Below, in pieces: positions 1 through 64,000 of a stretch of 64,000 nucleotides of DNA. Made by a program: the position numbers and the translations under genes. Source of the stretch: Nageia nagi (Eukaryota > Plantae > Pinophyta). The stretch lies in the NCBI GenBank assembly GCA_050084985.1, contig JBITNC010000001.1, forward strand, positions 138,322,001 to 138,386,000. Reading direction: 5' to 3'. The notes under the pieces were generated by a model. It did not search any database, was not told the DNA's origin, and saw only the letters and a list, made by a program, of their open reading frames with translations. Positions within the stretch are counted from its first letter, which is position 1. Each line of letters opens with the position of its first letter.

Positions 1-447
1 GATTGTTAGCTTATGTAAGTATTAAACTACATGCATTGAGAGTTTGTGTGGAGGCATAGAGTTAGTTTGGAATGGAATATAGTTTAACAAAGATTGTCAA
101 TGCTCCTTTATAGACAAAATAGACCCATCAATGCCCCTTTTGAGCATGAAATAGACCACCCATGACCCTCTCTTTGGATTACCTTGCTCCACAACTTCAG
201 GTGCAAACTCTATTAGTTGTTGAGGCTTTGTCACTATCTTTTGTTCATTGATATCAGTTACATTCCATGAGGTAAGTATAAAAACTCAATCTTGTTTGGT
301 AATTTCATTTTGATTCCAATTATTCATTATCTTCTATATCAACTTTTCTTGTTATAAATTGCTATTCATTAGTTCAAAATTTACAAATAACCTTCGGGAT
401 TATAGGTATTCATTTATTTGCATTCTTGAATTTTTTATTTGTAAACA
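1..447 (+). repeat. 5' LTR (partial) of Tat element
   Basis: Matches 7584-8029; ends in CA immediately before TTT-TGG PBS. Confidence 0.9.
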
Positions 448-450
448 TTT

Positions 451-468
451 TGGTGAACCCAATGTGAA
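451..468 (+). promoter_or_regulatory. Primer binding site complementary to tRNA-Trp 3' end
   Basis: TGGTGAACCCAATGTGAA versus TGGTGAACCCGACGTGAA (complement of the plant tRNA-Trp 3' end, from memory). Both mismatches are CpG transitions. Confidence 0.75.
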
Positions 469-787
469 ACATAAGTAGTTGTGCTAAAATCCTAGGGTTT
501 TAGTTAGGACTAATAAGTGATTTGGTGAATTGTTTTAGACATGGATCAATTAAGATTATTCTTGCAAAGTTTTTAAAGAAGAGATCTTGATCTTCAGAGA
601 TATTTAGCATGATGGACCAAAAGCATCTATTGAAGTAGTTGACAATGATGATGGAACTAATAATAATCACATTTAGGCGACTATTTAGGGTATGCAAAGA
701 TAAATTAACCAACTAGCAAGAGGATCAACTTAGCTAGATGATTCGATTGAGTTTGGTAGCCCTATATGTGATGAGATCCATTTACGC

Positions 788-3700
788 ATGCCATCATTAG
801 ATTATAAAGATCCTAAGTTCTATAAATTAAATGGGGAGGGAGATCCTAGGAGACATTTGCAAGGGTTTAAAGATGAGTGTGAGCTCAAAATCAATGTGGA
901 TTCAAGATTAGAGGCAAAGTTCTTTCCTCATAGTTTGGAAGGCGAGGCTCGTGAATGGTTCTATTCTTTACCCAAAAGGTTAGTTACATAATTTTGAGAA
1001 TTGAGAAACTTATTTCTAGAATAGTATAAGCATAAAATCAAGCACAAAGTCATGGTTTCAGATCTATGTGCTATGAGGCAAAGTAGTAATGAAAATCTTG
1101 AAAAGTTTGTCATGCAATTCAAAAAGACATGGCAACAAATCAAAACTAAGGTCATAGAAAAAGAGATAAATAATATCTTCAAGGATGTTATCATATTATC
1201 CTTACAATATTATGTTATTGATTATAGATATCTAGCATTTTTTGATATGACATATAAGCTATTGGAAAAAAAGAAAAAGTCCTTATGAAATTAGGGCTTG
1301 TGAAATATCGAAATGATGACAAGCCTGGGGCCAAGGATAAGTAGCCATAATCACCAAAAAAGGATAAATATATTCATGTAGCAAAAAAAGTGAATGAAAA
1401 GAAAGAAAAGAAATTCATTAAGTTTCCTATACCTCCCAAGTTTATCTTGAAAGATCTAATGGTAAAGGGACTATTACATCCTTTACCTAAGTGAGAGGAA
1501 GATGAGTTAGTAGAGAGGCCAAAATGGTACAAGGAAGATAGATACTATGAATATCATCAAACCAAGAGGCATGCCTCTAATGGGTCTGGAGGCCTAAGAA
1601 ATAAAATACAAAGGCTCATAGAGGATGGATTCTATGTGTGTCCTACTTAAGTTAAAGATATAGGGGAAGAGCAGCATATCAATGTAATTTTCCATGAAGA
1701 AGTGTGTGTAGCACTTACAACAGGAAGACCAAGAGTAGCAACAAATCCTGTTACATGTGAAAGGGAGCTCCCTAAGGACTCAAGAAGTTTTGACCTCATT
1801 AGCAACTCAAGAATACATAAGTAAAGGTTAGTTTGTTTGAATTGCTTCAAATTTTAGAACCTCATAGAGAAATGATGCATCAGATTTTTAAGAATAGTCA
1901 AATAGATAGGAACATCTCAATCACTACTTTTGCAAAAATGGTAGAAATATGGAGTAAAGGAGATGCTATCACATTTCACCCTAGTGAAAGGCCTAGCAAG
2001 GATGTAACCCAATTACATCCACCATTGTTTATTGAAGTGAATACCTTTGGCAATACAATTAAGAAATCATTGATAGATGGTGGGGTAGCTTTGAATATTA
2101 GCACCACTCACTTGCTTTCATAGTTTGATCCAAATTTATTACCTCCAAGAGAAGAGACTACCATGAGAGTTAAGGGGTTTGATGGTGTTCTAAAGAAATG
2201 TGCAAGAATAATCACACTTTCGATAAAAGTAGGAAAAAAGGTACTTCAAACCCTCTTCTACATTATAGATGTAAAACCTTCTTTTAATTTCATTCTTGGA
2301 AGACCTTGGATAGATGACATGGAAGGAATAGCATCCACTTTGCATAGATGTTTCAAGTTTTGTTTTGAAAGAAATGTTTACAAGGTAGAAGAAGATGAGA
2401 AGATAGCCAAGTAGTGCAATTATGTTATTCCTAAGATATTTGTTCTATATGATGCAAAAGATAAGGCTATCCTAGCTAAGAATGATTAGATCTATAGAAA
2501 AGTGTTACAGAGAATTAACATCAAGAATATCAAGTTTGGTTCATACACCATCACGGATGTCAATAACATCATTCTAAAGAGAGACTTGGATAGATGTTAG
2601 GAGGCTTAGGAAAAGGATTAATAATGCTCCTTTGATATCCATGAAGACTATTGACGGTCCTCTTTAAAGGAAATCATATTTAAAAACAAATGTTGCATCA
2701 TTCCATATCATGGAGATGGTCACAATGGTCAGGATAGTTTTTCAATATTAACACAAGAAGATAAATGGGTAAGAGATGATAAAAATTGCTTTATTATTGA
2801 ATGTGGAATAGATGATGAAGATGTAATACATGCTATAGACTTGTTTGAGAATGATGATGCTTTCTTATAATCTATCAGTACTAGAACCAAATATCCAGCT
2901 AGCATGAAAAGAGGACTCATAAATATTATCTAGATGTACATGCTTACTTTGGTGAATTTATGGAAGATAAAATCAAAGAGTTGAGAGAGTTTCCATTTCT
3001 CACACCATCAGAATCAAAGATGACTTGGTTGAATAAAGATGTAGAGGAGGTTAACATTGGTTCTCAAGAGACACTGTGACTCTTAAAAATAGGTAAGATC
3101 CTTGGGGAACCTTTGCAAAATGAGTTCATTAAATTTTTTCATGATTATTTTGAATTTTTTGCATGGTCATATAAAGTTATGCTTGGATTAGATGAAAATT
3201 TTGTGGTACATAAGTTGGTTTTTGAGAAAGGAGAAGTTCTTGTAAAGAAAAAATTAAGAAAGTTACATTTTCAAGTTTCTTTACTAGTTAAGAAGGAAAT
3301 TGAGAAACTATTGGAAGTTGGCTTCATTAGGCCCATTGATTATTTAAAATGGATGGCCAATGTAGTCTTAGTGAAAAATCCTATAGGTGAAATTAGAGTA
3401 TGTACTAATTTCAGAGATCTCAATAAATCATGTACAAAATATGATTTCCCATTACCTAACATAGATATGATCATTGACAATTTGGTAGGTTATGAGATGT
3501 TATCATTTATGGATGGATTTTTAGGATATAATCAAATCAAAATCAAGGAATGTGATCAGCATAAACAAGCACTTAGAACTTCTTGGGGCAAATTTTTCTA
3601 CAAGGTAATGCCATTTGTTCTTAAGAAGACAAGGACCACATATTAAAGAGCAATGATATCCATGTTTCATGACTTCATTCATAAAACAGTAGAGGTCTAT

Positions 3701-6407
3701 GTAGATGATATCTTGATAAAATCAAAGAATAAAGGAGACTATGTCAAGGATGTAAAAATAGCATTTGAAATTATGAAGTAGTACAAGTTATGAGTTAAGC
3801 TAAAAAATGTGTATTTGGGGTATCATCAAGAAAACTCTTGGGGCACATTGTCTCTAGGAAGGGGGTTGTGGTGGATCTAAAGAAGATTAAGGCTATCATA
3901 TAAAAGTCTCCTCCTACAAATCTCAAGCAATTGAGAAGCCTCCAAGGTAATATTAAAGCTATTAGAAGATTCATTTATCAAGTAATAGATAAGATAGCTC
4001 CTATGTCTCATTTACTTAAGAAAGAATTTGAGTTTAAATGGGATGTTAAGTGTCAAGAAGTGTTTGATAGAATAAAAGAGTATTTGCTACATCCACTGGT
4101 GTTAGCTCTATATAGACGTGGAGAACCTATTTGGCTCTATGTCTCGGCTATAGAACATGCATTTGGCATAATGTTGACAAAGAAGGAAGAATATGGTAAA
4201 GAAAGAGTAGTCTACTTTATTAGCAAAGCATTAAAAGAATATGAAACCAGATACACACCCATTGAAAAGTTATGTCAATGTATAGTGTTTGCTATTGAGA
4301 GGTTGAGGCATTATATGATCAATACCACAACATATATACTTACTCAAGCAGACCCGTTAAGATACCTAATGTCAAAACCATGCCTCAATGGAAGGTCAGC
4401 AAAATGGATCATGCTACTTTAGGAGTTTGATCTCAAGTTTATGAAACAAAAATCACTTAAAGGGCAGGTAGTTGCAAATTTTGTTATGGAGTTTCCCATA
4501 GAATATAGTACAAAAATAAAAGAAGAATATAAGAACAAATGTGCTTTGGTAGAAACCATAGAATGTATAGAAGAGGACCACCTATTACCTTCTTTTGAAC
4601 ATAACAAGACCACCAATGTTCCTTTTTTAGAGGTTTCAAAACCTTGAAAAATTTATTTTGATGGATCATGGTGTATGCAAGGGTTAGGTCTAGGAATAGC
4701 ATTGATATCACCTTAGAATGATGTTATTCCTATGTCATATAAACTATCATTTGAATGTACTAACAACATGTTAGAATATGAAACTCTCATATTAGGATTG
4801 AAAGCAAATATAGAGATTAGTGTTATGCATTTGGATATTTATAGGGATTCATAGTTGATAGTGAATCAAGTCAATGAGATATACAACACCAAGGATGAGA
4901 AACTTATTCCATATAAAGTCCTTGTTGCAAAAATCCTTGCTTACTTTGAAGAGTATCAATTAGAAAACATTCCAAGGAAAAATAATAGGTTAGCAGATGC
5001 AATGGCAAGTGTAGCTTCACTTATAGCAATTGAGATAGAAGGTAGGGAGACTACTTTCACTATAAAGAACTTGAGAACTCCATCAATTGCTAAGGAAGAA
5101 TTGAATATGGTTTGTGTTGCTCAAAAGGTTGGTTATGAGGTAAGTCCTTAGTACCAACACATATTCAAATATTTGAGTGATAACTTTATTGATGCTACAC
5201 TCGATAAGAGAGAATAGATTAGAATGAAAAGGCTTACTATGAAATATGTCATTATTGGTGATATACTTTATAAAGGATCACTTAATGGTATTCTTTTGAG
5301 ATGTCTTCATGATGAGGAGATTGGAACAACATTAGAACATGCTCATAGAGGGGCATGTGGAGGTCATTTCAATGGGAGATCAATTTATGGCAAGTTCATT
5401 AGGATGGGTTATTGGTGGCCCACCATGGAGCATGATTGTTATGATCATGTTAATAAGTGTGAATAATGTCAAAAGCATGCACACTTAGAATTAACACCTA
5501 CTTAAGAGTTGAACTATGTCACATCACCATGGCCTTTCTCAATGTGGGCTTTGGATTTCATGGGTGTTATCAATCCTTCATCTAGTGAGGGGCACAAGTT
5601 TATCTTGGTTTCCATTGAATACTACACTAAATAGGTTGAGGCAATTCCTTTTAAAATAGCTATACAAAAACATGTTATCAATTTCATCAAAGAATATATC
5701 ATTTGTAGATTTGGCATACCTTAAATGTTAATCATGGATAATAGTGCAAATTTTATAGGAAAATATATCAAAGAATTTTGTAAAAAGATGAAGGTTGAAC
5801 AGAGATTCTCTTCAGTTTAATTTCCCCAAGGAAATGGAAAAGCTGAAGCAACAAACAAAACAATCAAGAAAATATTAGCAAAAACTATCAAAAATAATGG
5901 TAGGGATTGGCATGATCAATTACCATATTCTCTATGGGCATATAGAATAAGTGAAAGAATAGCAATAGGTGATACTCCATACACTCTTGTGTATGGTGAT
6001 GAAGCAATCATTTCTCTTGAAATTGAGATCATTTCTTTGAGAATTTTACTCAAATATATCATGAAGGAACCACAATAATGGGAAGCATGGTTAAATCAGC
6101 TAGAGGTATTAGATGAGAAAAGAATTAATGCACTAGAGCATCTCAAAAAATATCAGCAAAGAATAAAGAGGGCCTATGGAAAGAAAATGGTACCCAAAGC
6201 ATTTGAAGTTAGGGATTTGGTTCTCCAAGAGAACGTTTCTAACACTACAGCAAAGAATGAACTTAAATGAAAGTTTGAGCCAAATTGGGTTGGCTCATAC
6301 ATCATTATAGAGGTTTTAGATAGAGTTACATATAGATTATCTACATTAGATGGGGAGGTTCCCAAAATCCCATCAATGTTAAGAACCTAAAGAAGTATCA
6401 CATCTAG
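788..6407 (+). pseudogene. gag-pol polyprotein of Tat element (many stops/frameshifts)
   Basis: Gag GEGDPRRHLQGF...FFPHSLEGEAREWFYSL; protease LIDGGVALNI...LGRPWI; RT FPLPNID...MDGFLGYNQI...YVDD; RNase H LYVSA...YTPIEK; integrase H-x6-H...C-x2-C, GNGKAE, WVGSY (GPY-like). Confidence 0.93.
4648..5020 (+). pseudogene. Additional (archaeal-type) RNase H domain between RH and INT
   Basis: IYFDGSW...FECTNNMLEYETLILGL...DS*LIVNQV...IPRKNNRLADAMAS; hallmark of Tat-lineage elements. Confidence 0.88.
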
Positions 6408-6609
6408 GAAACCTATGGATAGCCCCAGGCATCTATTTTAGTAAAAAATGTTACTACAAGAATAAGCATGTGAAACGATGACATGAATTAAAAATAGAAG
6501 GTCATTTCAATGTTAGAATAGGAGCACCAACACTCCATTTTTAGTAAAAGAACACTACCTGTGGTCCTATTTTATATTCAAAAATAGAAATAAAAATAAA
6601 AATCATCAA

Positions 6610-6950
6610 ATACCCCTTGGTGCGGAGTTTTAGCTCCTAGATCGTAAATTTGCATGCCTCTTGGTGGAGTCTCATTTCCCATATCATCATTCTAGTTTCA
6701 TGTCCCTTGGAAAAGTCTCAACTCCATCCCTCATTGCAATATGCCTCTTGGTGCAAATTTTTAGCTCTCATACTCATTAAATATGCCTCTTGGTAGATTC
6801 TCAGCTCCCAAATTTATCATCATGCCTCTTGGTAGGAAGTCCAACTTCCATAAGATCAATAGACAAAACCATTAATGACATGAGATGGTTGTACTCCACA
6901 TATCAAAATATGGGTAATTATCATTGATGACCTCTTGGTAGATGGTCATG
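6610..6950 (+). repeat. Degenerate tandem array (6-7 units, ~40-46 bp period) in the Tat 3' region
   Basis: Core ATGCCTCTTGGT at ~6610, 6654, 6700, 6741, 6783, 6822 and 6927, usually followed by GGAG-N6-CTCC-like inverted repeats and variable linkers. Confidence 0.85.
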
Positions 6951-7253
6951 GACCCTAGAACTCTTTCTTTTGCAGGTCATCATTGGAGCTCATGGAGCAC
7001 ATCAACATTAACTAGGGGCAACATAGTGGATGTCATATGAGGGGATTTTCTTAAACTCATATCTTTTGTCAATATGTTGCTCATATTTCTTATATATCTA
7101 TCATAGTTTAGTATGAAAATAGACTAATTAGTGTTGTTATTATGCTTTTCAATGCTTATCAATATTTAATTGCTATGACATCTTTGTTGTACTTTGAATA
7201 AAAAATCTCAATGCACCTAGTGATTTTCAATTTCTCATCCAAAGTGAGGCATA

Positions 7254-8029
7254 TTTTATCACCTAAAATTAATTTATGCATTTAAATTAATACATTAGGA
7301 AATATGTGCTCATACTTATACACACCTAGGTCAAGAATATTAATGTTATCTTGGATATGGTCAATATATATCATTGACTTACTATATTCTTGTTTATGTA
7401 GGTACACATCGACCTAAGGAATAGGTCATTTAATTATCTACATAAATAGGGATCTAATAGTAAGTCCACATCAAGAAGATACATGATCCCATATTTTTTC
7501 TTGATGATGGTAGTCTTTTAAGTGTCTCTTGACACTACCATTCAAGGTTGGTTTTGTGTACTTCCTTATGCAAGCATCCTGATGATTGTTAGCTTATTTG
7601 AGTATCAAATTACGATCATCGAGAACCATGTGGAGGCATAGAGTCAATTCAAAATGGAATACATTCTAACAAAGATTTTTAATGCTCCTTTATAGATAAA
7701 ATAGATCCATCAATGCTCCTTTCGAGCATGAAATAGACCACTCGTGACCCTCTCTTTGGATCACCTTGCTCCACAGCTTCGGGTGTAGATTTAGTTAGTT
7801 GTTGAGGCTTCATCACTATCTTCCATTCATTGATATCAAGTACATTCCATGAGGTAAGTATACAAACTCAATCTTGTTTGGTAATGTCATTTCGATTCCA
7901 ATTATTCATTATCTTCTATATTAGGTTTTCTTGTTATAAATTGCTATTCGTTAGCTTAGAATTTACAAATATACTTCAAGACTATAGGTATTCATTTATT
8001 TGCATTATTGAATTTTTTATTTGTAAACA
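7254..8029 (+). repeat. 3' LTR of Tat element
   Basis: Follows PPT-like AAAGTGAGGC; distal 447 bp match the 5' LTR; left boundary approximate. Confidence 0.8.
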
Positions 8030-8799
8030 GGATCCATACTTATAATGGATTTGTTGTGAAACTACTTGATTAGATTGTATAGTTGTTCCTACTTAATTAA
8101 TATTCCTTTAGGGCGATGAATGTTGATATACTTGCAAGTTCTGATTAGGATTAGTTGATATCCCATTAAAGGTCATTTTTAATAAATTATTACACTATAT
8201 TCCTCAAGTACATACACCTATTTGTATCATGCTTTTTTGTTCAATGTAACTCATAACACTCTTCATATTTATAACAAGGTTTGGTAGTCCAACTAGGATC
8301 CCATTTTATTTCTAGTAATATTGACATATTTACATCATTTACCATCTTAAAACTTTATTCCAATGGTTCTCTAAAGGAGTAAATTTTATTTTTTATCTAG
8401 AAGGTTACCCTTAATCATCACTCTGTTTCCCATAAGGTTGATTTTGCAAAGATAGTTATGGTCCATGTTGAGCTTGTGGCACATGTTGAGGTGTAATTTG
8501 TAGTTATTTTTATTAGGGATATGGTTGTTGAAGAATCACTTGGTTCACTTGTGCTTTATTACCTCTCCAAATATATTATGTTATTATATTTTAAGGGTTA
8601 TTATTATATGTTTACCATAATTGTTACTAAAAATCCTTACCAACTATTCTTGAGGCAATGAAAAATTCATATCAGTTATCAAGCTTTTCCACCTAGCCAC
8701 ATAATGAGTAATATATTCTTGATCATATTGTGAAAGCTTTCTCATGTTAATAATTGAAGCCCTTTGTTAACATTAATTGAGAATTTTTCTAAGAAAAGA

Positions 8800-10630
8800 T
8801 TTTCCAATTTCTCAAAACTAAAAAGACTATGTTGTGGCAAGGACATATACCAATCCATTGCTTTCCCTTTAAAGATAATTGGGAAATTTCTCAATGTGAG
8901 AGAATCATCATGATATATTTGATATCATGCATACTTAAATTACCTTATATGTTCTTTATGATCTTATTTACTTTTAAACTTATCAATTGTAGGCATTTTA
9001 AACTTCCTTAGATAGAGTTTAAATGGAGCCAAAGGGCTACTAGGTTCATTGCAAATTTCATCATACTTAATCTTGGTATTTTATTGATTACTATCCTTGA
9101 GTTCTAATTCTTGTAACCTTTTCATGATTCTATTTTCATTTCTTGTAAAAGGCTAACCTTGTTGTGCTAATTATTTTTTATATTTCCGTATTTGATTAAC
9201 TTGTTGATATTGGGGGTCACTCATTAAGTTCACTTGTCTCACAAAAGGATGTGCTTAAGGATAAAAAGACACATTTTGTTTAACTTAAGGTTGATTTTGG
9301 TTATTTTGAAAAGGAGGTTGTTGTGCAATTTGAACTTGAGCCTATTAAAGATTTTGGTATAGTTGTGCTATAAGTTTTTGTAATACATCAATATTTTTTT
9401 GGGCTTGAAAACTAGGTTGATAATTACTTTAGGACTGATTTTGAATTGGTTGGGCACTATAATGTTGTTGGATTTAATTTTGAGATTAAGAAAAGGGTTG
9501 TGCGCCTTGTGAACAAATCTATGTTATGCACTATAAGGTTATTGATTTTGGTTTTATGCATTAGAAATTGTATGGGTTTGTTGATAGCTTTATGCACTAT
9601 TCTAATTTGGATTAATATATTAGTATGCACTTTGGTAATTAGGCATTGGATTTGAACACTTTTTTGATTTGGAGCTTATATTTACAAGTGTTATTTGGGG
9701 TTGAACTTGGGTATTGGCTTTTGTATTATGCATTTTAATTTATAATTTGATATTTTACACTTGAATTTAGATTTATTTATCATGACCCAACTTGGTTTGG
9801 TTGTACTTGTTGATTTAGTATTGTTCTTGGTTGTACACTAGGTTGATTTTTCAATACTCTATTTTTTGTACCATAGGATTGTGAGGGATTTGGTATTTAA
9901 GCTTGAGGGAACTATTGAGAAATTTTTTGAGGATGATACCATTGCTTAACTTGAGAAAGGGCCTCTTGAGCTTATTGATAATTTCTCATGAATGCTTATT
10001 GTTCATTTATGGGTCTCATATCTTATAGAATTGGTTGCTCCTTTATTTGGGAGATATTAGACTATTGAGATTGTACTTATTTAAAGGGATCTTGAGATGA
10101 TGACACATTGCAATCTTTTTGAGTATAAACTTGATCAAATTTTTAGTTAATAGGATGGTTGGATGGAACATATGTTGATTATTACATATCTTGGTAACAC
10201 ATGTGATCCATTACTTCTTGGTATGTATTTGGATTATTTATATTTTGCGCATTAGGTGTTCATTGTTGCCACATTATTGCAAGGACCTTACTATATATTT
10301 TGATGGATCATAATATTAAATTATTATTGTATTATACATATCTAAATATGTTGATACACTTGGTGGTGTTCTTTGACTTTGTTGTAAGACTTGATTTGTT
10401 ATGCCAAAGGATTATTAATTTGTTCTATGGCTCTAGACACATTAATTTAGTTCTTATGTTGAAATTTATATAGATTTTATGAGAATAAATTGTGATTGTT
10501 TCTTACCCTACAATATTATTAAATTTGGGGATTACTTTAACTTTTTATTTCCCTCTTTTTAGCTTGAGTCATATTTTTGACCATATTGAATGAGAATCCT
10601 CATCTAAAAGAATAAGATTGTTATTAGGTT
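8800..10630 (+). mobile_element. Heavily decayed Ty3/gypsy (chromovirus-like) pol 3' end remnant
   Basis: Vestiges of integrase C-terminal sequence near 8850-9000. The end motif GAGAATCCTCATCTAAAAGAATAAGAT-TGTTATTAGG resembles the pol-end/PPT/LTR junction at 63845-63880. Confidence 0.3.
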
Positions 10631-13600
10631 TAGGCTCCATAATTGTATCTCAATGTTTGAATCAATAATAATCTAAGTACCAAAAAAATTAATTAAAACT
10701 TTAAATAATACACACAAATGATAAAATAAATATTCTATGATGGATTTCTTTAACTCTTTTATTTAATGTCTATGGAAGCTACCACAAACACCTAGAATGT
10801 TTTTGCAAAGATATCACCATTATATGAATATAGCAATAATGAGAGATAGAATTTTTTATTTATATTTCTAATTGATTTTTTTTTAATCCAAGACTTAATA
10901 TTTTTAATGAAATTTTATTTTAAATTCCTTTTCCTCTTTTCTAGTTTCCTCTAAAGTGAATCTAGTCAAGTGTTTGGAAGGTAAGGCTCAATCTCTAGGG
11001 GATGGATCATTTAAAGGTAAGTAAAGTATCCTACCTTTGTATTTATTTCCAAGTGTATGTGATTCACCCATGAGAATGAATTCTATGTGCCCCAATAGAA
11101 GCCTAGGTATGTGAGATTCAAATTAAAGCAAAAGAAAATATGTATGCAATTCTAATCCCAAAGTAATGCAAGGCAATTTCAACCCAAATATTATAACCTT
11201 TTCCTTTTAAAATCAAATGATCCAATAGATAATTTTGAATGCATAAAGAAATACAACACTCAATTACCAAAAATAGTAAAACCTTCTCAAATGTAAGCCC
11301 CAAATAAAGTGTAATATAATGCACCAATCCCCTTAAATGTATGCAATATTTTTCACTAGATTTACTATACAAAGAAATCCTACTATCAAGTGAACAAATA
11401 AATTATATGGACTAGGTAAAAAAAGTGATTCAACAACTCAATTGGATTATAATGTTCCCTTCATCTACAAGTATGAATGATTGAGAAAAGGTTACAAATC
11501 ACCCCATTAAAAGGGAGATCTTAAACAAATGCTAAACCAAGGAAACCTTAATGCTTAAGCCAACACTCCAAACCAAGTGTGATAGAAAAATCCTAGTTGT
11601 TGTAGAGACTAATTAACTATGAAAAATCCAATCATGAGACCCTAATACAAAATTTTAGCATATCTAAGCTAAAAAATGCAAACTATTTTAAAATAGAATT
11701 TGGGTCACATTTCACAATTTGAAACATGATTGCATTTTTTCAAAAATGTGATAGGAACTGCATTTGGACTATTATACTTGTAAAATAAAAAAGGAAAATG
11801 GATTAGAATATATACCCTTTGCCTTAGCTATTATGGTATTACATCAAAATCTAAGATCAAACCTTAGAGAATTTAGGTCAAAATGCAATGTAAATAACTT
11901 CCTCTCCTAATTTTGATATTTTCTCAATAAAATGATATGAAATGTAGACTTAAATAGATAATAAGCACTTGAAACTTTTAAGAGAAGTAAAGGAGATAGA
12001 AAGGCCCTCTTTTGAATAGAGAAACTAAGAAATTTTTCCTTAAAAGCTTGTTAATACAATACTTTATTTTGAAATGTGGTAGTGTAGAATTTGACAATAT
12101 GAAATATGGTGGGGACCATGTTTCCCACTCCAGTGCAAAGTTATTCCCCAAAATTTTAGATCCATATCATTTCACCTGCAAGATTTCTATATGCAAAAAT
12201 CAATTGAATCTAACAAACAAATTATAAGAATTACGAATTTTACTATGCCTTTGTGTGTAACAATTCAAGAATTAAGAGTAAGGGCTTGGAGGCAAAATCA
12301 AAAGCTCCCATAATTCAAAATATGAAAACTAGGAGTTGTTCACATCAAGTTCACCAATAGATGTAGCTCCCAAAATCCTACATAATGATCCTAAAATACA
12401 CAAAGATATGAGTAATCTACAAGATGTTCGAATTTTATAATTTCTATGCTCAAGTCTTATAGTAAAGATCAAAGAATGATAAATATTGATGGTATATATT
12501 TAATTAGAGTCTCCAAACCTACTTGATATATGAAATTAGAACCTGAATACAATCTAAACAATTTAGGGGGACTTTCAACCTTAGGCCCTTAAGCACATAA
12601 GGTAAAATAGATATCCTTTTCAAGCTATATACCTAGTATGTGAGCCCCCTATTCCGTAATCAAGAGGAAGATATAATACAAAGTATACTTAGATATGCCT
12701 ATGTATTTAATATAAACTTTAAATAATATTTAGTTGTTAGAAATATGATTCAACCGAGCAATTGTGATAAGAAAATGATCTAACAATGTATTTTGATAAT
12801 TCAAGCTTGGAATCAAGATTTAAATCCTATGAAATCAAGAAAGATCCAATCCCTTGTATCTAAAGGATCCAAGGATACCCAATAAGCTTATATAATATTT
12901 AAACCATGGATGAATTAAAGGGTATGTTTAAACCTTAAGAAATTTAATTCTAAATGCAAATTAAGATGATTTTTAGCCTAATAAGTATGCTACATACACC
13001 AAACTAAAATATAAGGATAATTAACCATAGTAGGATACGATTCTTCAAGTTCATTTTAATCTTGATGGTGGAATCCTTTTGAAACTTGAAATCAAATACA
13101 AAAATGCAAGATACAAGAATGTTACCAACATGGATTTGGAATGAAGTAATTGAGTAATTTTTGGTAGAAATTCCTTCAAGAAGATTGAAACCCTTGGATC
13201 TTACCTCAAAACCCTTAAATAAACTTTGAAACTTTAGCTTTATAATCTTAAAGCACCTTAGAGCATTCGAGAGCATAAAATCATAACAACAAAAATGAGC
13301 AAATGAATTAGAAGAAGCAAATTCTATTTTAATATTGACATATATAGTCAACTCCAACTTAATGTTAGGTAACTAGAAGCAAAGTATTTAGTTTATTAAA
13401 ACCATTTTAATCATAAAATGAAGCATTTAGATAATTCTAGTAATTTGAGTGATTTTGAGTAAATAAAAGTATGTTTAAACAAAAATATATTTTGTGGGTA
13501 TCTACAACTAGGATTAATTAAAAGATTATTTGGTTAAGGATATCCTTGTTTTATTTGAAGAATGTTTATATTTATGTTAACAACTAAAAATTATAGGATT

Positions 13601-15549
13601 TGGTTTGTTGATTTTAATGACTTTATTTTCAAACATTTAAAAACACACGAAACACATATAAGATTTCTAGATATAAAAAAAATAAAAATAAAAATAAAAA
13701 AATAGGATTTTATAATAACTTTTAAAAATTTATATTTGGTAGTGAAAATCACTTTCCACATTCTCAAAATTGAATTATCACAATAATGTTGAGTTCACCA
13801 AATTAACTTAATATCCTAATGCACATAAAATAAATTATATTTATAAATTATAATAAATAAACAAGATGAAAATTAAATACTTAGTTTAATTATGGAATTA
13901 AAATTAGTTTTAGATGATATTCTTGTTAAGTCAAATTTTAAAGTTCATACAATAAGGAGACTTATCATATAAAGAGTAGATAATATTCTTGATCTGGTAA
14001 TCGTATTTAAGGAAAGATCTAAAGTATGTGAAGAATTTATCCCTATGGAGCAAACTATAAAAAATGAGATACCCTAAAAAGAATATGAACAACCACATAT
14101 ACAAAAAGGAAAATGTTGAAGAATGGATAATGGAAAGAGGTAAAATCCAAAAGGAGATTAGTAACACAATAGAATGAAGGCTTAGAAAAATATTCAAACT
14201 TAGAAAAATCATTGGTGAAAGGAATACAACACCTCAAAGGTGATTTTCAGATAACATGAAGTGCATAAAAGAAGATAGACATGGGAAAAAGATATGTTGG
14301 ACACCCTAATAAAGGAGAAACCAGAAAGAAAGGAACTACCAAGGAGTCTATGGACAAAAATTAGTCAACACTAGATGGTTTTGGAAGAGGGATCTCCTCA
14401 AAATTGGAAAGAAATAAGAATGTTGTGAAAGGTTGTTGATCTACATGCTATGGTTTCTATAGCAGATTCACTAAGGAAGATATCTTTCTAATTGAAAGTT
14501 AGATTGAATTTTGTAAAAAATTGATGTCTAACATTTCTTGGACAATGAAGTTAGAAGAACATCTTGATATTGCACAAAATAAACAATAGTAGGATGTTGC
14601 CAAAAAAGTTTCAAATTTGTAATAACAAGTTGGGTACTTGTATAAAAAACCCCTTTAAATTTACCCTTACCAAAAAAAAAACTTTTAAAGTTCATAACTT
14701 TTAAAATGTAGCACTATTTAACTATTTATAAATATTCATTAGAAATACATCTTAAGGAAGAATGCAATGGTGGACTCTTTTGTCATTTTATAAAATATAG
14801 GTACAAATTCAACTTATTTATATATACAAATTTAGTTTTTGGATCTGTAAATATAAATCCCTTTATGTACTATGAAAATACAAACTTATTTGATTTATAA
14901 ATATATAATAATGATCATTTTCTCCTAATTTATTTGACTAACTTATATTTTTATAATAGATTGCATATAACTTTGGGCTTTTTTCAAGGAGAATGTTAAC
15001 AAAAATAAATGACAAGGCCCTCTCAAGTTACAAGCCCTTGGTTCTATAAAACTTATAAACAAAAAATAATTATAAAAAGCAAGTGAAGTGTATGCAAAGT
15101 GTATGAGAATAACTTTGTCCATATGCTAAAAATGTAGATCAAGTCATAGGATTTTTTAAGAATACCAACTATAAGATTTTTCAATTGAGCTTCTCTCAAG
15201 ATTTTGATTTTTTTGTAAGAATTTAATTATTTTCAAATGACCAAATAATATTAGAGTGTTCATTTCTCACGTAATACAAATAGAATATATGTAATTAATC
15301 TTAAAAATACAAATGAACCTCACTGATTATGAATCTATTTAGAATGTTAAAAATTATCAACTCCTACATATTACTATAGACTTAATGAAGAGTACATTCC
15401 AACATACTTAATATACAACCTTAATAAAAAAAATGTTATGCATAAAAGATTTAAAAACTAAATTTAGAAATATTTCAAATCTAACTAAAATTACAACAAA
15501 ATTTTATATGATAAAGATATTAAAAATTATATATTAAAAAAGTGTATAA

Positions 15550-16175
15550 CATCTTAGATGTAACATTAAATATTTATAAAAAAAATCATAAACATTTAAC
15601 ATTAAATGTACATTATTTTTAAATGAATCATCATTATTTTAAAAATAATTAAAATTAACAAATAAATGATATGATAGCCTCGATCACAGCAAATAACCTA
15701 CCAAAAAGATAGTTTCAAATTTTAAAAAATTGAATATTTTCAAAGAAAAGGTACAATATCCCATTAAACTCCATTTAATCCTTCAATGACTATCTTTATC
15801 CAATTCGTTAATAATTTAAGATAATAACACAAATATATGTCGTTATGATCGTTATATGACACCATCTTAAATGTAACATTAAATATTTATAAAAAAAATC
15901 ATAAACATTTAACATTAAATGTACATTATTTTTAAATGAATCATCATTATTTTAAAAATAATTAAAATTAACAAATAAATGATATGATAGCCTCCATCAG
16001 AGCAAATAACCTACTAAAAAGATAGTTTCAAATTTTAAAAAATTGAATATTTCCAAAAAAAAGGTACAATATCCCATTAAACTCCATTTAATCCTTCAAT
16101 GACTATCTTTATGCAATTCGTTAATAATTTAAGATAATAACACAAATATATGTCGTTATGATCGTTATATTACAC
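15550..16175. repeat. Near-perfect tandem duplication, 313-bp period, directly upstream of putative first exon
   Basis: CATCTTA(G/A)ATGTAACATTAAATATTTAT... at 15550 and 15863; only a handful of substitutions. Confidence 0.95.
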
Positions 16176-16305
16176 CACCTTTTACCCTTCACAACTCCCT
16201 CCTCCCTTGTTTGCCTCGTCTTCTCGTATCTGGAAGTTGAGGTGGTGGTGGTGGTGCGGATGTTGTGAGCACACCTTTATAATACACACATCTCTATTTC
16301 AGACA

Positions 16306-16376
16306 ATGGTGGACAACATAATAATGGGTGGTTTCTTCAGCAAGGAGAATTATCCAGAGAATGATCAGATTACAAG
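16306..16376 (+). CDS. KCBP: Putative coding exon 1 of KCBP-like kinesin (MVDNIIMGGFFSKENYPENDQIT-)
   Basis: ATG in good context (ACAATGG) after a C/T-rich leader-like stretch. Donor AG|GTATGC is phase 2, matching the phase-2 acceptor of the exon at 34928. Linkage across 18.5 kb is inferred, not proven. Confidence 0.5.
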
Positions 16377-16529
16377 GTATGCTCACTCTCTATCCAGTTA
16401 TACTTCTGATTTTTGCTACTGAAATCCTTGTCCTATAAAATATATAGTAGTTGTGGGATATACTTGTAGAGCTTAGTTATTGTCAATGAGGATATATATG
16501 ATTTTTTTGCCATTGTTCTTCACAATGGC

Positions 16530-16531
<2 letters not shown>

Positions 16532-16588
<57 letters not shown>

Positions 16589-16591
16589 TAT
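16532..16591. repeat. (TA)n microsatellite
   Basis: Run of TA dinucleotides with one interruption. Confidence 0.97.
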
Positions 16592-18681
16592 TTGGCATTA
16601 CTATGGACATCCTTATCTTGCGATTTCTGTAGAGCTTTTCCACCCATCTAAATAATGCCATGTTCTCCCATCTTATTGGATCAATAGTGTCCGTTGATGC
16701 CCTGAATACACAAGGAATTTGCCTTCAATGTTATAATGCCACCAACTTGTACGTTCATAATCTACTTGAGATCCATGGTGTCCTCTTAACGGTTAGAACT
16801 TACAAGGAATTTGCACCCCATCCAACTAATGATATTTCTCAGATTTGGAAATTTTTTCCATCTTGTATCAAGCCTTGGGCTGTGTGGTCATGGCCTTTAG
16901 ATGCAGTTTGGTTTGAACCATTCATATAGGTTAACCTTTGGTTAACAATGCCAATGGCCTTAAAGTCCTTCATCCTTCAACATTACAGTAGGCTGTTAAT
17001 GATGAATGCAGTTCCCTTCTCCTTTGAATATTAAAAACATTCATGGTGGTTTAAGATTACCTGTAAGATTTCTATTTGTTTTAATTTTATACCCACGTCG
17101 GATCTGTTTATGTTTCTGGAACAGAATGAGGTTGCAAGTGCTATCAGTCGATATGCTGTACATCATATAGGACTCGTAGCTCAATAACTTTATTTTAAGG
17201 CATGTACATGATCGTCATTATTATCAGTACGGCTATGCTCTGCCAAATTGTTTTTGTTGTTGTGGTTAAGCCCTCTTTGAGTTGAAGGATGCTACTCGAG
17301 AAATTTATTTCGTCTGATGCCTTTGATAATTAAAATGTTGGCCCATAGAAGAGAAGAATCTTGTTTGTATGGAGATTAAGGCTATAACACGAGTAATTTA
17401 TCCAATCATTAGTGCAGTAGTTAAACGTGAACTCTTGCCAAAACATTTCATTTAGCAAACATGTAGAGTTTTGCTACTATTCCTATCTTTACATACTCGG
17501 CAAGAGGATTGTCCGTAGTCAATTGTGATCATACAGCTTCTGCTGAGACGTATGTTGATGCTAGAACCACAGCCAAAAGTTATCACAACTTTCCTCTCAA
17601 CAACCCTCATTTCTACATTTCTATGTCTTTTTACTTGCTTTAGGGATTAAGCACCTGTAATAATACAATTGAGAGATTTTCGTTTGTCTTTTTTAAAGTC
17701 TCTTTTCGTTTTTATTTTCTTGTACTTTTGTCGATTTACCTTTGTTTTCTTGAGTTAAGCCCTATAGGTGACCTCAAAGCAATTCTTTAGGCAATTGTCT
17801 CAATTACTTTTTCTTGGGTGGAACTATTCTTGGTATTCAATAAAACAGCGTCTATCACACATTAGCATTGAGACTTTCATTGACTTTAAGTTTTAAACAC
17901 ACTTGAATATTTTTCCTAGGTCTTTCTTTCATAACATAAAAGGTGCAAGATGCTTTTTGCTTAAAAGAGAAGTTTTCTCCTTGATTACCCATGAAACCAT
18001 ACATCTGCTCAATCTGGAAGTAACCTGATAAAAAATCAACTCATCTTAACACTTGATATCATTTTGTTGACATTATCATGCATCGATCATTGCACCTAAA
18101 GAAGACTCTTTATATCTCGGTACTTTGTTGTTGAGGATTACTAGGCCATACAACATTCCAAGAGATATGCATAACATATACTCTCTAGTCACAATTCACT
18201 AAGAATCTCTTTACAGGCTCAATTCACATTTTGAAGACGTTCATAATTTCCTTTTAACTCTCCACTTAGAGACACCTGCAATTAGAAGTTCTCTTGATAA
18301 TATAGACGTATTTTGCTCAAGTTATTCCTTTGCTACCAACCAAGTCTTATCTTAAACTATTTATCTATCCTATCCTTTAACTTGAATATGTCAATTGTAC
18401 TCTTGTTGGTATACCCATCTTAGATATGTGGGAACTAATTTTCAAATCCTACTATTTTCAAGTGTTAAAATCCTTATTGCCTGTTTCTTGTTTGAAAATT
18501 GTTGACAAATGTAGCATTTTCATTTTTATTTGTAGTCCCTATCATCCCTTCTCTTAGTTGGTCCAGTATTTGGCACAGACTCAACTAATTTAGACAAAGA
18601 CAGGTGAGTTTTAGCAAGTTGAACCTTATTGGTTTTTTGTAAACACAACATATAGCAATTTTTGAGATTGGGATTGGCTTT

Positions 18682-21600
18682 TATTGGAAAATGAGTTGAG
18701 TTTATTTCTATTAATGAAAATAGAGTTTAAATACAATGGAGTATGAGAGTTACATTCTTATAGAATAGCGGAATAGGAGAAACCCTAAATATTAACTATT
18801 AAACATTAGTAACAACACTAATGTATATATTATCTATTGATCTATTACGGATTCTAATGTATCTAATATTAATTTAATGTATTATTTCTAACATCTCCAT
18901 AATACATTAGGTATTTACAGGACACAAGAGGAAGCTTTGAAAGTATTCAAACTTTCCACTGACAAGAGATTTGGTGAAGACATTTGCAAATTGTACTTTT
19001 GTGAAAATGTAATGGAGTTGATTGTTGTGCAATGAAATATGGTCACAAATCAAATGCGCCCCTATCTAAATGTGTTTGGTGCACTCATGAAAATAGGATT
19101 GAAAACCATATTTTGTACATTTTGATTATCGTGGTGCAGAACTACAAGTTATTTTGTGGAATTCTAATGTTTGTGAAAATGCACCATAACCATACTGCTT
19201 CACAAACAACATCAACTGCAGATAGACTTGGATGTGATGCTCTTCTTCTTGCTACCCCATGAAACTGGTCTAGATCCGAGGAAGAACACATATCATGTCA
19301 TTGATCTCCTATCATCCAAGGATATCCTCTATAATTTTCATTCATGTATCTAATCAAGATGAACTTGTCTTTCTTCTTGTACTCTAAGCCATAACTATCA
19401 ATTCCACAGATGTATCTCAAAACATGCTTTGTAACAGTCTAGTGGGCCTTCTTTGGTTCATGCATGAATTGTGAAAGATAGCTAACAACATAGCAAATAT
19501 TAGGCCTAATGTAGGCTAGGTAAATTAACCCTTCAATCAATTGATGATAGTGAGTTGAATTTACCGATGGAGAACAATCATAGCATGACATATGTAAACC
19601 AAGTTCAATTGGTGTGGACATCTGTTGGAAATCTTTCATCCTGAATTTCTCCAACAAACTCTTGGTGTACTTCATCTATGAAATAAATATTGATCATGCA
19701 TCTTCCAATCCTCCAATCCAAGGCAATAGTGAAGTAAACCCAAGGCATTCATGTCAAATGCTCTCTTGAGGTCATCTTTGGTTTTTCTTAAGACAATTAA
19801 ATCATCAACATATACTATAACTATGAAAATCTCCCCCACCCCCCCCCCCCCCATGTTGTCAAAGGTAGAGGTTAGGATCATACAGACTCCTATTGAAGCC
19901 ATGTTGTAGTATATGGTCATAAAGGTTTGTATACTAGGCTCTTGGAGCCTGTTTCAAGCCATACAGAGACTTGATCAATCTACACACTTCTCATTTTCCT
20001 GGATCAATGACAAACCCTTCATGTTGTTGCACATAGACTTCTTCCTCTTAGTCTCCATTCCGGAAGGTGCTCTTCACATCCATCTAATGGGATTTCTAGC
20101 CAAATTATGTAGCCAATTCAAAAGAAACTCTAATGGTCTTCATCTTGGCAATGGGAGAAAAAGTCCTCATAGTCGATAGCTTCCTCTTGTGCATATCCTT
20201 TGGCAACTAGTTGAGCCTTGTGCTTGTCAAGTGTCCCATCAATTTGTACTTTTTTTGAACATCCATTTGCATGGCTGACTTTCAATGTGGTAACTCGATA
20301 GATTCATGAACTATTTCAAGTTTTGGTGTATTCACCACCGTGCTGATTAGTGTCAAATTCACTTCCTCACTAGCCATGCTTCATGTCCTTGGTCTGGAAG
20401 TAGAAGTGTCTGGTGGAGCACTCAAGTTTGAATCCTACTGTGTCTTATGGTACCATTTAGGTCTTTTGACATATCAAGTGGAAAATTTACAATTGGATCT
20501 TCTCTCTCATCATCCTTATCATCATAATTGATTATGGTACCATTGTTAGGTTCGGGTACTACTATAGGTCGATTAGTTCAAGATTCACCAATCTCATCAA
20601 AAATGACATCTTTTCTAATACATATCTTTCATATAGTAGTATCCATGAGTTTATATCCTTTAGAATCACCAAACTCAAGGATTTGTCATTCAATGTCTTT
20701 CTTTTCTTTTTGGGAATGTGCATATGGTCAATTCAACCAAATACTCGAAGATGGGAGATAGATGGTTTCATTCTTGTCCATGCTTGTTCAGATGTCATCC
20801 CATAAAAAGTTTTATAAGCTACTTTATTTAGCAGATATATTGCAGTGCTTACTACATCGACCCAAAAAATTTTGTCCATCTTTGCATCTTTCAACATACT
20901 TCTCACCATTTCAACTATGGTCCTAATTTTCCTTTCACAAACCCCATTTTGTTGTGGTGTGTAGGGTGTGGTCAATTATTGTCAAATTTCATGTTACTTC
21001 AAGAATGCAGAAAACTCATTTGATAAGTATTCTCCCCCTGAATATGAGTGGAGAACATGTATGTAATGACCAGTGGAATTCTCCACATGAGATTTGAATT
21101 CTTTGAAATAGTGAAAGGTTTTGTCCTTTGTTTTTAATAGGTACACCCATATTTATTGGAGTAATCATCAACAAACAAAAGGAAGTGTCTATGGCCAATG
21201 TTACTAGCACTCATGGGTCCGCATTGATCGATGTGAAGCACATCAAGAGGTTCTGTAGCATGATATGTGCTAGCCTCAAATGGAAGTTTGTGTTGTTTCT
21301 ATATGATGCAACTAGAACAAACATTAGTAGGAGAAGCAAGAGATAGGAGGCCACATACCATATCCTCCTTTTGCAAAGTGATTGGGTAATTTGGATTCAT
21401 ATTTCCAAATCATCAATGCCAAAGGGTAATGACATCCTCAACATGAACATTGAGTGCTTGATTGTTGGAAGCTACAACATAAATCAAAACCATATTACCA
21501 ACTCGTTGTGCTTTTCCTACAATTCGATAATCTTTGGATTTGTCTTTGATGAAGCATTCTTCCTTTCCATTGACAATGTCAAAATCCACCTTCAGATTGT

Positions 21601-21960
21601 TGTCTAACATTTGACTAATGGATAGGAGGTTCTTTATGATTCCTAGCACATACAATACCTCTTTGATCTGATAATTGTTCTTTCCAAGATGTACATGAAC
21701 ATCACCCTTTTCTTCTATGTCATGGGGTTTTTCGTCACCCAAATGTACTTGACCATGATGTGAGTTTTCATCCAAAGAAATAAACCAATCCTTTTGTCTA
21801 GTCATATGCTTGGAAGAACCGAAATCAACTTACCAAGTAGATGAATATGAGGATTTATCTTGATGAAGAAGAGCAAGATTGTCAAATTCATGAGTCTCTT
21901 CTTCAGTATCATTGAAAACATTTCCTTTTTATTATCTTCATGGAGCTATTTCTTGGGCAT
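18682..21960 (-). mobile_element. Decayed Ty1/copia retrotransposon (PR-INT-RT-RH plus short 3' LTR ~18682-18893); gag side truncated
   Basis: Protease region SKHMTRQKDWF...LLSISQM; integrase TTPYTPQQNGVCERKIRTIVEMVRSML; RT IVYVDDLIV, LIYLAYIRPNI; RH remnant near 18960-19300; copia domain order. Confidence 0.9.
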
Positions 21961-21979
21961 GGACATGTTGAGATGGATT

Positions 21980-23095
21980 TGATACCCCAAGGTTTACTTG
22001 TCTTTGAAGCTTCAAGGGCCTCTTGCGACTCTAATAGATAATATGCAATAGGCTCTTAATAAATCTTGTAAATCTTTGGGACAACTTAAGAGAAATATAT
22101 AGGGGTTTTAACTCACAGTTTTATAAGCCTCAGGAGTTTTGGCAACAATCAAAAGTTGTAGGGTTAACAATAAAAGAAAAGAAGTAAAGAAAAATTGAGA
22201 ATGATGTGTATGACAATTTTGAATAATGTTGTAAGGGTAACCTATCACTAGTGTGCAAGGTATAGGGATTCGCTATTTGGATTTATTAAAAAGTGTTACT
22301 CAATGATCAAACCTAGAAACAAATGATAATGATAAGTGTTTGAGCTAGCCTTAGGTAAGAGCGTGAAGCAATAGTCACATGAGAAACATGGTTAGGTGAA
22401 GTGAGGTTTTCATGTAATTGTGAGTGAAGACTCCTACTCAAATTACATAAAAAGCAAATGATCCCAGAATACAATCACTTGTATGCAAGTTGTATAAGTG
22501 ATGGTTGTAACACTTGAAAAAATATTCTATTATCTTTTCTTAAAGCGTAGAGCTTTCAAAGAAAATAACCGCAACCATATACTCCATTAACAAGACATCA
22601 AAAACATCTCATAGCACATCAACAACTCCATGAAATGATAAGTGACACTTGCATTTATCTTGAATTCCTATACTTCCTCAAGAAAACAAATATACAAAGT
22701 GTTAATGCCACTCTATAATTGTAAGCTCCATCTCATTCCCCCTATTCTGGCTAGATATCTTCTTTTTATTAGATTTCTCCTACACCATTCTCCTACCATC
22801 CCCCACTTCTAAAATGACCTGTATAAGGTACTTATAGCTTCAAAAATAGACTACAATAAATGCAATGTTTCCCTAAAATAACTGAAAAGAAAACCCTTAT
22901 ATTCTTTATTACTGATAAAACCCTAATATTCTTTGTTATTGATAAAACCCTAATATTCTTTAATACTGATAAAACCCTAATATTCCTCTAATAGCCTAGT
23001 ACTACAAAAGTATTGACTATAGCTTAATACAAACAAAATATAGTTGCAATTATTGACTTTAAACTTTGAATCCGTGGGAGCTTAACTCATCATCA
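21980..23095. mobile_element. Probable solo LTR
   Basis: Termini TGAT...ATCA; flanks GGATT / CGATT (4/5 TSD); same terminus TGATACCCCAAGGTTTA recurs at 39687. Confidence 0.6.
22890..22990 (+). repeat. 4 x ~24-26 bp tandem repeat carrying telobox AAACCCTAA
   Basis: (C)TGATAAAACCCTAATATTCTTT repeated; first unit degenerate (AAACCCTTA). Confidence 0.85.
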
Positions 23096-23510
23096 CGATT
23101 CAAGTCTTACAATAAAAGTTTCACAATACCCCAAAATTTCTTATGCATGTAACCACATTTAATGAATTAAGGTTTCATAGGATGTTATTTCTCCTAGTGC
23201 TACTCCACTTCATTTGATGCTTCAAGATATCCAAGGCTCTAATTGAGGAAATCTTGAATCTTCTGTATCCGCAAGTCTAGTACATCAAATAGGCCAAAAC
23301 TTACTAGCAAAATTTGCATTGGTAATGATCATGTTTTGAGTCTTTTCTTTCGCATACTACAACCAATCTAGGTAAAAGAAAAAGTGTCAAATCTTTTCAG
23401 CTTTTTAGGTTAATAGTTCAGGTTTCCAATCAGTATCTTATGAAGCATTGTCATGTTATCTATGAGAATAGAAATATGCTTCTTTGTGGCATTTATTCTT
23501 GGTTCTTCTA

Positions 23511-24025
23511 CAAGGAATTGGATCACTTGGCGAGAAAGTTCTTCCCTATCTAGTTCTACTTATGTTTGTTCAGTCTTGACCTTCAACTCTTGGGGTTTGA
23601 GAGGCTTCTTTCCTTTTGAGATAGTCCTACTAATGGACATCGTATTTCATTGAGGGATAACAAAGGATTCCTTGCACCTCACTTGCTAGATTTTGTTTTC
23701 AGCCTTTTGTTCATTCCTTTGCTACATAGCTCTAGAAAAGGTGACAAAATCATAGAAACTTACAATTCTTATGCAAGGAATTGGGTCACTTGGAGAGAAA
23801 GTTCTTCACTATCTCATTCTACTTATGTTTGTTCAATGTTGACCTTCAACTCCTGGGGTTTGAGAGCCTTCTTTCCTTTTGAGATAGTCTTACTAATGGA
23901 CATCGTATTTCCTTGAGGGATAACAAAGGATTCCTTACACCTCACTTGGTAGATTTTGTTTTCAGCCTTTTGTTCATTTCTTTGCTACATAGCTCTAGCA
24001 CAGGTGACAAAATCATAGGAACTTA
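23511..24025. repeat. Tandem duplication, ~263-bp period
   Basis: CAAGGAATTGG(A/G)TCACTTGG... at 23511 and 23774; both copies end GGTGACAAAATCATAG(A/G)AACTTA. Confidence 0.93.
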
Positions 24026-24784
24026 GATCCATCTATGTTGGGACAATGAATTGCCATGATGAATCCTTCAGTTCTTTTAAACTTTCTCTAGCCCAAATTG
24101 TCTTAACTTGTACTTTGTTCTCACCCATAATTTCTTCCTTCAAACGGCTCATCTTTGAGGAACTCATTCTTCCTTCTACTAGTGTGTAAATAATCCCTTC
24201 AGATCTCCCTTTATAGATTTTACCTAGAACAGATATCATTTTTCATAAAAATAGGTGTCACTTCATAGTGGTATTCTCTTTTTACTACCCTTATCTCCTC
24301 AAGTACCTGAACAACATTACATAGTCTTGAAGTTGCTAATGTTAAAAGTTGATATTCTTAGGTAGTGTCTTCTTTTTCCTCCATTCCTACTTGGGTGAAC
24401 TACAAAATTTGGAAATAATACAGCTTTGGATAAAGTGCCTTTTTAAGGTTCACATTTAATGTTACACTTCAAGATATCAAGTTTGGAAAATGCTCTAGTC
24501 ACACCTTTGGAAAAAAATGGAAATATGACTTTCTCAAAACATGCGATCATCCTTCTCAACACTTGGCCAATTCTTGATGAAGATTTTTCATTTTCTCTTC
24601 AAACTTTTCTTCTATGCCCCTTCTAGCTTTACCACTTATCATTCAACCTTTCAATGAAGATGGAAACCCAACTGTAGTGTTTTTAGAGTTGTAGAACTGG
24701 GTTGCTCAGTTGTAATGTACCCATTTTTATGTTGTTTTCCCCATTTTGCCACTGTAACGTGGGAACATTTAGTTAGAAGTATTT

Positions 24785-26405
24785 TATTTTTTTTGGTCAA
24801 AGGTAAATTTATATTAATATTGGTTTTTTATATAGGATCAAAAAACCTATTTTTACAAAATTTGAACTATGTTATCATTTAGTTTGTGTACATTTCATGT
24901 CCTACACTCCACTTCCACAATCACGAGTATTTACGATTACCACAATATTAAAATCTATTATGTTATTCTTTAGAAATATTTGCTAAATTTGAAAATGCAT
25001 TTCTACACTTCAGACTTCGCAAGTAGTACTTGTGTGTAACATCTCTAGAGTCTTCTATTACAGTTTTGTGTGTTGCCTCTAGGTTGTTCTGGATCATTGC
25101 CATTGCTTGTGGGGATCTTGAAGAAGTTGTCTTCACATTTCCCTTGGTTGTTTTGGAGCCTTGGCACCATCCATATTTGTTGCATCATTTTTGCTTATGA
25201 TCAATCAATGTTGTCCCTCAAGCTTACTAAGTGGCTGAGTTTGCATCAAACCCTTGTTTGGAGAGGATTCAGGGGATCCATTTATAGAGGCACCAAGAGG
25301 TGGGCTTTCACTTGATTTACTTTCCAAAATCAAATAATCTTTAGGTGCATCTGGCAAGGGATCTTCCACTTGATTATTGCTTGGAAAAATGTTCTCATCA
25401 AAGATTTGATTCAAAACCTGAGAGTTACCATTTCGCAGCCTTCATCATTTTCAGAATCAGACAAGTCTTTAACCATTAGGGAGGCTGAGATGGAAGAAAT
25501 TTGATGCTTGTTAGGTGGATTTGCAAGAGGAAAATGCCACTTTAAGTGCCCATATTGTTGACATCGATAGCATCTTAAGGAAATGTTTTCATATTCAATA
25601 CTTTGGTTCCAGATTCTCCATTTTGGTGTCAAAGTGATAGATTGACACCATGGTTTTGACAGTGGCATCCAAAAAGCAATGCGAGCCTTACATAGGTCTT
25701 ATTTTTTATCAGTATTTATTCTTGTCAAATCATCAGGATATAGGAATTTTCTAATTGCATTTCCTATTTTTGTGATGGATTTCCTACTCCCAAATTCAAC
25801 AGGGAGGGCATATAAATTTACCATCAATGGTATACCATCAATCTCCTCAGAGAGAGGATTGAAATCCACTAACCACTCTCAGATGTACAGATCCCTTTGT
25901 TCGAAGAAGTATAGTTGTCTACACTCAAGGATCCAATCCCTATCTTCCGCACTATCACAAATGGTCATGAAAAATTATAGGGAAGAAGGATAAACTAGCA
26001 TTTTAAACCCCATTCTTCTTTAGCTATTTTTGTCAGATCCTCCAGAAAAGGATGCTTTCCCCTCATCTTGTAGATGATGGCACGAGCTTTTAGTTCTTTT
26101 GGATCCATTCTTGCTTCGTCATTTGCAATATCAATCATAATAATGGCATCACCTTTAGCACACATTTGCAAGGATTCGAATGGATGCTTGCATCTTCTAT
26201 GATCACCCGACCTATTTTTCCCATGGTGCAAATCCACCGAGCACCTAGGGTTTGAGCTCCTGCTTTTGCCATCAAGATTCTTCAAAACCTTATCCTCTTG
26301 TTGGTTCTCCAAGCGTCTGCTATCCTCATGCCTCTCATTCTCGATGTGATTTTTCATAGGGCTTGCGATTCTATCACACAGCATTCGCTCTCAATTCATC
26401 ACATA
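24785..26405 (-). mobile_element. L1-clade LINE derivative encoding only ORF1 (decayed), poly(A) tail at ~24785-24794
   Basis: DUF4283-like ARAIIYKMRGKHPFLEDLTKIAKEEWGLK; zinc knuckle region WNQSIEYENISLRCYRCQQYGHLKWH; no endonuclease/RT between ORF1 and the A-tail. Confidence 0.78.
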
Positions 26406-26437
26406 AAATTTTTATTTTTTTTCTTGGGGATATTTTT

Positions 26438-27770
26438 TGTTAGGAGCATTTTATTTAATTTTAGTAATTTTAAAGGATATTTAACCCTTTTATTGTAAGT
26501 TCCACTTGGAGATTAATTAATTACTCCAATTATAGGATGTTGGGGCCTATTTTAGCATGTTATGTGTTATTTTATAATTATGCCTTTCATAATGTATTAA
26601 TGATACCAAGGCAATTATTAATTGTAAATGCAATATTAGTCACAATTTATGGGACATTGCATACGATAAAGTCTTGATGAATTTAAATTGGCATTTAATG
26701 GGTCTCTTGTAATAATTGCTCTCCTTTTGAGGTAGATCCTGAACCAAGGTGATTTCACCTATCTCAAGGGACCAAGAAGACATCCCAACTTGTAAGTGGA
26801 ACACCTAGGATATATTTTTCATCCCAAGGCATTGGAAGACTCCCACATTTGGATGTCGGACTCATGAGGAGATTTGGACCATTCGATGAGCATTTGGGCA
26901 TCCCAAGACACCCACATCTCACCCTTGGAGGCTCTTTGGCAAGTGGCCTACATACTAAGGCACATGGAAGTCCCCAATAACCCAATGTTTGCATTCTAGG
27001 CCCTTGGATGTGTTAACGCCCATCTCAAGACACCTCATCTTGGGTGTTGGCTTTGTGAGAAAATGGATGGATCACCCTTGTACACTATTGGATCAACCCC
27101 AACTCTTTATTAGAAGATAAGCTACCTCTCCCTATTTAAGGAAGACTCTTGTAATAAAAAGGCATTCAATTATTATTATGACTTCTTATTCTTGCTTTGG
27201 GCATTTCCCTTCATTGATTCCATTCTTTGGAATGAGATACCTATAGTGGGGTGCAGTACAAGACTTACGTGGGCACACAATTGGGGATCTTTGATCTTCC
27301 ACCACAACTGCTTGAGGAGGAAGCCCTGGTGCAAGCCTTACCACACTACAGATCTGAACCCTAGTGCATTAGTCTTCTTTCATTAATCTTTGTAATTGTG
27401 ATCCCATCACTTCCATTATTTAAATACAATTACATATTGGCAATTATATTGTTATTTTCTTATTGTTTTTGGTAATTATCTCTCATTGCTTGGACATTGG
27501 ATTATTAAGTGTATAATTATAGTAATTACATGAGATTTAGCTTCTACAAGTGAAATGTTGGGCTTGTTACATGAGATCTAGCCTTTAGCACCTAGATGTT
27601 GGGTTTATTTGAGATTGTTTGCTTTGTCATGAGCTATATTGCTAGATGTTGAGGATATTGATGAGATCTTGCATGCCTAAGATAGATGTATGGGTTTGAG
27701 GGTGTTATCTTGCTTGGAATAGCTAGATGTTGCATTTGTTTGACAATATACACTAAGATATGGTATTATG
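26438..27770 (+). mobile_element. LTR-like fragment (boundaries uncertain)
   Basis: Begins TGTTAGG; TATA-like CCCTATTTAAGG at ~27131 followed by TTGTAATAAA; architecture similar to 33120-34290. Confidence 0.35.
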
Positions 27771-27779
27771 ATTGAGACA

Positions 27780-30700
27780 TCCCTCTCCTAGGGCATGTTT
27801 GATGATTTTGTTGTGTTAAATTAAATATACCACTTCAAAAATTAAATATTTTTGGCTGAAATTAATTTTCAAGTCCTTTTATAGCTTTTCAATGATACTT
27901 GGCATGAAATCATAGGTTGCATGGTTTGAGGCTAATGCATGAAGGTGAAATTGTGCAACCTATCTTTATACTTGGAATTTTTTTTTTGGAATGGATCCCT
28001 ATGCTCATTTTATAACCTTCCATGACAAATATCAACAAACCACAATTTGAATCTGCCCTTTTGATCAGATCGAGACATGTTACTTGCATCATGCTGAGAT
28101 CATGTGACCTCTTCCAAATTTATCAACCATTGACCCTTGGAAATTTTGCTCAATTGAGATATTACTCCTCCTTTTAAAGGCTCCTAATGAAACTTGTCAA
28201 TCATTTACCCTTTCCTAGATAATTTGTTCATGGTCGCATGGTTTGAAGAGGATGCCCCAATCGCATGGTTTGGGGGACATGCAATTTCCATTAGGCTAAA
28301 AACATGAGAAAAAGTTTGGACTTACAATTTTTCTCAAAATAAAGTTCCTAAACCATATTTATGGCATCCAAATAATGTGTTAATAATCACCCCACTCCAT
28401 TCAACTTCTTCATGGTCGCATGGTTGGGAGGAGATGCCTTAGATGCTTGGTCAGAATGACATGCGTTTTGTACCCTCGATAAATCATACGAACTCCACTA
28501 GAATTGAATTGTTTTCACTAAATGATATTTTTTTTACCTTTTTTATAATATTGGGCAACAAATCATAAGTTATATTTCCCCTTTTGGTTGTATGGTTTGA
28601 GGAAGATGCCTTGGTCGCATGGTTTGGGGAAGATTCTTTTAGCATTGAGGTGAGAAAGTGTGACCACCTCAAAACTGAAATTTTTTGCAAGGATGATAAT
28701 GCTATGCTACTTTTAATCCTTATAAATGATAAATGGCAACGATTTACTAGATTGGATCTCAATGAATTCAAGATTTTGCAAGTGTTGTGCCTACACAACA
28801 CACCCCAAAGTTTTCGCAATTTTTGGGGACCCTCTTTTGAGCTAAGGCCATTGGGATGAATATTTTCTTCTCAAATCTGATGCATTTCAACCAACTGGAG
28901 GTATAAATGGCTAAACTATCCATACTTTGGCTAAACCAGGCATGAAAATTCTTCCAAGTCATGAGGGCATGTTTTCTGATGAGTGCAAAAGCACTCACTC
29001 AAAATGGTGCAATTGGGTAAAAATCTGCATTTTCACATGAAAATCATGCATTTTTAGGTCTGAAATTATGCAATCTATGTCAATTGGTCGCTTACATGCA
29101 TTTTGATATCATTTTGGCTCATTCTGAAAAAAAACTGGCTAAGTGTTTACCTTGGGCGCATCATTTTTGTGTAATGAAAAATCACTCACTCAAAACGGTG
29201 CAACCAACCTTGAGGGTGTTAAAATTGGCTATCGTTGAGAAATTGAGCATACACTAAGGAGTAGACAAGTTTCCTCACATGCATTGGATCACTTTTTGCA
29301 CTAATAGGCATGTGACACTTGTCCATTGGAGACTACATAGTATAAAAGGCAGCATGCTAGTTCATTTTGTATTCTGAATCACTTCATTCTCATATGGTAT
29401 CTAGCTCTGTTGAAGTGCAAAAGCACGTACCAAAAACGGTGCGCCCATGCAAGCACATACCAAAAATGGTGTGCCCATGCTAAAGCACATACCAAAAGCG
29501 GTGCGTCCAAGCTCAGAGGGGTTAATTTTGAAAGAAAATCTGGCTAAGTAATTTGTTACATCAAATTGGTAGGCATATGCATTCTGGGACATGAAAAAGT
29601 ACGTACCAAAAATGGTGCACCCATGTGAAAGAACGTATCAAAAACGGTGTGCCCAAGTTTGAAGGCATAATTTTTCTAAGGCACGAAAAAGCACTACTCT
29701 GTTTTGGTGCAACCAAGCATGGTTTTCATAGAGTACCAAAAGCACATACCAGAAACGTTGTGTCGAGACATAGAAGACATACATTGAACCCATTCTATAG
29801 CAAATTGAAGCCTACCACATGTCCCAAGCATTGACATTTGTTCCAAGCAATACCACCTATCCAAGAAGCACTACTTGTTGAATGCATACCATGCATATGC
29901 CATCTGCCTTAGAAGAAAAGATCTATGAATATCATGCAAGACTTCTTTTCCATGCGACACACCAAGGTTACTTTTTCAAGAGGCTTGGTGATTGAATATC
30001 TTTGGAAGACGCAACTATAGAAGACACAGTGTAAAACTCATCTTTGAAGGGTAAATTTTGTGAGAAGGGAGTTAACTCGCCAAATAGCCATTTTGACAGA
30101 GTAAGTGATACGGATGTTCAAAGTTTTCAGTCTAAGTATAGTTACATGTTGAAACAGTTGATGGGTATGCCAGAGTATCGTATGTAGATGAAGAAAATAA
30201 TTTACTTAGAACTATTTTGGCACGACTTCTCCCAAAGCACATCAAGACATTCAAGATTGGACCCACCACCTGACATCACCAAAGAGGAGTGGAAATTTGT
30301 GAAGCTCAAGGCAAATTCAGGGTAGATTTGATTTGCTTGAGGATTTGAATTGCTTATAGATTTGATCTGCCCACTTTATTTTTCAGTTCATATGCATTTA
30401 TGGGTTTCTGAAAAACTATCATTTCATTTATTTGACCAGTGTGTGGATGAGTTTGCTCCCATCAGCTCAAATGTCAAACTTTGCAATCATATCTGATTTT
30501 ATTTTCATAGACTAGACATGCATGTTTAAGCTTCTAGCATCAGCATTTATTTTTTCTCAGTTACTAAATGCCATGGCAGCTGAAGTAGCATACATGTTTG
30601 TGATGATATGATGTTTATTTCCATATTAGATTTGATTCCTTTAGGGCAAGATTAGGGAGACACCACATTTATTGCAGCTACCTTTTTGAAACTATAAGTA

Positions 30701-32100
30701 CCTAACTTGGGTCATTTTGTAAAGGGATGATTTTTTTTTTGAAAGGAGAAGAGAATGTGTGAAAATTAGATAGAAGAGTTTGATATGTTATAGAAGAGTT
30801 ATCTTTTTGAAAACTACTTTCTATTTTGAAGTATTGCTTTGAATATTAATGCAATTGGAGCCTCCATTTCATGGGATTATGCATATTATCTTGTAAGATT
30901 TTCTTACTAGTTTGGATAATTTTTACTGCTTAAGTGCATTCTCTTTGAAAACTAAGAGTTTTAAGAGGAGATAACTGAATATTTTGTGAAGTGGTATAAA
31001 TTATTCATTGCATGATTAGCATATAAGTGTATGTATTTTGGGGCATATAGCTCGTCTCTATGTCATTCGCTTAGACTTGTGTACTCACACCATCATTTTC
31101 GTTTACCCCACTCCATTGATCTTCCACCAAGACCCTACAGCTTCCTGCTCTCATCTAGTAGCAACTTGAGCGCATATTGCTATTTGTTGTCAGGCTTGAT
31201 AGTGAATACATTTTTCTTAATGAATCCAAAGATGACCTACGTAGACATTGCATCAATGGCGGATGTTTCTTTGCTAGCTTGACTTAAACTTTCTATTCCC
31301 CCCTTACCTTTTATTTATTTTTTATTTATTTTATTTTTTCTTTTCTTTTCTTTCTTTGAAAGCTAGTTTCCCTTTCGTTGCTGCTAAATCCTGAAATGAC
31401 CTCAAGTTTCAATGAATCTCAATAAAACAAGAAGACACTCCTTAACCAGAAAACAAACTCCAGAGACCTTATATAACATGTTGATAGCTTGCATCTCTCC
31501 TCACTCAAGCTACTCCAGGATTCACAAACCATCAAACAAGCTATAAAGAGAAAAGTGATAAGTTATAAGTCCTAGTGACATGAAAAGAAACCTTGGGGTA
31601 GAGAGTCCTTTCAAGTGCGAGTAGGTAATGCTACATCATCTAAGTTGTTGAGTCTATTCCCAATAGTGCTTGCAATCTTGCTTAGGGGGAAAGAAAAACA
31701 CACCAACAGGGAGTTTGGACTTGCTTCTAACATAAGCCAAAAATAATACAACTTAAAGCAAGAAGGTGAAAACATATGACCTTGCCAGAAACTTAGAATT
31801 TTCAAGAAATTTCATCTCTATGTTAAATATCTTGCCTTTAAATCCTATATTCTCTTGGGACTTTATCCATATGGATCTTCGTTTATCTCTACTGAAGATT
31901 GCAACCTTGCTTTTGTAAAAGTAGGGTCCTCGAATTTTGCAAAAATTAGGGGCATGTTGTGTAGGCACAAAAGGAAGTGCACCATGATGAGAGTGGAATT
32001 TTTATCAGGCAGAGAAAATTTACAAAGGATATGCTTAAAATATTCCACATGGAAACTTTTAAGGCTGCACCTATTCTGTAAGCTCAAGGAGTCATTTTAG
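27780..32100. mobile_element. Repeat-rich transposon remnant, possibly a DNA transposon (CACTA/MULE-like)
   Basis: Dispersed TCGCATGGTTTG motifs (27915-28630); ACCAAAAACGGTGCGCCC repeats (29430-29770); inverted similarity 28770-28840 vs 31915-31970; decayed coding-like patch ...PPPDITKEEWKFV near 30265-30300. Confidence 0.35.
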
Positions 32101-33119
32101 TGAAGGATGATGAGGCTAAAAGGTAAACATAACTCACTTTCATAGCATGGTTGGGAGTCTTATCTTCTTTACTACTAGAAGATCATATATTGCATATTCA
32201 GTGGGTTTAGTGAGCTTCACTTGTGGGCAATGAAGAGGATATTAAGGTATGTGAGAGGTACTTTGGAGTTTGTAGTTAAGTACTTTTATATCTTTAATTT
32301 TGAATTAATTAGATAGATATATTGTAATTGATGAGGTAGTTTGGATAATTGAAAATCAACTTCTAGAAATTTTTTTTCATTTGCTTCTAATTTGATGGCC
32401 CTCCCTTCAACACATACAAAGTATGTGGGAGCTATAGTATTAGTAGCTCAGGCCTTGTGGTCGAGGAAAATGTTATGTGACTTGGGGAGAGATGCAATTG
32501 ATCACCACTACATTGTTTTGTGATAATTAAAATGCAATCCAAATTACATGGAATCTTGTCCACCATAAAAGATGTAAACACATTAACCTTCAGTTTCATC
32601 TCATAAAAGATGTGATACAAAGAGGTGGTATGAATTTGGATTTTTGTGGCACCACTAATTAGCTTGCATATATCTTCACTAAGGGTGTGAAAATAAAATT
32701 GTTCCTAAGGTTGCGGGATAGATTCATGACCTTCATGATCAAGGGAGAGAATGAAGATTTGATCACTTTATTAAAAAAATTATGTCTATTTCTTATTCAA
32801 AAAATAGAAAATGAAATAAAATAAAACATTAATGTCTCTTGAGCTTCAAGCAAGTGAAGAGACATGGGAGTTATGAAAAATGCTATGAGTCCAACTAGCA
32901 TAGTAAATTGAAACTTCATACCCATAATGTAATCTATTGTACATTTTTTTCTTCTTTTTTGTATATGGTGTTGTGTATGTATTGATTTGAGACAAATACA
33001 AGACTCCATTGAGGGCCAAAGTCTAGTATTTTTTTTTAATTCGGCTGTGCTAATTTGTATGTGAGGTATGTTCATTTAGTTTTGATAGGTTTTTGTGCTT
33101 TTTGCTAGATTTGCAATTC

Positions 33120-34290
33120 TTGTTTGAAAGTGATTCATAAAATAAATAAGTGCATTTTGAGTTAATAAAATTAACAATTTTACAAGTAGTGATTAGAAGC
33201 AAGAAAGGAAGAAGCTAGGTGTAACATCCCTTTTGTACTATATAAAAGTAATGTAAGAGCCTAAAAGGATGTCTTAATAACATTCCTTTTGGGGTTTGTT
33301 TAAAAGTTGTCTTGTAGTTGTTTTGTAATTGTTTTGTATAACTTGGGATAGGAATTAATTGGTCCATGAACCCCACTGTGAGCCTTCCTCCCAAGTGTAG
33401 AATAGGAGATATTAATGTACTTGGAGATCCCAGACTTGATTGTGGGAATCCCAAGAGCTTGTATACATTAATTAACCAAGATTGAGGATTGCATGCTTGT
33501 GCTAGCCTTGGGAAGTCCCCTAGACCCAACATTGGCCCATCACAGACACCTAAGCTCCCATTCATGGCACTCCCATGCATGGCACCCCTTGACCTTGTGT
33601 TGGCATTTATGGCACCTAGGAATCCCATGTTGGCATGCCTGATACCTAGGCACCCACATTGGGCATCCTAGGCCCTTTGGAGGCTAATTTTGGGGCCTTA
33701 GAGCCTAATGATGATTCCAAGGTGAGATCCAAGACCTGATTGAGAGTATAAGAAGACTTGGAGGTTCATTTGTTGGATACACTTGATAATTATTACTCTT
33801 ACACTCATACATTGTCCGGTGGACACAACCTTAGCGGAGGGTTAAGTGTATTCCTTAGGTGGAGCACCTAAGAGGGTTGGTAGGCACAGAGAACCTGACA
33901 ATCTATGTAAATTGGTGGAGCAGTATTTCCCATCTAGTGGATCCAAGGTGGAGTCTCTACCATGCAAGTGGTTATCCAAATCTGAGGAGGGCCCCTTCGG
34001 TGGGGAGGAGTCAGATTGTGAGGAGGTGCTGCTGCCCCATAGTTCGTCTAGTAGTATTAGGAGAGTCATTCGGCCAGTTCAGCTCCCAGAAGACTAACAT
34101 CAACCCTTTGGGCATATTTTGTATTGTACTTCATTTTTTTCATAATACAATACATGGGCTCATTTGGATCTCAATGTTGTGTTCATATTGTTCATTTTGT
34201 GTATGCGTTGAGCATTATTGTGTTGCATATTGTGTTTTTGATCCATCATTGACATTGTGAGGTGTTTATATGCATGTGAGAGTCCAACGT
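33120..34290 (+). mobile_element. LTR-like fragment
   Basis: GC-richer short-repeat block, TATA-like GAGTATAAGAAG (~33744), TG-rich 3' part; no TSD found. Confidence 0.4.
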
Positions 34291-34927
34291 TTGCATACTA
34301 GGGTTTGTATTTGCATATTGGATGCCCTAGTTTGGTTTGATTGTAATTGAATTTGCTGATATTTGTGGGAGATCCTGTTTGGATCATTACACTAGGTGTC
34401 CTAGCTAAGATGTGAAGGATCTGCCATTTGAAAAATCCAGTAAATTTGCCCATACTATACTCTCCATACTTGAGGATCTTATATTCATCATTGTGTAAGA
34501 TATGGAATATAATGTAGCTGTAATGGTGTATTCTTGAAGCATTCAAGTTTTTACATAAAAGTATGACTAACAATTACTACAAACAATACTAATGCAAATA
34601 GTTAATATGTTTCAGTGTTTTCTACTTCAAACTAAACATTCATTTATTTATTGTTTTCCAGAAGGAACCAACTTTTTATATAGAACAAGACAGGGTAGAG
34701 TTTAGAAAGGGATACAACATAAAATTTCCTATTTGCTCAATCTTTATAGTTATGTGATAGGCATATTAAGTGGATAAGATGCAGATTGATGTATGTAAAG
34801 CCTTAGATTCCATTTGTGTTGACATACACTTATTGTCAATTTATATGAAGCAACTATCCATATTGAAAACTAGATGAATATTTGACTTTTGAGGCCGAAG
34901 CTAAGCTGACATGTTACTTTGTTGTAG

Positions 34928-34981
34928 TCAAACAAATGAAAATGAGGGAGATCATGGATGTCAGAAAGAAGAAAAACAAAG
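34928..34981 (+). CDS. KCBP: KCBP-like exon 2 ((S)QTNENEGDHGCQKEEKQ-)
   Basis: TTTGTTGTAG| acceptor, AG|GTATAA donor, 54 nt, phase 2-2, open frame. Confidence 0.65.
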
Positions 34982-35122
34982 GTATAAGAGTCATTTAAAT
35001 CGACAGAAGCCATTACTTAGTTTTGGTATTATTTATATTTCTGTGTTGATAGTGAAGTTTATTAAAATACTGGAAAGCTGTATTAATTGCATGCTTTCTG
35101 TTTGTTTTGGTATATGATGAAG

Positions 35123-35189
35123 CGATGATTTATTTGTTGAGTTGCCCCCAGAATACATTTTTCTTTTTCCCATTCTTAATAGATTGCAG
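35123..35189 (+). CDS. KCBP: KCBP-like exon 3 ((S)DDLFVELPPEYIFLFPILNRLQ)
   Basis: Acceptor GAAG|, donor CAG|GTAATT; phase 2-0; resembles the KCBP segment 'P.ELAAAIPLIDRFQ' (from memory). Confidence 0.75.
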
Positions 35190-35370
35190 GTAATTTTATG
35201 TTTTCTTTGCTTATCTTAGATTTCTTCTTTCCTGAGTAGTAAATAAGACAGTAGGTTGTCTACAAGTCAGAATGTATTGCACTCTTGTTAATACCTATTT
35301 TTTTCTTGCAACTTGTGAATCAAAATAAAATATACTCTTAGTATTAGATGATGAATAAAATTTTTGGTAG

Positions 35371-35499
35371 GCTGATTCTTTTGTTGCTCTTATGCAAAAG
35401 CAAATTTCCGCAAATGGGAGACATGGTATTTCTAGCAAGAGAACTACTTCAAATGGCAAAGAGAAGTACACAATATTAGATGTGCTTTCTTTTCAAAGA
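35371..35499 (+). CDS. KCBP: KCBP-like exon 4 (ADSFVALMQKQISANGRHGISSKRTTSNGKEKYTILDVLSFQR)
   Basis: TTTTTGGTAG| ... |GTAATT, 129 nt, phase 0-0; matches KCBP 'FLRLMQKQIQSAGKRGF...ERFTFEDMLCFQK'. Confidence 0.9.
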
Positions 35500-35657
35500 G
35501 TAATTACTTGGTCTTAATATTCTGTATATATTTTATGAAGATTATCTAAAAAAGGGTTGACGTTGGATTCATTTTCTATTTGATATTGCATTTCACTACA
35601 GTATTGCTTGTTATATATGGTTGCCAACACTATTGCTTTCTATTTTCATTTGTACAG

Positions 35658-35887
35658 GACCCAATTCAAATTTCTCTCTTGAAAATGAGCAATGATCCAA
35701 TGAGCCGGGCTGTTAAACTTTTCCAGTTAGTTTTGAGATACACTAATGCTGATGGTCAAGGCCAAGCTAGTTCACAAGAACAAATAGACATTGTTCTTAA
35801 GATATATAAGTATCACCTGAAATACCCTGATTTAAGAGATGAGCTATTTGTGCAAATACTGAAGCAAACACATAACAATCCTGAAAG
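35658..35887 (+). CDS. KCBP: KCBP-like exon 5, start of MyTH4 domain
   Basis: TTTGTACAG|DPIQISLLKMSNDPMSRAVKLFQLVLRY...LRDELFVQILKQTHNNPE AG|GTAATC; corresponds to KCBP/ZWICHEL 'DPIPTSLLKI...LRDELFAQISKQTR.NP'. Confidence 0.93.
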
Positions 35888-37378
35888 GTAATCTGGATAT
35901 TATTATGGAGACAGCCTTCTTGTCAGTTGGAGTTTTTGTCACGTTATTACTAATCTTGTCAAAGTTTCCTCCTTTTCAATTTGTATTCATCTTTCTGCCT
36001 CATTTGATTCATTCATATTCTTCTCTCAGTTCCTCTTTCTTTCTTTTCTTTCTTGTTGAATTAATTTTTTTTAGCATAAATCAACTGATTTAGAATATCC
36101 AGATCTTCATTTGGTAGCCTCATTTCATGCACACGTCATGTATTATGGTACAGAAGAGTAGCCAAAAAATGTGTGACCTGATCTGGTATTGGTTTCAACT
36201 TCCTGAAAAATTTCATCAGAATCTAAACTACACAAAGCAACATTAGTATCTTAAAAAAATGTTTCATTTAATGCTTTGTTGTGTGTATAAGAATTTTCAT
36301 TTCCTTCTGTGCTATTGTAGTGGTATCTCAACTTGATCATGTCCAGGTGACCAATTTATTTTCTCGCATTGCATTTTTAGGCCCATAAGGACTCAAGTAA
36401 TTTGCATGTTTTTTGATGTTTGTTTCCAACTCCGGATAATAAAGGATAGGTATTGATGACATTACTCTCACTAGAGTTTTGACCTGTCGCTTGAATGGAT
36501 GCTGGCCTATCTAACAAATCATTTGAAGTCTATAAGTTTTATTATGTTTTTGTAAGCAGTAGCATTTAACACTTAAAGCAAATATTCATTTGTAAATGCA
36601 ACTCATTTACATATGTATGTGTAATTCATCAAAAAACATTCATTCAGTCTTTGTCACTGAATTAGAGAAATGGATTCAGGAAAAAGGAGAGTCTTCCATC
36701 TTAATAATTTTAGGTTTTTAACAAGGCTATCTTACTCTGATGTTCTTTATAGCATGGGCTAGTATGACTCTCATATTTGCATACACAACTTCTGTAATGT
36801 ATCAGTCCCTTGTTTCTCAAACCTCTAACACTGAAATTCAACTAAGATCCAATTACTTCACATCGTAGCAATTTGGAAGCAGTAGTTGCCCTGTTCAACT
36901 AACTGCAAATCTTTAGTCTATCCTATCCTTGGATTTATGATATTGGTATGGCTTCATCATTTCTTATATCAAATTATCTGAACTGCCTCAATTTGATTCT
37001 CCAATGCCTTTTAGTCCTAATATCTTCAAACCCTAAGTTATATATTTTTCAAATTTATTTTCTCAGCCATTGACTTGCTATCATTGAGTATCAACAAAAA
37101 AGAAAATGTGAATTTCAATAAGCATGGTTGAATTTTTAAAACCTGTTTCAGTTACATCTACCATTTTCTTTTCCACTATTTGTCTGTAGTTTGCCTAGTA
37201 CCCGATATCATCTCATCTTGCCTTTTTCAAAAAGGCCAATATTGGGAGCTTCAACTGTAGGTATAGAAACAAGTTTTGTTAATGTAACATCTCTCCAATA
37301 ACATTTAATAACTAGGGTTTTCAAATGGTCCACTTCTTGCTGAATCTTATGCACAAAAGATTTTATTGTAGCAGGATA

Positions 37379-39273
37379 TTTTTTTTTGGTTGGGATCAAA
37401 AAAAAGGCCACTTGTTAAATTAATGGAGTTTTTATACAGGTAACCAAAACCTGTTATTGTAAAATTGTAACAATATCGGCAACATCCTGCTATTGTTTAC
37501 TTCGTACAATTGCAGAATGTTCTTCCTTAAAGCTACATGAGAACCCAATACAGAGTTGGGCACCTATTTCGTACGGATTTCATACAAATATCAATTTTAA
37601 CCATGATTGATTTTGCTACAGAAACCATAGCGGGAGAAACAACTTTTACTTTTTTTTCCCTGTTTTAAGAGAAAACCTCTCCCCAAACTGTCAAGTGTTT
37701 TTTGTTTGCCTTCAGCAACTTCCTTGGTAGTTTCAATTTCTTTTGTCTCTCCTTTGCTTGGTCATCCCACATGCTGTTGACCTACATCTACTCTTTTTGA
37801 GGCACTCCATAGTATCCTTTGGCTGGTTTTGGGGATGTGTGTATCATCAGAGTCTAATTGGCTTTCCACAAGTGAACTTTGTAATCTGTTTTTGGGCTTT
37901 ACTTGTGTCCAACCCTCTATTCAGTATTTTTTGAGCTTGCATCTTTGGATCATTTTCTACGGTTTTCTCAATGGTAATCAAGTTATCATTTTCTTCTTAT
38001 TTTTCTCCAACTATGATCACCTCATGAGGAGTAGATTTAACATTATTGGATCCTTTTCCAATATTAGCATCTGTATTCGGGGCAGTCTTTGCCTTATCAG
38101 TATCAAAGATCCTATTGTTGTCCTCATCCACTGTAGCTTCCATCACCCTTTCTGTTTGATCAGAGATTTGCTTCCAAATCTAATTACCTTGTTGTTTTTT
38201 GTCTCCACAACCATCTGAGCAGGGCATGAGCTCAAGCTATGCCCAACTTGATTACATGTTAGGCATAAGCAATTATTTTTTTCAAACCAAAGTTCTTGCA
38301 TCCATTCCCCCAAATCTGATTCAATCATTACAATATATGGTAGTTTAGCTCCAAATTCTACCATAATGCAAATTCTTGCCTCGATGAGTCTTGTCCGAGC
38401 TTTTGTTACTTCATCAACTGTAATTAATTTTCCAAAGGAGCCTGTAATTCCTCCAAATACCTTCTGGTGCCAAAATTTGAAGGGGAGGTGAGGAAGGGTT
38501 ACCCAGATTGGAGCATTCATAATCTTGGCTTTGGACGAATTAAAACCTGGCTTCCATTTTTCCAGGAATAATACTTTCTTTCCATAAAACTAGGCTAGGC
38601 TCAAAATGTAATCTTGATCCTCTACATCATTAAAAACAAACATAATATAGTCATTGAGCATCGTAATTACCCCTAGAGATCCTTTAATTTTCCATCTTAG
38701 CTTCGCCCATTTTTTAATTGAATCTATATTTGGACAAGCACCATGTAGCCTACTAACAAGATTATATTTTTCCCTTTACGTAGATTGGTTGATGATAGCT
38801 TTTGTAACTTTCTGAAAAATCTTATCCCCCTTTTTTCCGCCTTTAGAGGGGGGTTGATGTCAACCATAGCCTCTTATGAGAAGAGACTACGCCATGATTT
38901 TCTAGAATCCTCCATAGATTCTTTCGACAAAGAATCAATTCCCTAGCAGCTCCATATGCATAGTACCAGTCTAGGACAGTAGCTAGAGAACATAATACCC
39001 TCCTCCTATGCAACCTTGAATGTATGTGCCTTAGCTATGAATCTAGAACTATAGCTTGCAGATCGCAAATGATGCTCAGATCCGATGCCTAGTCTGCTTG
39101 CCACTCGAGAACCAGTCCCTACTTGCAACTGACCCAGACCTTGCCTCCGCAGAGGGTCTCTGCCTGCAATCACTCCTCACTCACCTAAAATCAAGCCTAG
39201 CTTCACCCATCATAGCCTGTCGAGGGCAAGGCCCATGCCCCTGAGCCTTTTTGCTTGCCTGTTACTAGGTTGA
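37379..39273 (-). mobile_element. TSD-bounded L1-clade LINE derivative encoding only ORF1 (half-L1-like)
   Basis: TSD TGTAG(C/T)AGGATA(TTTTTT) at 37367-37378 and 39274-39285; A-tail 37379-37387; DUF4283-like region (WAKLRWKIKG...FVFNDVEDQDYIL...WKPGF...APIWVTLPHLP) and CX2CX4HX4C knuckle (CLTCNQVGHSLSSC); no ORF2. Confidence 0.88.
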
Positions 39274-39686
39274 TGTAGTAGGATATTTTTTATAGCAACT
39301 TATTAAGATGTGATTTTGTAAAAGCCTGTTCCATTCAAATTGTCAAGCATCTCAAAGTCTAGTGGAATGAAAATCAAATGCAAAGAGAAGTCAATGCATG
39401 AAGCCGCAAGGATGAGAGAAAAATCACCACTTACCTACCGTAATCTGTAGACAAGCAGGGCAACAGTTGCATAGTTTTGAATTTATGGAATTGTATGTAG
39501 AGAATATTTTCAACTACAACATAGGAAAGACTTTGTAGATTTCAGTTCCTTGGTCTCATTTGTTAGGTTAACAACTTATTGGGATGTTTTTCCTTCCTCT
39601 TACAAACTACCATCGAAGACGAAAAAATAGTTAGGCATCCAAAGATCTAAGTGAGGTAGTTGTTATCTATCCCGGCTCGAAAGGAC

Positions 39687-40680
39687 TGATACCCCAAGGT
39701 TTATATCTTGTAATGTATATGCTTTGTGATAAAATCCTAGAATGAGCCAATCAAGTAGAGATGCAACTATTCACCTACATTTTTATAAGCATTTGGAGTA
39801 TGTTTCTAGCTTTTCAAAAGATCTTCCCGTCCTTGTTGAGACTCTTTGAAGTTCGAGTTTCTAGTTAGGTTTTGCAAACAACAATAAAAAAGGGAAATGG
39901 GCTATCAAAGAAAATAAAATAAAATGGAGAATAGAATAAAGAGCTGGTTTTCAAAAAAACAAGAAAATATTGTCAGAAGTGTAGTATTGTTTGCATCATT
40001 AATCTTTCTCGGGTTTCTTAAGGTATTTCATCCATTCAATAAAGTCTAAATACAAACGACATTGTCCGAATTGTAAAGAGACAAGAGCATAACGCCATCT
40101 GATCTTCTAGATATAGATTAATGGTAGAAGAAGATGGAAGATGTGAAAGATCAAGTTTGAATGAAAGAAAACTTCTAAATTATATAAGAAAGAAACATGT
40201 TCAAAGTACATACACTTTGGATGCATTTCAAAAAGTATTCAATCAACTGTCTTTAAAACTCTAAGTTTTCAAAAGAAAATGAACTCAAAAACTTAAGTTA
40301 CACCATGTATAAGAACAAATCTAATAGATGCCATTCATATTCCCAAAAAATGACAACTTATTTGTTGATATTGTTTTTCCCGAGCATGCTCCTCCTAGCT
40401 CTAACTATTCTAACTCCTACTCTACCCTTACAAATGATCCTCAAAGGGGTACTTATAGTTTTGTCAAGTATAAACCCTAATTTAGGTGTTGCCCTTACCC
40501 TAATGAAAATGAAATTAACTGAAATTAAAATGAAATTACATTTCAAAATGTGAGGAGCAAAAACTCTTCCTCACTTAGGTAATAAACTTAAAATAAAAAA
40601 ATATCTTTTTAAAACAACAAATAAACTAAATAATGCCCTAAATCTAGCGCCCATTTCATGTGTTGTTTGATTGGTCAACA
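39687..40680. mobile_element. LTR-like fragment related to the 21980 solo LTR
   Basis: Shares terminus TGATACCCCAAGGTTTA; contains AAACCCTAA; possible CA end at 40680. Confidence 0.4.
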
Positions 40681-41419
40681 TGTAATGATGCATCCTATGT
40701 CTAGGAGTGATTTTGTATTGTTTTAGCATATTATTACCTCTAGGAGTGAGATGTCCCCTTTCTTGGTATGTGTAGGTGTAATACATTGTAATTGTTCATG
40801 ATTCATGTACAAATTGGGCATGATCCAAATGATGTAAGAATTGTAATTCTATGGCACTATTGTGAGGCGTCTGATCTTGCATCTAGATGCCACTATGGGA
40901 TGCCCATGTATAAAAGAAGGAAACACACCATGGAGAGATCATCTTGTGCTTATTCATCATTTCATTATCTCTTGAAGACTTGGTGCAGTGCAATGCTTTT
41001 ACGTCTTGTAGCAAGAGAGGATCTAGAGGAGTGAAGATGCCTCTAAATCTTTCAACTAAAGATTCACACCCCTTAGCTCCTTTAGTTGTGTGTCTAGGTT
41101 CAAGGGAGTGTTTCTTGTCTCATTCACTTCAGATTTGGGGGCTAGAGGCCTTAGCAGTGTGGCATCAACCTTCAAGGGTGCTTAGGAGTTTGTAGTGTGT
41201 CATATTTGGTCTTGTGAGCTATACATCCAACCCTTTGTGCCATTGTACTTCCATTTTGAGATCAATATAATTCAGATCTGCATTCTCTCTTTGAATCATA
41301 TAATTTCTTGTTGGATTTTCTTTTTTGATTGAGGTTGGGATTGCTATATTTTGTGTAGAAAATTATTTTTCTTACTTTGGGAGATTACATCTAGCCATAT
41401 CCTGATTTTGTACGTTGCA
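40681..41419 (+). mobile_element. LTR-like fragment
   Basis: TG...CA ends, TATA-like TGTATAAAAG (~40906), ATCAATATAA signal (~41261); no TSD verified. Confidence 0.35.
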
Positions 41420-44400
41420 TGTTCTCTTTTTCAAAGAGTTGACGTCCCATATTCAGGGGTTGAAGTCCCTTCTTTAGGATTCCCATTCTTCTAATGCTCT
41501 TCTATCTCCTTGAAAATCTTGTTGAATTCATCATTCTGTTTTGCATTAGTTGACTTGATCTTTCCTATCTCCATCTTTTGAGGATAAGCCTCTAGATTTT
41601 GAGGTTCCTTGGTATCCTTTTTTAGGAAAAATTTGGTGATAGATAATATGCCCTTATATCAAAGAACATATTTATCCAATTCATGGGTCTTTGTTGACTT
41701 GTCTTTCACCCTTTGGCTTGGATCTTCATGTGAAGCTCGAATTAAGGTTGCCATATCAAAATCAAGCTTCTTCTTATTGATATCTTTACTTGATGAAACA
41801 AATTCAGTGGTCACCTTCTTCTCATCCTCCTGCTCAATTGGTTTTCCTTTTGATTCGAGATTCGTCTCTATCATCTTGAACCCACAAATAAATGGTATCT
41901 GTTACAAAAGAAAAATATTAGCAAAAATAGGTTTGAGATGCATGTTTTGATAGGATGTAATGGACTTTAAGATGATGAAATGGGATAATGGAGGATGACT
42001 ATGAATGATGGCATAGGTACTTGGATGAAAAATAAGTCTAGTTTGATGTGGAATAGATAATTTGGCCCTGGCACATGGAAATGGGGTTTCAATTTCTTAT
42101 TTCTACAACTTGATATGCATAGGAATGGTGCACATGCTTTTGGGGTCTTAAAATTCTAAAGACTTCTAAATGGTGTGCATGGAGGAAAAGGATGTGGGTG
42201 TTTAGCAAAATTAATACCTAATACCCCTTTTATATCCCCTTTTAAATAGGTCTATGACACTTGGCATGTGTCTATTGGGAAAAATATTGGCATTGTTTCA
42301 CATAAAATGAGGATATAGAATTGGACACATGAACAAGACTTCTTTTAACTCTTAGCCCTCCAAAATGGTGTGCATGGTTTTCTTGACCACCTTTGATCTT
42401 TAGAACTTGTAATTTAGTGTCCTATGAGGGGTGCACATGGGTTTAGGGTCTCAAAACTTCTAATATCTGCACAAGGAGAAGTGGGAGAGAGTGCAAAATC
42501 AAGTGCTTAGCTCTGCTTTTGTACCTTTTTAGGCTCATTTTGGACATGTATCAGCTCAAATTTGCTATTTTAAATCCCTCTTGAGGTGTGCGTAGGGAAC
42601 TGTGCCAATTTTAAGTCACTTTGGTGTATCATTTGACCCCTTTAAAAGTTTTAAGTGCTTGGAATTATGCACATGGAAAATTTAGCCTTTCTAGTCCACC
42701 TTGAGCATATCATCTTGGTCTCTTAAGGTTTTCGAGACCTTAAAAAAGTGCAACCTCCTTGATGTGTTTTTGAACCTTTTTAACCTTCAATTTCCCTCTT
42801 TAAGTCCTCGTAGGGGTGAGCATAGGTCTTTGGGGTCTTTTGAAGCCTTAATATGTTAAAATTTTGACTTTTTGACTTCTCAAAATGGCTTCTCCAAGGT
42901 AATTTCGAACCTTCTTACCTTTATAATATTTTTAAGCCTTTTGAATGGTGCGAATGGCATTTTGGACCTTTTATTCCTTGTTGGGTGCATCAGTTTGGCC
43001 TCTTAAGAATTTTAAGGCTTTGAAATGATGCAACCTCTTTTCTTGTGCATTGTTTAGCAATTTTAACCTTTATTTATCTTTTTATGTCCTCTTTTGTAGT
43101 AGAAATAAGATCAGGAATACCTTTTTTACTTCTTGTTGCAGCATTGCATACCTTTTCCTTTTCTGATTTTGACTCTCAAACTAATTCTGAATCTTCACTT
43201 GACTCATCATTAAACTTCATTGGTTTTCCATTGACATCATAGATAATCATATTCACCATATTAGTAGCTAGAAGCTCTTGATCTTTCACTTTAATTGTAT
43301 CATTTTCATATGAAATTGTCCCATTATCCACAAGTTATTTAAGTAGTTTTCTCATTGCAAAACAACCTGATGTATGGTGTCCTTTAACTTGATGATATCT
43401 ACAAAATGCACTTTCTTTATACCAAAGTGGTTTCTCTTCATTAGGACCATATTCTTTTCCTCGGAATTGTTTGATAAGACCTCTCTCAAGACAATCTTCC
43501 AACATTTTACTTGGATGATTAAGAAGTGGAAACTTATCTTTTGCACACTCATATTTCCTTTCTTGATCTTTATAGGCTCAACTGCATTAACATTACTATC
43601 CTCTTTCTTTTGACATGACCTTTTACCACTATCCCTTGTGGAAGAAGAAAATGTATACTTAAGTTGACCAAATATTAACATATACCTTGCTTTCCCAATA
43701 AGCATGTGAATCATATCCATAAAGGGACCTCTTACATAATCAAGACCACAAGTTCCAAGAAGAAGATTAATGTTGTCAAGAAACACCTTTGCAACGAATT
43801 TCTCATCCACAGTTTATTCCATTGATCTCCAAATCTGCACATACCTAGGAGAAAACTTATCCAATTTTTCTAATTGACCTTGTTTAAAATGAATCAAATT
43901 TTTCAAATCTACTAGTTTCTTTATATTGCATCTGAAATGGCTCTTGAAATGATCTTTCAATTACTAATATTAGGTAATAGATCCTAGTGCTAAATTGTGA
44001 AACCACTTCCTAGGTTCACTAATCAAACTCATGGGAAAGTACTTTGCTTTCAAGTTGTTGTTAACCCCACATTTGAGCTCCATGTTATATTAGAATCCTT
44101 GAATATGAATGATAGGATCACCCTCACCATTAACATTTTCCAACTTAGGTTCTTTATCAATCTCATTGAGAATTGCATTACTAATCTCCAAACTCAAAGG
44201 ATTTCCCTTATCCTCAGTACTAATGAAGCTTTTTGCAAATCAATTTTGAAGCAATTGTACCTTTGTTTCCATTTTCTTAAACTTCTCTTTCGGTAAGGTG
44301 ACAATGTTCAAAGGTGCATTCCCAATGTTGGTGCTCATGGAAACGTTGACATTGTTGTTGTCTTGCATTTAAGGTGTAGAGGCTTTCACAAGCATAGCTT

Positions 44401-44509
44401 AACACTCAGGCATTTCCATTATTTTATTCAAACTTCTAAAGCAATATTTGCCATATCTGTTATAGTCACAAAACCTTATGATCAAATATGAACAAGAACC
44501 TACGGGCTC
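41420..44509 (-). pseudogene. Tat-type gag copy A (~44460-43152) plus downstream K/E-rich coding segment (41898-~41420); interrupted upstream by the Athila insertion
   Basis: Colinear with gag copy B (59468-60798): DEKFVAKVFLDNIN.LLGTCGLDYVRGPFMD; flank continues seamlessly at 57526 after the GGCTC TSD. Confidence 0.85.
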
Positions 44510-46205
44510 TGATGAGTCTCAAAAATTACCTGGTTTTGGCACGATTCAATGGTTCATTTTGTATATTTGGACATTATGGGATGGATTATTTGTAATGGTT
44601 GAACTATCTAGTTGCTTAATATATGGTTAAATGCATACCTTCCTTATATTAGTATTTTGTGCATACTGATTATACTTTTGTGTTTGTTTTGAACCAAAAT
44701 GTTTCTTTTTGTTACATAGAATGATGGTCGGTAATTTGGATGGGTTGCAAGTCTTGTGAAGATGCCTTTGAACAAATTCTACATTGTCTGGAGCTCCGCT
44801 CCAGATAGATTTTTACACAGGTCTGCATCGTCCAAAGTTCCACTCCAGATATAGTTGGCGCCTCATCTGAATAAAGAAGAGCTAGACTTGTTTGGAGCTC
44901 TCCTCTAGACTTGTCTGGAGCCCTTCTCAACTCACCCAAGGTCTTCAACTCAGAGGTGTCAAAGGTCTCTATCTCCCAGACTTGTCCGGAGCGCCTGCTC
45001 CAGACTCGTCCCGAGCGCCTATTCTAGACTCGTCCAGAGCGCCTATTCTAGACTCGTCCGGAGCTTCTATTTCAAGCTTGTCCAGAGCTTCTATTTCAAG
45101 CTTGTCTGGAGCCTCTATGTTGGACTCATCCGGAGCTCCTACTTCAAACTCGTCCGGAGCTTCCACTCTAGGCCTAGATTTGAGGAGTTGACTATCATCC
45201 TTGACTATATTGTTAGCTCTATTCTAACCTTGTATGATCCAGATATTTAGGAGATATGAACTACTCCAGATATAGTCTGTAGAAGCATGGTTTCAACACA
45301 TCAGATATAGTCAGATATGATTCTTGTTTTTGGAGTATGTTTGACTCCAATTTAAGCATAAAAAAACTACCTATGAATGTAAATAGGGTAGTGCTGACCT
45401 GTTGAGATGAGCTATCCCTTTTTCTAAGGGATTGAAGCTCTCTTTAGACAGGGCATGGATACTACTAGTATGATAATTTTAGTATTAGTCAGTTAGTAGA
45501 ATAAATGATTCTGTTTTCCATAACAGAATACTGTTTAGATTATGGTTATTCTTGACCTACCTATTGTTAAACAATGGAGGATATTTATACCTCAATTGTT
45601 GACGGTAGGAGGGGTTAGAAAATTAAGAAAGTATTGTGTGAATAGATTATTGTGTTGAAGCTCTGTATTAGATTTGTCAAGCACATTCTGTGTAAGACGA
45701 ATTGCATGCAACAATAAAGTGATCTGTTAAAGAGTTTCTAGTTCTGAGTTCTCTAAGTCTTCCACCAAGAGGAGCAAGGGCCCACTCCAAATGGTAGAAG
45801 ACTCTTTTATATTTCTATACTTTCCAAGTTTAAATGTGAGTTTGCTTTAAGTTCAGTATTTTCCAGTTTGTCTCTCTTTTAGTATTTCAGATTCCTATAC
45901 TTTCAATTCTGCAACGTTCAGTTCTGCACATTTGCTTTCTGCCACTTTGCTTGAAGTAGATACAGCTTAGAGAGCAGAGCTCAATAGCATACAGCCTTGA
46001 ACACCTCCCGAATTTGATAAAAGTAATGAAGGGGATAAATGTTGATATTCCAAACTTAGTGAGAGGCAACTAAAAGCTTTCCTGAGTGTTGGTGTACCAG
46101 CTCTTTGAGTTAACTGGTCCCTTCACAATAACAGGTGTGAGGATCACTAAGGGGAGGGTAGTGATAGCCCTAGGGGAATTTGGAGTGTCATTATTTAACT
46201 CATCA
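44510..46205 (+). repeat. 5' LTR of Athila element
   Basis: Direct repeat of 55825-57520 with 7-bp terminal inverted repeats. Confidence 0.97.
44980..45172. repeat. 24-bp tandem array inside LTR (core TCCGGAGC)
   Basis: Units such as TCCGGAGCTTCTATTTCAAGCTTG; degenerate units extend left to ~44785; counterpart at ~56295-56487. Confidence 0.9.
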
Positions 46206-46208
46206 TTT

Positions 46209-46226
46209 TGGCGTTGTTGCCGGGGA
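46209..46226 (+). promoter_or_regulatory. PBS, tRNA-Asp type
   Basis: TGGCGTTGTTGCCGGGGA versus canonical Athila TGGCGCCGTTGCCGGGGA (two C>T changes). Confidence 0.88.
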
Positions 46227-46417
46227 AATGGTGTTGATTGAGTTATCTCTATAGTTCTTAAGGATAGGGGACTTGACAGAGCCAATTTGCAATCGGGTGC
46301 CGTCCTAGTTCCTCAATTCTTAACAGAATGAGTGGCCCCAATAACCTATATTAAGAATCTGCAGAGAACTGTTGTTGAAGTTGTGATAGTTTGGTTTGAT
46401 TATTTGCTTGAGAATGT

Positions 46418-49400
46418 ATGAATAGATTAAGAGATAATAAAGGGAGATTTGTTAGTAGTAAAGGAGAAGGTAGTAAGAAAGTAGTTGTAGGAAAACCATA
46501 GAAAACACAAAAATCAGTACCACAAAAAACCCCCCAAAAATAAAAAGTTGGATTCAGGAAAGATTGTGGAAGAACAAGGAAGTAGTATAGTTGTTGAAGA
46601 ACATCAGGTGGAGCAACCAGAAGAAACTAGGCCAAAGCCTAGACTTGTGGAAGAAATTGAGCCAACAAGTGCAGAAGAGGAGTTAGATCATAGTCCAGAA
46701 CGTGAACATCCAGAAATTGCAGAAGAAACAACTTTCATTAGTCCATCCTTACCACCATTTCTGAGATTTTCAGATCCACCTAAACAATATAGGAGATTTA
46801 CAGATACATCTCCTTTAGCACCTATACGGTTTGCAGAATTAACTCTTCAGCCAAATTTAGTTGAGTCTGCTCCGGATACAGTCACTCCCACCCCAACATC
46901 TCATCCATTCATCCATTCCTTTGATAAACCTTCACCATTATCCATTAGTCAACTTCTTTCTAGTGAAAGTGATTCTGAAGCTGAGAAGGAGGCAGCCAAG
47001 AAACCCTTCCATATTCACTACCGCAAAGGTAGTATACCAGAGTTGGATCATATTAGGAGTATATATATCAATCCGTTGGTAAATATGTCTGGAGGAAGTG
47101 GTGGTTCTAGAGTAGGGGGTACTCCTCAAACTTCAACCCAAACTTTCACTTATCCCATTCGGCTTGCTGCTGGAACTCAGGCTCCTATGAAAAATATTTC
47201 ACCATCAATCTTACCTATTTCCAGAGGTCTTTCTAGTGAAGATCCAGATCAGTTCTTGTTTGAGTTCAAAATATTGTGCAAAACTTATGACTATGAAATG
47301 GATGAACAGAAATTAAAACTCTTTCCATCCACTCTGAAGGACAATGCAATGAGGTGGTTCATGGGACTACCTCCAGATTCTATCTCTACTTGGCAAGAAA
47401 TGGAAAGAGCCTTTTTAGAAAAATATCAAGAGTATTGTCGAGTTAAAGATAGGAAGGATGAACTGTTTCGGCTCACACAGGCAGCCTCAAAAAGCGTTGA
47501 AGATTACCTTGACAAATTCCTATTTGTTCAGAAGAGAGTGGGTACAACCATGGATCCAGAATTCTCCAAGACCATCTTTTTAAGAGGGCTTCTAGATTCC
47601 ACATTGGAAGTCATCAATCTGATGGGAAAAGGTAATGTCAATAAGTTAACTGTTGATGAAATTGTGGAACTCTGCAGAAACTATTCAAGGACCAGATCAT
47701 AGAAGAGAAGCGACAAGTTTCAGAATGATGGTTGAATGGAGATTGGATTGGCAAGTGAAATCAAAGAGGAATTTGCTAACTTCAGGGCTGATGTTCTGTT
47801 TGAACTAAGTCAACTAAAGGGGATAGCAAACAAGTTGAAAGAAATGCAGGATTCTTTCCAAAGCACAAATTCGAAGAAGGAAGCCACTGATGAATTCTCA
47901 TCAAGATACTGTCCTAGATGCTGGAAGAAACATGCTTTACATGAATGTCCTTTGAACACCACCCATATATGCATCCTGTGCAATAATGACCATCCAACAG
48001 ATGATTTTGACTATCTAACGATAGCACAAATGTCTGTAGTAGCTCCAAACATGAACATGAACTATATGGGAGCAATGGGGCCTAGGGGAAATAATAATTT
48101 TCAAGGAAACCCAAATCCTTATTTTTCTAGGCCAACAAATCCGAATTGGTGGAACATGCCACACAATTCCCCATGGATGGCAAACCCATATTGGCAAGTA
48201 TATGGATGGGATTCTCCACAATGGAATCCACAATGGTAGCAATATGGAGGACAGAATCGGCAGAACTGGAATAATCAAGGACAGCGAAGGCAAGGTTTGC
48301 GCCACCACCTATTAATCAACAACAACCAATGAATCAGCAGCAACAACCTCTGAAGCAACCAGCTCTTCCTGCCCAACCTGTTCCCAACCCCAATAATAAC
48401 AGGCAAGCTCCAGCGCCTACCTATAAGATTGATCAAGGAGACACAGCATCAGTAAATGTTATTCAATGCAATGAAATCGAGCTACGATCTGGTAAGAAAT
48501 TGCCAGATCCTACACCTCCTATTATCACAGAAGTAGAGGTGGATAGCTCAGATGAATCTCCAGTAGAGCAAACCGAGGATAGTCTAGAGCCACCAACAGA
48601 TACAATTGCACCTACACATAATAAGGAGGTCCAGACAGCAGTTAGTCCATATCCAGAGAGACTAATGGAAAAACCTCAAGAAACAAAATCAGAACTACTG
48701 CAAGAGATGAGGAAATTGAATATCACTATACCTTTATTACAAGCAATCAAACAGGTTCCTGAGCTAAACAAGATGATTAAAGAATTATGCATGCACAGGA
48801 GAGGAAGAAGAAAGAAAGTCTATCCAAAGACTATTAAAGTAGATGGTAAAGTAGCTGATCTTTTGGCCGAAAATTGGTAATTCCTAAGTATGGTGATCCG
48901 GGAAATCCTGTCATTACCATTAACATAGGGACCACTAAAGTGCCTAATGTTTTAGTTGATTTGGGAGCAACAATAAATGTCATGACTCTAGACATGTCTC
49001 AAAAACTATTTTTGTCAAATATACAGCCCACTTCAACTATGTTACAAATGGTAGACTGAACAGTAGCTAAGCCGGAAGGAATTGTAGAAGATGTCCAAAT
49101 AATAGTAGATTCTTGGAGCTATCCAGTGGATTTTCTGCTGTTAAAGACAAGAGCACAGCCTTCTGGATATCCAGTCATACTGGATAGACCTTGGTTAGCC
49201 ACAGCAACTGCATACATCAACTGTAGGTCCGGGGACATGACTATTTCTAATGTCCTAAACACAAAGACACTTTCTTTGTACCCACCTGCCCAACCAACAT
49301 TGGATTATCACAATCAGGTATGGATCGACGAGCCTAACATGGATGCACATGACACTTTTGCAACATTAGCAACCATCACCATCAAGGACCATGTCGAGGA

Positions 49401-52400
49401 GATAGAAGAAGATCCTAGTCTGGAATAGATACAGTATTACTGTCCGCAGCAACAGGAAGGAGAATCAGAGGGCAGTGATGAGGAAAGGGGAGATACAGTG
49501 GTCGAACCATTACAAAGCATTATTTTTAATGTTCCTTTAGAAGAACAAGTAGCCTTGTTGGCAATGTTCAAATGTCCTCTTACTCACATTGTTCTAAAAG
49601 GGGATAGTTTTAGGGAAAGAACAAGGGTATTCCATTCCTTATTCCCACACTCTTGTCCTTTGAATTCCCTAGTTCAGCTTCTAGAATAGAGTAATCTGAC
49701 CAAGCCTAGGATTAAGACTGTTGAAGTATTACCAGGAAAGACTCTTAATATCAGCAGTTGGCTGATGGATGAACAAGAGAAGAAGCTTTTTGATGTCTTG
49801 ACCACTCACATCGAAGCTTTTGCTTGGGATTACTCAGACATGAAAGGAATTCATCCTCAAATATGTACCCATCATATTTATATGAATGAAACAAGGCTTG
49901 TCCAGCAGCCTCCTAGACGAATAAATCCTGCACTTAAAGCAGTTGTTAAGACTGAAATTGGGAAGCTGTTGAAGGCTGAATTCATCTATCCTATCTTAGA
50001 TAGTCAATGGGTCTCACCTTTGGTGATTGTGCCTTAGAAAAATGGCAAATGGAGGGTATGTGTTGACTACAGAGCTCTCAATAAAGCCACATTCAGGGAC
50101 CACTTTCCATTGCCTTTCATTGATCAGGTGTTAGACACTCTGTCTGGTAAATAGTATTTCTCTTTTTTAGATGGATTCAGTGGCTATAACCAAATACAAA
50201 TTGCAGAAGAAGATCAGGGCAAGACTACATTTACCTGTGCATGGGGTACATATGCTTACAAGGTTCTTCCTTTTGGCTTGTGCAATGCACTAGCAACCTT
50301 CCAAAGAGCTGTGCTAGCAATCTTCTCAGATCTGACTAATGATTGTGTTGAAGTGTACATGGATGACTTCACAGTGTATGGCAACACTTTTGAAGATGCC
50401 TTAAGGAACTTAGAAAAAGTATTGGTGAGATGCAAACTGCATAATCTATCCTTAAGCCATGAAAAATGTTTCATGCTTGTACAGGAGGGAATAGTCTTGG
50501 GCCATCATATTTCAGCCCAAGGGATTCAGGTGGACCCCAAGAAGATAGAAGTCATAAAACAACTTCCTCAACCTGAGACTCAAACAGATATCCAGAGCTT
50601 CTTGGGACATGCCGGATACTATAGAAGATTTATAGAAAATTTCAGTAAAATAGCAGCCCCATTATTTGCCCTGCTGCATAAGGACAATGAATTTGAATGG
50701 ACGGTTGACTGTGAAGAAGCTTTTCAGACCATCAAAGAAAAACTCACCACAACTCCTATGTTGAGAGGTCCAAATTGGGAACTTCCATTCCACATTCATA
50801 CGGATGCCTCAAATTATGCTATTGGAGCAGTCCTAGGACAAGAAGAACCAAGTAAGTCCCCATATGCTATTTATTACATAAGCAAAAACTTGGTAGGAGC
50901 TAAAAGAAATTATACTACTACAGAAAAAGAATTCCTAGTAGTAGTGTATGCCATCAATAAATTTAGACACCATATCATAGGGTACCAAGTGTTTGTTCAT
51001 ACTGACCATGCTACCATTAAATATCTCATGAACAAACCTATGGTAAGTGGAAGAATCGTGAGATGGTTGCTGTTATTACAGGAGTTTAATGTGACTATAA
51101 TTGATAAACCTGGCAAGACAAATGTAGTAGCAGATTTCTTGTCTAGACTGAACATCATTCGAGAAGATGAGCTTGTGGAGGATACTTTTCCAGATGAACA
51201 ACTATTTGCAATCTCTACACAATCCCCATGGTTTGCAGACATTGCTAATTATCTTGCCACTGGAAGAATTCCTCCATATCTGTCTCCAAATCAGAGGAAA
51301 CAACTGATAAAGCAGAGTGCATCATACAAATGGGTGGATGGATTATTGTTTAAATATGGACTTGATTATGCACTCCGAAGGTGTCTACGGACAGATGAGG
51401 TATTTGATGTTATCCATGCATGTCATGATGAGCCGTCATGAGGTCACTATTCTGATAAACGAACCATTCATAAAGTCCTAGGAACTAGTTATTTTTGGCC
51501 TTCCATGCACAAAGACATTAGGAAATATGTGAAGCAATGTGACCAGTGTCAACGAATGGGTAGACCAACTGCTACTACTCAAATGCCATTACAACCATAG
51601 TGGATGCTTGAACCATTTGAGCAATGGGGCATCAACTTTGTTGGACCTATTAATCCTCCATCTCAAGGTAAGAGACACATACTAGTCTGTACTGATTATG
51701 CCACTAAGTGGGTGGAAGTAGTAGCTTTGGCACATGCCAAAGAAGAATTGGTGGCAGATTTTCTGTATAATAACATTATGCAGAGATTTGGAGCTCCTCG
51801 GTTTCTGGTTTCTGATCAGGGTCCGCAGTTCATGTCAAGGACAATACAACATTTTGTAAACCAATATCAGATCTGACATAAGAAGGCTTCGCCCTATCAC
51901 CCACAAACAAATGGACAAGTTGAAGTTACTAACAGAGAGCTGGAAAATATATTGACCAAGACAGTAGCTTCGCACAGAAAGGATTGGGTATCTAGGCTTC
52001 CTGAAGCAGTTTGGGCATACAATACCATGTGGAAATCCACCAGTGGATTTACTCCATATGAATTGGTTTTTGGTAAGAAGCCTCTAATGCCAATAGAATT
52101 TGAGCTCCAAACACTGAGAACAGCCCTAGAAGTTGGGATGGACATAACAGAAGTTCAAAAAATAGACTGCTCCAGTTAAATGAGCTGGATGAAATAAGAA
52201 TGGAGGCATTGCATAATACTGAAATCATCCAACATCAACGGAAACTTTGGCATGACAAAAATCTTAAACAGAATCAGTTTCAGGTAGGGGAATGGGCTCT
52301 ATTATTTGATTCCCGATATAATGATTTCATAGGGAAGCTCCAGACACGATGGTTGGGGCCATATAAGATTCTTCAAATATTCCCTAATGGTTCAGTCCAT

Positions 52401-52562
52401 TTACATCCAATTGACAATTCTCGAAGGATTCTCCTGGTTAATGGACATCGCCTTCGACCATATTTGATACCATCAACGAAGGAGCAATTCACACAGCAGA
52501 TAAAGATAGCAGATTCTGATGTATCCGGGGAAGCCTCTTCTTCCTCGGATGTGGTAAAATAA
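46418..52562 (+). pseudogene. Athila gag-pol (in-frame stops and ~4 frameshifts)
   Basis: Gag EDPDQFLFEF...LFPSTLKDNAMRWF; protease VLVDLGATINVM; RT LDGFSGYNQI, YMDD; RNase H DASNYAIGAVL; integrase zinc finger, SDQGPQF, WLGPY. Confidence 0.95.
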
Positions 52563-53489
52563 ACTCTTTGATCAGCTCTATAAATAAGTGATTCCAGTGG
52601 ATGTGGCAGTCGACAAGTGAAAATTAGGAAACTAACACTTGTCGGTGAAAACCATTGACACTGGAAACACAAGAAGCTTAGTATTATATGTAAAAAGAAA
52701 AAAAAATGAGAAAAAAAAAATTTATTTAAAATTATATATATATATATTATATAATAATGCAGGGTCACATGCAGAATTCCCATGTCAACAGGGACTATTT
52801 TAGTTCCGAAAGATGGTGTGAATCTTGCATACGTATGGTGACTGGAGCGTTGGACGATGTTTCTCCGAACACGTCCAAAGCTGCCAATTTCTTTGTCACC
52901 TCCCTTGCACAATGCGCTCGACACGATTTCAGTTACAAAGTGATGGACCAGTCTTCAAGGACACATCACCTATCGGGAGCGCAGCACAACGGACCACGCG
53001 ATAGCTCAGTAACCAAGTACATCCACGTATCATCACATCCATACTCACCACTCCATGGCACATGGTTTAAAAACTGGCTGCCACCTCTTTCCACGCCATA
53101 AATAAAACCAACTGACACCTTTTTCCCTGCACACAAATCAACCGCCACCTTTTTACTTCACATCAACCAATACTTCACACATGTCAAACGTCCTTCACAT
53201 GACATGTGATTCATTGGAGGCAAGCGATGGCTCCAAATTATCATGCATGCAATCAATGGTATATCACCTTACCATCCTCACACGTACCGGACGTCCATTT
53301 TCATGCTCCACCACCATCCGCCATTAATGGTATGTCATTTCATCATTATTTAGGTAATTAGTAGTTTAACTGTTATAAAATTATTTGAACCTGCATGTCC
53401 AAATAACAACTATGCCATAAGCTCTGTTCGCCACCTCGCCACATTCAAACTCCAGCCAAGCATTTGTAGACCAACTGGTTGTCAGAAAA

Positions 53490-55769
53490 ATGGGTCAGAA
53501 GTGCCGAGAAGAACCCAGCTCGACGGAAGAGCTTCGAAAGGATCAAAGGGTGTCAGAAATATTTGCCACGGCCCAATGGCTTCCGTTTTTCAACAAATTT
53601 CAGGGCCATGAACTCTGGTTGGTGCGGCAATTTGCAGCCGAATTGAATGAGAATTCTGTTACTCTGCGAGGGCACGCCATTCCAGTTTCTCCTGCAGTAA
53701 TCAGTTCCATCTCTAGTATCCCTGCTGAAGGCGAAGAGTTGACACTTGGAAAGGAATCGTCGGACGATGTTCTCGATGCCTTCCATCATCTTGCTGAACC
53801 CCGCGCAACTAAATTCACAAGCAAAGGATGTGATCGAGGAATTAATCGTGTTTCCCTGCCCGAGCCTTGGAGTGAAGTTGCCACCTAGGTGCTGAAATAT
53901 TTCTTTTGTGAGGGCTAGTATGCAACACTGTAGGGACATCAGATGCAACTATTGGTTCAATTACGACACCCAACAAAGTACAGGTATAATATTCCCCAGC
54001 ATTTATTTGACAGTCTACAGTCCATGGCTGCTAAGTGGTGTGAGTCGAATCAGACTTCACCTTTGAAACACCATGGACTTATCACTCTAATCTATTAGGA
54101 GTATTTTCTTCAAATTGGTGGAGAAGAAGCCTGGTAAGCATTTTTAAAAGGCAAGGAGGAGGCTGTTGAAACGGATACAGTACCTGTATTTAGCATAAAT
54201 CGGGTAGAGGCAGTTCCAACAGCTCATATCCAAGATAAGCCTTCCATCTGTCAACCACATGCAAAGTCTTCTGCTAGACCGTCTAGGAAGAGATCATGTG
54301 TTGCATCACCACAAGCTTCTATCAGTTTGCAGCTGGATTTTGTGACTGCAAATTCGCCTACTACTCCATACGTGTCATATGGATTGCTATTAACTCGGGT
54401 TCAAGAATTAGAGGGAAAGACTAAACAATTGGAGCAAGAAAATCAGATTCTACGTGCCCAATATGCTGAGACAGAACATAAAAACAAAGAGTTGGCTGCA
54501 GCTAATGCCACAATGCGGCGACAACACATGGATGCACAGACACTCCATGTAATGATTAAGCACATCACAGCTGAACAGTTAGCTTTAAACGATAGAATTT
54601 AGCAGAATTTTGATTGTATGTCTGCTTTGACAGAAGAGAAAGCTTCCACTGCTAGGCTGCGAGAGGAGATTGAAGAATTAAGATATCAGATAGCGCAAGA
54701 ACAATATGCCTCTTCTGATCTCAACACAATACATACACAGTTGGTGGCTGAGCATCAGAGTCTACAAGATAAATTTGAAGAAGCTCAGCGTAGAGTTGCG
54801 GCACTCTCTCAAACCTCTGCTGTTCCAAGGCAACTTGTCCAGAATACTTCCTCCATCTTTGAGGAAATTCTACGCCTACGCTCACCTTCATCAGTTTACA
54901 ATGTATATTTGAAAGAACTTTTCTATAGATGGCAGTTATCACAGCTTACGAAAGGGCGACCTTATTGTTTAGACACCCCCAAATAATTTCTTCAGGAATA
55001 TTCTGTTGCTTCGGAAGAGCAACGCTTCTTGATGTGTGAATGCTTTATTCACGGTTTCTTTGTTCCGTCTAATCGGGGGTTCTTTGTTAACCTGTATGTG
55101 GGAGAAGTCCAGTTACGGGCCTTTATTTCTGCCCTATAAAATCAGATTTAGTGGAGAAAAGAAATAGCTCAATTCCAGAACAATCAGGAGAATGATGTCT
55201 TTCCAATGCGAATTGAAGCATACTTTCCCCAACGATTTCAGGTTGCATTGCGTGCACTTCTTGTACAGGGCCCCATTAAAGCCCAGTATAAAGCAGCAAT
55301 ATCACAATGTGTACAGGAATGCCGAGAAACTCTTCACACTATGTTTGATGAAGCTGTTGTGTGTTGTAACACACGTTGGATGGGTTTACACTATGAGCTC
55401 CGTGTTCATGAAGTGTTCACACCTGGTAATTTATATTGGAGCAGAAGGAGAGCTCTCTCTCTCATCTCTCTGCTAGAAAGAGATCTTGATAATTGGGTGG
55501 ATAGTCAGTTTCATCCTCCGTTACTTCTATTCCCTATTCCAGATGAGAATGAAAACGGGCTCCAATCAAATGCTGCATTTAGAACTTGGGAGTCTCGGTT
55601 TATCCAACAACATGGTGGAGGAGCAAGTGTTCCACAAGTTTAACAAGGCACCATTGACATTCGGACCTGCCAAAGATTGCAACTCGCTGACGGACCCTAT
55701 GATTTGGCTCATCTAGTTCATGCTCCATCAGTTGTTACTGTTGATGACAGTTCCAGTGATTCTGATTGA
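53490..55769 (+). pseudogene. Extra 3' ORF of the Athila element (~759 codons, one frame, ~10 in-frame stops): plant-transposon-type N-terminal domain, coiled coil, unknown C-terminal domain
   Basis: ORF-track pieces 53490, 54327, 54618 and 55206 are all in the same frame, separated only by TAG/TAA; heptad-like segment LLTRVQELEGKTKQLEQENQILRAQY...LQDKFEEAQRRV. Confidence 0.85.
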
Positions 55770-55824
55770 AACTATCTCCTTCTTTTATTGCTCCAGGGGT
55801 AGCAATGTTTTCAGCTAGGGAGAG

Positions 55825-57520
55825 TGATGAGTCTCAGAAATTACCTGGTTTTGGCACGGTTGAATGGTTCATTTTGTATATTTGGACATTATGGGACGGA
55901 TTATTTGTAATGGTTGAACTATCTAGTTGCTTAATATATGGTTAAATGCATACCTTCCTTATATTAGTATTTTGTGCATACTGATTATACTTTTTTGTTT
56001 GTTTTGAATCAAAATGCTTCTTTTTGCTACATAGAATGATGGTCGGTAATTTGGATGGGTTGCAAGTCTTGTGAAGATGCCTTTGAACAAATTCTACATT
56101 GTCCGGAGCTCCACTTCAGACAGATTTTTACATAGGTCTGCATTGTCCGGAGCTCCGCTCCAAACATAGTTGGCGCCTCATCTGAATAAAGAAGAGCTAG
56201 ACTTGTTTGGAGCTCTCCTCCAGACTTGTCTGGAGCCCTTCTCAACTCACCCAAGGTCTTCAACTCAGACATGTCAAAGGTCTTTATCTCCCAGACTTGT
56301 CCGAAGTGCCTGCTCTAGACTCGTCCAGAGCGCCTGTTCCAGACTCGTCCAGAGCGCCTATTCCAGACTCGTCCGGAGCTTCTATTTCAAGCTTGTTTGG
56401 AGCTTCTATTTCAAGCTTGTCCGGAGCTTCTATTTCAAGCTTGTCTGGAGCCTCTATGTTGGACTCGTCCGGAGCTTCCACTCCAGGCCTAGATTTGAGG
56501 AGTTGATTGTCATCCTTGACTATATTGTTAGCTCTATTCTAACCTTGTATGATCCAGATATTTAGGAGATATGAACTGCTCCAGATATAGTCTGTAGAAG
56601 CATGGTTTCAACACATCAGATATAGTCAGATATGATTCTTGTTTTTGGAGTATGTTTGACTCCAATTTAAGCATAAAAAAACTACCTATGAATGTAAATA
56701 GGATAGTGCTGACCTGTTGAGATGAGCTATCCCTTTTTCTAAGGGATTGAAGCTCTCTTTAGACAGGGCATGGATACTACTAGTATGATAATTTTAGTAT
56801 TAGTCAGTTAGTAGAATAAATGATTCTGTTTTCCATAACAGAATACTGTTTAGATTATGGTTATTCTTGACCTACCTATTGTTAAACAGTGGAGGATATT
56901 TATACCTCAATTGTTGATGGTAGGAGGGGTTAGAAAATTAAGAAAGCATTGTGTGAATAGATTATTGTGTTGAAGCTCTGTATTAGATTTGTCAAGCACA
57001 TTTTGTGTAAGACGAATTGCATGCAACAATAAAGTGATCTGTTAAAGAGTTTCCAGTTCTGAGTTCTCTAAGTCTTCCACCAAGAGGAGCAAGGGCCCAC
57101 TCCAAATGGTAGAAGACTCTTTTATCTTTCTGTACTTTCCAAGTTTAAATGTGAGTTTGCTTTAAGTTCAGTATTTTCCAGTTTGTCTCTCTTTTAGTAT
57201 TTCAGATTCCTATGCTTTCAATTCTGCAACGATCAGTTCTGCACATTTGCTTTCTACCACTTTGCTTGAAGTAGATACAGCTTAGAGAGCAGAGCTCAAT
57301 AGCATACGGCCTTGAACACCTCCCGGATTTGATAAAAGTAATGAAGGGGATAAATGTTGATATTCCAAACTTAGTGAGAGGCAACTAAAAGCTTTCCTGA
57401 GTGTTGGTGTACCAGCTCTTTGAGTTAACTGGTCCCTTCACAATAACAGGTGTGAGGATCACTAAGGGGAGGGTAGTGACAGCCCTGGGGGAATTTGGAG
57501 TGTCATTATTTAACTCATCA
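55825..57520 (+). repeat. 3' LTR of Athila element
   Basis: Direct repeat of 44510-46205; preceded by PPT, followed by TSD. Confidence 0.97.
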
Positions 57521-58779
57521 GGCTCCTACCTTAGTAACAAAAATGTGATAGGTTCAAAGAGCAATTATTCCAATCCTTTCTAAGAGATGGATATTCTATA
57601 AAGAGGTGGACACTAATATGAATGTTTTTAGTGAGCGTTTAGTGTGAGCTAAGTAGTAACTATATTAAACTTTCACATATGATGATGTATTATCTTTATA
57701 TTAAGATAATCAAAGATCAACAATAAAGATAATAGAGAGTAACAGTAACGATAATCTAAGGATAAATGAATATAATAGTGGATAACAAATCTAGATTCTT
57801 GGATCAAGATAACAAAGCACACTATTGAGACTAGGATCAAGTAAAAGATAAATACCTTGTTAACCTTACTTGGAATGCAAAGATTATATGCAAATAAGAA
57901 CTTGTCGAAGATAGTGATCTTGATATGCGAATCCCCATATAGCATAGCATATTGGAATGACAAAGTGTATGCCCATAGGAACACCAATGCTGGGTCCCAA
58001 ACAATAGCTCTAATGCATTCACCAGCACAGATGCTAGGTATTCAACAAGATGGATTTTGCAACCAAGATCCAAAGCACAACAAATGATTGACAAGCTGAG
58101 GCAAACATATAATTGCAGAATATGGAAATAATAGATATGCTTTTGATAACAAGATACCAATCTCAATAGGTGCTAATGATAATCACCAAAAATTTGAAAT
58201 GGTACTATCTATCGAGATTGAAATCTTGATAACTTTCCTTGCAATCATACTTACCTTTCTATAAGCAAGATAACCTCCAATTTCCTTTTAGGAATGCAAT
58301 CATCAACGTTGGGGTAGCTAGCACAATAAACAATAAGATAGCATGAGAAAGGACCAAGAAAACACCCATAATATGGTATAATATCAACATGATAGAACAC
58401 TTAATTAGACCACATAACATGGACCAAAATTAAGTGTCAACAAATGCCTCCCTTTGCAAATATAATGAAATAAAATGTAATTGTGTTTGTATGGAAATAG
58501 AAAAGAATAAGAAAAGAAAATTTTGATACTTTCCTATTTTTGCTGTGAAGCCATCCAATCATCAAGGGTTGATATTTATTTCCCCCTCTTTTCCTTGATT
58601 TTGTAAGGGAATGGCTCTTATGGAATGAGAACAACCAAGAGCAAATAATAACCTGAAAAAGAGAGACAAAAAACACCACCTTCCAAACATATATGTATTA
58701 AAAACTCTTAAAGATATAGCAATGATAATGAGAGCAAGAATCATCATAAGTGCATGATATCATCATGGTAACACTCAAT

Positions 58780-59390
58780 TCTCTATTCATGGATATAAAT
58801 CTTCATAGTAGAACCAAGCATCCCATTCATGGAATCATACAAAACATTTCATCTCAAAAGATATAGAAGTAAAGAGCAAGGATGAAATTAATATAATATG
58901 CATACAACCTCATGAGAGCACCAAATATCCTATTCATGTATAAAAATCATTACAAAAATACCTAATGCCTCATTCATGGATGCACACACATGATCATAAA
59001 GAGCAATCATAGCGATGGTTAGTTTAAACCCAACCAACAAAGGTACTAAACTCAAATAAGGGTCACACCCTAATGGAAGCAACAAGTTGCCTCATTCATG
59101 GGTGCACCTCGTCATGGTAGTAAAGAGAATACCCCATTCATGGATGTATCATAAGATAAAGTGATAAATGCCCAACCTAAAGGGTTTTCATATTCCAGTA
59201 TATGATATTTTTTCAATGTCTTCCCAATAAAGACATTCAACAATCATAAAGACAAACAAGATGATAAATGATCAACCTGAAGAGTTTTCATATTCCAGTA
59301 TATGGTTTTTTGTCAATGTCTTCCCAGTAAAGATATACAACAATCAAACAAGATGATAAATGCCCAACCCAAAGGGTTATCATATTTCCA
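58780..59390 (-). repeat. Repeat arrays in 3' region of gag-only element
   Basis: About six ATTCATGG(A) motifs at 58784-59145; 2.4 copies of a ~95-bp unit (59162, 59262, 59354) with internal inverted repeats AACC..GGTT and AATGTCTT..AAGACATT. Confidence 0.85.
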
Positions 59391-59467
59391 AACATAGAAG
59401 GTACCTCTTTTGCAACAAAAACAAGATTATGAATAGCTTTTTTACTTCTTGTTGCATCATTGCATAC

Positions 59468-60798
59468 CTATTCCTTTTCTGATTCTAAATCTGAATTTTC
59501 TTTTGAATATTCACTTGACTCATCATCAAACTTCATTAGTTTTTCATTGTCATCATAGATAATCATATTCACCATATTAACAACTAGAAGGTCATGATCT
59601 TTCACTTTAATTGTATCATTTTCATATGAAATTGTCTCATTATCCACAAGTTGTTTAAGTAGTTTTTTCATTGCAAAACAACTTGATATATGGTTTGCTT
59701 TAACTTGATGATATCTACAGAATGCACTCTCTTTATACCAATGTGGTTTCTCTTCATTAGGACCATATTTTTTTCCTTAGATTTTTTTGATAAGACATCT
59801 TTCAAGACAACCTTCTAACATTTTACTTGGATGATTAGGAAGTGGAAACTTATCTTTTGCACTTTTATATTTCCTTTCTTGATCTTTATCCTTGTCTTGA
59901 GAAGAAGGCTCAATTACATTAACATTAGTATCCTTTTTCTTTTGATATGACTTTTTACCACTATCCCTTGTGGAAAAAGATGTATACTTAAGTTGACCAG
60001 CTCTTAACATATACCTTTCTTTCTTAATAAGCATGTGAACCTTATCCATAAAGGGACCTCTAACATAATCAAGACCACAAGTTCCAAGAAGGGGATTAAT
60101 GTTGTCAAGAAATACCTTTGCAACAAATTTCTCATCCACAGTTTGTTCCATTGATCTCTAAATCTTCACATACCTAGGAGCAAACTTATCCAATTTCTTC
60201 AATTAACCTTGTTTGCAATGAATCAAATCTATCCAATTTATTGGTTTCTTGATATTGCATTAGAAATGGCTCTTGAACTGATCTTTCAATTACTAATATG
60301 AGGTAATAGATCTTGGTGCTAAATTGTGAAACCACTTCCTGGCTTCACTGATCAAACTCACGGGAAATTACTTTGCTTTCAAGTTGTCATAACCCCACAT
60401 TTGATCTCCATGTTAAATTAGAATCCTTGAAGATGAATGATAGGATCACCCTCAGCATTAAATTTTTCCAACTCAGGTTCTTTATCAATCTTGTTGAGAA
60501 TGGCATTACGAATCTCCAAACTCAAAGTATTTCTCTTATCCTCAATACTAATGAAGCTTGTTCCAAACTGATTCTGAAGCAATTGTACCTTCATTTTCCA
60601 TTTCTTAAATTGCTTTGCCATTAAATTGACAACATTTGAAGGTGCATTCCCAGCATTGGTGCTCATGATAGTGCTAATGCTATTGTTGTCTTGCATTGAA
60701 GGCACAGAGGATTTCATAAGCATAACTTGAAACTCATGCATCTCCATCAATTTAGTCAAAACTTCTGGAGTGATATTTGCCATATCTGCCACACTCAC
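59468..60798 (-). pseudogene. Tat-type gag copy B
   Basis: EKFNAEGDPIIHLQGF (cf. GEGDPRRHLQGF in element at 788); EARKWFHNL; C-x2-H-x5-H-x3-C-like knuckle near KPHWYKECAFCRYHQVK. Confidence 0.88.
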
Positions 60799-61859
60799 AA
60801 AATCTTATGATCAAATTCCAACAAGAACCCAAGGGCTTCTACCTTAGTAATAGAAATGTGGTAGGTTCAAAGAGCAATTATTCCAACCCTTTCTAAGAGA
60901 TGTATATTCTATAGAGAGGTGGATGCCAATATATTGAATGTTTTTAGTTACCCTTTAATGTGAGCTAAGTAGTAACTATATTAAACATTCACATGTGATT
61001 ATGTATTATCTTTATATTAAGATAAACAAAGATCAACAATAAAGATAACAGAGAGTAAAAGTAATAATAAACTAAATATAAATGAATATAATAGTAAACA
61101 AATCTAGATTATTGGATCAAGATAACAAAACACACTATTGAGACTAGGATCAAGTTTTAAGATAAGTACGTTGTTAACCTTACCTAGATGATGAAGATTA
61201 TATGCAGACAGGAACTTGTCGAAGATAGTGATCTTCATATGCGGATCCTCATAGAGCACAATAGAGTGGAACGATAGCATGAATGCCCACAAGAGCGCAG
61301 ACGATTGGTCCCAAATAGTAGCATCGATGCATACTGTAGCATGGATGCTAGGGGTTCAAAGAGATGGAGTTTGCAACCAAGATCCAAAGCACAACATATG
61401 ATCGACAAGTCAAGCCAAATATATAATTATAAATATGCTCGTGATAACAAGATCTCAATCTCAAGAGGTCATGTTGATAAACACCAAAACTTTGAAGTGG
61501 TACTAGCTATAGAAATTGAAATCTTGATAACTTTTCCTGCAATCATACTTACCATTATATATGCAAGATAACTTCCAATTTCCCTTTTAAAAATATGAGC
61601 GTCAATGCTAGGGTATCAAGCACAATAAACAATAAAATTGCATGAGAAAGGACCAAGACAACACCCATAATATTATATAAGATCAATATGATAGAACACT
61701 TAATTATACCACCTAAGGTGGACCAAAATTAAGTGTCAACAAAGACCCCAAAATGATGTGCCCAAGAGGATTTTGCATAATATTACACCCTTAAGTATTT
61801 TAGGACACTAAAAATCATGTGTGCATCCACTTCATGAGCAACCACCACCCTTGCTCATG

Positions 61860-62810
61860 AAGCTGATGATGGCCACACAATCCTCAATCAAAAACAATCG
61901 ACACTAGGGTTTTTACAACCCTCAAAACACCAAACAATGGCCACACAATGCTATCATCATCCCCTAGGGCTTCTCCAACACCTTGCAAACCTATGATTGC
62001 TCCACAACACAATTGCACAACACAAGAATGCCAACAATGGGTATACAAAGCAATACAACACAAGTATGAAGCTTCCAACACCAATATATTGTAATGCTTG
62101 GAAAATATAATGGTATAACAACAACACAATGCCACAAGGGCCAATGCATGCATAAAATGGAACATAATAATATACAAAACACAATTAAATGCCTGTATGG
62201 ATATGAGATACAATGATGAACAATGAAGATACCAAACTAGGTTCCAAACCCTCTATACAGATCCAAACTGTAGGATTAGATTGACTCCCTCAGATATTTG
62301 AATCCCCTCCTACAAAGGAGTCTCCTCGACCCTTGGCAACCAATGAAGGTAGAAGTTCATCCTCGGAATCCCATCAGATGGGCTAGGTGACCCACCTAAG
62401 CCATAGAATGTCAGGCTTCCAACCCTGCCACTCCTCTAGATGTTGTCTAGGAATAGTTTCTCAACACTACTAAGAATTTGTTGCCCGATTGAGACTGGTA
62501 TAGAAAGTGTATGATAAGTGGTACCTCATAATGGGGCCTCATACCCTATATATAGTCTCTCATGTACACGGATCATGCCTCGTTATCACCCCAAGCCATT
62601 TTTAATACATTGTTGGGGTCAACAAATCAACCATGCCAACTTGTGGGTCATATTGGCCCAGTATGCCAACGTGGGGGTCATAAAGGATGTCAAGGCTGAT
62701 GTGGGGTCCAAATGGCCTTCTAGGCTGATGTGGGGGTCTATAAGGTCTCATGAGCCAACATGGGGTATGTGGAGTCCTCCCAATGATGACATGATCCTCC
62801 ATGTACAATG
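61860..62810 (-). mobile_element. LTR-like fragment
   Basis: Mirror-image architecture of 33120-34290 (CA-rich block, TATATA at ~62547, GTGGGG short repeats). Confidence 0.4.
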
Positions 62811-62814
62811 ATGC

Positions 62815-64000
62815 ACCGTAAAAAGTTCATAACTTTTGATCCGACCGTCGGATCGTCTTGAAATTTTGAGGAGAGCTAGATATGGGTTTTTATCATGCGG
62901 TGGCAACCTCCTATGGGAGGCATGCGTCCAAACGGAAAGTTTTTCGATTGACCTAAATCCATCGTTTAGTGCCTCAAAATTAGCTTTTAGTGTCAGTTTT
63001 CAGGATTTTTCAATAAGTAGACTTTAATATCTTTTGTTGTAAGAGTTTGTTTAAGATAATAAGTGAGAGTTCCTTTAGTCCTTGTTAACTGAGCTTGCAT
63101 GCCCAGTTTGGCCATGATCTGAGGACCTTTCTATTTTTAGAAAGTTTCCATTTGTCTATTTTTGGAAAGTTTCTATTTTTAGTAAGTACGAGTTTTTGGA
63201 TAGTTTGTGATTTTCTGGAAGTGCAAGTTTTCTCTTGGCTATATGAGCTATTGTAATGGACCTGAAAAAAGGCAGTGCAGATTCAGAAGAATAAAATAAA
63301 GTGTGTGTTAAAAAAGGTTATTCTTCCATTGGTTTGCTTGTTGTGTAAATCAATTACTTTTTGGAGATTTATTTGGATCTTCTAAGGGAATCTGCACCAA
63401 TGTACCTCCAACATGCATGACACATGACTAACTTGGGATTTCCACATTCCGGGATCACCCATGAACTACACACAACACATTGGGATTCCCACAATTTGGG
63501 ATAACCCATCACAACACACAACATTACTACTCAAAGGGGAGACATCCCATTACTAGGCTCACAAATGGGGTTCACAGACCATAAGCTCCTGCTTGAGTTA
63601 CACATATACAACATGAACATGAATAAACTCTAGAATACAAAGGGCCATGATACAATTGATCATTGGCTCAGATGAGATGTCACATTCAGTCCTAGGAAGG
63701 GACATCCACCCTCTAGGGACATCCTTAGAGATGGCTTTTAGGATGGCAAGGAAGGTTGAAAGTAAAAATATGGCAATAGCTAAAGATTCCACATGGGAAG
63801 ATGAGAATTTTCTACAGAAGCATCCAGAACTACTCAAACATTGAGGACAACATCTTTTTGAAGGAGAGGGGCATGTTAGGTCCCTATAATACTCATGTAG
63901 CCCATATATTATTATTATGTGTCCCATAGAAGCCACTATGGTTATTGTTATTCCCTTACATTATTATTGTTATGTCGGCTAGACATTATTATTGTTATGT
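62815..64000 (+). mobile_element. Internally deleted chromovirus-type Ty3/gypsy remnant; 3' LTR starts ~63874
   Basis: Chromodomain tail DSTWEDENFLQKHPELL, then PPT GAAGGAGAGGGGCA and TGTTAGG. Confidence 0.7.

What the first reader, a model, noticed from the sequence alone, without database searches (positions are those of the whole stretch)
37367..39291. TSD-bounded ORF1-only LINE: a plant 'half-L1' (HAL1-like) non-autonomous retrotransposon
Seen: a 1.9-kb minus-strand element between 12-18 bp direct repeats (TGTAG[C/T]AGGATATTTTTT). It contains a GC-richer 5' leader, an L1-type ORF1 (DUF4283-like plus CCHC knuckle plus K/E-rich tail), ~300 bp of 3' UTR and an A-tail, with no endonuclease or RT. 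Known: ordinary L1 truncation removes the 5' end (ORF1) and keeps ORF2, the opposite of this. ORF1-only HAL1 elements are established in mammals; I do not know of a described equivalent in this kind of plant genome. Inference: it retrotransposed as an ORF1-only unit using ORF2p in trans.
Basis: partly seen in the sequence, partly recalled or inferred. Interest (0 to 1): 0.82.

Follow-up and report, generated by a model that had tools for sequence, protein, structure and literature searches.

The report
Decayed ORF1-only plant L1 retroposon
This is a dead 1.9-kb jumping-gene copy in a conifer-like genome that carries only the RNA-binding first gene of a plant L1 element and no copying enzyme, so complete L1 elements most likely copied it, as happens with mammalian HAL1.

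Summary
Window 37367-39291 (minus strand) is one unit between a 17/18 direct repeat. That repeat has no other match in the window (expected 0.01).

Layout, 5' to 3':
- a 406-nt leader, with 53% G+C over its first ~230 nt;
- a decayed ~420-codon ORF1 with DUF4283 (E 1e-16), an intact CX2CX4HX4C knuckle and a coding-like K/E-rich tail;
- a ~210-nt 3'UTR;
- a short A-run.

No endonuclease, RT, zf-RVT or RNase H signal was found by Pfam or tblastn.

Three other sequences bear on it:
- A 5'-truncated relative (13950-14682) has its own perfect 14-bp TSD and shares the last ~650 nt. This argues against a private deletion.
- A metagenome relative (L001) shares the ORF1 core. Substitutions are biased to third codon positions (pN/pS 0.33).
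- A second, divergent ORF1-only element (24785-26425) has the same layout.

The best reading is an L1-derived, ORF1-only retroposon mobilised in trans, that is, HAL1-like.

The scan has already reported this kind of element elsewhere in this genome (s1-846259, s1-859496). I found no paper describing one in plants.

The parts
39274..39291 (-). 5' copy of the target-site duplication. On the element strand it reads AAAAAATATCCTACTACA.
   Evidence: 17/18 identical to 37367-37384. These are the only two matches in the window; 0.01 expected.
38868..39273 (-). 5' leader (5'UTR), 406 nt, G+C-richer at its start.
   Evidence: G+C is 53% at element positions 19-250, against 37% in the ORF. No tRNA or Rfam match. 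Promoter function is inferred, not shown.
38874..38915 (-). Conserved 13-codon upstream ORF plus its TAA stop. It ends 6 nt before the ORF1 ATG.
   Evidence: The same short ORF, with the TAA at the same position, is present in metagenome relative L001.
37597..38867 (-). Decayed ORF1, about 420 codons plus the stop. It has at least 4 in-frame stops and about 3 frameshifts.
   Evidence: Frame map. Long stop-free runs exceed shuffles in the core (p 0.008) and the tail (p 0.009), but not in the leader or 3'UTR.
38365..38733 (-). DUF4283 domain, the marker domain of plant L1 ORF1. Its N-terminal half is RRM-like.
   Evidence: Pfam E 1e-16 and 0.0037. phmmer finds 5875 relatives. A model of relative P0002 matches RRM domains at Z up to 9.1, rmsd 2-3 A over 70-83 residues. 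Literature: PMC5203782, PMC11288735.
38224..38271 (-). CCHC zinc knuckle, CX2CX4HX4C, preceded by one extra cysteine.
   Evidence: Read directly from the translation. It aligns with the knuckles of relatives. Pfam zf-CCHC_4 reaches only E 0.15.
37600..38145 (-). K/E-rich C-terminal tail of ORF1.
   Evidence: Four stop-free runs of 49-60 codons on a purine-rich strand, p 0.009 against shuffles. No Pfam domain.
37388..37596 (-). 3'UTR, about 210 nt. It holds a small hairpin (37436-37454) followed by TATAAAAAC (37428-37436).
   Evidence: No coding signal. The module aligns in el1, copy3 and el2 with two compensatory stem changes. Predicted folding energy is no better than shuffles.
37379..37387 (-). 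A9 run at the 3' end. Six of the A also belong to the TSD.
   Evidence: Sequence.
37367..37384 (-). 3' copy of the target-site duplication.
   Evidence: The implied bottom-strand nick is TTTTTT/AT, which is L1-endonuclease-like. That comparison rests on my own knowledge of the TTTT/AA consensus.
13950..14682 (+). copy3: an independent, 5'-truncated relative that shares the tail and 3'UTR. It ends in A10 and has its own TSD at 13936-13949 and 14683-14696.
   Evidence: nhmmer aligns el1 1258-1911 with 13983-14678, E 1.9e-36. Smith-Waterman z is 13-19 for el1 1537-1913. The 14-bp TSD is perfect, with 0.16 expected. No Pfam domain.
24785..26425 (-). el2: a second, divergent ORF1-only element with the same layout.
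   Evidence: DUF4283 E 1.6e-7 and zf-CCHC E 0.005. ORF1 is about 25% identical to el1. No EN or RT hit. Its TSD is low-complexity.

Best explanation
el1 is a decayed copy of an L1-derived, ORF1-only non-autonomous retroposon.

Proposed mechanism:
1. A source copy was transcribed from its leader. This step is inferred.
2. The transcript was polyadenylated about 40 nt after a hairpin + UAUAAAAA module. This step is inferred.
3. It encoded only a type-I ORF1 protein, with an RRM-like DUF4283 domain, a CCHC knuckle and a K/E-rich tail. The sequence shows this.
4. The RNA was reverse-transcribed into a T-rich/A nick by the endonuclease/RT of a complete L1 acting in trans. I infer this from the 12-18 bp TSD, the A-run and the absence of any ORF2.

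The lineage was long-lived. el1 and the independent 5'-truncated insertion copy3 differ by 23-40%, yet their own TSDs are 94-100% intact. They therefore came from different, already diverged source copies.

ORF1 was under purifying selection while the lineages of el1 and L001 diverged.
For: - TSD: 17/18 identical, unique in the window.
- ORF1 identity: DUF4283 E 1e-16 plus a CX2CX4HX4C knuckle.
- Link to L1: the same domain is fused to Exo_endo_phos/RVT_1/zf-RVT in relatives P0079 and P0141. tblastn with them hits only the ORF1 part, E 1.7e-19.
- No ORF2: no EN, RT, zf-RVT or RNase H in 16 stop-free pieces of el1 (every one of at least 29 aa downstream of the knuckle) or in 4 pieces of copy3.
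- Coding continuity: the coding-like signal continues to element position 1692.
- Second insertion: copy3 has its own perfect TSD and is colinear with el1 1258-1911, E 1.9e-36.
- L001: it has 1040 nt after the knuckle with no EN or RT hit.
- Selection on ORF1: pN/pS is 0.33 in frame against 0.92 and 0.81 out of frame. Mismatches by codon position are 52/38/84.
- el2 repeats the architecture.
- Fold: RRM-like in a relative's model.
Against: - copy3 starts downstream of the knuckle, so no second copy in hand spans the ORF1 core through to the 3'UTR.
- The homology of copy3 to el1 1227-1537 is weak by Smith-Waterman (z 3.2 and 0.1). nhmmer does join that stretch into a single alignment.
- L001 stops aligning at el1 1239, close to where copy3 begins at about 1225. 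This coincidence could mark a chimeric junction.
- The A-tail is short.
- No autonomous partner and no copy census could be examined.
- Full-length L1s might share this exact ORF1.
- The 3' hairpin is no more stable than shuffled sequence.
Confidence: 0.65

Rival explanations
1. By-product of full-length L1s. L1 RNAs are prematurely polyadenylated at a signal just after ORF1, and these ORF1-only RNAs are then retroposed. Every copy is made afresh from complete L1s, so there are no ORF1-only source elements.
For: The UAUAAAAA-type motif lies 20-45 nt before the A-run in el1, copy3 and el2, and it looks like a plant poly(A) signal. No ORF1-only copy with an intact ORF was seen here.
Against: The ~210 nt after the ORF1 stop show no endonuclease N-terminus in any frame. 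Two families whose ORF1s are only about 25% identical share the 3' module. This is not decisive.
Confidence: 0.15
2. Processed pseudogene of a host DUF4283-CCHC gene, possibly a domesticated ORF1, copied by L1 like any other mRNA.
For: Standalone gene models of 182-309 aa exist in Cryptomeria japonica. Purifying selection on the protein fits a host gene equally well.
Against: Several diverged lineages each left retrocopies (el1, copy3, L001, el2). A 3' module is conserved across families. DUF4283 is the usual ORF1 domain of plant L1 (PMC5203782).
Confidence: 0.1
3. A full-length L1 insertion that later lost ORF2 through a private internal deletion.
For: No second copy in hand spans element positions 1147-1258 together with the ORF1 core.
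Against: The coding-like signal is continuous across positions 1147-1692. copy3 is an independent insertion and is colinear from 1258 to the end. No ORF2 trace remains. el2 shows the same layout.
Confidence: 0.06
4. One-off chimera. The RT switched template from a copy3-like RNA to an L1 ORF1 RNA near element position 1240.
For: Homology to L001 ends at el1 1239 and copy3 begins at about 1225.
Against: Synonymous sites between el1 and L001 are saturated (pS 0.64), so only the constrained core can align. The stop-free coding signal runs across the putative junction. copy3's first part is K/E-rich like an ORF1 tail.
Confidence: 0.04

Closest known systems
HAL1 ('half-L1') of mammals (Bao & Jurka 2010, as cited in PMC5786205)
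   Same: It derives from the L1 clade, keeps ORF1, lacks ORF2, carries TPRT hallmarks, and must use L1 ORF2p in trans.
   Different: The ORF1 is the plant type I kind (DUF4283/RRM-like plus CCHC), not the mammalian Transposase_22 type. The host is a gymnosperm-like plant. Copy number and partner are unknown here. A conserved 3' hairpin/UAUAAAAA module and an upstream ORF are present.
HeT-A (Jockey clade, Drosophila) and Ag-Sponge (CR1 clade, Anopheles): ORF1-present non-autonomous LINEs (PMC5786205)
   Same: They have the same strategy: a LINE derivative that encodes only the ORF1/gag-like protein.
   Different: They belong to other LINE clades and occur in animals. HeT-A is telomere-specialised.
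Autonomous plant L1, e.g. Celine of poplar (PMC11288735)
   Same: Its ORF1 carries DUF4283. Its UTR sizes are comparable (635 and 189 nt, against 406 and ~210 nt here). It has a poly(A) end and a TSD.
   Different: Celine has a 3765-bp ORF2 with EN and RT. el1 has none.
Standalone DUF4283-CCHC gene models of Cryptomeria japonica (XP_059074866.1 and others)
   Same: They are the closest named relatives, at 37-40% identity for the ones I checked (P0002, P0011, P0014; P0018 is 35%). Among them, P0002 shows the same domain order with a K/E/D-rich tail and no ORF2 in the model.
   Different: They may be ORF1s of full L1s, ORF1-only elements, or genes.

Membership tests
Plant L1 ORF1 (type I) | DUF4283 domain | tested here: met
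   Pfam E 1e-16 (profile positions 51-124) and E 0.0037 (positions 1-44), on the two pieces either side of a stop.
Plant L1 ORF1 (type I) | CCHC zinc knuckle after the domain | tested here: met
   CX2CX4HX4C is read at window 38224-38271 and aligns with relatives' knuckles. Pfam zf-CCHC_4 is only E 0.15, below its cut-off.
Plant L1 ORF1 (type I) | The same protein type is physically linked to L1 EN/RT in relatives | tested here: met
   P0079 is DUF4283 + Exo_endo_phos + RVT_1. P0141 is DUF4283 + RVT_1 + zf-RVT. Both hit the el1 ORF1 by tblastn.
Plant L1 ORF1 (type I) | RRM-type RNA-binding fold | tested here: met
   Tested on relative P0002, not on el1 itself. The model has pLDDT above 88 for residues 1-80. 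VIA-align gives Z up to 9.1 against RRM domains, and nearly all of the top 50 are RRMs. Foldseek's top hits are tandem-RRM proteins.
Autonomous L1 LINE | Apurinic-type endonuclease (Exo_endo_phos) | tested here: not met
   No hit at E up to 1 in the pieces scanned, and none by tblastn.
Autonomous L1 LINE | Reverse transcriptase (RVT_1), with or without zf-RVT/RNase H | tested here: not met
   Same searches. The window's only RTs are of LTR type, at 3.1-4.4 kb and 50.3-51.4 kb.
HAL1-like ORF1-only non-autonomous LINE | ORF1 present and ORF2 absent inside one TSD-bounded unit | tested here: met
HAL1-like ORF1-only non-autonomous LINE | TPRT hallmarks: TSD, A-rich 3' end, T-rich/A nick site | tested here: met
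   The TSD is 12-18 bp, the A-run is 3-9 nt, and the nick context is TTTTTT/AT. The tail is short.
HAL1-like ORF1-only non-autonomous LINE | Several independent insertions share the ORF1-to-3'UTR structure | tested here: inconclusive
   copy3 has its own TSD and shares el1 1258-1911, but it is truncated before the ORF1 core. L001 has no ORF2 within 1 kb after the knuckle. el2 has the same layout. No genome census was possible.
HAL1-like ORF1-only non-autonomous LINE | ORF1 kept by selection | tested here: met
   NG86 dN/dS is 0.19 (bootstrap 0.09-0.31) over 205 codons against L001. The frame control gives pN/pS 0.33 in frame and 0.92 and 0.81 out of frame. Whether the selected ancestors were ORF1-only is unknown.
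HAL1-like ORF1-only non-autonomous LINE | An autonomous L1 partner in the same genome | not testable with these tools
Unchecked scan notes mention full-length L1s.
Processed pseudogene of a host gene | An intron-containing parent gene | not testable with these tools
   There is no access to the genome or its annotation.

The most novel reading that the evidence does not exclude
Gymnosperm genomes may harbour an old, self-sustaining lineage of protein-coding parasites of L1. These would be ORF1-only elements with their own leader, a conserved upstream ORF and a conserved 3' hairpin/poly(A) module. Their RRM+CCHC protein would be kept by selection because it packages their own RNA for capture by L1 ORF2p. 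Such elements would also be the source of many of the standalone DUF4283-CCHC 'genes' annotated in plants.
Probability: 0.35. Interest if true: 0.6.

Novelty: new member of a known kind. Interest (0 to 1): 0.45.

Why it matters
ORF1-only LINE derivatives are described in animals: HAL1, HeT-A and Ag-Sponge (PMC5786205). I found no description of one in plants in the library I could search.

A plant counterpart would have three consequences:
- It would show that L1 ORF2p in seed plants mobilises coding RNAs in trans.
- It would offer an origin for the many orphan DUF4283-CCHC gene models.
- It would improve repeat annotation of very large conifer genomes.

The finding is solid but incremental. 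It is the same strategy and the same LINE clade, in a new host and with a different ORF1 type.

Tried and rejected
- tRNA or Pol III head, as other notes in this genome suggest: ARAGORN and Rfam found nothing in 36.0-40.5 kb.
- Residual ORF2: none by Pfam or tblastn.
- Metagenome scan with a 22-mer from the 3'UTR: no hit.
- Protein-based metagenome scan: one locus, L001.
- Viral contigs: none.
- Codon-position bias in the tail between el1 and copy3: not significant.
- Protein similarity of the tail pieces to 150 relatives: none significant.
- 3' hairpin stability: no better than shuffles.
- L001 beyond its position 1319: not alignable to el1.
- Literature searches for a plant HAL1-like element: nothing found. 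Bao & Jurka 2010 is not held.
- The search for homologous proteins: not used. The protein family was already clear and the search is costly.
Full report
**Observation**

On the minus strand, window 37367-39291 is bounded by an 18-nt direct repeat with one mismatch. With up to two mismatches the repeat occurs only at these two places in 64 kb, against 0.01 expected from shuffles. I number the element so that position p equals 39292 minus the window coordinate.

Reading from the 5' end:
- TSD, positions 1-18.
- Leader, positions 19-424. G+C is 53% over positions 19-250, against 35% for the window.
- A 13-codon upstream ORF, positions 377-418.
- An ATG at position 425 opens a decayed reading frame that can be followed to a TAA at 1693. 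It has about three frameshifts and at least four in-frame stops.
- About 210 nt of non-coding sequence.
- An A9 run, six of whose A also belong to the repeat.
- The second TSD copy.

**What the ORF is**

- Two pieces either side of one stop match DUF4283, at E 1e-16 and E 0.0037, covering profile positions 1-124.
- The knuckle reads CX2CX4HX4C and aligns with those of relatives. Pfam zf-CCHC_4 reaches only E 0.15.
- phmmer against 1.84 billion representatives gives 5875 relatives. The closest named ones are standalone Cryptomeria japonica models at 35-40% identity.
- Longer relatives fuse the same domain to Exo_endo_phos, RVT_1 and zf-RVT.
- DUF4283 with zf-CCHC_4 is the usual ORF1 signature of plant L1 (PMC5203782; Celine, PMC11288735).
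- An AlphaFold model of relative P0002 has pLDDT above 88 over residues 1-80. That N-terminal part matches RRM domains at Z up to 9.1, rmsd 2-3 A over 70-83 residues. Foldseek's top hits are tandem-RRM proteins.

The protein is therefore a type-I, RRM plus knuckle, L1 ORF1p.

**No ORF2**

- I scanned sixteen stop-free pieces of el1 (at least 29 aa), covering everything of that size downstream of the knuckle, and four pieces of copy3. None matches an endonuclease, RT, zf-RVT or RNase H at E up to 1.
- tblastn with three fused L1 proteins hits only the ORF1 parts of el1 and el2, anywhere in the window.
- The only RTs nearby are of LTR type.
- The tail after the knuckle (positions 1147-1692) has more codons in long stop-free runs than shuffles (p 0.009). 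The core is similar (p 0.008). The leader and the 3'UTR do not differ from shuffles.

ORF1 therefore most likely ran to position 1692, about 420 codons, which is ordinary for plant L1.

**Relatives**

*copy3 (window 13950-14682, plus strand).* It ends in A10 and is flanked by a perfect 14-bp TSD that occurs only there.
- nhmmer aligns it in one piece with el1 1258-1911, E 1.9e-36.
- Smith-Waterman with shuffles is very strong for el1 1537-1913 (z 13-19). Upstream it is colinear but weak (z 3.2 and 0.1).
- It is an independent, 5'-truncated insertion, and it carries the same tail-to-3'UTR continuity. A private deletion in el1 across that stretch is therefore excluded.
- el1 and copy3 differ by 23-40%, yet their own TSDs are 94-100% intact. 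They therefore came from source copies that had already diverged.

*L001 (a 2187-nt metagenome contig).* It aligns with el1 369-1239, E 8.7e-100.
- It has 1040 nt after the knuckle with no EN or RT hit.
- Over 189-205 codons, mismatches fall 52/38/84 by codon position. pN/pS is 0.33 in frame and 0.92 and 0.81 out of frame. NG86 dN/dS is 0.19.
- ORF1 was thus under purifying selection while these lineages diverged.

*el2 (window 24785-26425, minus strand).* It has DUF4283 (E 1.6e-7), a knuckle, no EN or RT, and an A-rich end. Its ORF1 is only about 25% identical to that of el1.

*Shared 3' module.* All three window elements share a small hairpin followed by TATAAAAA, 20-45 nt before the A-run. 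Two stem positions change on both sides. The hairpin is thermodynamically unremarkable. The motif may simply be a poly(A) signal.

**A caveat**

The alignment with L001 ends at el1 1239, and copy3 begins at about 1225. This could mark a chimeric junction. I think it does not, for two reasons:
- Synonymous sites between el1 and L001 are saturated (pS 0.64), so only the constrained core can align.
- The coding-like signal crosses that point.

No copy in hand spans it together with the ORF1 core, however.

**Mechanism**

Shown here:
- a single TSD-bounded unit;
- an L1-type ORF1 with no ORF2;
- an independent sibling insertion;
- selection on ORF1.

Inferred:
- transcription from the leader;
- polyadenylation after the 3' module;
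- reverse transcription by ORF2p of a complete L1 at a TTTTTT/AT nick.

Rivals, which the genome-wide searches I could not run would separate:
- retroposed products of prematurely polyadenylated full-length L1 RNA (0.15);
- retrocopies of a host DUF4283 gene (0.10);
- a private deletion (0.06);
- a one-off template-switch chimera (0.04).

**Comparison and novelty**

ORF1-present non-autonomous LINEs are a known kind: HAL1, HeT-A and Ag-Sponge (PMC5786205). The element works like HAL1 and comes from the same clade. It differs in ORF1 type and host.

Six literature searches found no plant example. The library lacks most subscription journals as well as Repbase and Dfam.

Other agents of this scan have already reported ORF1-only half-L1s elsewhere in this genome. 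I treated those notes as leads only.

**Limits**

The DNA context of the protein relatives, the copy census and the autonomous partner could therefore not be examined.

Noticed in passing
window 38874-38915 (-) and L001 about 461-505: A short upstream ORF, M(M)E[DE][SP]R[KR]SW[RH]SLFS followed by a stop, is conserved at protein level. The TAA is at the same position, 6-9 nt before the ORF1 ATG, in two copies only 72% identical. It may be a translational control element.
   Followed up: partly
window 13977-14028 and L001:1865-1913: A 53-nt island, 79% identical (0 of 500 shuffles reach its score), links the 5' part of copy3 to a place in L001 about 500 nt further downstream than colinearity with el1 predicts. 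Unexplained. L001 may carry an insertion or a rearranged tail.
   Followed up: partly
window 37829-38218 (+): A 129-codon antisense ORF lies opposite the ORF1 tail. It is probably a by-product of the purine-rich sense strand and not a gene. This was not tested.
   Followed up: no
window 37428-37454, 14627-14651, 24828-24851: The hairpin plus TATAAAAA module is shared by the 3'UTRs of el1, copy3 and el2, with two compensatory stem changes. Folding energy is not significant. It could be a poly(A) signal or an RT recognition element.
   Followed up: partly
window 3113-4419, 21416-21805, 46548-51438: The surroundings are LTR-retrotransposon debris: Ty3/gypsy gag and RT-RNase H, and a copia-type Pol_BBD. 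No LINE RT occurs anywhere in the window.
   Followed up: partly
window 37612-37641 (el1), about 14440-14470 (copy3), 25160-25184 (el2): A short YG[FW]C-like motif lies near the end of the ORF1 tail in el1 and el2, and is partly kept in copy3. It may be chance.
   Followed up: no
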